Shown here: positions 1 through 64,000 of the stretch, in pieces | Position numbering within the stretch: the first letter of the stretch is position 1 | Layout: every line of letters starts with the position of its first letter | Assembly (NCBI GenBank): GCA_951406725.2 | Contig: OX597827.1 | Span: forward strand, 21,142,001 to 21,206,000 | Length of the DNA stretch: 64,000 nt | Source of the DNA: Octopus vulgaris | Taxonomy: Eukaryota | Reading direction: 5' to 3' | The notes under the pieces: generated by a model | Database searches by the model: none | What the model was told of the DNA's origin: nothing | The model's input: only the letters and a program-made list of their open reading frames with translations | Position numbers and translations under genes: made by a program

Positions 1-19
1 GTGCATGTGTGTGTGCGTG

Positions 20-73
<54 letters not shown>

Positions 74-618
74 GGTATGTAATATAATACGAACTGCAGA
101 ATTTCCCTGAGGGTTACTAACAGTAAAAGTTTCCTGTCATAAGTGCAACCATCAGGCCAATGTCATTGGGATTTTGAAAAAAAAAAGCACAGCGCCGATG
201 CTCTTGCTTCTGCTAAGAAGCATACTCTACCTCTTGGACGGTTGAAATTAATTCTTTCCCCTTTGAAGCATATGAATCTCAAAGAGTAATTACATTTAAT
301 AAACCGAAAACAGAACAAGAATAGAAAGAAATTAGAACAAAAAGAGAAAATAATGTTTAAGGACTTAAGAGTGGTAAATGTTTCTATAACAAGAGAAAAT
401 AGGGTTCGGGGAAGAAACGAAGAAAGAGAATTTAAAACTAAGGGAAGCGAAAAATAAGAGAAGTAAAATACATGCTTATATTAACATATGTTTATGACAT
501 TGTATGGTGTGTCTTTTGGAATTAGCTACCAGATACGTAATAGCCCATTTACGCATTAGATGCTTCTCAAAGTGTCTGCATTTCGCGAAAATCCCTAACT
601 TGGTGCTCGAGTAGAGAG

Positions 619-663
619 ACAGTGAGAAAGGTGGCAAGACAGCGGATTATAGAAATGCACTTT

Positions 664-724
<61 letters not shown>

Positions 725-780
725 GTGTATATATATGTATATATATATATAAATATGTATATATATAAATATATAATATA

Positions 781-862
<82 letters not shown>

Positions 863-927
863 TATATTATATATTTATATATATACATATTTATATATAT
901 ACATATATATACACATATATACATATT

Positions 928-975
<48 letters not shown>

Positions 976-1016
976 TGCATTTCTATAATCCGCTGTCTTG
1001 CCACCTTTCTCACTGT
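619..1016. repeat. ~400-bp AT-rich palindrome
   Basis: About 47 bp of unique arm (ACAGTGAGAAAGGTGGCAAGACAGCGGATTATAGAAATGCACTTTTA) with its exact reverse complement ending at 1016. The interruptions of the internal (AT)n are also mirror-symmetric. Confidence 0.9.
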
Positions 1017-1258
1017 ATATATCCGCAAGCATAACAATATATGTACAATACAAAGACCAGCACGTGTCAGCATCGAAAATGGATGTTAAATGATGATGAC
1101 AGTGTATTGTATATAGCGTGTGTGTTTGTGTGTGTTTGTGTGTGTGTACATACATTGTATATGAATACAATTATCTATAACAGTGCTAATTAAAATCAAT
1201 CGATATACAGATACAAGGTGTTTACAACTATCGATAACTACTAACCAAAATCAATTAT

Positions 1259-1308
<50 letters not shown>

Positions 1309-1349
1309 AAATAAGCAACAAGGATATCCAAGGTAGTGTAGTACAATCG

Positions 1350-1403
<54 letters not shown>

Positions 1404-1659
1404 ATAGTGCCACCATGAAGCATTGAAACAAAACACTGTTAATGGGCGCTAATAATCGATAAATCAAATTCATGTGGGCGGTGGAAAGGCGGTGATTGGC
1501 CGGGTGTTCGGGTGGCTGTATGAATATAGCGTCTTTGACGTTAAATGTTGTTAAGTGCTGTATATCAGAATTGTATGACAACGAACAACAAGAATTTTAT
1601 TGTCATCGTAAGTTTGAATGGCTAACTGTATTGACAGAATCGACAGACAGGCAGCTAAA

Positions 1660-2104
<445 letters not shown>

Positions 2105-2125
2105 TTAAAACCTATAACAACAATT

Positions 2126-2868
2126 GGATCTTTTCCTTTTGAACGGCACATGTCAACACAATTTCTAGTTAACTAAACACTTTAAAACTTCGTATACTGG
2201 TAGAATGTGTCAAAATAAAACATTTTTTCTCTTGGCTTTCTTGATAGCATTGTAATTCGTTTGTTTAACGTAGTTTAATTTTTCGAATCTTAACCAATGA
2301 ATCGCCTCTAATTAAGCTAAAATCATTTGCTGCGTCTAAAACTGAGACAACATCCTGTCACTAACCCTAAACCTCACCCTAACCCTAACCCTAGTTTTTT
2401 TTCTTAACTGTTAAATTAATTTAATTGTTACGCGTGTAAAAAAAATGGAAAGCTAAAACGAAAGCAATGGAAAATAATTTGAAACAATCAACAAACAAAA
2501 TAATTCTATAATTTTATACAGAATTATTGTTTAAATTATTTTCCATTGCTTTCGTTTTAGCTTTCCTTTTTTTTTACACGCGTAACAATTAAATTAATTT
2601 AACAATTAAGAAAAAAATTAGGGTTAGGGTTAGTGAAGGATGTTGTCTCAGTTTTAGACGCAGCAAATGATTTTAGCTCAATTAGAGGCGATTCATTGGT
2701 TAAAATTCGAAAAATTAAACTACGTTAAACAAACTAGTTACAATTTTATCAAGAAAGCCAAGAGAAAAAAATGCTTTATTTTGACACATTCTACGAGTAT
2801 ACGAAGTTTTAAAGTGTTTAGTTAACTAGAAATTGTGTTGACATGTGCCGTTCAAAAGGAAAAGATCC
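2126..2868. mobile_element. Foldback (fully palindromic) non-autonomous DNA transposon with 8-bp TSD
   Basis: Termini GGATCTTTTCCTTTTGAACGGCAC / GTGCCGTTCAAAAGGAAAAGATCC. Arms are complementary over about 360 bp. TSD CAACAATT on both sides. Internal CCCTAA/TTAGGG repeats. Confidence 0.92.
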
Positions 2869-3805
2869 CAACAATTGATTTCCACAATAATCAGATTTTT
2901 ACCTTTTATTATTTTAATTATATTACGGAGATGTACTTGCATAGCAAGTGATTTGATCTGAGATCGTGTGCTGAAACGAAAACAATTGCAGCGTGGAAGG
3001 TGTTTGTAAGCCATTGCAGCAAGGATTTTTGTCAGTGAACAGGTCGCGGTCTTAAAGCGACGAAAATATTTTGACAAATTAAACTTAAATGTTGATGTGT
3101 ATTTTACAAGTAATTTCATGTAATTATAAACATGGTGTCAATAACTATCACAAGATGGTGTAGTTAAAGGGAGATAATTTATAATATCGCAACAATTTTT
3201 CGGGTGAATATTATTTTTTCAAATTAATCTTGTTGTCAATTCAAAACTGGTTAGAGCTTCTCAACAAATTTCTTCTTTTTTTTTCTCTTTTCTCACCTCT
3301 TTTTGAAATATTGTTCTCTATTTCAAAATGACCACTGTTTGATATTGGGGTTTCAAATTTGTTGCCAGTATACTCTGATAATTAATTTTCTGTCTGGCCA
3401 ATATATTTATACTTGTTAATAATCTGACACAATAAATCAGATTTGTTTTTTCCAGTTCATACTTCATTTGTAAATATTTTTCTTCCGCTCTTTATGTTGA
3501 TATAATGAATATATTAACACCTCTTTATCGTCCGTCTATCATGGATGATTGTTCTAGTTGTCTGCCCCATTTGGAACAGCGTTGTCCGCTTCTATTTCTC
3601 CTCCATTGAGTGTTCGACAGAATCTAAGCGTGGACAGTATGGTATAGAGAGAGCTAGTTGTTGCCCATACAGCGTGTCCCCATTCTCCACATCATTGATG
3701 TATTCAGAAGAACAGCACGCCCGTTACAATTTAGCGCCAGTGTCGTTGCATGAGAGTTGCCAGAACTGCTTCAAGTGCTCCAACTCCCGATTTTTTTATC
3801 AGGGA

Positions 3806-4649
3806 CTAGCAGAATTGCCCGGCGTTGCTCGGGGCTGAATTGCTTGAAAGTACTGTTAATGATTGCACTGAATTATGATGATTATTCAGGCAAATATTGA
3901 TATAAGCTTACGGTGGGAGATAAGGACTTAACGATCAAACGTGTGCCATTGCATTGTTTTGGGGGAACCAAATTTCTGATGAGCATTATAGGGGCACCAA
4001 CTTTAAGTTTGAGAATGTGTGGTGGTAGTCCGGGGTGCTCAAAGGAATTGAGTACCTCTATTGGATAGTTGATGACGTCCTCTGGGTCAGGAGTTGTATC
4101 GATAGACTGATATACATAGACTTCCCCAGGAATGAGTTTTAGCATTTCATCATTAATATGGTGAACAGTTTTATTCCTCGGGGCCAGTATAGCCTTTTTG
4201 CCAATCCAATCCATATTCTGATAATTAGCTTGTAGATCTGGGAACACTGCATCTCTGAGATCAGAAGGCGTCTTAACAATGGTACAAATGGAATCGATGG
4301 CAATATTACCATTTTCATCCCCTGGTATTTTGCCTTCGCCAAGTGCAAGGAGGGTGTGAGGAAATGCTGCTGATGTGATATTACGTCGCATATGAGCACG
4401 CATATTGGTGTGAAGTTTGAGAGTTACTTCCCTTTACTTAAAAAATATGCATTAAAATGGAAAAAAATGATGGTAAATTATTTGTAAAATCATAGACTCA
4501 TCGTAGACGCGCGCTAATACCCAGAAGGGCTCGATATGAATCACGACTATAAGATACCCGGTTTTGGTTAAACTGCATCGCAAAATGTGGGAGTAGTTAG
4601 GAATCTAAATCGGAGTAGACAGACACACAACCTTTCTTTTATATATAAA
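3806..4649 (-). mobile_element. Internally deleted Helitron carrying a PIF1 helicase fragment
   Basis: 3' end GCAACGCCGGGC...CTAG|T. ORF 3882-4403 contains AILAPRN, PGLPPHILKLKVGAPIMLIRNL and CNGTRL (PIF1 motifs). 5' part shared with the copies at 19417 and 61295. Confidence 0.92.
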
Positions 4650-4650
4650 T

Positions 4651-5328
4651 ATTTTCGTCCTAAAAAACTTTGTATGGATTGAATGGTTACCTCTATGGAA
4701 ATATATACACGCACATTATACATACATGTGTGTATAGATGAATATAAAAATACATTTAAATATCTATATACACTTTTGGGCGATCTTTCTGTTTCTTAGA
4801 GATAACTTTAGATCTTATTTTCGTCCTAAAAAACTTTGTATGGAGTGAATGGTTACCTCTATGGAAATATATATACACGCGTTATACATACATGTGTGCA
4901 TAGATGAATATATAAATACATTTATATATCTATATACAGTTTTGGGCGATCTTTGTGCTACTTAGAGATAACTTTAGATCTTATTTTCGTCCTAACAAAC
5001 TTTGTGCGGAGTGAATGGTTACGTCTATGGAAATATATACACACACATTATACATACATCTGTGTATAGATGAATATATAAATACATTTAAATATCTATA
5101 TACACTTTTGTGCGATCTTTCTGCTACTTGGATATACTTTAGATCTTATATTCGTCCTAAAAAACTTTGTATGGAGTAAAAGGTTACCTCTATGGAAATA
5201 TATACACACACATTATACATACATCTGTGTATAGATGAATATATAAATACATTTAAATATCTATATACACTTTTGGGCGATCTTTCTGCTACTTGGATAT
5301 AGGTCTTATATTCGTCCTAAAAAACTTT
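4651..5328. repeat. ~166-bp tandem repeat, about 4 copies
   Basis: TT(T/A)TTCGTCCTAAAAAACTTT recurs at about 4652, 4818, 4984, 5149 and 5309 with conserved unit interiors. Confidence 0.92.
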
Positions 5329-5419
5329 CCTGTCACACACTCACGCACACGCACACACACACACACACACACCCTCACACACACACACGCACACACACAC
5401 ACACGCACACACACACGTT

Positions 5420-5772
5420 AGCTTACAATTTTATTTATATATTTGCGTGTCTATGTGTGTAAAGAGGAAGTGGCAGAGTGAAAGAGTCACTCAGTACAAA
5501 AAGTGAATTACTTTCACTTTATTCGTTGCACACTGTGTGTGTGCGTGTGGTGTAGGCCACACTAAGAAAAGCATTTGACTTATACACCACAATGTGAGTT
5601 TTCTCTAAATTTTGCTTAATTGGGGTTGAAATTTTAAAAACTGGACCTGGCACGACCCGATGCATTCTATTCTTAAAAATGCTAGGTAAATTGTAATTGA
5701 AGAAATCCTATATTGTAGATTTCTATAAGATACAAAGGGAGGCAGATAAAATCTGCCTTTTATAATAAGAGA
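5420..5772 (-). mobile_element. Probable 5' end of a second non-autonomous Helitron
   Basis: Minus strand begins A|TCTCTTATTATAAAAGGCAG, resembling the other Helitron 5' ends here. 3' end not identified. Confidence 0.5.
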
Positions 5773-5773
5773 T

Positions 5774-6021
5774 TACGCTTGTGTGGTTTTTCTAGCTTTG
5801 TGATGTGTTACAATGTCCGGGCGTACAAAACATTTCTTTCAAAATTACGAATAGCTGTGACATTTGCGCCAAATTCCAAAGAGTTGTGAATAAGGGGTTT
5901 ATAGATGGAAGAGTAAAATTCTATTATATCTATTATGTGCAAATTTACAATTACATAAATTATCTCTTTAGTTAAGTCAATTAGTTATAATGGAACTATT
6001 TTCCCACAAAGTCATATTCGT
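5774..6021 (+). repeat. ~248-bp direct repeat, copy 1 (copy 2 at 8452-8699)
   Basis: TACGCTTGTGTG...TCATATTCGT is near-identical at both sites. Confidence 0.9.
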
Positions 6022-6542
6022 TTCCCTTTCCCTAGATGGTTCCTCCATCTCAGCCCAGCTAACGATCTCCATTGGTCCGATTGATTTATTTATTAACCCA
6101 TAACTGGGATCCTGACAGATGCTACAACTCCGAGCCGGAGTAGCGCTAGCAAGAATAATGGCTAAGAAGTGATTCCGCTCTCCTCAAAGCCCTGCATCTC
6201 GCAAACCAGAGCCCTACCCCGGATGCAATTACACCCAGGACATATTGACATGTGCCACAGTTATTAACCTTACACTTGTGAGGTTTTTATTGCTGTTGCT
6301 TCGATCAAACTTCGCTTTTGTCAACAATCAACAATTGTTTTAATAATATTGAAAGGTCACCAGAGAAGTGAACTTACACAACCAGATGTAGTTGGCATAA
6401 AACTGATGGAACTCTTACTGATTCCGTTGACTTGAAGTAACAGAAAATAGGAAGCCTAGTGGTGTTGTATTGTATGCGGATGTGTGTCGGTTAATAAGAA
6501 TAAGGCAGTGGGCGACAGGTGACGGGGCCAAGTTTAGTTTAA

Positions 6543-6905
6543 TCTCTATATATATAAACGGCAAAATGTCTGCGTGCGTGTCCTTTATACAAATCCACAA
6601 TTTTTCAGTTAGAGGGCTCGCACTTTCTATGGTCATTTAAAACCGTCCAAGGGTGGTCATGCACATCTTTACATTTCCCCAGTCACCCCGCAAAGCCATT
6701 AAAAAATCAATAGAAGTGATTTTTGGTGAATTTTCTATCCAAAACCCAATCAAAATGCCCGAAACTTGATTCGCCAATTGAATGCCAGCTAGCTATATGT
6801 GATTGGTCGGAGATTTGGACAGTACTCGCGTGTATGTGTGCACGCACGCAGCTGTATATGCATGCGCTAGCACTATGACCCGGCGTTGCTGGGTCATAAT
6901 GCTAG
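6543..6905 (+). mobile_element. Non-autonomous Helitron
   Basis: A|TCTCTATATATATAAA start, subterminal hairpin ATGACCCGGC-GTT-GCTGGGTCAT, CTAG|T end. Inserted in AT with no TSD. Confidence 0.88.
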
Positions 6906-7672
6906 TATATAATATAGAACGGTGTTAAGAGCGTTTGAAGATATCTATGAGTCGATGTGGAAAGCTTGTACGAGATGGGACTAATTGATGAAGAGAGGAT
7001 TTGCAAAATACTCAGCTTCCGAGCTAGCGGCATCGGTGTAGGGGGGAAGAGGAGTTGAGGATGCTGTACTCCCTAAAGACAACGACTAGGGAGAGGAGTG
7101 GAGTGAGATAAACATCCTCAACACAGGAAGGGATGTGGTCGAAGAGATTCTCGTGATTTCAGGAGTTAAAAGATCGGAAGAGGAAGCAGATGGTTTAGAA
7201 GAATTGGTGGCGAGAGACTTGTTGCTGATATCCAGGTTAGTAACATCAAAAAATGGAGTTTCCCCATTCTCGCAGTCACTCATCTCTCTCGATTGAGCCA
7301 ATCGTCTCTGTCATGAACATAGATACCACCTTTCAGGATCAAGATACAATGGACAGTGAAGCGTGGACAGCTGAGAGGAGTTGAATACTGGCTTTGAGAA
7401 ATCGGTGTCTCGAAGACAAAAGAGGATGTGACACTCGTAGAATGGAACAACATCCATAGCAGAGAAGGGAAAAGTGTTCAGAGGATTTTTTTAATGCATT
7501 TCGAGACGTGTAGGGGGAGTGGTGGTTCATTGAAAGATCATTGCAACCTTCTGACGCCTGAACCGAATGCTTACAACAGAGTAAACTCTGCTAAAAGTAC
7601 CCAAGAACTAAGTGGAAGAACCACACCCGGTGGTATCATAAAAATATGGGCATAGATACATACATCTACCTA

Positions 7673-7729
<57 letters not shown>

Positions 7730-8451
7730 GTAAGCGCGCGCACATACACACAAATATTTTTTCTCTTTGGTGAAACTTTGCCTTATATATTTTTCAATGA
7801 TTTCCGCTCAGTTTTATAATAAATATATTTTAAATGACAGAGGATTGCAATATGCATATTTGTATGTTTATGGGGGAGGTGAGGCTTCTGGAAAATTCCT
7901 AAAACGATCGAAGAACTTCAAAGAAATTCTGACTAGGATGTTCAGAATTTATTTGTTTTGAGGATGACGTTTTGACATTAGCTCGTTTCTAGAATTTGAT
8001 AAGGGAAGTCATCTAGATGAAGAATTGCTTATGGCTGCACAATGGCATTGCTCAACATCCGCCAGAATATGGCTTAGCAAAATAGACTTCTGTCCACAAT
8101 ATCTTAAAGTTTATGATACCCAAAAGAAAATGTCTGTTTGTACCTTCTCATAAAGACGCATTCTTTTAAGCCTATTGTAACATGTTTTCTGCCAACTTCA
8201 CCTTGGCACAATATATCAATTTCTTGCTGTGGCATATATTGTTAAATGGACGTTAGTTAGTACTCGTATAGTTGCATTGGGGTTCATTAGCTGTTTTTGT
8301 AATTTCGTCTGTTATCGAGAGAAAGTAACAGACTTTCATGGAATTTTTGTTAAAGGTTTTTTAATATTTATCACCAATTAGAAAGTATGTCTGTATAACT
8401 GTTAATAAAGATTTTGCGATATTAAATGTCGCATTCGGACTAAATAGATAA

Positions 8452-8699
8452 TACGCTTGTGTGATTTTTGTAGCTTTGTGATGTGTTACAATGTCCAGGC
8501 GTACGTAACGTTTCTTTCAAAATTACGAATAGCTGTGAAATTTGCGCCAAATTCCAAAGAGTTGTGAATAAGGGGTTTACAAATGGAAGGGTAAAATTCT
8601 ATTATATCTATTATGTGCAAATTTACAATTACATAAATTATCTCTTTAGTTAAGTCAATTAGTTATAATGGAACTATTTTCTCACAAATTCATATTCGT
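8452..8699 (+). repeat. ~248-bp direct repeat, copy 2
   Basis: Aligns by eye to 5774-6021 with scattered substitutions. Confidence 0.9.
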
Positions 8700-9783
8700 A
8701 ACTTGACAAACTTTATCGCATCGGAAATATATTTAGCAACTATGTCTAACGGGAGTGGAAGAAACAAAAAAGTTACCTTATGATCTTTAAATGTAATTTA
8801 GGATGTATCCAATTCAAAGTATTCAATTCTCTCTAATTAAAGTTTGGTGGCGAATATTTGTTGCTTCTTAATTAATCTTAAGCGTGGTACTAACGGTTGA
8901 TTGCAATAAGTGAAACTCATTAATACAATTGCATTTGCCTACTGATGGTAAAACGACTTCCGTTCACTGAAATGGTTGCATGCTTCATTATGTCAAAATC
9001 GCTCATTGCAAGAAACCTCACGTAATTTTGGTACAAAACATGGAATTGATTTCTCTGTAGACATTCTCAGTTCTTACGCCAAAGACAGGCGAGAGATAAA
9101 CTTGGCCATGTACCATGCTGCGAGACGTCTGACTTCATTAAAATCAAGAAGTGTTTATGAAGTAAGAAATAGCAGAAATTTTATCTGGATCCGGCTTTAT
9201 TCCATCTTTGGCGAGTTTGGTCAACAAAAAACTAATTTTAATTACTAGCAAGGACACGGTATTCCGTTTTGCAACCACAAAACGCTACCGAGTATATTAA
9301 AGGTTAACGAGTTAATATCGTCTTACTTTTGGGGTTAGCATTGCAATATTCTTATTTTTAAGCGATAAACTATAGATTTTCTATCGAATTCAGAGCCAGT
9401 GAGTTACCGCTCACCCATCAACAATTTTTCTATCTTCAATCACATTGTTTACAGGTTTGAGCGTGAAGTGAAGGCTGTTTATGCGTGTTCGCATCTATAG
9501 TAGCGTGCAATATTTGAAGTGATGCTGGCTTGGCAGGAGTAACTGATCTTAACATTGTGCGATCGAATAGTTCATAATGCTTATTGGTTCTAAGGAAAAG
9601 TCTTAGAAGCGATAAATTACGGGACTCAGTGGAAGTGTAGAATATTCTTTAATACATTATGACTAAAAGGCTCCTATTTGCAGTACTCCGAGTTACATAT
9701 TTCCAATCATCAGCTTTCCCTTTGAAATATTTGCCGTTTGAAAATATTTTTGAAATATTATTTGAAAGTTATGAAGAAAACGC

Positions 9784-10207
9784 GGATCTTTTCGGTTTGA
9801 ACGGCAGTTTTTTCTAGCGGTGTCATATGAAATTGTCACCCATAATTATGACCCTAGTATCGATCTATTGCATTTCAATCTGTTTTAGGGTTAGGGTTAA
9901 GGTTAGGGGTGGGGGGAAGGGTATCTTTTTTTCTTCACAAATATAAACAAACCCAATCTGTTTCTTAAACGAGGGACATATTCATACGGCACAGAATGCT
10001 GTTTTTACCTCAATAGACGTCAGTGATTGGTTGAAATTGCAGAAATTGAAGAAAAAAACAACAAATATCTTACAAACTATAGAATTTTCTCAATAAAACC
10101 AAGAGAAAAAGATGTTTTATAAACACATTCTACCAGTATACGAAGTTTAACATTTTTTAGTTACCTAGAAATTATGTTAAAAACTGCCGTTCAAACCGAA
10201 AAGATCC
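9784..10207. mobile_element. MITE, GGATCTTTTCGGTTTGAACGGCAG TIR family
   Basis: Both TIRs present, internal TTAGGG/G-tract. No clean TSD at this copy. Confidence 0.88.
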
Positions 10208-10894
10208 GAGTGCGTTTTGTGTGCGCCTGTGTATATACATATCTATACTTATACGCACATATATCCACGAAATTATGTATGCATACATATATATACATGT
10301 ATGCATATATATATACATACGCACACATGTTGATGATGATAAGGAAATTGCTTAACATTCGTATCGACTCTCCGACTACGTGGAGCTGGCATGAATTTCT
10401 TAACTATTCCACTATATTGCGTTTACTGAGCGCGAGTGCGCGCGCACAGACATACACACATTGATACACTCTATTATATAATATATACATAATACACACG
10501 TATGTATAAATATATATAACTTATGCAATGATATATACCAAACACACACACGCATGCATGCACATACGTCTGTGTGTGTTCATGTATGAATGTGTTATGT
10601 AACGTGTGTGTTCTTCATTAGGTGTGTATAAAAATGTATGTGTGGGTTTATGCATGTGTGTATATGCATGTGTGCATGTGTGTGTGTGTGCATGTGTGTA
10701 TATGCATGTGTGTGAAAGCGAGTGCCCCAAAAGGTTATGACCCACAGCCGTTTTTACCTTATTGCTGGACTTCCTTTCTCATCTTGGAAATAATGACGTC
10801 AGACGCACGTTGACATTTCGCGTTCGGATTATCACCAACATTGCAAACATACAAAACCAACTACTGCCACTTACCACACACACGCGCGCGCGTA

Positions 10895-11576
<682 letters not shown>

Positions 11577-11899
11577 AGTGCGTTCGGCTAGATTTTGACG
11601 ATTTTATATGTCTCCTGTTTTCACGAACGGCTCTTGGCATATTAGTGAACGGTCGACGGTGTTGGAGAGCATAAAGGTTAGTTTAGAAAGAGTTAGCTGG
11701 AGGCCGTCTGAATACTGGGAAAGAGTTTGTTTGCGTCATGACGATTCGCGTCGGGTATCAAAACGCCAGCATCATGACTGCTGCTCAATACCCTGTGAAC
11801 ATTGTAAAGGGTGTAAGACAAAGAATGGACATCTGTAACAGAGGCTAGGAAGCGGTTGCCAGTAGGATGGGACACTGCAGGCGTTCTGACTGCGTCCGC

Positions 11900-12218
11900 A
11901 CGCTAGAATTCAACCCCCACGTCTTTAAACGGGGCATCAGGCTCAATTCAGACGGCTACTTGAAGCTGCTGGAGACTGTGGTCAATCCCTGGCCAAAGAG
12001 GGTTGTTGCTGAAAGGCCATATTTGTGGCAGTAGGATCCGGTTCCTCGACATGGTTCCAGAAAGTGTCAAAAGAGACAGTTGGAGAATTTCTATGAGTTT
12101 ACCAGCCCCAATATCTGGCCCCCTAATTCACCCAAAGGGAATCCCATGAATTTCTATGTGTGTGGCATGGTTGAGAAGGACACCAATTGCTCTGCCTGCA
12201 ACACCAAGACCAAGCTAC
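11900..12218 (+). mobile_element. Tc1/mariner transposase C-terminal fragment (decayed)
   Basis: YLKLLETVVNPW...PYLWQ*D...NIWPPNSPKGNPMNFYVCG, a degenerate WPPNSPDLNPMD motif. Boundaries approximate. Confidence 0.75.
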
Positions 12219-12689
12219 TTGGCTTACAAAGAATAAGTCCTGGAGTTGATTCACTCGACTAAAGGCGGTGCCCCAGCATGGCCACAGTCAAATGAGTGAA
12301 ACGAATAAAAGAACGGACTAAAGATCACCAGATGCATTACATCAATCAGTAACACTCGTTATATATAAATCACTTGACGACTCCACCGAGTTTGCTTTGT
12401 GAGTCAGGTGACTTTTGGACGCCCTGTAGGATGAAGAATAAAAACCAAACAAACTCATAAAAGTCAACGGTCATCCATTTGCATAGATATGTATTGGTTT
12501 ATATTATTTATCTTTACACACCTCTTTTAGCATTTGTCTGTATTCTATATATATATATATTCATGTATATTTTGTCATTTTATATTCTAGCTTAGTTATA
12601 AAGCTGTTTGCCCTTCAGTTCTGTGTGGACTTGGTGTGTCATGGGTGGAGGGTGCACAGTGATATAGACAGGGCTACATTTGCACTTTG

Positions 12690-12900
12690 TCACATGTGCA
12701 TGCTGACTAACATTGTACATCCTGCTTCCTTTCTTTCAAGCCTTCACATGTCCTCTGCATCCACAGCCTGCATTTCCCTATTACGTAGCATCTCTATTTG
12801 TACGCAAGCATCATAAATCTGCCCAGTTCTTTATGAGGGAGGCTTTTTGTTAAAAATGAAGGTAATAGCTCTCTGAACTTCCCTCATTTTGTAACAGGTA
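12690..12900 (-). mobile_element. Old RTE LINE fragment
   Basis: GQIYDACVQIEMLRNREMQAVDAEDM*RLERKEA aligns to the LHGSETWAVTAEDMHKLARNEA region of the RTE near 53200. Approximate. Confidence 0.6.
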
Positions 12901-13149
12901 AATTGAGGATTGATAAAAGGTCTCATCTGCATAAAAGAGATCTTATTTATTCAGTTTATATTGAGATTTGTGATAAAAAAACAGCAGATTTTCTGGCAGA
13001 TTTCCAGTGGGACAATCACTGAGTTGCTGCATTTCCAACAGTGAGAACCAACAATGAAGCATCTGCAATTCAGTGATCTTCACTCAAAAAAGCACCAATT
13101 TTTCTTATGCTTACAACATTCACCAATACAGACCAACTCTGACACACAC

Positions 13150-13499
13150 ACAAACACCCTGACTGGCTCCGTGCCAGTGGCACGTAAAAAGCACCATCCG
13201 AACATGGCCAATGCCAGTGACCCCTGACTGGCCCTGTACCAGTGGCACATAAAAAGCACCATCTGAATGTGATCGATGCCAGACCCACCTGAGTGGTTCC
13301 TTGTGCCGGTGGTATGTAAAAAGCACCCACTACACTCTCAGAGTGGTTGGCGTTAAGAAGAGCATCCAGCTGTAGAAACATTGCCAGATCAGATTGGAGC
13401 CTGGTGCAGCCACTGGCTCTCCAGACCTCATTCAAACCAGTCAACCCATGCCAGCATGGAAAACGGACGTTAAACGATGGTGATGATGATGATGATGAT
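13150..13499 (+). mobile_element. 5'-truncated RTE LINE 3' end with (GAT)n tail
   Basis: Matches the 3' UTR of the RTE at 52345-55150. Other copies at about 22505, 25715, 27140, 29555, 38160, 40490, 46880, 48310, 50868, 55338, 56160 and 57150. Confidence 0.8.
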
Positions 13500-14048
13500 A
13501 TATAGGTCAGTTGAGTTAGAAGTTAAAATAACCATCTAAGGGATAGAAATATCCATTACACTACCAGTATATTACCTATATTTAACCATGGATATACATA
13601 TGCAGACATATGCTCATAAATTACAGGTAAAGACAAAGATAAACATGTGTTTATCAAGAATCAAAATTTGAAGAAAACAGAAAATTGAGAAGTACTGATT
13701 AACAACAATTGACTTACATCAATTATTATTTATTAATTCAATACATCTGACAGCTGTTTCTGCTTCCAATGTTATATGGTACTGCCATTGATATTCAAAA
13801 TATGTAAAAAATATTTATCATATTTGGTAATAAAACCGATCTGAAACAAGGAGCTTCATCAGAGTGAAGAATAAATAAAGAGCATAGAGAAGAAAAAGGG
13901 AAAAGTTGAATATGGTTGTAATCCTAGCATTTTGCTTGTGTCACACAAATATAATATATACTAGTGTGACCACGTTATCTTTAAGATAGCGTATTTTATA
14001 TTGTATCATATATTTGTGTAATATATATATATATACATACGTATATAT

Positions 14049-14440
14049 AGGCGTAGGAGTGGCTGTGTGGTAAGTAGCTTGCTTATGAACCACACGGTTC
14101 CAGGTTCAGTCCCACTGCGTGGCACCTTGGGCAAGTGTCTTCTACTATAGCCTCGGGCCGACCAAAGTCTTGTGAGTGGATTTGGTAGACAGAAACTGAA
14201 AGAAGCCCGTCGTATATATGTATATGTATATATTAGCAGATATATTCATAAAGGTCATGATGGGGTGACGGTCAATATTAGTGGACAAACCAATGCACAA
14301 CAAACACACAAATGAGGCCGATAGAATAAGTACTAGGCTTACAAAGAATAAGTCCTGGGGTCGATTTCCTCGACTAAAGGCGGTGCTCCAGCATGGCCAC
14401 AGTCAAATGACTGAAACAAGTAAATGAGTAAATGAGTAAA
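14049..14440 (+). mobile_element. tRNA-derived SINE (family 1) with its middle replaced by a foreign 85-bp segment
   Basis: A box TGGCTGTGTGG, B box GGTTCAGTCC, tail GACTGAAACAAGTAAA. Compare the intact copy at 42565. Confidence 0.85.
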
Positions 14441-14962
14441 TATATATATAGAATGCAGTAATTAATAATGGAGCAGAAACGTCTTCGCGTCTGAAAAGGA
14501 ATAGCTGAAATATTAGCAAACTCCATGGTCCGATAGCATTCACGGTCATCATGTGCTAAATCCAGTTTCCTTGCAGCCTCTTTGTAACTATGGCAAACTA
14601 CACCATTAATAGTCCTCATATCTTCAAATGATTAACTCCAGGAATATGATACAGTAAAGCTCTCAGATAGAATCGCTCTTCTTCTTTTGGCGAAACAAAA
14701 TAGATACGACCAATTGAGTATGTATTATTTTTTCTGAGATGCCACATTTTCTCACTATTATTCCATTTGTAAAATTCAGGGAAATCAATAAAGTGTAATG
14801 TCCATGCAAATGAGTGATTGCTGGTGATTCCTGGTTAACTCGCATCCATTCAGTGAGAGTGGAGCTGCCATGTGTGTGGATAACATGTTCAATATCATCA
14901 TCATCGTTAAAGTAAATGTATTGCTGTCAGATCGCAAGCTGTCAGATCACAGGATATGAACC

Positions 14963-15322
14963 TCTCTTTTACTCTTTTACTTGTTTTAGTCATTTGACTG
15001 TGGCCATGCTGGAGCACTGCCTTTAATCAAGCAACTCGATCCTTATTCTATCGGTCTCATTTGCCGAACCGCTAAGTAACGGGGACATAAACACACCAGC
15101 ATCGGTTGTCAAGCAATGCTAGGGAGACAAACACACACACGCATATATATACATATATACGACGGGCTTCTTTCAGTTTCCGTCTACCAAATCCACTCAC
15201 AAGGCTTTGGTCGGCCCGAGGCTATAGTAGAAGACACTTGGCCAAGGTGCCACGCAGTGGGACTGAACCCGGAACCATGTGGTTGGTAAGCAAGCTACTT
15301 ACCACACAGCCACTCCTGCGCA
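14963..15322 (-). mobile_element. tRNA-derived SINE (family 1) inserted in the Helitron Rep region
   Basis: Reverse complement of the 42565 consensus. Confidence 0.88.
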
Positions 15323-15590
15323 TGTAATTTGAACCCTAAAATCCTCTAGACTGCCTCGGATGAGGATACACAGTGGCCAGTGATATAATTTTCAGTTTCA
15401 TCTTTGTGTGTTTGTTGTGCATTGGTTTGTCCACTGATATTGACCGTCACTCGATAATGACCTTTATGAATATATCTGCTAATATATTTAATTGATTTTA
15501 CAGATGCACATATCCCTACATTACAATGACCCCCATATCTGACTACGAAAGATGAGGGCATATGGTAACATTAGCCGATGTAAATGTAAA

Positions 15591-15748
15591 ACCATTATTC
15601 CAATGTCGGTAAAGTGGATAGCCATTATTCCAATGTCGGTAAAGTGGATAGCCATTATTCCAATGTCGGTAAAGTGGATAGCCATTATTCCAATGTCGGT
15701 AAAGTGGATAGCCATTATTCCAATGTCGGTAAAGTGGACAGCCATTAT
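15591..15748. repeat. 30-bp tandem repeat, about 5 copies
   Basis: Unit GCCATTATTCCAATGTCGGTAAAGTGGATA. Minus strand reads YPLYRHWNNG. Confidence 0.95.
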
Positions 15749-16169
15749 AACTGTGTCATGTATTTTCCTGAAAGTCTCTAGAGAAATGTTTTTTTTACAT
15801 TTCCCATCAACCATACATGTTTCATTAGGTTTATCTCTTCCACATGGACAATGTAGCATGCTTTTCATGACATGTTGGAACAGAATTGGTTGTATTTGGG
15901 GCTTTGGAAGTTCTGCACAAACAAATTTATCCTAATGTTCTGGATCTTTATTTAATATGAACAATATTTGACAAGGGGCTAGTCCACGCTTTTGGAACTC
16001 TATAGTCCACATATACCCCTGCAACCTCTCCCAAAACATTCTTCTCCAAAATATCATGCAAAAGATCCCTAAGTTTCATATTAAATACTCTGTCAGTGAA
16101 ATCTGGTCTGTCAGCTGGTGTCTGACCTGGATAAAGTTTGTCTGTGATACCGTTCGAGCAACGAAAATT

Positions 16170-16555
16170 CTGACACAAATGAAAATTAAATTACAGAGAT
16201 GCATAGCAAGTGACTTGATCTGAGATTGTGTGCTGAAAAAAACAACAATTGTAGCATGGAAGATGATTGTAAGCCATCGAAGAACACACAAAAAGCCATT
16301 AGATTCATTTCAACATTCAGCATAGATGCAGCACAAAGTTTTATCAGTGAAGAGGTTCTGGTTTCAGAGAAACGAAAATATTTTGACAAATTAAATTTAA
16401 ATGTTGAAGTGAATCTAATGATTTTTTGTGTGATCTTAAATGGCTTACAAACATTTTCTACGCTGCAATTGTATTTGAAAATTAAATATTGAAGTGAATC
16501 TAACATTTTTTTTGTTTTCCTTGAATGGCTAACAAATTTCTTCGAAGCTGCAATT
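16170..16555 (+). repeat. Unclassified dispersed repeat, related to about 2925-3120
   Basis: Shared GCATAGCAAGTGA(C/T)TTGATCTGAGAT...GAAAATATTTTGACAAATTAAA. Approximate. Confidence 0.65.
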
Positions 16556-16567
16556 GCTATAGATATA

Positions 16568-16846
16568 CACAGGAGTTGAACAAAATAGTGGAAACACCTA
16601 GCATCATAGCATCATAATTTTGAAATATCTATAAAACTGTCAAAAGCTTATTTATTTTTATGTTTTTTGATTTATTATTAGTGTTGCTTTATATGTTTTG
16701 CTAAAGTTGCTGTTTCTTTTGAGATATCAGAAAAAGGTAATTAAAATTCATTAAAATGGCACATCTACCGGACTTTCAAAGAGGTCAAATTGTTGATGTT
16801 CGTATGGCAGGTGCTAGCATAAGGAAAACAGCTGAAATGTTTGGAA
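16568..16846 (+). mobile_element. Tc1-like element 5' fragment
   Basis: TA|CACAGGAGTTGAACAAAATAGTGGAAACACC TIR-like start. MAHLPDFQRGQIVDVRMAGASIRKTAEMFG resembles a Tc1 transposase N-terminus. Confidence 0.7.
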
Positions 16847-17149
16847 ACTGACTTTTCGTCAAAAACTATGATTGTCACACGCCGATGATAGGTCAATACC
16901 TTGAAACTCGAGTCCGTGTGTATCATAAGTTGAAGACGGGAAGGATGACTTCCCTTCACAAATACTGATAGGGCACAGAAAGTGTGTCTATAGCCAGCTG
17001 GAGGAGGTGTCTTAGGGGTTAGCCATATTCAAATGGCAAATATACGTCACTATATATATATATATATATAGATAGATATATATACACGCACACAAAAAGA
17101 TAGATTGATAGATACAACTAAATGGGCAAACAAAAATATGAGACGCTGC

Positions 17150-17479
17150 CTAGTGCTTTTTTTTTATGTTGATAAGCCCCCAATAGGTGCCTTAACTCCC
17201 ACATTTTAGAGCTCCATGACCTCTATTTTTCAGGAGCAAAATCCTTTTAACAAGTTCCGTAAGATTGCAATTTTGGAATCTGCACATAAAGATCAGTAGT
17301 ATGGGATGCATGTGTCATGATTAGAATTTTTTTAGGGTGTGTAAAGAGGGGAAGAACCCTCATCTGCGATTTTGATGAAATTCGAATCATAGGTATTCCA
17401 GTTCATTAGAGAAAATATAACAGAAAAGTCTAATTGTTCAACTGCATGTAACACGGGCAGCGCCGGGTATATCTGCTAG
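17150..17479 (+). mobile_element. Helitron 3' end (non-autonomous)
   Basis: ACACGGGCAGCGCCGGGTATATCTGCTAG|T. Start uncertain. Confidence 0.55.
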
Positions 17480-19416
17480 TATATCTATATACTCAGCTGT
17501 AAATAGGTAACCCTACTGTAGACTAGCCATCTGATCAGGAGGTAGTGTTGGCCTGCATGCCCTAACCAGTGGGATGACATAATTTTATAGTTAAAACAAT
17601 GCAAAGCGCATTGTGACCAGTGATGTGTAATGTCTGATGATTTGGTTGATCATGTGATCATGCATATATGTATATAAACACACACACACACACATACACG
17701 AGCTTCCAAACATTCCTAAACCATTATTGGTGCATGTGAGGCTGTAGTTCAGTGGAATTGATCCCAGGACCATGTGGTTTGAAGCAAACTCGTGAACCAT
17801 GTGCTCACGTCCGTGTTTGATTGGAAGTAATTGTAACCAGGTGAGTAAGGTGGAGAAGAAAAGCTCACCTGAGATCCAGCAGAGTTACGGTATTTGGAGA
17901 GGGATGTTTTCAGAACGGAATATTGTAAACTGCTGATAGAGAAGATAAAGGAAGAGAAGAGGGGCCTAAAGGTGAGGGTCACTGATCCCAAAGAGCCTCT
18001 TCCAAGGTCAGACATTGAAGGACAAAAGCAAACAAACAAAAATAACACTTTGTTCATGTCAGGGGCGACAACTCCACAAAACTCAGAAGGGATTTGAGTT
18101 GGCAGCAATCGAATTGACGATGTGAAGTGAACAGAGGGACAAAGCTAAGATGGAATTAATAAATTGAATTATACTTTGAGAACCAACATAGATCAGTGTT
18201 TGTAATAGTGTCAGGGGATGGACGTGAGGTTAAGAAAACTTGCCAGACGTGTGCTTTCAGGTTCAGTGCTTAATGCACGGCACCTTGGCCTTGTATTTTC
18301 TATTTGCAGCCCCAGGCTGATCAATGCCTTGTGGAGTGGATTTGGGAGACGGGCAACACAGTGTGTGCGTTCAGATTGGTGGTCTACGAATATCACTATG
18401 AGTTGTATTGTTGTCACATCCCTCCTCCTCATCATCATCATGTCAACAAATGGTTCATCTGCTTTCTACTTTGAAGACACGTTCAGTAAAATATCTGTTA
18501 CTTGAAAAACAGGTAAGGATTAGTGACAGGAAGAGCCTCCAGCTGTAAAGCTATGCCTCAATAGAATATTTGTCTAACCCATGCCAGCATGGAATAATGG
18601 ACATAAAACAAACAACTAAACTTATGAGACGGTACTCCAGCATGGCCACAGTCTATCAACCTCAAAATAAAGAACCATAAGACACTGGACACGTTTACCT
18701 TGGCTAAATAGAGTTACATTTATGCTTAAACCTGCACATATTTAATGTATCTGTATGTGATATGCATAAAATATTGTTTGATGTATAAACCTGCAAACAT
18801 TGATTTCAGCTGTTTTGAATAGAAGTGTTGAATTAAATAAGAAGATAGGGGTTAAGAATTAATTTCCAAATATTCACATATTTTATTGAATTTGTTTTTG
18901 GTCTCACAATTTTGGTTTCTGCCAAGAGGAGAGAAAGAAAGAAAGAAATAAAGAAAATTAACTCTGAGTTGAAGTAAATCCTGTCCTTTCTCAGATTTAC
19001 TGTAGCTTGGCCTCTCATTTATCTCTAGATTTATGTGTGTTTTATATTATACATACATATACACACATCTACCTATAATATGTATGTTTAGTGTCAAACT
19101 GTCAGAAAAAAAGAGTACTCAATACCATGGTAAAGATTGATATTTTATTTTGGTTAAGTTAGCCTCTTTCACCTGTATGTGCACAGGATCTTCAGGCACA
19201 AAGTAACTTGCCTGAAGAGCCTGTGTACCAACAGGTGAAACCCAAAATAGCAAGAGACTAATTCAACCAATACACACACACACAATATTAAAAAGATGGT
19301 CTTGTCACATTTCTGATTGCTGAATGGTACAACAATGCACTATAATACAGACAATGGGCAATATACCTGTTGTAATTTAGTCATTCATTGTCTGAAGAAG
19401 GAATTTTATTCCGAAA

Positions 19417-19811
19417 CTAGCAGTATCGCCCGGCGTTGCTTGGGTTTGTAAGGGAAATAACTATATAAGCATTTTTAGAGATGTAAAGTATAATAGCCAT
19501 CTCAATATGGCTAACCACAAAGGGGGGTGTTACTGTAGCTTTTTACGTTCTGAGATTTAATAATAAATTTTTAGAGAGTTACTTCCCTTATATATGCCAA
19601 AAATGCATTAAAAGTGGGAAAAATTCATGGTAAATTTTTTTTTAAATCGTAGACTCATCGTAGACGCGCGCTAATACCCAGAAGGGCTCGATATGAATCA
19701 CGACTATAAGATACCCGGTTTTGGTTAAACTGCACCGTAAAATGTGGGAGTAGTTAGGAATCTAAATCGTAGGAGACAGACAGCACACAACCTCACTTTT
19801 ATATATAAAGA
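19417..19811 (-). mobile_element. Non-autonomous Helitron
   Basis: Minus strand A|TCTTTATATATAAAAG...GCAACGCCGGGCGATACTGCTAG|T. Same family as 3806 and 61295. Confidence 0.9.
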
Positions 19812-19859
19812 TATCATATCAGACAATGGATGATTAAATTACAATGGGTATATAGCCCA

Positions 19860-20150
19860 TTGTCTTCTCTCTCTGATGACCTCTGAAGTCCGGTGTAAGG
19901 GATGTCCTCGCAGAATATACACGCAGCAAGTTTAGATGGGCTGGACACGTCGCCTGGCTCACCAATAATCGGTGGACCTGCGCAAGCAGAAATGACCACT
20001 CGGAAGGCCTCCACGACGGTGGAGTTACAATTTCAGGAGGACGATTGGGATCACGTGGATGAGAAAGGTGCGATCTAGAGAGGAGTGGACAGCGTGCTGT
20101 GACCAGCGGTGTCAAATGGACGCCTGACAGAATGGTCAGTCAAGGTGATC
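19860..20150 (+). mobile_element. RTE-clade LINE C-terminal fragment (second family)
   Basis: SKFRWAGHVAWLTNNRWT...PLGRPPRRW. Approximate. Confidence 0.7.
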
Positions 20151-20856
20151 AAAGTAATATAGCCCCTTGTTTGTATTATAGTGCATTGTTGTGTCATTCA
20201 AAACATTTTGTTCTTTACAAACAATTCACAATGCTTCAAGCAAACTACAATACTCTCCAAACAGTTTATTAATTGTGAGGAGATTAAAAAAGATTCTTTG
20301 TTTTGAAACCTGAAGAACTTTATGCCCGACAGAATGAAGAATTTTCCAAATAGATGTGGTCATGTTATCAATAATGAGGAGACAAATAATATTTTGATTA
20401 ATATGTTTCAATTAAGACCAAAGAAGCATTTGTCCCTTTACCATCTTGAAATGTGACAATTGGTCCCAGGGTAGAGAAGAAGAGACTTGCCCAAGGTGCC
20501 ACACAGTGGGACTGAACCTGAAAATACAGGGTTGGAAAGAAAACTTCTTAACCACATAGCTATCCATGCTTGCACCTAATACACACACACACACACACGT
20601 GAAGTCGTGGCTGTGTAGTAAGAATTTTGCTTCCCAACCACATGGTTCCAGGTTCAGTCCCACTGCATGGCACTTTGGGCAAGTGTCTTCTGTTATAGCC
20701 TCAGACCAGCGGTGGTGATGGAGGAGGAGGAGGAGGAGGCAGTGATGGTGACACTGATATTCATAATGTTGAATGGAGAGAGAGAGAGAGAGAGTGGGAG
20801 AAGAGATTAATATTCACATGGGGGAGAGAAACATGTGGGAAAAGAGGAGAGAAAAA

Positions 20857-21467
20857 TGATGATGGTGATGATGGTGATGCTGTTTATTTCTTGTTTGTGA
20901 CACTTGCTGTTTGTTTGGTGGTGGTGGTGGTGGTGGTGCTGATTGTGGGGCTGGTGGTTGTGGTGGTGGTGGTGCTGCTGCAGGTGGTGGGTGGTGGTGC
21001 TGGTGCTGGTGCTGATGGTGGGGGTGGTGGTGGTGGTGGTGCTGGTTGTGGTGGTGGTGGTGCTGGTTGTGGTGGTGGTGGTGTTGGTTGTGGTGGTGGT
21101 GGTGCTGGTTGTGGTGGTGCTGGTTGTGGTGGTACTGGTGGTTGTGGTGGTGGTGTTGGTTGTGGTGGTGCTGGTTGTGGTGGTGGTGGTGCTGGTTGTG
21201 GTGATGGTGGTGGTGCTGGTTGTGGTGGTGGTGGTGCTGGTTGTGGTGGTGCTGGTTGTGGTGGTGGTGGTGGTGGTTGTGGTGATGGTGGTGGTGCTGG
21301 TTGTGGTGGTGGTGGTGCTGATTGTGGGGCTGGTGGTTGTGGTGGTGCTGGTTATAGTGATGGTGGTAGTGGTGGTGGTGGTGCTGGTTGTGGTGCTGGT
21401 TGTGGTGGTGGTGGTGCTGGTTGTGGTGGTGCTGGTTGTGGTGGTGGTGGTGTTGGTTGTGGTGGTA
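20857..21467. repeat. (GGT)n-based compound minisatellite with GCT-GGT-TGT units
   Basis: Direct reading. Triplet repeat, open in several frames. Confidence 0.92.
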
Positions 21468-21660
21468 ATCCATCATTTCAATGATGCTGGAGACAACAAC
21501 ATTGCTCAATGACGATTACTGCCATTAAGGGACAGACATGAAATAAATAGTTGTTTTTATATTTTAAATTTTAGTTCACAAAAATCCATGGCCGGCTCCT
21601 TGCAGCCATCACCACCACCTCCTCTAGTATATAACAACCTACCAATATTATCACAGCTCT

Positions 21661-21707
<47 letters not shown>

Positions 21708-23656
21708 TGTGGTAAAGAAGCTTGCTTTGCAATGCAGTGGTCTTGGGTTCTGTTTCAGTGCACAGCACATTATGCAGGTATCTTCCACTATAGCCCTGGG
21801 CTAAACAAAGACTCCTGAGTGGATTCGCTGGATCGAACTGAAACGTGTGTGTGTGTGTTTCTCAAATCTCCGAGTATGTTTATGTGTTGGTGATCAACCA
21901 TGGCTTCCCTAATGAAGTCATTTACTTGCAGACCACCATGAAAATATATCCATGTTTTTTTCTTTATCATGTGTCCGTGTGTCACAGAATCATCTTTGTA
22001 TATAAAGGAATAACACTTATTGCTTTGTAACACGACTTCCAGAAAAACACACACACAAAACACGTACATATATAGGCAATATCAAATATATCTAAATACA
22101 ACAATGATGATGATGATACATATATACATACATATATATACACATATGTATATATATATATGAATATGATGATGATGATATATACATGGTGGACTCTCCC
22201 GTCAAGGACGAAATATGAGCATTTAGCTTTTGCCGAACAACCTGCACAAATTATTTGTTTATAAGAGATCAAAATGTTCGTGCCACACATTAGCTTACTC
22301 TCACAATCAAATCAACAGTACCTGAATAGGTGTCACAGTGTGCCATGCATCAGGTGCCAAAGTGATTGCAGAGCAACATGAAATAAAGTATTTTGCTCAA
22401 GAACACAACACACCGCCCGGTCTAGGAATTGAACCCATGATTGGTAGACTGCGAGTGCAATGGCCTAACCACTAAGTCACGCACTCTCACTGATATATCT
22501 ATATATCATCGTTGTCATCGTTTAACGTCCGCTTTCCAGGCTGGCATGGGTTGGACTGTTTGACTGAGGACTGGAAAGGCAGGACGCTGCACCAGGCTTC
22601 AACCCTTCCTAACGCCAACCACTCCGAGAATGTAGTAGGTGCTTTATACATGCCACCGGCACAGGAGCCGGTCAGAGGGCACTGGCATCGGCCACATTCA
22701 GATGGTGCCACATATATATGTGTGTTTGCATCATCATCATCATTGTATGTAAATATATTTGACATTGTCTATATATGTACGCGTTTTGTGAGTGTGTGGG
22801 GGTGTTTCTGAAAACTGTGTTACAGCTGGAAAAAAAAAGGTCCAAAGGGTCAACCAAATCATGGAACCAAACTGTAGTAGCAACAGCAGGGTTCAGTTGG
22901 AATCCCATAAAACCCAAACGTAAACCGACAAGGATCTACAGGAAATTTGCAGGGACCGGTTGAAAAATTACAGGACCAGCTACATATCTGAAGGGATCAA
23001 ATGAGTGCTGGCCGATAGGGGGAAACTGAAATTTTGTAGGGACCAGCTGGAAGCTTGAGGAGAGTAGCTGAAAGATTGCAGGAATCAGACGAAATCTTTA
23101 ATTCTGTAAAACAGCCAGAAATTATTGCTTTTCTGTGTTAAGTGAAACATTTTGTGAGACCTGAAACCAAAATAAACATTTAAAATAAAATAAAAATGTG
23201 TAAATAGATCAGCTATTTTAATGTTATATCCCCACCCTCGTTCCATCTCCAAGATAAATGTGGAATCAATAATAATGAGAAAATAAGGGTCGATACATCC
23301 TGGCTCCTGAGTGGTAGTGGTCGGCGGGTAAAGGAAAGGCATGTCCTAATGGAAGCTGAGAGAGAGAGACAATGAAGAAACAGCAATTGTTGCCCAAGAG
23401 CAAGATTGGTGCCACTTGCTGGACACGTTTTGGATCAAACATAAGAGTTGAGGGAATGTTACAGTTGTGTTGATATGCTTCTTCAGTCTAAATATAATTT
23501 AAATCCTTCATTTGGTTTTTGTGTTTTGGTTCTATTTCGACGGAACATTCTGGCTTTTTTTTCCACCATTCTTTGTTTCCTATCCTTGTTCGTTTGTTCT
23601 GTACACAGAATCATTGCTCGTTAATTTTCATGTTCGGACGGCACCACTGCAGCCCT

Positions 23657-23690
23657 CGCCCCTTCTCCAGCTGGCACCAGAGAAGGGGCA
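23657..23690 (-). promoter_or_regulatory. GC-rich RNA stem-loop just 3' of the KCTD9 stop codon
   Basis: Perfect 10-bp arms GCCCCTTCTC / GAGAAGGGGC (23689-23680 and 23667-23658), extendable by G-U pairs. Function is inferred only. Confidence 0.5.
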
Positions 23691-23698
23691 TGCACGTG

Positions 23699-23815
23699 TC
23701 AGCGCAACGTCTGCGACATATGAAGTGCATTCAGCATTAACTTGAATGTGGCACCAGTCAGGTTGGCTCCGCGCAGGTTTGCATCCTGCAAGTCGGAGCC
23801 TGAAAGGTCACAGTT
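23699..23815 (-). CDS. KCTD9: KCTD9 terminal coding exon
   Basis: ctcttttcag acceptor, 117 nt. NCDLSGSDLQDANLRGANLTGATFKLMLNALHMSQTLR*, with TGA at 23701-23699. Cf. KCTD9 C-terminus LHMSQSVR. Confidence 0.96.
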   Translation of the reverse strand, partial: NCDLSGSDLQDANLRGANLTGATFKLMLNALHMSQTLR

Positions 23816-24189
23816 CTGAAAAGAGAAAATGAAATTTTTGTTATTTATACTTTATATATTTTTTACATAATTATTTTTTTGAATGTTTGAACATAAGTCA
23901 AACTTTTTAAATACCTGCACATTGATTATAGTTTAGAGGAGGGTAATTAGAGAGGTGTGTGTGAAGTGAGATCACAGAGTGGAGGTGGGACTGACCATGT
24001 GGTTCATCAATTCTTCGCTTATAATTTAAGGGCAAAAAATGTCTTTGAACAGAATATTTAATTGGAGAGAAGAAAATCTGGAATTGTGACCTGAAATCTG
24101 GTCCCCTATCTGTAGGGTGATGTTTCTCTGGTTTGTTCAGAACCATGAAAAAAAAGTAACTCAACTTCTCTTAAGAGTTTCTTATGAGG

Positions 24190-24673
24190 AAACACATGCA
24201 CGCACGCACACACACACACATATACCTACACTCTCACATACACACACACACACATTTATACACACAGACACTCACACACACACTCTTACACTCTCACATA
24301 CACACACACACACACAGACACTCACACAATTTACACACACACATACACTCTTACACTCTCACATACACACACACACACATTTACACACAGACACTCACAC
24401 AATTTACACACACACACATACACTCTTACACTCTCACATACACACACACACACATTTACACACACAGACACTCACCCCCCACACACACACTCTCTTACAC
24501 TCACTCACTCCCACACACACACTCTCTTACACTCTCACATACACACACATTTACACACACACACACAATTCACACACACACACTCACTTACACACATACA
24601 CACACTCACATACACACACACATACACACTCACACACACATTTACACACACAGACACTCACACACACACACAC
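24190..24673. repeat. CA-rich compound repeat with higher-order units in the last KCTD9 intron
   Basis: Recurrent CACTCTTACACTCTCACATACACAC and ATTTACACACAGACACTC blocks. Confidence 0.88.
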
Positions 24674-24804
24674 CCCCTGATATTCAATCTTGCAATGCAG
24701 AGTAGATTGTTAAATATAAAACCACCATCACCCAGTTTCACCCAAGTGAGGGGGTGGATAAGTGAGCAAAAGAACTGGCTTTTGGCAAACTGATTCTGCT
24801 TTAC

Positions 24805-24938
24805 CTCAAGATCAGCACCAGCCAGCACAGCACCCCGTAGGTCACAGTTCTTTAAATTTGCATTCTTCAATGTTGCCACCCGTAAATTGACGCTGGCCAT
24901 ATGGCTGCCTTCCAAGATGACATTCTTCATCTGGGCAC
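24805..24938 (-). CDS. KCTD9: KCTD9 coding exon (pentapeptide repeats)
   Basis: tttgcag / GTAAAG, 134 nt. (G)AQMKNVILEGSHMASVNLRVATLKNANLKNCDLRGAVLAGADLE. Confidence 0.96.
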
Positions 24939-25341
24939 CTGCAAACAGAAGGAAAAAGGAACCAGAATCGGTAAACAAAATGGAAACTAACAAAAAAATG
25001 AAAAGACGTGGATCGAATGTTGGCATTTTACACATCCACAGCCATGATAACCATGGAAACACTGCAGTTTCACCAGAGCCACATAAGTGTATCCAGGGGC
25101 TGAAAACTGTGCTGAAGCATCACTTCAATGGGGTCAAATCTCTCTTTGATTATTGCTGGTTTGGGGCTAAATTGCACACACAACGGGTTTCTTCCAGTTT
25201 CAGTTCACCAAATCCAGTCCAGTCTCAAGTCTTTGATCAGACCAAAGCCAGAGTAGAAAACACTCGCCCAAGTTGCCACACAGTGGGACTGAACCTGAAA
25301 CCACAAGGCTGGGAAGCAAACTTCTTACCACACAGCCATGC

Positions 25342-25385
<44 letters not shown>

Positions 25386-25421
25386 AGAGCACGAGGGGCT
25401 AATGATATCAATCATCGAAAA

Positions 25422-25657
25422 GGCGGCGAGCTGGCAGAAACGTTAGCATGCCGGGCGAAATGCGTAACCGTATTTCGTCTGCCATTATGTTCTGAGTTCA
25501 AATTCCGCCGAGGTCGACTTTGCCTTTCATCCTTTCGGGGTCAATAAATTAAGTACCAGTTACGCACTGGGGTCGACATAATCGACTTAATCCGTCTGTC
25601 TGTCCTTGTTTGTCTCCTCTGTGTTTATCCCCATGTGGGTAGTAAAGAAATAGAAAT
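25422..25657 (+). mobile_element. tRNA-like SINE (family 2)
   Basis: GGCGGCGAGCTGGCAGAA...GAGTTCAAATTCC...GTCGACTTTGCCTTTCATCCTTTCGGGGTC...AAGAAATAG. Many further copies, e.g. about 30090, 36510, 38465, 41470, 44245, 45350, 51640, 62570 and 63770. Confidence 0.82.
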
Positions 25658-26236
25658 AGCAGCATACGCAATTTGGTGATAAAAATTGAGGAAGAGTTGC
25701 ATCAGAAAAACAAGACACCTGTGCGAGTGGCACATAAAAAGCACCATTCGTGCGTGGCCACCTGACCAGTGCTACCTGACTGACACCCATGCTGGTGGCA
25801 CATAAGAAGTACCATTTGAGTGAGACCGAAGCATGATCATTGCCAGTGCTGCCTGATTGGGTCCCATGTTAGTAGCAAGTAAAAGGCACCCACTATATTC
25901 TCGAAGTGGTTGCCTTTAGGAAGGGCATCCATCTGTAGAAACCATGCCAAATCAGATTGGAGCCTGGTGCAGCTTTTTCCTGGCCTGCCAGTCCTCAGTC
26001 GAACTGTCCCACCCATGCCAGCATGGAAAGCGGATGTTAAACAATGATGATGATGATGATGATGATGCCGCAGTCTCGTCTTCAACATTAAAGATAGTAA
26101 CAAGAGGGTGTGTACACAGAGAGTGACAGGAAATGATAGCTTGTGAAACAAAATGTCAGTAGATTTTAAAATGATTTATACAATATTCCCAGTGTCATGA
26201 ATTGAGGCATTTCATTTATTGAAGGAACAAAATATT

Positions 26237-26708
26237 CTTTTCTACTCTAGGCACAAGGCCCGAAATTTTGGAGGAGGTGGGGTATTCAATTAGATCAACC
26301 CCAGTATGCAACTGGTACTTAATTTATCGGCGAGCTGGCTCAGGGCAGCGAGCTGGCAGAAACGTTAGCACGCCGGGCGAAATGCGTAGCCGCATTTCGT
26401 CTGTCCTTACATTGTGAGTTCAAATTCCGCCGAGGTCGACTTTGCCTTTCATCCTTTCGGGGTCGATAAATTAAGTACCAGTTACGCACTGGGGTCGATG
26501 TAATCAACTTAATACCTATGTCTGTCCTGGTTTGTCCCCTCTGTGTTTAGCCCCTTGTGGGTAATAAAGAAATAGGTACTTAATTTATCGACCCCGAAAA
26601 GATGAAAGGCAAAGTCAACCTCAGTGGAATTCGGACTCAGAACACAAAGACAGACGAAATGCCGTTAAGCATTTTGCCCAGCGTGCTAATGTTTCCGCCA
26701 GCTTGCCA
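26237..26708. mobile_element. Nested SINEs: plus-strand family-2 copy inside a minus-strand relative
   Basis: 16-bp TSD GGTACTTAATTTATCG at 26314-26329 and 26575-26590. Confidence 0.85.
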
Positions 26709-27300
26709 TCTTGATGGAACAAAATGTTATTAAATGTTGGAGTAGCAAAAACAATGTGCCAACTAAAAGCTGTGCAGTATTTAATGAAGTGGGCTCTAAC
26801 ATATTGAATGTAATGAATCAATGAATTGAAATCATTCCTATAATGAGAAATCAGTCATTATATATTAATAACTAATTATAGTCAAGGGGTGACAACTTCG
26901 GTTTTGCAATTAAAACTAGAACATAGTCAAGAGAAGGTTCATCTTTGGTAGTATAGTGATACTCTGGACATGTTTCAGTCTTATTAGAATTCATCAGCAA
27001 AGTATAGCCAGTAATCATCTTGGAGCCTTCGAATCTAAGAAATTATTATTGACCTAATCATGTAATGGCAGTGAGTTGGCAGACTCAATTGGAGTGCTGG
27101 ACCAAACTCTTTGGAGCATTTGGTTGTTCACATATAGCATCAAGCACACCCTGCAAAGTGGGTGGCGTTAGGAAGGGCATCCAGCTGTAGAAACCCTGCC
27201 AAATCAGACTGGAACCTGGTGCAGCTCCCCAGCTGGCCAGTCCTGATCAAACCCTCCAACCCATGCCAGCATGGACAACAGACATTTAGATGATGATGAT

Positions 27301-27341
<41 letters not shown>

Positions 27342-27613
27342 ATGTATATAGAGGGGGCACACACACACACACACACAATAAGCAAAGTTGCAGTCTTAAT
27401 CCAAGTTTTGGTGATGCAGACTTCCACCCATCTGCATCATCAAGATTTGGCTTATTTGGAAAAAAAAGCAACAAAGCACCTCCAGTGATATTGCTGTGGG
27501 AAATGGAATATCCAGTATCTTGGGCAGGGGCCTTCTTTTGGCTTGATATGACAAGAGGAAAAAAAAATGAAAGACAAACACACACACACACACATGTACA
27601 TGCATACACATAA

Positions 27614-27660
<47 letters not shown>

Positions 27661-27663
<3 letters not shown>

Positions 27664-28898
27664 GGTCATCCCATAAATAATGCAGTTTTTTTAACTGCAT
27701 GAACAAAAAGTTGGAGGGGGATGGGATAAACTACCTGCATTAACTTGCAATAATAGCAGGTAGTAATATTACCTTGTGCTTATTCTTGGTGCAAGTTTTG
27801 AAGAGTGCAGTTTGATTTTAACAATTATTTTTTCAAAGCTATAATGGAAGTGACGAAGGAACATATTCGCCATATTTTCCTTTACGAATTCAATAAAGGC
27901 AACAGTGAAACGGAAAGTGCGAGGAATATTAATGCAGTACATGGGGATTGAACAATAAGTGTAAGCCAGAGTCAACGGTAGTTCCAGAAATTCTAAACCA
28001 GAAACAACAGCCTAGAAGATGAGCTTGGAAGATCTGTAGAGCTTGACAAGGATGTCCTGCAAACCCTGGTGGAACAAAATTTCATCAGAACTGTTGAGGA
28101 ACTAGCAGAGAAGCTTCCATTTGGTCATTCAACCATTCATCAACACCTGCATGCTATCAGAAAAGCCAGCAAATTGGATCAATGGGTTCCTTGCAAACTT
28201 TCTGAATCTAATCATGTGTAGAAAGTGAATATGTGCTCTTTGCTGTCACGTCTCACGAATGAACATTTCTTTGACCGAATAGTGACTGGTGACGAAAAAT
28301 AGGTTCTCTATAAAAATGTCAAGCACTAAAGACAGTGGGTAGGGAAAGGAGAAATACTGGCATCCCAGGCTAAAGGTCTTTACCCATGTAAAGTGTTGTT
28401 ATCTGTTTGGTGGGATATGAAAGGTTCAGTCCACTTTGAACTTTTAAACCCAAACCAAATGATAACAAAGGAGATCTACTGCAAGCAGCTTGAGTGGCAC
28501 TAGAAAAAAGACAAAAGGTGTTCTTCCATCAGGATAATGCTTGGCCACTTACAGCAAAGATGACATTCCAAAGGCTGGAGCAGTTTGAATGGGAAATGAT
28601 GCCCCACCCACCATATTCGCCAGACATTGCCCCATATGATTATCATTTATTCCGCAGTTTTCAAAATCATTTGAATGGAAAAAATATTAATTCTGTAGAG
28701 GAGGTCAGAACAGGAGTATTTTTCATCATGGACAAATGAATTTTGGAAGAGGAGCCTTGCAAGTCTACCAGATAGATGGAAGAGCATTGTAGAAAATGAA
28801 GGGGAGTACATTTTAGATTGAAAAAAAAACTTTCTTTATCTTAATTTTGAAAAATAAAAGAAGTATTAAAAAAACGCATTATTTATGGGATGACCCAA
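27661..28898 (+). mobile_element. Full-length decayed mariner transposon in a KCTD9 intron
   Basis: TIRs T(G/T)GGGTCATCCCATAAATAATGC with flanking TA. Remnants WVPCKL, IVTGDEK, HQDNA and HPPYSPDIAPYDYHLF, with stops and frameshifts. Confidence 0.95.
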
Positions 28899-28932
28899 TA
28901 CATATGTATGTATGTATGTCTTACTGCCTTAC

Positions 28933-29038
28933 CTTCCATATTAGCTTGGTGACCAGCAGGGTCTTCAAAGTTGCAACTACACAAGCTGGAACCTTCCAGA
29001 TTGGCACAAACCATTTTGATTCCTTGTAAGTTGGCACA
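28933..29038 (-). CDS. KCTD9: KCTD9 coding exon (pentapeptide repeats)
   Basis: ttcttgtag / GTAAGG, 106 nt. CANLQGIKMVCANLEGSSLCSCNFEDPAGHQANME(G). Confidence 0.96.
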
Positions 29039-30541
29039 CTACAAGAAGAAAGCAACAATCCATAGACTTGGAGCAAATAGTTGCAGCAAGCAGCAGCTGC
29101 AGTACATGGAAATAAACACTTCAATAAATATATCTAGTAAATAAAAAAACACACATACACACACACACACATGCACGCGCGTGTGTGTGTGTGTGTTTGT
29201 GAAGGCATGTGGCTTAGTGGTTAGGGTGTTGCACTCACAATTGCTAGATCATGGGTTCAATCTCTGGACCAGGCAGTATGCTGTGTTCTTAGCCAAAATA
29301 CTTCATTCATGTTGCTCCAGTCCACTAAGCTGTAAACATGCCACCCTATGATGAGCTAACCTTCCAATAAGGGGAAAAATTTGGCCTGCTTGCCTAACCA
29401 GAAGGATGACATCATTCAAAAGTTTAAAAACAATGCAAATCACACTGTGAGCAGTGATGTATAACATCAGACAGTCTGGTCAATCTCATGAGATATCTTC
29501 ACCCAAACGGCAGAGACAAGTTTAGAAGATTTTATATATTTCTGGATTATTAACCTCCGTTACCAGCGTCGCCTTACTGGCACTTATGCCTGTGCTAGGA
29601 GGGTGCCAAAAGCACCATCCGAGCATGATCGTCGCCAGAGCAGCCAACTGGCTTCCGTACCCATGGCACATACAAGGACACCATTCGAGCGTGATCGCTA
29701 CCAACGTCGCTTCACTGGCACCTGTGCCAGTGGCACGTGTAAAAAGATTCGAACGAGATCATTGCCAGTACCGCCTGACTGGCCCCCGTACAGGTGGCAT
29801 GTAAAAAGCACCCACTACACTCTCGGAGTGGTTGGCATTAGGAAGGGCACCCAGCTGTAGAAACCATGCCAGATCAAGATTGGAGCCTGGTGCAGCCATC
29901 TGGCTTGCCAGCCTTCAGTCAAAATCGTCCAATCCATGCTAGCATGGAAAGCAGACGTTAAACGATGATGATGATGATTTTTAGTGTTTATTTGCAATAT
30001 CTACAGTCTTCCTCTTATGCTACCGTCATTCATTTACTACAGTATATTTTTTACTAATGTATTCATAGCGCTGATATTACACAATGGTAAGGCATCAAGC
30101 TGGTGGAATTGTCAGCACACGTGGCAACATGCTTAGCAGCATTTCGTCCATCTTCACATTTGGAGTTCAAATTCCAATGAGATTGACTTTGCTTTTCATC
30201 CTTTCAGAGTCAATTAAGTAAGAACCCGTCTCCCAAAATTGTGGTCCTTATGCTGAAATTTGAAACCAATGATAAATACTACAGCAATGTATTTTCTGCA
30301 GTGAATATTTACTAAGTGACTATTTGCTACCATATATTTACATTTTCACTATATTTAAATTGATTCTGAGAACACCATCAGCTGACTTACTCCAGGGTCT
30401 GCATACAAAACTAGACTGTGATTCCCATAAGAATTTCACTATTGTAGTGTAGTGAACTAGTCTGGGACAATGTAGACATCTAGGAATAAGATACTGGATA
30501 ACAGTCAGAGATCAATCTAATTGGAATTTAATGTGTATATA

Positions 30542-31773
30542 CAGGGAGTGTAAGATATTTGAGGACAGATTATGTTTAGAAAAAAAAAACAGATATATAA
30601 TAACTTTATCAAAAAATGCTGTGAGGATAAAAATAAATGTTCTTTTCTATAATGTTATTCAATAAAGCCACCTTCAGCTTCAACAATCGCTTCTATATGA
30701 GATCTAAATCATCTACATGCTCAAATCAAGTGGTCCTGGTTCATTTTGGACATTACTCTGACTATGGCAGCTTTCAAAGAATCTTTGGTGTTATGGGCAT
30801 GTTCATTGACCTCTCTCTCAACAATGCTCCACATGTGTAATAGTCCAATGGATTGAGATTTGGGGAATTAGGAGGCCAAATATCAGGGGTTATGTGATCA
30901 TGAAAATTTTCAGCCATCCATTTGTGTTACTAGAGCCATGTGTGGAGTCTTGCTGAAACACATAGGGCCTTCTATTGCATGCAGTGTCTATCCAAGGCTT
31001 GGCAATTATTTCCAGGACCTCAATGTAGGCAGCAGAATTAACTCTAAGGCTCTGTGGAAATAAGTAAGAGAGGCATCACATGTCCTTCATTGCTGACAAC
31101 CCTTAAAACCATGACAGTTGCAGAAAATTTTGTATGCATAACACTTGGAAGTTCAGAAAGGTCTGCACAGAACCATCTGTCATTTCTTTTGTTAACCTTT
31201 TAATCTTGGCCGAAGTTTTTCTCATTTGAGAAAAACCAAATCATATCTTCTTCTGCTGGATTTTTCAGTTTGTTTAAGAACCTTTTAGATCTGATGTAGT
31301 GATTTTCTTTGCTTTTCCTGACAAATTGACCTTTCCACATCATATAAGACTTATATCTGATATCTTCGTGGACAACATTCCCGACACATGGAGATCTTTT
31401 GCAATTGACCTCATGGACTTTCTGGGATTATAATCAATGGTCTATTGAACTTGCTGGATAAACTCAGGTGTTCTGATGATTTCAGAGCATTTAGAATGCA
31501 TTTTATGCTTTGATACTGATGATACGTTTCCATCTTCAGTCTCTAACTCCTTACAAACTTTGTAGACAAAAGGTCTGGCAACTTTTAAAAATTGAGATAT
31601 TTCTAAATCACTATGCTCAGCCTTTATAACCACAATAACAGCATGCCTCTTCATTTCTTGAGTAAGCTGAGAGTCTGCAATTATTATTTTCTGAAACAAA
31701 GATTATACAGAGTTAGCAAAAAATGCAGCAATGACCCAAAAAAGGCATGTCCTCAAATACCTTATGAACCCTG
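30542..31773 (-). mobile_element. Decayed Tc1/mariner-superfamily transposon
   Basis: Imperfect TIRs CAGGGAGTGTAAGATATTTGAGGACA / TGTCCTCAAATACCTTATGAACCCTG with TA flanks. MKRHAVIVVIKAEHSDLEISQFLKV N-terminus and IWPPNSPNLNPLDYY near 30840-30885. Confidence 0.88.
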
Positions 31774-32189
31774 TATAATACAAATATTGTAAATGCATAC
31801 AATAAAATTTTTACACATAAAATGTGTTATGCATTGTTATGCTTGCAAAAAGATGTAAGAACAGAAAAACATTGCAACAATGTTTTATGATTAAATGGGG
31901 GATGAAGAAATGGAAGTTGTGATGTTCATGCTTTTCCCAAGGACATTAGCAGAATAAATGAAACAGCTACACTTAATTGATAGATAGTTTGAGAACACTC
32001 AGTGGGTGCTGTTGACTGTTGTATTTCAAACTGATATTCGTGATGTCTAATAACAATGAAGAACTCACCAAAGACTATCGTCCTGGATACATTATGCCTG
32101 AAAATAAAAAAGACAGGATGGCCACAGCTAGAATGCATTCTATCACAAATCTACTCAATGAAGGTTTAGTTGGAGCAATGACAACTTAC

Positions 32190-32339
32190 ATCTAAGATGG
32201 CTCCAGAAAGGTCAGACCTTTCAAAGTTACAAAATGATAGGTTGGCTCCAGATAGGTTAGCCTTTCTAAGGATTGCATACTTGAAATTTACCGACCGTAG
32301 ATCGAGTTTCGACAGGTTTGCCGACTGGAAGTTGAGGCC
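32190..32339 (-). CDS. KCTD9: KCTD9 coding exon (pentapeptide repeats)
   Basis: gcttacag / GTAAGT, 150 nt. GLNFQSANLSKLDLRSVNFKYAILRKANLSGANLSFCNFERSDLSGAILD. Confidence 0.96.
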
Positions 32340-33599
32340 CTGTAAGCAAATAATTCACTTTGGTTATTAAAACACCATCAAGGAAAAACATGGGAAGAAA
32401 GAAAATGAAATTCAGTGTTATTGAACATGTTTAGTTCATAACATGTTAGGTTAAGTAATGTGTTTAGTTAGTGATATTCTAGGAAAGTAAGACATGTTTA
32501 ATTAAGTGTTAGGTAGGTAAATAATGTGTTTAGCTAGTAGCATTACAAATCAGCTTGTTTAGTAAAGTTAGGTAAGTAATATGTATTTAGTTAGTAATAT
32601 ATCAGATTAGTAAGACAAGTGCTTGGTAAGTACTACATGTTTAGTGCAATATATTTCACAAGCATATTTTAAGTAGTAATATGTTAGATAAGTGTTTAGT
32701 TAGAGTTGTTAAGTAACGTGTTTACTATGTAATATGTTAATGAGTTTAGTTAATAACATGCATGGTAACATCAAAATAACAATAGTCATTTTAATTATTT
32801 ACTAATTGCTATGTGATATTTGCTTCTGCACAGCATTTAATTAATAACAGGTTAAGGTATGTGTTTAGTTACTAAAATGTTAGTTTTTTAAGACATGGGT
32901 TTAATCAGTAAGGTGTTAGGTTAAGACATGTTAATTAATAATAGGTTATTTAAGACATGTTTAGTTAGTAATTAGTTATTATTAAGATCTGTTTAGTGAG
33001 AAAGACGTTGGATTAATAAGATGAGTTTCATAATAGAGAATGGAATCTATTAATTGTGGTGCAAGAACATTGTTTGAACTGTGAAGTCAAAAGAAATAAA
33101 GATAGCAAGAGAAAATAGAAAAGACAGATTACAAAGATAAAGAGTGGGGGGAGGGGGAGAAATTAAGAAGAAAATGAAGAGAGGAAGAAAGAAAGAAAAA
33201 AGAAAAGAGAGAAAGAGATGAGAAATAAAGAGAGAAAATAAGAACCCAAACAGAGTTGAAATGGGGTCAGTTTCTTGGGTTTCCTAGTAATTCATTCATT
33301 CTTGATAACCTGAATGATTGCAGGTGTTTTATGATGCAGTCATGGAATTCCATCACTGGAATCCTAGAAAATGTCCAGGTTTCAACAACATACCAAAGAA
33401 TAGACTACTGTGCTGCAAATGTTGTGCTGAATTCGAGTGGAAACCTGACAACTGTTCCATAGTTGTAGATACAAATACAGTTCTTGTCTTTGACAGTTCA
33501 GGCTTAACATGACTGTCTCTCAATAAGTGAAAGTCTTGGACAGTTTTCAGGTTATTACCATTGACTATTACTTCCTTCGTGTATTAACAACTTATTGAG

Positions 33600-34240
33600 C
33601 AAATATGGTGATCCCGATAAAACCTCAGCTCCCTATGATGGTCACCCTCCACACACTGCAAAGATGGCAACAATTCCAAACATACCTTGGACACAATTAC
33701 AGTCTCAGTACTAAACAATGTTCTTCATCTTTCTCCCAGCAAGGAGAGGAGACCCTTTCTGTACTCTTCAAACACCCACAAAATTATTAACCATCCTGAC
33801 AACCTTGAACACCATTTTGAATTCCATATGTCTAACACACGTGGGCATACCTACAAAGTCAGAAAACAGCAAAGCTCCCATGACTTTCGGAAACATTTCT
33901 TCACATTCGGAGTTGCTGAAGCATGGAACAAACTACCTGCATCAGTTGTTAGTTGCCGAGACATTGCTTCCTTTAAAACCTCCATGTTTCCTGAAATTCG
34001 CCAACGCTACACCTGATATCCCCCACTCCATACACATGCACACATGTATATCATGACTCATACACTGTTCACCTTCCTGACTTTTGTACATAATTCTATG
34101 TACTATACATGCACCTTTGATGAGTTGTGGTGCACCTGAGCACTATACACAATAATTTCATTATTATTATAATTATTATCATTATTATTATTATCATTAT
34201 TACTACTACTACTACTACTACTACTATTATTATTATCATC
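33600..34240 (+). mobile_element. CR1/L2-clade LINE 3' fragment with (ATT)n tail
   Basis: NTRGHTYKVRKQ...FRKHFFTFGVAEAWNKLPASVV...IASFK is a typical CR1-group ORF2 C-terminus. Confidence 0.85.
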
Positions 34241-34858
34241 ATCATACAGTCCTGCCAAACTGAATATCTCTTTAATGCCAACCATTTTAGAGCAAGACCA
34301 AAGTCTACCGTATCTTTGTAAAAGAACCACTCAATACAGGTGACTGTCTGCCAGTCCACGCAGACAATGGAGTGGATCCTGCCTCTGCTGAATCAAAACA
34401 ATTTTATCTCAAAATCGGTTTTGAAGTTTTATCTTAAAAAAAACAAAAAAAAAAAAAAAGACACACACGTGCTGCTCTTCCAACCAAACCCCAATGACTG
34501 GAAAATCTCAGCTGCGTGGGACGCACAGCAACATCCCAACACGAGATCTGCTACTTTGGCATTGGTTTTCCTTTACTAGTAGAAATGTGAAGGTTTTTAA
34601 CAAATCGAAACAAATGGAATTCCTGGATTCCATTCGTATTGGTAAGCAATCAGTTGTGAAGTAGAAACAGGGTCTGGTGTCGTTAGCCAGGCAAAGAGAG
34701 AAGGGTTTATATGCCTTGCCCAACACAATGCCTTCACTGAGGATGGAACTCACACACATATGAGCAGGCATCAAGTTCATCCATTTCACAGCCATTAAGC
34801 CTTATCTACTTTTCAACATTATATACATAAGTTCGTCTACGTGTATGTGTGTGCCTAT

Positions 34859-34975
34859 AAGCAAGTATGTGTGTATGTGTGTGTAAGCAAGTATGTGTGT
34901 ATGTGTGTGTAAGCAAGTATGTGTGTATGTGTGTGTAAGCAAGTATGTGTGTATGTGTGTATGTGTGTGTGTGTG
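34859..34975. repeat. 26-bp tandem repeat, about 4 copies
   Basis: Unit AAGCAAGTATGTGTGTATGTGTGTGT. Confidence 0.85.
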
Positions 34976-35067
34976 ATGATAAAGAATTGAATACAATTGA
35001 ATACAGAATGTTTTCTAAAATCTCGTGAAAATATAGAAAGGATTTACAAAACTGTCCCTTTTTCCTT

Positions 35068-35441
35068 CTTTATTTGCTGAGTGTGGAGGAAGGGTCAGAG
35101 CCCATGACCTTTGTTCTTTATTTGCTGAGTGTGGAGGAAGGGTCAGAGCCCATGACCTTTGTTTTTTATTTGCTGAGTGTGGAGGAAGGGTCAGAGCCCA
35201 TGACCTTTGTTCTTTATTTGCTGAGTGTGGAAGAAGGGTCAGAGCCCATGACCTTTGTTCTTTATTTGCTGAGTGTGGAGGAAGGGTCAGAGACCATGAC
35301 CTTTGTTCTTTATTTGCTGAGTGTGGAGGAAGGGTCAGAGACCATGACCTTTGTTCTTTATTTGTTGAGTGTGGAGGAAGGGTCAAAGCCCATGACCTTT
35401 GTTCTTTATTTGCTGTGGAAGGGTCAGAGCCCATGACCTTT
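35068..35441. repeat. 48-bp minisatellite, about 7.8 copies, intronic
   Basis: Unit CTTTATTTGCTGAGTGTGGAGGAAGGGTCAGAGCCCATGACCTTTGTT with no spacers. Confidence 0.95.
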
Positions 35442-36033
35442 CTGGACTCCAAGACTGGTTGAGGTTGATGTGGTTTGTGTTCTGTTTAGGTAAACATCTC
35501 CAGGAAAGACAGGAGCAGGAAAAAACTCATCCTGCAATGGGGAAAAAGGATTGGGCAAAGTGATTAGTGTGGGGGGAAAGAAGGAGATTGTATTATACCC
35601 CCAAGAGAGATGAGAGGTGGAGAGACAAGCGGGTGAGAGGTGCCTGAGAGGTGGAAGTATGAAACCAGTGAGCTGGTAGAAACAGGGGCCATTACGGTAG
35701 TTTGCATCAGGGAAAGAAGGAACACAGCAAAAGCCAAGTTAAATAACCATGCAAGCATCAAATAGGAAAGAGACACAATTGGACATTATGGAAGCAAAAA
35801 TATAAAAACCACACAATGAACCCTCTATATGTCGCTCAACCTGCTAAAAATATCAGCTTAAATCATACCCTACTGTCTTAAAGATAAAGGAACACCTTGA
35901 ATAATGGGGTCTCAGCTATGCTGTGTCTGAAAAATAAAATAAGCTGAAGTGGTCATGGCTGGGATGGCATTGATTATAGAGATCTACTCAATGCTGGCTG
36001 ACCTGGGGCTAAACAACAAACACTTTTACTCAC

Positions 36034-36129
36034 CTGGCATCGTAGTTCAGACCTTGCTGATGTAGACATTAACCTTAATACAAACTCACGTCGATTGATT
36101 GGGGTCGAATCATCAGCAGGGGCTTCACG
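36034..36129 (-). CDS. KCTD9: KCTD9 coding exon
   Basis: ttgttgtag / GTGAGT, 96 nt. REAPADDSTPINRREFVLRLMSTSARSELRCQ, cf. SPISRKEFVRFLLATPTKSELRCQ. Confidence 0.94.
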
Positions 36130-37421
36130 CTACAACAACAACAACAAGAAGCAATTTTGAACAGAGATGCAAGACCAAGAAAGTTTAAAAGGGTCCCAAT
36201 TTCCATTTACACAATTTCATCTTCAGTAGGACTGAAACCCTGCAACAGTATGATGACAAAATCAATCTAACCACTCAACCAAAATACATTGACAGATCAA
36301 AATAAAGATGGCAGGGAAATTCATCAGAAAACAAATTTATCATATGAACAGTGAGAAGGCTTATTTGCAACCCCACTTGTGCCCCAAACAGCATCATCTT
36401 CACTTCTATCGTATAATAAAAACTGCTCATCCACTTCAAGAAATACCCACTTCTTCCAGTTGGGATTCCAGGGGTGTGTTTGGTTCTTCTTTGGCCTCCT
36501 GCCTTTAATAATCTTTTCTACTCTAGGCACAAGGCCCAAAGTTTTTTTTGGGTTTTTTTTTTGGGGGGGGGTCGAATAGTTCAACCCCAGTACACAACTA
36601 GTACTTAATTTATCGACTCCCGAAAGGATGAAAGGCAAAGTCGACCTCGGCGGAATTTGAACTCAGAACGTAAAGACAGACAAAATACCACTAAGCATTT
36701 CACCAGGTGTGCTAACGAGTCTGCCAGCTCGCTGCTTTATGTGCGAAAGGGGAATTTTCTTACAGCAAAAATGTTTACGGTTAAATTTCCTCTACTCATT
36801 ATAGTAATTACAGTGATCAGAGAATGTGTAACCAATGATTCCAGCATCGGTTAATTAGCAGAACAGGTTTCTAGTTTCCCAGCCACTTTGGAAGCATGGC
36901 CGTTCTGTGATAGGTCGAGGGGGCTTTAAACATATAATCCCAGTTTACCCAGTTTGTAGGCATGTGGTTAAGAAGTTTGCTTCCCAATCCAATGGTTTTA
37001 AGTTCAGTTCCACTGTGTGCTACCTTGGCTGTTTTCTACAATAGTCTCTCAGACTAAGGCTTTGTGAAAGGACTTGCTAAACACTAACTGAAAGAAAACC
37101 GTCCTATATGTGCGTGTGTACGTGTGTGTATGTGTGCACATATGTGTGTGTGCATGTGTACATGTCTGCATGTGTGTGTGCGTGCATCTTGATATCACAT
37201 GACAGTTGTAACTGAGTGTCCCTGTCATACAAGCTGAGTCATTCTTTCCAATATTCTAAGAGAATATGTTTGGCAATGCTCCTTTGAGATTGATGCTGTT
37301 TATTCTCTCACTCAAATGGGTTCCATTTTGTAATTTCTCACAGAAGCAGTTTGAGGTTGAAGTCCCACCCACTGGCCTAACACCAATCTGGACTGCGAAG
37401 ATTAAAGATATAAAACCTTAC

Positions 37422-37489
37422 CTCGATAATTTCTTCCAATAATCCAACCAGATAATCCAGACCAAAAAATCGAGCCTCTTCTAATACAC
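37422..37489 (-). CDS. KCTD9: KCTD9 coding exon (BTB end)
   Basis: (att)n-gcag / GTAAGG, 68 nt. (G)VLEEARFFGLDYLVGLLEEIIE. Confidence 0.95.
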
Positions 37490-37509
37490 CTGCAATAATA
37501 ATAATAATG

Positions 37510-37551
<42 letters not shown>

Positions 37552-37554
<3 letters not shown>

Positions 37555-38108
37555 GCCCTGATGCAGTACCAGGCAGTGGCTCTCATGGCTTCTGATCTTA
37601 ACTGATTGGAAGTGTTATCATGTACATTGTTTTGTCTTGGGAAAGAAGATGGGCTACAGCAAATATTCTGCTCAATACCACAGATTTGCTTGTCAGTTGT
37701 TTGACCTTAACCAGTTGAGCATGTCCCTTAGTGGCTGACGATATGTGCATCTCTGATCACGAGCAGAAGTAGTGGGGGAGCATCATAGCCATGTGTTGAG
37801 AGGGATTCTTTGGGGTTTGAATAATTCACCTCTGGAAACATGGGTGGTTCTTTCAACATCCTTAAACAACCCTTATTCAGGGACCTTTTGAGCGGGATGG
37901 GCTACTCAACCTGAAGAAAATTCTAACTGGGCCCCACCTGCAAGGTCATGTGCTGTTTATCTTGATATGAGATCACCATGTCGCGCACATATGGTTGTGA
38001 TGCATGTGCCTGGTGTACCTTTATCAGACGGGTAGTCATGATGGGTATATTGGGTTTCGTATATTTTACCCCAGTGTCACTTTGATGGCATGAACTGCTC
38101 TCTCACTC
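37552..38108. mobile_element. Unclassified retroposon-like repeat embedded in (AAT)n
   Basis: Flanked on both sides by (AAT)n. A diverged reverse-complement copy lies at about 52165-52337. Confidence 0.6.
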
Positions 38109-38152
<44 letters not shown>

Positions 38153-39838
38153 TAATAATAATCGTTTAACTTCCACTTTCCATGCTAGCATGGGTTGGAC
38201 GGTTTGACTGAGGACTGGTGAGCCAGAAGGCTGCACCAGGCTCCAATCTGATCTATCAAAGTTTCTACAGCTGGATGCCCTTCCTAATGCCAACCACTCC
38301 AAACATGTAGTGGGTGCTTTTTACGTGCCACCGGCATGGGAGCCAGTCAGGCGGCACAGGCAACGAACATGCTCAAATGGTGCCTTTTACATGCCACCAG
38401 CATGGGAGCCAGTCAGGCGGTATTGACATCGACCGCGCTCGAATGATGCTTTTTATGTGCCATAATGATCCTTTCTACTAAAGGCACAAGGCCTAAAATT
38501 TTGTGGGAGGAAACTAGTCGATCAAATTGACCCCAGTGTTTCACTGGTACTTAATTTATTGACCCCAAAAAAGATGAAAAGCAAAGTCGACCTCGGCGGA
38601 ATTTGAACTCAGAACATAAGGATGGGCAAAATGCTGCCAAGCATTCCGCATGTCATGTTAAGAATTCATTCAGCTCACCACCACTTCCTCCCCCTCCTCC
38701 TCAATGGCAACGACCAGTCCCAGAAAGATGATAGGTGAGACCAACTCTGGCAGGATTTGAACTCAGAAAGTAAAAAGATATAACAAAGCAAAAAGTTTGG
38801 GGGGGGGGGGAGTAAACACAAATAAAAACTAGTGGAGCTGCTGGGGGTGGGGTGGGGGAGAAAATATTAAATGAAACACAAGGTTCAGTTAAAAGCTGGG
38901 AAAGAATAAAATACATAGAATAGACAAATAGTGTCTGTGTGTCTTTTATCATTTGCTCGTTTCAGTCATTTGACCACAGTGATGCTGCAGCACCACCTTG
39001 AAGAATTTTTTTGTCGAAATGATGATGATGAGGACTGTCACTGCATCAGTTACAACAATAAGGGTTTCAGTTCATCTGAACGACAGAACAGCCTATTCAT
39101 GAAATTAACGTATAAGCGGCTGAGCATTCCACAGACATGTACCCTTAATGTAGTTCTCAGAGAGATTCAGCCTGATACAGAATGTGACAAGGCTGGCCCC
39201 TTTGAAATTACAGGTACAATTCATTTTTGCCAGCTGAGTGGATTGGAGCTACATGAAGTAAAGTGCCTCGCCCAAGAACACAACGCGTAGCCAGGAATTG
39301 AACTCAAGACCTTACAGTCATGAGCCGATTACCTTAATCACTAAGCCACACACAATGGCCTTCTTTCACTTTCCATTTGCCAAATCCACTCACAAGGCTT
39401 TGGTTGGCCCAAGGCTATAGTAGAAGGCACTTGCCCAAGGTGCCACACAATGGGACTGAACCCAGAGCCATGTGGTTGGGAAGCAAACTTCATACCACTC
39501 AGCCATACACATATACATACACACATACAGACACCCACACACATGCAAGCGTAATGGTGAGTGACTTATAGGCTGGTAAGGGAGTTAGTCTCCTTGATTT
39601 TCTGGAACACGGTTGTCCTCTGAATAGCAATGCATTCAGACCATTGGTACTTATGATCCACCCCCAAGAGACTAGGATGATTTCAATCAATCAAGAATCT
39701 ATGCTGTTTAGTATTTGATTGAATCCAAAAGCAAAGGAGTGACATTCTTCCCTCACGTAGCCATAACTACAAACAACTGACAGATTGACAAAACAATACT
39801 GAAAAAAGCAAAAAAAAGTCATTTTAAAAATGGTTTAC

Positions 39839-39970
39839 CTTCTGGATTGACATTTTTATCCAAGATGAGTTGTCCATGCCGTAAGTAGTTGAGAATTGGT
39901 TCAAAATAGGTGGGACTACGATCGATGAGGTAAGCCCCGTTCGCATCAACAGAGCTGTTCCATGGAACTT
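39839..39970 (-). CDS. KCTD9: KCTD9 coding exon (BTB core)
   Basis: tatttggcag / GTAAAC, 132 nt. (E)[43 protein letters not shown](G), the [19 protein letters not shown] signature. Confidence 0.96.
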
Positions 39971-41327
39971 CTGCCAAATAAAGTGAAAACATTGGAGTCA
40001 ATGGTTTGAAAACAAATTCGAGCAACAGTTTCAGAGATAAATGAAGGGAAAGATCATGGCATATATATGTACATTTATGTGTCTGTGTAGGTATACATGT
40101 ATATATATATAATAATCAGGCAATAACCTGATAGCTCTGTGTCAGTAAGTTCATTGTACCCCCCCTTTCACTTTTTACCATGTATGTATAAATGTAAGCT
40201 TCTATGTATTTCTATGTACATACATGTGTGTGTGTGTATCTCATTGCTCATTTACTCCTGATGTCTCGATATGAAACATTTTAGTAATAATCAGGGCTGG
40301 CCATAGATTCTGTAGAATATCTGTAGAAACAATCTCAGCAAAATAATGTAACAAACACTGCTGATGCAGAAGAGACATGCTACTGACTTATAAAAACATT
40401 CAGTATGCTCCATGTTTGCATAACAAACTACCATGTACCTACAAACGTCATATATATATATATATATATATAAAGAGCACCAACTGATCGTGGCTGCTGC
40501 CAGCCTCCCCTGGCACCTCTGCTGGTGGCACGTAAAAAGCACCCACTACACTCACAGTGGTTGGCGTTAGGATGGGCATCCAGCTGTAGAAACACTGCCA
40601 GATCAGACTGGAGCCTGGTGCAGCCTCCTGGCTTCCCAGACCCCGGTCGAACCATCCAACCCATGCTAGCACGGAAAGTGGACGTTAAACGATGATGATG
40701 ATGATGATGATGTTATATATATATATATATATATATGATGATGATGAAATTTACAGGAAAACAGAAGACAAAGACAGGTGTCTAAACAACAAACAGGTGT
40801 ATTAGTTTAACACTCGGGAAGATGAGAAAGTCTTTTACGTTTTGAGCCTCCACCCTGCAACAGAAAGGAACATGAGAAAATAAAGAGAGAGGGAATAAAA
40901 ACACGTTTGGCTGATTCTTCAAGTGCTTCAGTTCAGTGCATGGACATAATATATTTACAAGATTTCTGACATATATATGTACTAGATTCCCCCATTGTGT
41001 TCATGTGCCATTTTCTATCATTAATAAGACTGTCAGCATTTTTGATGACACGGGTATGCTAGTAACGAATCATTAATTAGTGTATACTAATGATGAATTA
41101 AATTAAAGTGAAGTGCATTCACGGCCCATATTCCAATATTCAAAGTGAGTGTCACATCAGAAATACGACAACACATATGTAATCAATGTAATTAATGTAA
41201 TTAATATAATTAATGTCCAGATCATATTCACATGAGGAACAAGAAAAACATAAAGAAACAAAGTGCATTTGTGTGATAAATGCAGAGAACAATGAAATGC
41301 ATGGCATGGACAGTAAACAGTGCCTAC

Positions 41328-41389
41328 CTGATTGGTCAGAGAACATTCGAGCCAGCATACTGGCAGGCTCTTGGCGCGTCAAGGTACTC
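41328..41389 (-). CDS. KCTD9: KCTD9 coding exon (BTB)
   Basis: AAG acceptor / GTAGGC donor, 62 nt. STLTRQEPASMLARMFSDQS, cf. STL..EPDSMLAHMF. Confidence 0.92.
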
Positions 41390-42507
41390 CTTCATATTAA
41401 AACATAAAAAAATAAAACATTTCAATATGATATCATGTAAGAGATAAGATAACAACGGATATTGATTTCAAATTCTGGCACAAGGCCAGCAACTTCAAGG
41501 GAGGGGGGTAAGTTGATTACATTGAGCCCGGTGTTTGGCTATTTTAATGAACCCCAAAAAGGGATGACAGACAAAGGTGACCTTGACAGCATTTGAACTC
41601 AGAAAGTAAAAAGGGACAAAATGCAGCCAAGCATTTCGCCCATCTCACTGCCTTAATAATCCTTCCTACTCTATAGGCACAAGGCCTGAAATTTCGGGGA
41701 AGGGAGAATTTATTGACCCCCAAAAGGGTGAAAGGCGAAGTCGACCTCAGTGGAATTTGAACTCAGAACGTAGTGATGGGCGAAATACCACTAAGCATCA
41801 TGTCCAGCATGCTAACGATTTTGCCAGCTCACCACCTTTATAATAACAGCAGATATTGACAGTTCTAATGTTGATCATTAACTAACGAAGAATTATGAAG
41901 ATTCTCTGCTGTATTCAGTGATTCTGACAAACAAGATATGGAAAATTTTATGTAAAGCTGAGGTATTTAAAGCCATTCACATATTTTCTCATTATCTAAA
42001 TATTTTTTCCTCAGTGTTAATTCGTTTCTAATTTATTAATTCTGTTTTCTTATAAGTAATGAAAAATAATTTGAGATTTCTTTCACAAGTCTCCAAATCC
42101 ATTTACAATTGCTTGATTCTCAGAACACGTCTAAACCTACTTAATACTAATCCTACAGTTGAATCAAGACCGTTCTCTCTCTCTCTCCCCTCTATGAACA
42201 GTCGATAAAGCCTACCTATATCAGCTTTAGGCTGGTCCGTTCGTAATTTGTGACAATTCTTTCCTTAGTTTTCCAAACACCTTCAATTCATTCATCTTGC
42301 AATCTATTATAATTAATTATAATTAATTATGTAGACTTGGACTGTGATGGCAATTATTTCTATTCTTTGAGACCTTATTATTTGTTATAAATCTCTGTAT
42401 ATTCTTTCATATACTTTAAACAATGCCATCCCTTTTCTGATGCTAGTAAATGGTGGTCACATATCATGGCTATGTAATACAAGTGTAACAATACTTTCTA
42501 AGTATTG

Positions 42508-43366
42508 GGATCTTTTCGGTTTGAACGGCAGTTTTTTCATTATTTCTAGGTAATTCTAGGTATAGGCGCAGGAGTGGCTGTGTGGTAAGTAGCTTGCTAA
42601 CCAACCACATGGTTCCGGGTTCAGTCCCACTGCGTGGCATCTTGGGCAAGTGTCTTCTGCTATAGCCCCGGGCCGACCAATGCCTTGTGAGTGGATTTGG
42701 TAGACGGAAACTGAAAGAAGCCCGTCGTATATATGTATATATATATATATATTTATATATGTGTGTGTGTGTGTGTTTGTGTGTCTGTGTTTGTCCCCCT
42801 AGCATTGCTTGACAACCGATGCTGGTGTGTTTACGTTCCCGTCACTTAGCAGTTCGGCAAAAGAGACCGATAGAATAAGTACTGGGCTAACAAAGAATAA
42901 GTCCCAGGGTCGATTTGCTCGACTAAAAGGCGGTGCTCCAGCATGGCCGCAGTCAAATGACTGAAACAAATAAAAGAGTAAAAGAGTAAAGAGTAATTAA
43001 AAAATTTTAAACTTCGTATACTGGTAGAATGTGTTTATAAAACATCTTTTTCTCTTGGCTTTATTGAGAAAATTCTATAGTTTGTAAGATATTTGGTCTT
43101 TGATTTCTTGCATTTCGGCAATTTCAACCAATCAATGACCGTCTATTGAGGTGAAAACATTCTGTGCCGTATGAATATGTCCCTCGTTTAAGAAACAGAT
43201 TGGGTTTATTTACATTTGTGAAGAAAAAAAGATACCCTTCCCCCCACTCCTAACCCCAACCCTAAAACAGATTGAAATGCAATAGATTGATACTAGAGTC
43301 ATAATTATGGGTGACAATTTCATATGACACCGCTAGAAAAAACTGCCGTTCAAACCGAAACGATCC
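42508..43366. mobile_element. MITE (GGATC TIR family) with nested SINE
   Basis: TSD AAGTATTG on both sides. SINE inserted at about 42565-42995. Confidence 0.92.
42565..42995 (+). mobile_element. Full-length tRNA-derived SINE (family 1)
   Basis: GGCGCAGGAGTGGCTGTGTGG (A box), GGTTCAGTCCC (B box), central TA/TG microsatellite, (TAAAAGAG)n tail. Confidence 0.9.
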
Positions 43367-44373
43367 AAGTATTGTTTCATTTCACCAATGTTTCAGTGAA
43401 GTTTGCATTTTATTTTGAAGGCCATTATCTAAATGGATTCGGCAGAGGGCACCACTTGTAACACTCTTGTTACATGTGATTCACAGTAAGAGTACACTAA
43501 ATATCTGTAGACTCCATACATCCAGGACAGATGTTTGTTGTTCTTGGTGTTGGTCAGTCTTTTATTCATTTCCTGCTAAAGCATCAACCACTGTCAACAC
43601 TTTTACTCAATTTTTTTTGTCGCCGACTCCACGACGCCTGCTACAGACAAAGAGTCAGCATGGTTTTGACAGAATTGCCTCCCTTTATCAATGTAAATAC
43701 TTTTAAGGCAAATGCGCTGACTTACATCAGCACACACACACGTGCATTCACCCCCACCCCCCTCATCACTCTCTCAACCCTAACCCTCTCACTTCCTGTT
43801 CTTCTGTCCATCATGACAACACCTCATCACCACCCTCTTTATCTTTTTCCAGTTCCACCCCATTTACTTCCACCCACCCTAAGACAATGTGGGGTAACCA
43901 TATATTTCCTTCACAACAACAAACTTGCCCCTGTCCCTTCCTTCATTACGCTTCAATTTCTCAGTACCTGGTCCGAAGCCACCTCACCCCCACCCTCCTC
44001 AACTCTTCTCCCTCTCGGTCAAGGCATCTCTTTAGTGTACTACTACTACTACTGCTGCTGCTGCTATAGTTAGTGAGTAATAAATATTCAGTTCATGAAT
44101 TTAAATCTAAAACCATGATTGCATCAACTTGTGTCACACAAGCAACCCACCCACAAACGATACAAAACTCGATTATCAATACCATATCATCTATCATCAT
44201 GAGTGTTAATCATAACCAACCGTAACTCTATTTGCATTATTATTCCACCGAGGTCAACTTTGCTTTTCATCCTTTCGGGGTCGATAAATTAAGTACCAGT
44301 GAAACACTGGGGGGGTCGATGTAACCGACTTACTCCCTCCCCCAAAATTGCTGTCTTTGTGGAAAAATCTGAA

Positions 44374-44417
<44 letters not shown>

Positions 44418-45767
44418 CAAGACATTTTGCTAGTAATACCTAGATTGCTCTACTTGGCTTATTTGATTGACCTAATTTGAGAAACACAATAGAACTGAAG
44501 TGAAACTTTCTGTAAAGACATAGGAAGTGGGGAGGGGCAGATAGTAACACAAATATTACAATTACAATTAATAATCGAAATATCATAATTGCAATTTATA
44601 ATTAGAATAGATCCAGAATGGATGGCTGAATATTTGTGGTAACTTAGTCGTAACAAAAGATTCCTGAGGTAAGGAATGCAACAGGAGGAGGGTGGGGGCT
44701 GCTTCAATAAAATCTTGTAATCATGATTTAGCAATTTTTTCCGATAAACTCGAGTGTGCTGATGTGGTTCACTTTTATAATGAGGGAAGCAAACCCAGGT
44801 TCAATCTCCTCCCACAGTTGGCAAGTATTTTTTAACCTCAGGTCAACAAGAGGATTTTGAGTACAATTGCATAGGGAACAGGGCATAAATCCATCAAATG
44901 GACCCTACCTATTCTTAGCTGGTTATCAGGTTTAATACTACTATCTGGACATTGGGTATTTGTAGCAGAGTCCAGTATGTTGTGAAGAAATCCCTAATCC
45001 AAGAATATCAACATCTTTCTCCCTTTCTCTCACCAGTCTTAGAGACCCTGTAAAAAGGGATCAGTGAGACTGGTGAGGTCATATAAAAAAAAAAATATTC
45101 ATAAGTAACAAATGGTCAGTGAGCACCAATACCTGATGGTGATCCTGTATAGATAACATGGCTAAAACAACATCCCTTTCTCTTAGTGGCCAGAAAATTA
45201 TAGCTTTTATCAAATGCTGAGTCTCTCAAATATAATACACAATGGAGCCCTGCTTCCACAGCAGAGTCCATTCTGCTGACAGAAGCACAAATATCCTCAA
45301 TCACATTCAAAAAGAAGCCATCCAATCAAATGACAAAGGCTCACCAAAATACCTATTTCTTTACTACCCCCAAGGAGCTAAACACAAAGAGGACAAACAA
45401 GGACAGACAAAGAGATTAAGTCGATTACATCGATCCCCAGTGCATAACTGGTACTTAATTTATCTACCCCGAAAGGATGAAAGGCAAAGTCGACCTCGGC
45501 GGAATTTGAACTCAGAATGTAACGGCAAATGAAATACAGCTACGCATTTAAGGTTCACCAAAATACCACAACCATAATCTCACAAACACCCTCACTCTGT
45601 GTGTGTGTGTGTCTCTCTCTCTTTCTTTCTTTCTCTCTCTCTCTCTCTCTCTTGCACTCTCTCCCTCTCTTCTATTGCTGCTACATCGACCTTTGCATAC
45701 AAGTTCCACTTGAAATCTCTTCTACTCAGAATCATTCAACATACTTTGATAGTTTGCTTCCTCTTAC

Positions 45768-45918
45768 CGTGTTGTCGAGAACAACTTGCCACCAATGTTC
45801 AATGTAAGCCATTCATTTCGGTCAGCAGGCACCAACTTTGTTCGTTGTTTCTCTTTAGCAGCCACAGTCGGTGCAACTGAGACGCTGGCATGATGTGATG
45901 TACGGGTACTGAGATAAG
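45768..45918 (-). CDS. KCTD9: KCTD9 coding exon (linker and start of BTB domain)
   Basis: cctttgcag / GTAAGA, 151 nt. YLSTRTSHHASVSVAPTVAAKEKQRTKLVPADRNEWLTLNIGGKLFSTT(R). The 3' half is a canonical BTB start (WLTLNIGG). The acceptor is inferred from phase fit. Confidence 0.88.
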
Positions 45919-46752
45919 CTGCAAAGGTGGACAAAGAAAAAATATTATGGACAATTAAACAGTTATTTCCAGTACCATCTCAAAGCGTGGGCACACTGTG
46001 TAGTTGCCCAGGAGCTTCACAGGGCGAGGGGTCCAATTCTGATCTCTGACTCAGTGTAATGATTTGCCCAGGGGCCTATATTAGGGTTAAGATGTCCCTG
46101 GTCATCTCATGTAGTAGGATCGCTAATGGTAAAAGATAAGTTAAGCTAGTGTCCTAATTACACTCATTAAGAAACAAGATCATATTATTGTAGCTGTTCA
46201 CTAACTTTAATTACGTTTCGCTGCCATATGTAGGTCAATTTTGGTTGACATGAAAGTTTTGTCTTGTGTTCTTATTGCTTTAGAAGTTATAAAGAATATT
46301 TTATTGTCCAGAATTTAATTTATTGTCCACAATTGAAGACGATTGTGTTGAAGTAGTTCAATGATGTGCTTCTGTAGAGTACGACAGCCTGGCAGACGAT
46401 AAAATTCTCCAGCCTCTCCAAGTTTAATCAATGAAGAAGGCCAAACTCATCACAACAACCTAATAGAGACAGGTTTAACATTCAACAATTATACAATGCT
46501 CCAACTTGCTACTTCAACGATAACTCTTCATGACATTTATTTACAGGGCCACAGAGGGCTCGGTGGAGCAGTAACGGGCTGTATTCGATAATTCCAATTC
46601 TTACTTGTCCTTCATCTATTAGCCAGGAGGGAAAATAAAACAAATCGCTTGTTACGGAGAAACAAAGAATTGTCTCAGCTACTGTCAGCAGGGACAGTAT
46701 TGAAGTTGCGCCTTTGGTTACAGAAGACGAAAACGGAAAGAAAAATACTCAC

Positions 46753-46796
46753 GCTTAAATGGTTCACCATCAGACACGTAAAGAACATCATCATCT
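46753..46796 (-). CDS. KCTD9: KCTD9 coding exon
   Basis: ttctttgtag / GTGAGT, 44 nt. (R)DDDVLYVSDGEPFK(P), cf. KCTD9 RDDDVLFVCEGEPF. Phases 2/1 fit the neighbours. Confidence 0.93.
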
Positions 46797-47980
46797 CTAC
46801 AAAGAATTAAAAGGGGAAGGTTAAAGAAAGAATATAGAGATGAATAAATGTGTGTGTGTGTACATTTATTTAGATTATGCTAGTATGGTCATGTGATGCA
46901 TATGGATGAGGACAGCTGCATGAAGAAGTGCTAATCTCTAACTGTGGAGGGAACCTGTGGAAGTGGTGGACCCAGGAAGACATGGAGCAAGGTGGTGAAG
47001 CATGATCTTTGAATGTGGCATCTCACAGGGGCAATGACAAGTGATCGTGACCACCATGGGCAATTTGCTGAGCTTGAGAAGACTCATCAAGCCAAGTGAA
47101 ATCGCAGTTGCGTCCAGTGCTGGTGACACATAACAGCATCCACACCAGTGACACGTAAAAGTACCTGTGCCAGTGACATGTTATAAGGACCCACCACACT
47201 CTCGGACTGGTTGGTGTCAGGAAGAGCATCCAGCCATAGAAACCAAACCAAAGTCAGACTACATCCTGGTGCAGCTCTCTCATTTGCCAATTCCAGTCAA
47301 ACTGTCGAACCCATACCAGCATGGACAACAGGCGTTAAATGATGATGATGATGATGATAAACTTTAAGAATGTTGGTGTGCATTCATGTTTATGTGTATG
47401 TGTATATAAATGTGTGTGTGTGCGTGTGTTTGTCATCAGCAGCAGCAGACTCATGCTTGCATGGTTGAACAAAGTTTATTGTGACACATTTTCTATGGTT
47501 GGATGCCCTTCCCATAGTCAACCCTTATCTGTTTCCAATCAAGATAATCTCTCCAGTCATGCTTTCACACAATGCTGGAAAAGAAGGACACTGCTTGTGT
47601 GATGGTGAGACTCGTTTACGACTGTCACTTGAAGGAGGCAGTAACATACACAAAGAAATACACACATGCATTCAAACAGACATACACACCAACGTGTGTG
47701 TGTGTGTGTATATATATACATATACATATACGATGGGCTTCTTTCAGTTTCCATCTACCAAATCCACTCACAAGGCTTTAGTTGGTCCAGGGCTGTAGTA
47801 GGTGGCATTCTATGGGATTGAACCTGGAACAATGTGGTTGGGAAGTAAAAGTTTTTGCACAAAGCCATGACTGTATATATATATACACACATACACACAC
47901 ACACACACATATATATATATACACACACACATACACATATATATATATATACACACACACATACACATATATATATATAT

Positions 47981-48073
<93 letters not shown>

Positions 48074-48883
48074 TTGCGTTATGAGATAAAAAACCATGGT
48101 TGTGTAGATATTAGAACATTTATCTATAAATGTTCTAATATCTACACAGCCTTGGTTTTTTTATCTCATTACGCAAAAAATTCTTATATAAACATGCTGA
48201 CATATGACCAATGCTGAACCTCTTATTCGCAAAATCACTGAACCTGGAACTTAACTATGGTCTGTCTATAGCACTTATTCAGCATTACCTGACACCTTTA
48301 AGTCCCAATGACACCATTACCTCTTATAACCTCTTCATTGGACACTAAACTCTGCTTGCGAAGACTTGTTATGGCAATCAAAATCAAAATCAAATTCGAT
48401 GACTGACATCCTTGCTAGTGGAGAGCTAAGAGTACTATACAAGAGAGATTGTGGCCAGAGCAACAAGCTGGCCTCCGTGCCGGTGGCATGTTAAAAACAC
48501 CATTCGAATGTGAGCGTTACCTGCGTCGCCTTACTAGCACTTATGCTGGCGGCACGTGAAAAACATTCGAGCGAGGTCATTGCCAGTACCGCTGGACTGG
48601 CTCCTGTGCAGGTGGTACATAAAAAGCACCATTTGAGCATGGCCGTTGGCAGTACCGCCTGACTGGCCCTCGTGCCGGTGGCACGTAAAAGCACCTACTT
48701 CACTCTCGGAGTGGTTGGCGTTAGGAAGGGCATCCAGCTGTAGAAACTCTGCCAGTTCAGATTGGAGCCTTGTGCAGCCATCTGGTTCGCCAGACCTCAG
48801 CCAAATCGTCCAACCCCTGCTAGCATGGAAAGCGGACATTAAACGATGATGATGATGTGTGTATATGTATGTATGTATGTATG

Positions 48884-48926
<43 letters not shown>

Positions 48927-49594
48927 ACCTCACGGGTGCTGATGCTATGTAAAAGGCATCCAGTCCACTCTGTAAAGTATTTGGCATTAGGAAGGATATC
49001 CAGCTATAAAAATCTTGCCAAAGCAGAGCGTAGAGCTTGGTGCAATACTGTGGTTACCCCCTCCTTTCAAACTGTCCAACCCATGCCAACATGAAAGAAA
49101 TGATGAAGATAAAGATGATGATACATGTATATATTTCTACACACACACACACACATATCAGCGTCCTTAAGTTCTTACTAAATCCACTGAAAAGGCTTTG
49201 GTTGGCCTAGGGTTGAAGTAGAAGACAGTTGCCCCTGTCCCACCCCCACCCAAAGTGCCATGCAGTGGGAATGAACACAAAGCCACCATGTGCTTACTAA
49301 GTAAAATTCTTAACACAGAGCCAACACTGTACCTATGCTGCTTGCCTCCTGCCTATATTTTCATCATCATCATTTAACATCCAATTTTCCATGCTGTCAT
49401 GGGTCAGACAGAATTTGTTGAGGCAGATTTTCTATGGCTGAGATGCCCTTCCTGTTGTCCACCCTCACCTGTTTCCCAGTAATGGTGATACTTCCCAAAG
49501 GCCAGACATGTTTTCATGGAAGATTGGGAATAAACAATACCACCTGTATGAGGGTGACATCCATTTACTGAATGTCAAAATGAAGAGACACAAA

Positions 49595-49658
<64 letters not shown>

Positions 49659-49900
49659 GCACACATTTTCAGCTTCTGTCTGCCAAATCCGCTCACAAAG
49701 CTCTGATAAACCTATAATAGAAAACAGCTGCCCAAGGTGCCAAGCAGTGGGTCTAAACCCAATACCATTTGGAAGTGAACTTCTTAATCCCACAGCCATG
49801 CCAGCACCCACGTGTGTGTGTGTGTGTGTGTGCACACACAAATTTATGCAAACACAAGCACACTCACACGCATGCATATATATTAAGATCAATATCTGAC

Positions 49901-50022
49901 CTGATTAACTTTATGTCATCAATGAAGCCTCCTTGTGGAGTGTAGAGTGATCGGGCTGTTATACCCAACTTCCTGCCAGCTTCCAGGAGGATCTCATCCA
50001 AGCTCTTCCCCAAACCAATCAC
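49901..50022 (-). CDS. KCTD9: KCTD9 coding exon (first one located; KHA-like N-terminal region)
   Basis: tttttcag acceptor, GTCAGA donor, 122 nt. Translates VIGLGKSLDEILLEAGRKLGITARSLYTPQGGFIDDIKLI(R), matching the KCTD9 GG.IDDI.LIRDDD motif. Confidence 0.93.
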
Positions 50023-50507
50023 CTGAAAAAAAAAACGAAAAAAAACACAAGTTCAAAGATCAATTCAAATTAGAATTTCTAATTTAGATACAAAGCCATC
50101 AATCTCGGGGGATTAACCCCTCCCCCCCAGCTAACCAAAAGGTTGGATCGTTTTTTGAGAGGTTTAGACTCAGAGTATACAAATGCCAGAATGAATATCT
50201 CAAAGTGTTTACCTGATCTTCTACTGACTCATTTCAAATAATCATTTTGAATCATAAACACAATGCCTAATAATATTCATTTTAAATTTTGGCACAAGGC
50301 CAGCAATTTTGGCACAAAATCAGCAAGTTGATTTCATTGACCTCAGTGTCTAACAGGTACTTATTTTATCAACTTCACCATGACCACCACCACCAAAAAA
50401 AAAGATAAAAGATAAAGTTGACCATGGCAAAATTTGAACTCAGAACCTAAGTCAGATGAAATGCTGCTAAGCATTTGGCCCAGGGCAGTAATAATTCTTA
50501 CATAAGC

Positions 50508-50561
<54 letters not shown>

Positions 50562-50572
50562 TAATAATAATA

Positions 50573-51635
50573 ATCTGTGGAAATTATGACCTAGAAATAT
50601 CAAGGACATGGTCTGACCAAATCCCTGAGGGAGTTACTGAGAAAGAAGATTGCAAAATCCTGGGGGATGCACTGATTCAGTTTGACCATCAAATCAGACA
50701 TTGGAAATGCAACATTGTTGTGGTGAACAAATAGGAAGGAACTTGTGTGAGAATCAACAAAGCATGTCCTACTGACAACATGATCAAAGAGAAAGAAGAA
50801 TAAAAAGGAAACAACTGTGACGAATTTAGGTTGTGGTCAATGAAGAGAGTGGAAATGATGATGATGATGATCATCATCATCGTTTAACGTCCGTTTTCCA
50901 TGCTAGCATGGGTTGGACGGTTTTGACTGAGGGCTGGCAACCAGATGGCTGCACCAGGCTCCAGTCTTGATTTGGCAGAGTTTCTACAGCTGGATGCCCT
51001 TCCTAACGCCAACCACTCCGAGAATGTAGTGGGTGCTTTTTACATGCCACCTGCACAGGGACCAATCAGGCGGTACTGGCAATGTCCTCGCTCAAATCTT
51101 TTACATGTGCCACCGATACAGATGCCAATGAAGCGACGTTGGTAACAATCACGCTTGAATGGTGCACTTTTTACGTGCCACAGGTACGGAAGCCAGTTGG
51201 CTGCTCTGCCAACGATCCCACTCGGATGGTGTTCTTGGCACCCTACTAGCACAAGCACAAGTGCCAGTAAGGCGACGCTGGTAACGATCATACTCGAATA
51301 GCCTCTCTGTCAACGATCACACTTGTATGGTGCTCTTTGCACCCCGCTAGCACGGATGCCAGTCATCGAAATGATTTTGATTTTGATTTAATTTTGATTA
51401 CACTTGCCACCAATACTAATTGGTGCACTTGGAAGTATCAGCACTCAGCTACCAACATGGCTGGAAAAGTTCGGTGCAAGTGTGAAGGTAGAACACCTAC
51501 AAAACCCAGCAAGAATTCTTCGCAGGGTTCTTGAAGCATGACCAGTAAACAAGTGTCACCTTAATCTGCTGGCTGTGGACAGTTGATGCTTTCCATCATA
51601 CTCAGCAAAATAACTTGTTTTTGTCAAATAATAAT
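50573..51635 (+). mobile_element. R4/Dong-like (restriction-like endonuclease) LINE 3' fragment, split by an RTE tail
   Basis: W..QIPEGVTEKEDCKILGD..IQFDHQI...NIVVVNK...RLWSMKRVE (50573-50854) resumes as PILIGALGSIS...PARILRRVLEA* (51410-51541). (TAA)n lies directly 5' and a short TAATAAT 3'. Confidence 0.8.
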
Positions 51636-52344
51636 GGTTTTAAATCTTGACACACGGCCAGCAATTTCGGAGGGGGGGGGGTCAATTACATTGACCCTAG
51701 TGCAAAACTGTTACTTGTTTCATTGACCCTGAAAGGATGAAAGGCAAAGTCAACCTCAGCAGCACTTGAACTCACAATGTAAAGATGAAATACCGCAAAG
51801 AATTTTAATAATAATAATAATAACAACAATAATCCTTTCTACTAAAGATACAAGGCCCCAAAATTTGTGGGAAGGGGATAATTGATTACATTGACCCCAG
51901 TACACAACAGGTACTTATTTTTTCGACCCCAAAAGGATGAAAAGCAAAGTTGACCTCAGCAGAATTTGAACTCGGAATGTAAAGGTGGATGAAATGCCCC
52001 CAAGCATTTTGGCCAGCACGCTAACCATTCTGAGAGTTCACCTTAACAACAACAACACTGTGTAACATGATTTCTGTCCTTGGACAGCAACTATTACTTC
52101 CTGTTTGCTTAATCCTAGAAAGTATGAAAAATGGCTAATATTTCCTTCAGACTTTGCTTTTGTCACATTTATTCAAACCCCAAAGAATCTCTCTGCTCAA
52201 CGCATGGTTACGATGCTCCCACCCACTACTCCTGCTCATAATTACAGATGCACACATTGTCAGCCACAAAGAGACAAGCTCAAGTGGTTAAGGTCAAGCA
52301 ACTGAAAACATATCTGTGGTACTGAACAGAATATTTGTTCAGCA

Positions 52345-55150
52345 CTGACGATTTGACTGAGGACTGGCAAACCTGATGGCTGCACCAGGCTCCAATCTGA
52401 TCAGGCAGAGTTTCTACAGCTGGATGCCCTTCCTAATGCCAACCTCTCCGAGAGTGTAGTGGGTGCTTTTTACATGCCACCGGCACGAGGGCCAGTTAGC
52501 GGGTACTGACAACAGCCACGCTCAAATAATGTTTTTTACGTGCCACCTGCACAGGAGCCAGTCCAGCAGCACTGACAATAACCTCGCTTGAATGTTTTTT
52601 CACATGCCACCGGCACAAGTGCTAGTAAGGCGACGCTGGTAACGATCACGCTCGAATGGTGCTTTTTAGGTACCACCGGCATGGAAGCCAGTTAGCACTC
52701 CACTAGCACGGATGCCAGTCATCAAATTTGATTTTGATATCGATTTCACTTGCTTCAACAGGTTTTCGTAAGCAGAGTTTAGTGTCCAATGAAGGAAACA
52801 TATGCATAAATGGGCTGGTTACACCCCTGGCATAGGCCATGAGGTTATGGTCTCACTTGGCTTGCCGGGTCTTCCCAAGCACAGCATATTTTTAAAGGTC
52901 TCAGTCACTAGTCATTGCCTCGGTGAGGCCTAAGGTTCGAAGGTCATGCTTCACCACCTCGTCCCAGGTCTTCCTGGGTCTACCTCTTCCACAGATTTCC
53001 TCAACCGCTAGGGTGTGGCACTTTTTCACACAACTATCTTCATCTATTCTCGCCACATGACCATACCAGCGCGAACGTCTCTCTTGCACACCACAACTGA
53101 TGTTCCTTATGTCCAACTTTTCTCTCAAGGTACTTACACTCTGTCGAGTATGAACACTGACATTACACATCCATCGGAGCACACTGGCTTCATTTCTTGC
53201 GAGCTTATGCATATCCTCAGCAGTCACGGCCCATGTTTCACTGCCATGTAGCATGGCTGTTCATACACATGCGCCATACACTCTACCTTTTACTCTGAGC
53301 GACAGGCCCATTGTCACCAGTAGAGGTAAGAGCTCTCTGAACTTAGCTCAGACTATTCTTATTCTAGCAGCTACACTTTCAGCGCACCTTCCCTTGCTAC
53401 TGACTTGGTTACCTAGGTAATGGAAGCTATCAACTACTTCTAATTTTTCTCCATGGAATGTGGCGGAAGTTGTTCTCTGCAGATTTTCAGTGTTGATTGC
53501 TCCTGAGAATCTGCCACATACAAAAACTATCTTCCCAGTTAGCCTTCCTTTGATATTGCTACACTTTTTATATATCCATAGCTTACACTGGGTACATCTT
53601 ATAGAGTTTCTACCTACGCCTTTTCTACAGATCGATCAGGGCCAACTACCTGAAGGGATTTGTGGTTTGTCAGCCTTCCTACTTATTAGGACTTTGGTTT
53701 TAGCTAGGTTGACTCTAAGACCCTTTGATTCTAATCCTTGTTTCCACACCTGAAACTTGTTATGTTCTGATAGTGACTCAGCAATTAGAGCAAGGTTGTC
53801 AGCATAGAAGAGCTCCCATGGGCAAACTGTCTTGAATTCCTCTGTTATTGCCTGGAGGACTATGATAAATAGGAGGGGGCTGAGGACTGAACCTTGGTGG
53901 ACTCCTACCTCTACCCGGAATTCTTCACTGTACTCGCTGCCAACCCTCACCTCACTGACAGCATCCCTGTACATGGCTTGCACAGCTCTCACTAATCATT
54001 CATCTATCCCTAGTTTCCTCATTCATCACCAGATAAGGGATCGGGGCACCCTGCCAAAGGCTTTCTTCATGCCAATGAAAGCCAGGTACAGAAGTTTATC
54101 TTTGGCTAGGTATTTCTCCTGCAGCTGTCTTACCAGAAATATAGCATCAGTGGTGCTCTTCTCTGGCACAAACCTAAACTGCATCTCATCTGAACTGACT
54201 CTCTCTCTAATTAGTTGGGCTATGACCCTCTCTGTGACCTTCATTACTTGATCCAACAACTTGATACCTCTGTAATTATTTGTATCTAAAGCGTCACCTT
54301 TACTTTTGTAGCAGTTGACTATGGTGCTGCTACACCAGTCATTGAATATGACTCCTTCGTGTATCACCTGGTTGACTATACAGGTGACTAGGCTATAGCC
54401 AACACTGCCAGATATTTTTAGCATTTCTGCAGTGATATCAGATGGGCCGGAGGCTTTCCCTGTCTTCATACTTTTAATTGCTTTATCTACAAAGGTACTG
54501 TCAACTCGGATAGCTGGTCCCTCTGTTGGGTCGACATTCGGCAGACTCTCTTTCTCCCATTCATTCTCTTTATTGAGCAACCTTTCATAGTGGTGTCTCC
54601 AAACCTCTCTCTTTGCAGCCTTGTTTAGTGCAAGTGAACCATCATCCATGTGGACACATTTCTCTCTTACAACATCACGATTCTCTCTCACACACTGTCT
54701 TGCAACACGAAATACCTCAAGTCTTTGGTCTTCACAGCGCAGAACATTGGCAAATTTTTCTTAACTGCTTCCCCTCTGGCTAAATACACCTGCCTCCAAG
54801 CTTCCCTTCTGGCAGTTTGATACACTTCTCTGCTACCACCATTCTTCCAGTCCTTCCAAGCCTGTTTCTTTTCTCTAATAGCCCTGTCAACAACATTGTT
54901 CCACAACCACGTTATTTTGGGTCAAGAGGGGACTTTGCACCATCCACAGATCTGGTCAGTGGCCCTCAGCAGGTTGTCCCATAGAAACCTCCAGTTGTCT
55001 TCTACATCATGTGAAGCTATATCCCTTTCTATTCCGTTAAAGGCTTCAAGTAATATGTCTCTAAATCTCTGTCCATTCAAAGGATCTTTAAGCTTCCAGA
55101 CCCTTCTGCTCCATGCTGGTCATCTTCTGGGCATCCACTTAGCCCTAAAC
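52345..55150 (-). mobile_element. RTE-clade LINE, 5'-truncated, with degraded reverse transcriptase
   Basis: NNYRGIKLL, STTDAIF, KAFGRVPR, GVHQGSVLSPLLF, LFYADNL, LRVNLAKTKV, LHGSETW, RGRPRKTW, followed by a repetitive 3' UTR. Confidence 0.95.
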
Positions 55151-55337
55151 AATTGGGAACCAAAATAAAGAGAATGCGTGTGTGTGTGTGCACATACATA
55201 CATACATACTTACATACACACACATATACAAACATACATATAAATAAAAATATATGTTTATATATCTCTATATACATATGTAAGTATAAAAGCCTGTATA
55301 CACATATATGTAGATGTTTGTATATATATAAATATAT

Positions 55338-56152
55338 CATCATTATCATCATCATCATTTAGTGTCCATTGTCCTTGCTGGCATGGGTTGGACAGTTTGA
55401 CCAAGCCTGGCAAGCTGGGAGGCTGCAGTAGACTCCAGTCTGATTTGGCATGGTTTGTACAGCTGGATGCCCTTCCTAATGCCAACTCCTCCAAGAGTGT
55501 AATGGGTGCTTTTATGTGCCACCAGCACAGGTGCCATTTGCGTGACACCAGTATCTGCCATGACTGCATTTTTACTTGGCTTGATGGGTCTTCTTCTCAA
55601 GAACACCAATGTGAAAGGTCTCAGTCATTACCTCCGTGAGACCCAACACTCAAAAGGGGTTTTCCATGTGCCACTAACATCAGCTACTTGCCTCTGTGAG
55701 ACCCAACACTCGAAAAGTGCTTTTTACATGCCACTGGCACACGTGCCAATTACATGACATCAGCACAACTATGACTTCACTTGGCTTGAGGGGTCTTCTC
55801 AAGCACAGCACATCACAAAAAGTCTTGGTCACTAATCATTGCCACCATGAGGCCTAAAGTTCGAAGATCATGCTTCCCCACTTCATCCCATGTCTTCCTG
55901 AGTCTACCTCTACCACAGGTTCCCTCCACAATTAGAGATCAACACCTCTTTACACAGCTGTCCTTGTCCAAGCATGTCACATGACCATACCAGTGCAGTC
56001 ATCTCTCTTGCACATCACATCTGATGCCGCTTATGCCCAACTTTTCTCTCAAGATGCTTACACTTTGTTGAATGTGCACACTGACATTGCACATCCCGTG
56101 AAGCATACTGACAAGCTTACACATGTCCTCAGCTGTCACAGCCCATGTAGCA
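55338..56152 (-). mobile_element. RTE LINE 3' fragment (older copy)
   Basis: Homologous to 52860-53254, with (CAT)n tail at the left. Approximate. Confidence 0.8.
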
Positions 56153-56684
56153 TAGAATATTTATACGGGTGCAAAGAGCACCATATGAGTGTGATCATTG
56201 ACAGAGCGACTATTCGACATTGCCAGTACCGCCTAACTGACCCCCGTGCAGGTGGCACGTAAAAAGCACCCACTACACTCTCGGAATGGTTGGCGTTAGG
56301 AAAGGCATCCAACTGTAGAAACTCTGCCAAATCAAGATTGGAGCCTGGTGCAGCCATCTGGTTGCCAGCCCCCAGTCAAAATCGTCCAACCCATGCAAGC
56401 ATGGGAAACGGACGTTAAATGATGATGATGATTCCCACTTGTCCTTCCTATGCTTCCCTTTATAGAGAACCACCACCGTTTGGGATACTTTTTCAATTCA
56501 AAACTTTGGCATAAATCTAGTTAGACATTGAAGAAGGTTTTTAAACCCACATTTCAAAATCTCAGCTCAGAGATCATCCATCCCAGATAACTTACCACTG
56601 TTAAATATATATGATGGTTAGCTGTCAAAACAAAGCTATTCTTATCACTAATATTGGAATGCCTGTTTACTGAGGATTGTGATA

Positions 56685-56880
56685 GTGTTGCAAACTCTTA
56701 TGGACTCTCAACAGCAAGCAGTATACTGAGTCTAAAAACTAACCTGAAAAAGTTATCTTGGACCAACTTGCACCCAGAGAGGCAAACTCCAAGTCAAACA
56801 TTTACATGTATGGACAGAAATTGAAGGGTGTAGATAAATCCCAGTATTTAGGCAGGACTGTGAATATTTCAGTGTTGATA
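56685..56880 (+). mobile_element. Highly decayed RTE/BovB-like RT fragment
   Basis: SLKTNLKKV...IYMYGQKLKGVDKSQYLG resembles RT domains 6-7. Confidence 0.5.
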
Positions 56881-57990
56881 GCATTTGATAATTTCCCATT
56901 TTCAATGTGATCAGAAACTGAAGGTGGGCCTTTATGGGAATATATTCTCTCAGGTTCAAAAACTTGTTCAAACAGTATTCAAAGTTTTATTTTATTTTTC
57001 TGTGAGTGTGGCATGAAGCTTGCTTCTCAAAGGCAGGATTTGGGTTCAGTCCCACTGCATGGTACCTTGGGTATCTTCTACAACAACTTCAGGCCAACCA
57101 GAGCCTTGTGAGTGGATTTGGCATACTGAAAGAAGCCAGCCATATAATATCATCGTTTAACATCCTTCTTCCATGCTGGCATGGGTTGGACGGTTTGACA
57201 GGAGCTGGCCAGGCTGAAGACGACACCAGACTGTTTTGGCATGGTTTTTACGATTGGATGCCTTTTCTTACACCCCTGCCCCAGGGTGGGCTGAGTGCTT
57301 TTTAAATAGCACCGCATTCACGTATATCTTTATGTCTGTGTTTGTCCCCTACCACCGTTTGACAACTAGTGTTTGTTGGTCTGTTTAGCTCTCTGTGATT
57401 TTGCTGTTTGGCAAAAGAGACTGATAGATACGAATTATTAAAAACATAAGTACTGAGATCGATTTAATCCACTAAAATTCTTCATGGTGGTGCCCCAGCA
57501 TGGTCACAGTCAAATGACTGAAAAAACTATAAAATGAAAGATTTGTGTAAAAAAAAAAAAACAATATAAAAATGTGAAACAAGTGAGATTGCTCTGACCC
57601 CAAACTGAAGAAACGAAAACACAGATGCCTCAGGGGTCCCTCATTGTAAGATTGGTTCTCTAACAATTACAACAACACCAACTCATTGGATTTTCGTTTT
57701 ATCCTTGTTTTATTGAGAAAATAGAAGGGGGGAGTCCTCTGATGGTGGGTGGGTGGCTGTGAAGGGGACAGGCAAATTGCATTGTCTAATAAAATTCAAA
57801 TAGTTTTAAAATTCGTTTTAAATTTGCCCAACACCGTGGTGAAGAATAAAGAGTTATATGAATGGGGACCCGACAGTGTTTGCTTATTAATGAAGAGAGG
57901 AAGGGGAAAATGCAAAATAATTTCATTATTAAATATTTTTGTGTTGCCTAAGATTTCAGTTTGACAATCACAATGGACCAGAGTAGTTTC

Positions 57991-58390
57991 CGACCTTTTC
58001 AGTTTGAACGGCAGTTTTTTCAAGTGGTGTCATGAATTTGTCACCCATAGTATCGATCTATTGCATTTCAATCTGTTTTAGGGTTAGGGGTGGGGGGAAG
58101 GGTATCCTTTTTTTTTCTTCAGAAATGTAAATAAACTCAATCTGTTTCTTAAATGAGGGACATATTCATACGGCACAGAATGTTTTTTTACCTCAATAGA
58201 CGTCAGTGATTGGTTGAAATTGCAGAAATTGAAGAGAAAAACAACAAATATCTTACAAACCATAGAATTTTCTCAATAAAGCCAAGAGAAAAAGATGTCT
58301 TATAAACACATTCTACCAGTATACGAAGTTTAAAATGTTTTAGTTACCTAGAAATTATGTTAAAAACTGCCGTTCAAACCGAAAAGATCC
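57991..58390. mobile_element. MITE (GGATC TIR family)
   Basis: TSD GTAGTTTC on both sides. Left TIR slightly mutated. Confidence 0.9.
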
Positions 58391-59016
58391 GTAGTTTCTC
58401 TTTGTGTAAAAACAGGCAACTAGGGAAAGCATTCAGGGACTGAGATATTGGTTGTTGACGAAAACGAGAGACAGACAGAGTGGGGTGATAATAACAAAAA
58501 AAGAACGAAGAATTGTGTCGATGAGCCACTTTCGATTCTCAAGTCCAAGATCATTTAACTGCTCAATCTTTTACAATGCCAATTGTTGCCATAATTCACT
58601 TGTGCCCGAGCAAACCCAACTTTAAAGCCAGGGATTCTAACCATAACCATTTCGTCTTTTACTCTAACCTTACACCAATTTATTTTTAAAGACTGTAAGG
58701 TCTGAAGGTGTGACTTGAGAAAGATGTAGCTGTTGTTTCCAGCAGATCAAGCGACCAAATAATAGCTTCCTTGTTCCCATGTTGTATATTCAATACTGGA
58801 TGAAAAATATAAAATTTTATTGTCCGAAACTGGAATTTTCCAAAAAACTTAACGGATAGATTCTTTCTCTTTATTTTATTTAATTTATTTTTCTGGCTAA
58901 ACACTGAAGTTCTGAATGGTTAATTAAATTGAATACAATTTATAATAAAAGGCTTAAGGAGAGGAGTGTGGTAAAGAACCCTAGATTTTCAAAACTATTT
59001 TTTCATAAAAAGCTTT

Positions 59017-59428
59017 GGATCTTTTCGGTTTGAACGGCAGTTTTTAGCATAATTTCTAGGTAACTAAAAAATTTTAAACTTCGTATACTGGTAGAATGTG
59101 TTTATAAAACATCTCTTGGCTTTATTGAGAAAATTCTATAGTTTGTAAGATATTTGTTGATTTTTTCTTCAATTTCTGCAATTTCAACCAATCACTGACG
59201 TCCATTGAGGTAAAAAAAAACATTCTGTGCCGTATGAATGAATATGTCCCTCGTTTAAGAAACAGATTGGGTTTATTTACATTTGTGAAGAAAAAAAAAG
59301 ATACTCTTCCCCCCACCCCTAACCCTAAAACAGATTGAAATGCAATAGATCGATACTAGGGTCATAATTATGGGTGACAATTTCATATGACACCGCTAGA
59401 AAAAAACTCGTTCAAACCGAAAAGATCC
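59017..59428. mobile_element. MITE (GGATC TIR family), opposite orientation to 57991
   Basis: TSD AAAGCTTT on both sides. Confidence 0.92.
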
Positions 59429-59936
59429 AAAGCTTTCCCCACCCCAATCATTTTGTAGTGCGTGGAGAGAAAAAAATGAAATATCCCCGCCGAAACAGAG
59501 AAAATCCAACATACGAGGGTCACCTATTGTAGACCTCAGCCCAGATTCATACCACAAGAGAAGTTGTTCCGCATGAACTATTCCTACTTTACCAGGCTTA
59601 ATTTTTTTACGGTGCCCATAGCTGCTATTTCTAGCAGTGACGAGAAACTGAAGGAGCGCTTTTTTTTACCTCCAATGTCAACAAACATGTGACTGACACA
59701 ATTTTATTCTCTGATATGGTTGTTCCATTATTTCTCCTCCACTCACCAAAAAAAAAAAAAACATGATTGAAGGTTCATTAACAACAACACGGGTTGGGAC
59801 GCATTTCTGGGGATTAATTTGAAAAGACAAAAATACAATTAAAATCTGAATTTGATAAAAAAAAAAAAAGAGAGAGAGAGGGAGAAAAGGCGGGGTAGAC
59901 GATCACAGAATGCTTGAAATTGTGATGAAATGTCCT

Positions 59937-59947
59937 TGCGCATGCGC
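59937..59947. promoter_or_regulatory. NRF1/Ewg-type palindromic site, candidate promoter upstream of KCTD9
   Basis: TGCGCATGCGC in non-repetitive sequence about 10 kb 5' of the first located exon. A single motif only. Confidence 0.3.
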
Positions 59948-60351
59948 CAAAATCTAAAGCCGATCGGATGATATTTTCTTTTCGTTATCTAAAATTGCCA
60001 AAAACTTGGAGATATTCACCGGTTTGCTTCCAAACCACGTTGTCTTGGGTTCAATGTCACTGCGCTGCACCGCAGGCAAGTTCCCGCCTTGTGACTGATG
60101 GCTCGGTCAGTCACCACTTGGCGAGTCGGCAAAAGATATCGATAGAATAAGTTACCAGACTTTAAATAGGTCCTGAAATCGATTTATTCGAATCCTTCCA
60201 AGCTCCATCACTCGAGTCATCCATTCGCAAATATCGCCGGCTCCAATCTTCAATGTTTATGGTTTATATTGGCTTCGTATTTTGGCACACAATGCCAGCA
60301 ATTTCGGGGGTCGGGAGTAAGTCTATTACATCGACCTCAGTATTCAACAGG

Positions 60352-60757
60352 GGATCTTTTCGGTATGAACGGTAGTTTTTTCAAGCGGTGTCATATGAAA
60401 CTGTCACCCATAATTATGACCCTAGTATCGATCTATTGCATTTCAATCTGTTTTAGGGTGGGGGAAGGGTATCTTTTTTCTTCACAAATGTAAATAAACC
60501 CAATCTGTTTCTTAAACGAGGGACATATTCATACCGCACAGAATGTTTTTTTTTACCTCAATAGACGTCAGTGATTGGTTGAAATTGCAGAAATTGAAGA
60601 AAAACAACAACAAATATTTTACAAACTATAGAATTTTCTCAATAAAGCCAAGAGAAAAAGATGTTTTATAAACACATTCTACCAGTATACGAAGTTTAAA
60701 AGTGCTTAGTTACGTGGAAATTATTTTAAAAAACTGCCGTTCAAACCGAAAAGATCC
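60352..60757. mobile_element. MITE (GGATC TIR family) inserted in a SINE
   Basis: Both TIRs present. Imperfect TSD TCAAC(A/T)GG. Confidence 0.88.
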
Positions 60758-61294
60758 CTCAACTGGTACATATTTTATCGATCTCGAAAGGATGGAAGGC
60801 AAAGTCGATCTCGGCAAAGTAATTTAAGGATTTTCCGGTCCTTAAAATGAAACAACAGTGCACGCGCGCTGGTAGTTTTGTTTTCTTTTCGACTGATGAA
60901 ATGAGGGAAGGGCATATTGGATGAAGAATCAGGAAAATTATGTCGTGCATTTGGTTGTCTTTTACGTTTCAAGTTCAAAACTTGACATTTTTTAATTTTA
61001 ATTTTCTTGAAGCCAACAAAAATATAAGAACTCTATAGCATTCTCTACCGCAATCCTAACCCGACCCTTTCTTCTGACCCAAACTTAACTGGGGCTCATC
61101 CGCCATTGGCGAAATCTCAAACTCATTTGGCATTGCTAGCCGGGTTAAAACACAAACTAGATCCCTCGGACTGGGTAGTGGACAGTTCTTCCTCAATCCT
61201 GATCATAATTTAGGCCAAAATAATAATTGGGAAAAGGGTTCAATGTAACATAACAACTTTGAACGCATGCTAGCGATACGTATTTTACTAGTGA

Positions 61295-61807
61295 CTAGCA
61301 GTATCGCCCGGCGTTGCTCGGGTTTGTAAGGGAAATAACTATATAAGCATTTTTAGAGAGTTACTTCCCTTATAGATGCCAATTCGGGCTTTCTTAGCCA
61401 TTTCTGTTTTGGTGTCTTCAAGCCATGAAGTCGTTGTTCTAAAAGAACGCTGGTCTCCTTGACAACGCTTTACGACGTTGATTTCCTTACACTCCCTTCC
61501 CCACAGCTTCACGAGGGAGGGAAGAAGGGGGAGAAGCAAACAGGTGCAGGCGTGACCATGGACGCCAACTCCGCCGCCATCGACACACGAAAAATTATGC
61601 ATTAAAATGGAATAAAAAATGATGTTAAATTATTTTTAAAATCGTAGACTCATCGTAGACGCGCGCTAATACTCAGACGGGCTCGATATGAATCACGACT
61701 ATAAGATACCTGAATTTGGTTAAACTGCACCGCAAAATGTGGGAGTAGTTAGGAATCTAAATCGAAGGGGACAGACACTCACACAACTACAGTTTTATAT
61801 ATATAGA
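61295..61807 (-). mobile_element. Non-autonomous Helitron
   Basis: A|TCTATATATATAAAAC...GCAACGCCGGGCGATACTGCTAG|T. Ends shared with 19417-19811, different interior. Confidence 0.9.
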
Positions 61808-62831
61808 TATGTAACTGAAAATGAAAAAGTTTCGCTTTATAAAATTGAGCCGAGGGAGGCAAGGGTTGACCAAATACTACCGCAGACCGTATGTTTAATA
61901 TTCCGATAAGCTTTCATGAAAAATATTTTACTTTAAAATGTTTAATTGTAGTTGTATCATAGAAAGAAAAAAAATGAATAAGTTTACACAAACTACCAGT
62001 TCTGTGACGTAAATTTTTTGCTGTTCCACATGTCTCACTTTGAAGATGAAATTTATGGGGGGTTTTTTTCCTACTATTTTTTTATGGGTCTTTTGAAGGA
62101 ATCTATCAAAATCGTCGGAAATCACTCATTCTTCAGATAAACCCCAACTACTGAAGGTGAGACGAGTGTAAAGTGGAAATATTGCAGATTTCATAACTTT
62201 TGATGAAAAACAAAAAAAAAATTGTTATCGCCATATTAATATGGCATTCTTATAGATATAAGAATAATCGCTGCCGCTGGTCAGCTCCATGAGGCCACCG
62301 CCTTAAGATAGCTATTGATACACGATCTGTATCCATTATAACCTTAAATTTCTTTGCGAATTAGCAATTGCCATTTCTTGTCAAATATTTGATTAAAGAG
62401 TAAAAAAAAAAAAAAGCAACTGTAGCACTGAAAATCTACTTTAAAAAAATATATGTATTCTGTAAGCCTCTAAAATGACAAAGTGAGTTCAAGAATCAAC
62501 CATTATATAAGAGATACACCTGAAGTCATGAATGAAATTCTGTACAAATTTCGAAACTAAACGGTAATATTTACGAGCTGCCAGAATCGTTCGCAGCACA
62601 CCGAGCAAAATGCCTTGCGGTCGGTATTTCGTCCGTTTTTATGTTCAAAGTTAAAATTCCGCCGAGGTTGACTTCGCTTTTTATCCTTTCGGCATGGATA
62701 AGATAAGTACCAGTTGAGTAATCGACTTTACCAATCCTTGGAAATTGCTTGAAACCAATATATATGGACTGCACATGAAGTATACGAATGGAAAATAAGC
62801 AGAGAAGAAAAAAGAAAAACGATTGAGGATT

Positions 62832-63229
62832 GGATCTTCTCGGTTTGAACGGCAGTTTTTTCTAACGGTGTCATATGAAATTGTCACCCATAATTATGAC
62901 CCTAGTATCGATCTATTGCATTTCAATCTGTTTTAGGGTGAGGGGAAGGGTATCTTTTTTTCTTCACAAATGTAAATAAACCCAATCTGTTTCTTAAACG
63001 AGGAACATATTCATACGGCACAGAATGTTTTTTTTACCTCAATAGACGGTCATTGATTGGTTGAAATTGAAGAAAAAAATCAACAAATATCTTCCAAACT
63101 ATAGAATTTTCTCAATAAAGCCAAGAGAAAAAGATGTTTTATAAACACATTCTACCAGTATATGAAGTTTAAAATCTTTTAGTTACCAAGAAATTATGTT
63201 AAAAACTGCCGTTCAAACCGAAAAGATCC
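62832..63229. mobile_element. MITE (GGATC TIR family)
   Basis: Both TIRs present. No clean TSD. Confidence 0.88.
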
Positions 63230-64000
63230 CAAATATTTTTACATCTGTCTAACTTTGGAGGCAAAATGTATTCCATTTGTGGCTTTGAATGTTTTGAAAG
63301 AATGTGACCATCGAACCCATCAAAAACAATTCGTTCTGTTGGCAAATCCCGAACCATAAAGCTGAGACCGGGTGCAAATAGAAAACATTTAACAGAGAGC
63401 ATAGAACTAACAAAATCCTGTGAAAACATCAATCGATATTTATGTGTTCATAAGATTCGTAAAAGCCATAAGTTACACGGTTAATAATTAATTTACATAA
63501 GCGAAAACTCACAGAAATGTTGTAACGTCTAGTCTTGTTGCATTCTTTTGTTCTTCAGATCTTGCCAAATATTTTCATGGACTTCTTTAAATGTTAATAC
63601 TATTTTCTAGGTACTTTCGCACCGAAATATTAATAGCGGTTTTAATTACAGGTATATGGATATTTATGCTGTTGGAATCAGCACAAAGAATAAATACGAG
63701 GACTGTTAGATTTGTAGGCCGCCCTTCAGACTCTTGTCTGCATATCGACCACATATTATAATATTAATCCATTCTACTGGAAGCACAAGGCCTCAAATTT
63801 GCCTAACTGGTACTTGTTTAATCGATCCCAAAGTCGACCTCGGCGGAATTTGAACTCAGAACGTAGCGGCAGACGAAATACCTATTTCTTTACTACCCAC
63901 AAGGGGCTAAACACAGAGAGGACAAACAAGGACAGACAAACGGATTAAGTCGATTATATCGACTCCAGTGTTTCACTGGTACTTAATTTATTGACCCTGA

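What the first reader, a model, noticed from the sequence alone, without database searches (positions are those of the whole stretch)
23621..23701. Candidate stop-codon readthrough/recoding cassette in KCTD9: UGA-C, 8-9 nt spacer, GC stem-loop, 25-codon extension
Seen: the mRNA reads ...TTG CGC TGA CACGTGCA T-GCCCCTTCTC-TGGTGCCAGCTG-GAGAAGGGGC-G. This is a perfect 10-bp stem, extendable by G-U pairs, in a GC-rich patch of an otherwise AT-rich UTR. The frame stays open as HVHAPSLVPAGEGARAAVVPSEHEN to TAA at 23623-23621. Established: UGA-C is the leakiest stop context, and stem-loops starting about 8 nt 3' of the stop stimulate readthrough (alphavirus nsP3/4; related structures in Drosophila headcase and the SELENON SRE). 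Coleoids also recode mRNA heavily by A-to-I editing, which could turn UGA into UGI (Trp). Inference: an extended isoform that masks the conserved LHMSQxxR C-terminus. I know of no report of this for KCTD9.
Basis: partly seen in the sequence, partly recalled or inferred. Interest (0 to 1): 0.72.

Follow-up and report, generated by a model that had tools for sequence, protein, structure and literature searches.

The report
Hairpin-assisted leaky stop in octopus KCTD9
An octopus gene for the ubiquitin-ligase adaptor KCTD9 has, nine bases after its stop codon, an unusually strong predicted RNA hairpin of the kind that lets ribosomes run past stops in viruses and flies, so a minority of ribosomes likely make a 26-residue-longer protein; this is untested and could not be checked in other cephalopods.

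Summary
KCTD9 (minus strand) ends in TGA at 23701-23699, followed by C, a 9-nt spacer, a 14-pair hairpin (23689-23658) and 25 open codons to TAA 23623-23621. The hairpin is far beyond chance: -27 kcal/mol, against a best of -14.9 behind 87 other octopus stops. 0 of 12,000 shuffles match it at that spacing. It is the only such hairpin outside a microsatellite and a 173-copy repeat in 645 kb scanned. Geometry matches the alphavirus/kelch class of readthrough stimulators. The open frame itself is uninformative (22 of 87 controls as long) and its coding signal is mixed. The cassette is not pan-animal: 46 non-cephalopod KCTD9 ends use all three stops and none has a comparable hairpin. The decisive tests (cephalopod UTR conservation, reads, ribosome data) could not be run. 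A-to-I editing of the UGA is unlikely (5' G, unpaired A). Verdict: a good but unproven candidate for structure-stimulated readthrough (about 50%), a new member of a known kind. No report was found in the library searched.

The parts
23702..23815 (-). Last coding exon of KCTD9 (NCDLSG...LHMSQTLR), behind a strong T-rich acceptor
   Evidence: 100% identical to named Octopus vulgaris and O. sinensis KCTD9 over this exon
23699..23701 (-). Annotated stop TGA, followed by C (UGA-CAC-GUG)
23690..23698 (-). 9-nt spacer CACGUGCAU (8 nt if the U-G pair at 23690/23657 forms)
23658..23689 (-). Main hairpin: 14 pairs (10 Watson-Crick, then U-G, G-U, G-C, U-G), GCCA loop, about -27 kcal/mol; predicted readthrough stimulator
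   Evidence: unique in G000
23636..23655 (-). Second, weaker hairpin (7 pairs, probability about 0.65)
23624..23698 (-). In-frame 25-codon extension HVHAPSLVPAGEGARAAVVPSEHEN; no Pfam match
23621..23623 (-). Second stop TAA
23600..23718 (-). Possible outer helix: 23718-23704 (last codons of the CDS) pairs with 23617-23600 (just behind the second stop), 15 pairs, -16.9 kcal/mol, enclosing the cassette; found post hoc
   Evidence: best partner within 1 kb downstream; shuffle p 0.005
23670..23702 (-). Rival reading: branch-point-like CTGAC over the stop, pyrimidine tract and CAG ending at 23671 (cryptic acceptor, largely inside the stem)
   Evidence: sequence; no transcript evidence

Best explanation
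The octopus KCTD9 stop codon is likely a programmed leaky stop: it is UGA followed by C, and a predicted 14-pair RNA hairpin starts nine bases downstream, where it would sit at the ribosome's mRNA entrance and would slow termination, so a few percent of ribosomes likely insert an amino acid and add 26 residues. Shown: the sequence, the gene, the rarity of the hairpin. Predicted: the fold, which survives when the first 9 nt behind the stop are held unpaired as under a ribosome. Inferred by analogy: stimulation of readthrough, a level of a few percent (VEEV/SINV cassettes gave about 7%, a 3- to 14-fold gain over no stem), possible neuronal bias (kelch). Inferred: the inserted residue would be Trp, Cys or Arg (recalled knowledge of UGA decoding). 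Inferred: the long form would bury an otherwise length-invariant free C-terminus in some subunits of the predicted KCTD9 pentamer.
For: Hairpin -27.0 kcal/mol at spacer 6-12, against a best of -14.9 (an AT-rich repeat) behind 87 octopus GPCR stops (3 of 90 loci were dropped for a short ORF or flank). 0 of 12,000 shuffles match at that spacing. In 645,398 strand-bases scanned, 5 hits at or below -24 kcal/mol: this one, a microsatellite and a 173-copy repeat, the last two on both strands. This hairpin passes only on the mRNA strand. Rough chance expectation for UGA-C plus such a hairpin at that spacing is about 0.1 per genome (4/645 kb x 7 positions x 8/87 x about 25,000 genes; gene number recalled). 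Spacer and stem match Firth 2011 cassettes. Conserved structures follow 9-10% of insect readthrough stops and under 1% of others (PMC5100048). GC stays high to about the second stop, then falls. G is enriched at codon position 1 in frame (14 of 26 G, p 0.007, post hoc), and the in-frame reading scores best of three frames in all four Markov orders.
Against: No conservation data from any other cephalopod UTR. 46 distinct non-cephalopod KCTD9 ends (56 of 80 loci reach the stop) use TAA 20, TGA 18, TAG 8, and their best hairpin at this spacing is -18.2, so the cassette is not ancient. Markov coding tests are not significant against shuffles (p 0.12-0.58), and 5-23 of 87 control UTRs score as well. 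Extension length is ordinary. The rise in GC across the stop is matched by 9 of 87 controls. No protein carrying the extension was found among 100, 0, 150 and 120 listed hits; gene callers would not predict one, so this is weak. No CUAG motif. Abundant readthrough was reported only for Pancrustacea. The controls are one AT-rich gene family, and an ORF end there is not always the true stop. Near-invariant tail length could equally mean extensions are harmful.
Confidence: 0.5

Rival explanations
1. The hairpin is a neutral accident in a GC-rich start of the 3' UTR of one octopus lineage; termination is normal.
For: The finding was picked from a genome-wide scan, with a chance expectation near 0.1 per genome. 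No conservation is shown. Coding signal is not significant in Markov tests. It is absent from 46 other animal KCTD9 ends.
Against: 0 of 12,000 composition-matched shuffles; no other hairpin this strong outside the two repeats in 645 kb; spacer exactly in the known window.
Confidence: 0.25
2. The structure is selected but for another job: a double-stranded ADAR or protein-binding platform, for example with the outer helix directing recoding of the CAG (Gln) codon in LHMSQ to Arg, or control of mRNA stability or localisation.
For: An outer 15-pair helix joins the last codons to the sequence behind the second stop (-16.9 kcal/mol, shuffle p 0.005). Coleoids recode heavily (PMC8382921 abstract).
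Against: Such a role would not need a 9-nt spacer behind UGA-C. The helix was found post hoc. All seven cephalopod-type proteins seen keep Gln. No Rfam family reaches its gathering score in 22500-24000.
Confidence: 0.15
3. A-to-I editing converts the UGA itself to UGI (Trp), giving the same extension without ribosomal readthrough.
For: Heavy editing in coleoids; structure nearby.
Against: 5' G is the least preferred ADAR neighbour (PMC3113232 passages; data from frog and human enzymes). The A is 97% unpaired. The stop-loss case handled in coleoid editomes is UAG to UGG.
Confidence: 0.04
4. The region is a cryptic alternative 3' splice site (CTGAC branch point over the stop, pyrimidine tract, CAG at 23671) or a reinitiation site (AUG at 23691), giving the off-frame peptides LEKG...NEQ or MPLL...NEQ; the hairpin would hide it.
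For: Branch-like A 28 nt upstream of the AG; both frames are open for 19 and 26 codons.
Against: The tract is short and T-poor beside the true KCTD9 acceptors and lies inside the stem. All seven cephalopod-type proteins seen use the canonical last exon.
Confidence: 0.06

Closest known systems
Alphavirus nsP3/nsP4 UGA-C readthrough cassette (VEEV, SINV; Firth 2011, PMC3159437; abstract and passages read)
   Same: UGA-C, spacer 8-9 nt (VEEV) to 12 nt (SINV), stem of 10-12 bp, in-frame continuation.
   Different: Viral stems close loops of 100-150 nt; here a compact tetraloop hairpin, more like the benyvirus local stem-loop (9-nt spacer, 12-nt stem). The viral case is conserved and tested; this one is neither.
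Drosophila kelch readthrough (bioRxiv 10.1101/2020.06.22.165522 and PMC3159437; passages read)
   Same: Cellular gene for a BTB-type Cullin-3 adaptor, UGA, 8-nt spacer, predicted 14-bp stem, 3' structure needed for high readthrough.
   Different: kelch has UGA-AUG and a long second ORF, is conserved in 12 Drosophila species and reaches about 30% in neurons; the distal SL1 arm proved dispensable. KCTD9 has a 25-codon tail and no data.
SELENON (SEPN1) Sec redefinition element (as described in PMC3159437 passage)
   Same: Compact GC stem-loop just 3' of a UGA (6-nt spacer, 16 bp, 5-nt loop) that raises readthrough in cells even without SECIS.
   Different: Works at an internal Sec codon with a SECIS; no SECIS match here in 22500-24000, and the UGA is the conserved terminal stop.
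Vertebrate UGA-CUAG genes (AQP4, MAPK10, OPRK1, OPRL1, VDR; PMC5868278 passages)
   Same: UGA-C, short C-terminal extension.
   Different: They depend on the CUAG motif; this site reads CACG.

Membership tests
3' stem-loop-stimulated readthrough cassette (Firth 2011 class) | Leaky stop, usually UGA-C | tested here: met
   TGA-CAC
3' stem-loop-stimulated readthrough cassette (Firth 2011 class) | Stem of about 10-14 bp starting 7-12 nt 3' of the stop | tested here: met
   Predicted 14 pairs at spacer 8-9, p 0.97-1.0; range
3' stem-loop-stimulated readthrough cassette (Firth 2011 class) | Open in-frame second ORF with coding signature | tested here: inconclusive
   Open for 25 codons, but 22 of 87 controls are as long; G1 bias p 0.007, Markov p 0.12-0.58
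3' stem-loop-stimulated readthrough cassette (Firth 2011 class) | Stop and stem conserved in the clade, with compensatory changes | not tested
   No cephalopod UTR obtained (one search listed no run; one search gave only non-cephalopod ends). Absent outside cephalopods
3' stem-loop-stimulated readthrough cassette (Firth 2011 class) | Measured readthrough that depends on the stem | not testable with these tools
   Needs a reporter, Ribo-seq or mass spectrometry
UGA-CUAG motif readthrough | CUAG directly after UGA | tested here: not met
   CACG
Selenocysteine recoding (SRE + SECIS) | SECIS in the 3' UTR | tested here: inconclusive
   No SECIS family among 3 weak Rfam matches in 22500-24000; the UTR may extend further
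ADAR stop-loss editing | Target A in dsRNA without a 5' G (typically UAG) | tested here: not met
   5' G; A 97% unpaired
microRNA precursor | About 60-70 nt hairpin matching a known family | tested here: not met
   32-nt hairpin; Rfam miRNA hits of 16-20 bits against gathering scores of 76-90; arms not found in supplements of PMC9699675
Transposon terminal hairpin | Multi-copy in the genome | tested here: not met
   One locus in G000, against 173 exact copies for the hairpin at 6875-6897

The most novel reading that the evidence does not exclude
Octopus uses fly- and virus-style structure-stimulated stop-codon readthrough as a second recoding layer beside A-to-I editing. KCTD9 would be a recurrent target: an arthropod lineage in the metagenome loci also keeps UGA-CAC-AU with frame-preserving tails, so the invariant KCTD9 C-terminus would be a switch that was independently put under readthrough control twice.
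Probability: 0.2. Interest if true: 0.75.

Novelty: new member of a known kind. Interest (0 to 1): 0.5.

Why it matters
Abundant readthrough is described for insects and crustaceans, while cephalopods are known for editing. No mollusc case of hairpin-stimulated readthrough turned up in the searches run. A compact 32-nt element behind a terminal stop is easy to test in a reporter and would give a minimal cellular model of how a 3' stem lowers termination. It would also be a handle on the unexplained, length-invariant C-terminus of KCTD9.

Tried and rejected
Sequencing-run search (RNA, library word PACBIO, 921 nt): none was listed, which is no evidence. Degenerate C-terminal pattern in viral and prokaryote collections: 0 and 0. 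Searches for proteins carrying the extension: none; one search was swamped by pentapeptide repeats. Literature: KCTD9+readthrough 0; KCTD9+read-through+stop codon 0; KCTD9+octopus 0; stop codon readthrough+cephalopod 6, none on a cephalopod gene by title or abstract start; readthrough+stem-loop+mollusc 3; readthrough+octopus+ribosome profiling 2. CG14647 (recalled as the fly orthologue) and KCTD9 are absent from 2 of 3 supplementary files of PMC5100048; file 1 could not be searched and may hold the candidate list. KCTD9 is absent from the one supplement of PMC8382921; full editing-site tables were not seen. Two papers were not held. AlphaFold of the O. sinensis protein on a 20-row alignment: mean pLDDT 84, residues 405-409 under 50, so the tail's role is unresolved. 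IRE, SECIS, miRNA and transposon-end readings rejected. A second regular expression missed 12 loci and was replaced.

Full report
Gene and coordinates. The window carries KCTD9 on the minus strand; ten exons map between 50025 and 23702. The O. sinensis orthologue used as the query has KHA, BTB_2 and pentapeptide domains, and the last exon is identical to named Octopus vulgaris and O. sinensis proteins. The stop is TGA 23701-23699, followed by CACGUGCAU, a stem 23689-23676 / 23671-23658 with a GCCA loop, and an open frame of 25 codons to TAA 23623-23621. The 131-nt stretch and the hairpin each occur once in G000.

Is it more than chance? The hairpin is. Fold z-scores are -3.5 to -4.7 on 41-121 nt windows, -3.6 on a 140-nt window and -2.1 on a 142-nt window running into the A-rich UTR. 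Of 12,000 dinucleotide shuffles of the 75-nt extension, 0 gave -27.0 kcal/mol at spacer 6-12 and 3 gave it anywhere. As a real-sequence control I took 90 single-exon GPCR loci of the same genome (30 best plus 60 hand-picked of 152 matches); 87 were usable. Their best hairpin at that spacing was -14.9, in an AT-rich repeat, and their post-stop GC never exceeded 0.49, against 0.61 here. A scan of 645,398 strand-bases (40-nt windows, step 2, at least 14 G+C) found 5 hits at or below -24 kcal/mol: this hairpin on the mRNA strand only, a CA/TG microsatellite, and a hairpin with 173 exact copies in the genome. A rough genome-wide expectation for UGA-C plus such a hairpin at this spacing is about 0.1 (gene number recalled). 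The other parts are ordinary: UGA-C in 8 of 87 controls, extensions of 25 or more codons in 22 of 87, a comparable GC rise across the stop in 9 of 87. The control is one AT-rich family, and some ORF ends may not be true stops.

Does the extension look coding? Mixed. 14 of its 26 G lie at codon position 1 and 3 at position 2 (p 0.007, noticed before testing). The KCTD9 frame scored best in all four Markov orders trained on the GPCR CDS, but none was significant against shuffles (p 0.23, 0.12, 0.58, 0.33), and 10, 5, 23 and 19 of 87 control UTRs did as well. No Pfam match, and no database protein carries it, which says little because gene callers stop at UGA.

Relatives. At protein level the C-terminus is tightly fixed: 166 of 192 KCTD9 proteins end 8 residues from the start of the LHM motif, and all seven cephalopod-type records end LHMSQTLR. 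At DNA level only non-cephalopod ends were obtainable: 56 of 80 metagenome loci reach the stop, 46 distinct. They use TAA 20, TGA 18, TAG 8; UGA-C in 5; best hairpin at spacer 6-12 is -18.2. The cassette is therefore not pan-animal; it is at most cephalopod-wide. The one sequencing-run search listed nothing, so conservation among cephalopods, the test that matters most, is open.

Mechanism. Firth 2011 (PMC3159437; abstract and passages) describes stems of 10-14 bp set 7-12 nt behind the stop in alphaviruses, plant viruses and Drosophila kelch. In reporters the stem raised readthrough 3- to 14-fold to about 7%, and 8 nt may place a structure at the mRNA entrance channel. Jungreis 2016 (PMC5100048; passages) found conserved structures behind 9-10% of insect readthrough stops and under 1% of others, and abundant readthrough only in Pancrustacea. 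UGA-C alone gives about 0.7% (PMC5868278; passages). kelch, also a Cullin-3 adaptor, reads through at about 30% in neurons (bioRxiv 2020.06.22.165522; passages). The octopus hairpin keeps its full 14 pairs when the first 9 nt after the stop are forced open. I therefore commit to stem-stimulated near-cognate decoding of UGA at a few percent, at about 50%. KCTD9 is predicted to be a pentamer (PMC9658877; passages), so a minor long form would enter many oligomers; that consequence is inference. The AlphaFold model leaves residues 405-409 unresolved.

Rivals. Neutral accident (25%). Structure selected for another purpose (15%): a post hoc outer helix pairs the last codons with the sequence behind the second stop (-16.9 kcal/mol, best within 1 kb, shuffle p 0.005) and could serve ADAR at the Gln codon. 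Editing of the UGA (4%): the A has a 5' G, least favoured by ADARs (PMC3113232; passages), and is 97% unpaired; coleoid stop-loss editing was treated as UAG to UGG (PMC8382921; passages). Cryptic acceptor or reinitiation (6%): CTGAC, a short tract and CAG at 23671, and an AUG at 23691, exist but are weak and hidden in the stem. No Rfam family reaches its gathering score.

A side result. Five metagenome loci (three lineages, closest to insect-type proteins among those held) end LHMSQTIR-TGA-CAC-AT with tails of 17-37 codons. Between lineages 8-9 of 30 third positions upstream differ, while the 9 nt after the stop differ at 0-2 places; two near-identical loci differ by a 3-nt indel in the tail. 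This looks like independent insect-style readthrough of KCTD9 and is untested.

Novelty. Searches of the held library found no paper joining KCTD9 with readthrough or octopus, and none on readthrough of a cephalopod gene (listings only). Unseen supplements (file 1 of PMC5100048, editing-site tables) could bear on this. Earlier AI notes on this genome list other readthrough candidates; they are unchecked and were not used as evidence. Verdict: real feature, works like a known class if it works at all, membership unproven; interest 0.5.

Noticed in passing
L062:4614, L068:4455, L069:682, L077:4059, L080:4823: KCTD9 of an unidentified arthropod-like group keeps TGA-CAC-AT after LHMSQTIR despite about 30% third-position divergence, with 17-37-codon tails (HID.../HIV...) and a frame-preserving 3-nt indel; candidate independent readthrough.
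   Followed up: partly
window 6867-6906 (+): Strong hairpin followed by CTAG, with 173 exact copies of its core in G000; with a Pif1 helicase fragment at 3885-4433 (-) it looks like a Helitron 3' end (family label recalled).
   Followed up: partly
window 52904-54760 (-): Broken LINE-type reverse transcriptase (RVT_1 pieces with stops) upstream of the first mapped KCTD9 exon.
   Followed up: no
window 32342-32190 (-): The named O. vulgaris KCTD9 model (P0007, 359 aa) lacks this intact 51-codon exon, which the O. sinensis model has: annotation error or exon skipping.
   Followed up: no
L043:993-1250, L044:990-1440: The KCTD9 C-terminal coding stretch is tandemly repeated several times behind the stop in these transcript-like contigs.
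   Followed up: no
proteins P0031, P0049, P0054, P0083, P0085, P0062: Natural longer KCTD9 ends exist: TMTCDL in decapod crustaceans, 30 extra residues in two odonates, 24 in P0062.
   Followed up: no
window 20800-21500 and 35015-35485: Long trinucleotide-rich low-complexity tract and a 48-nt-period minisatellite give spurious ORFs.
   Followed up: no
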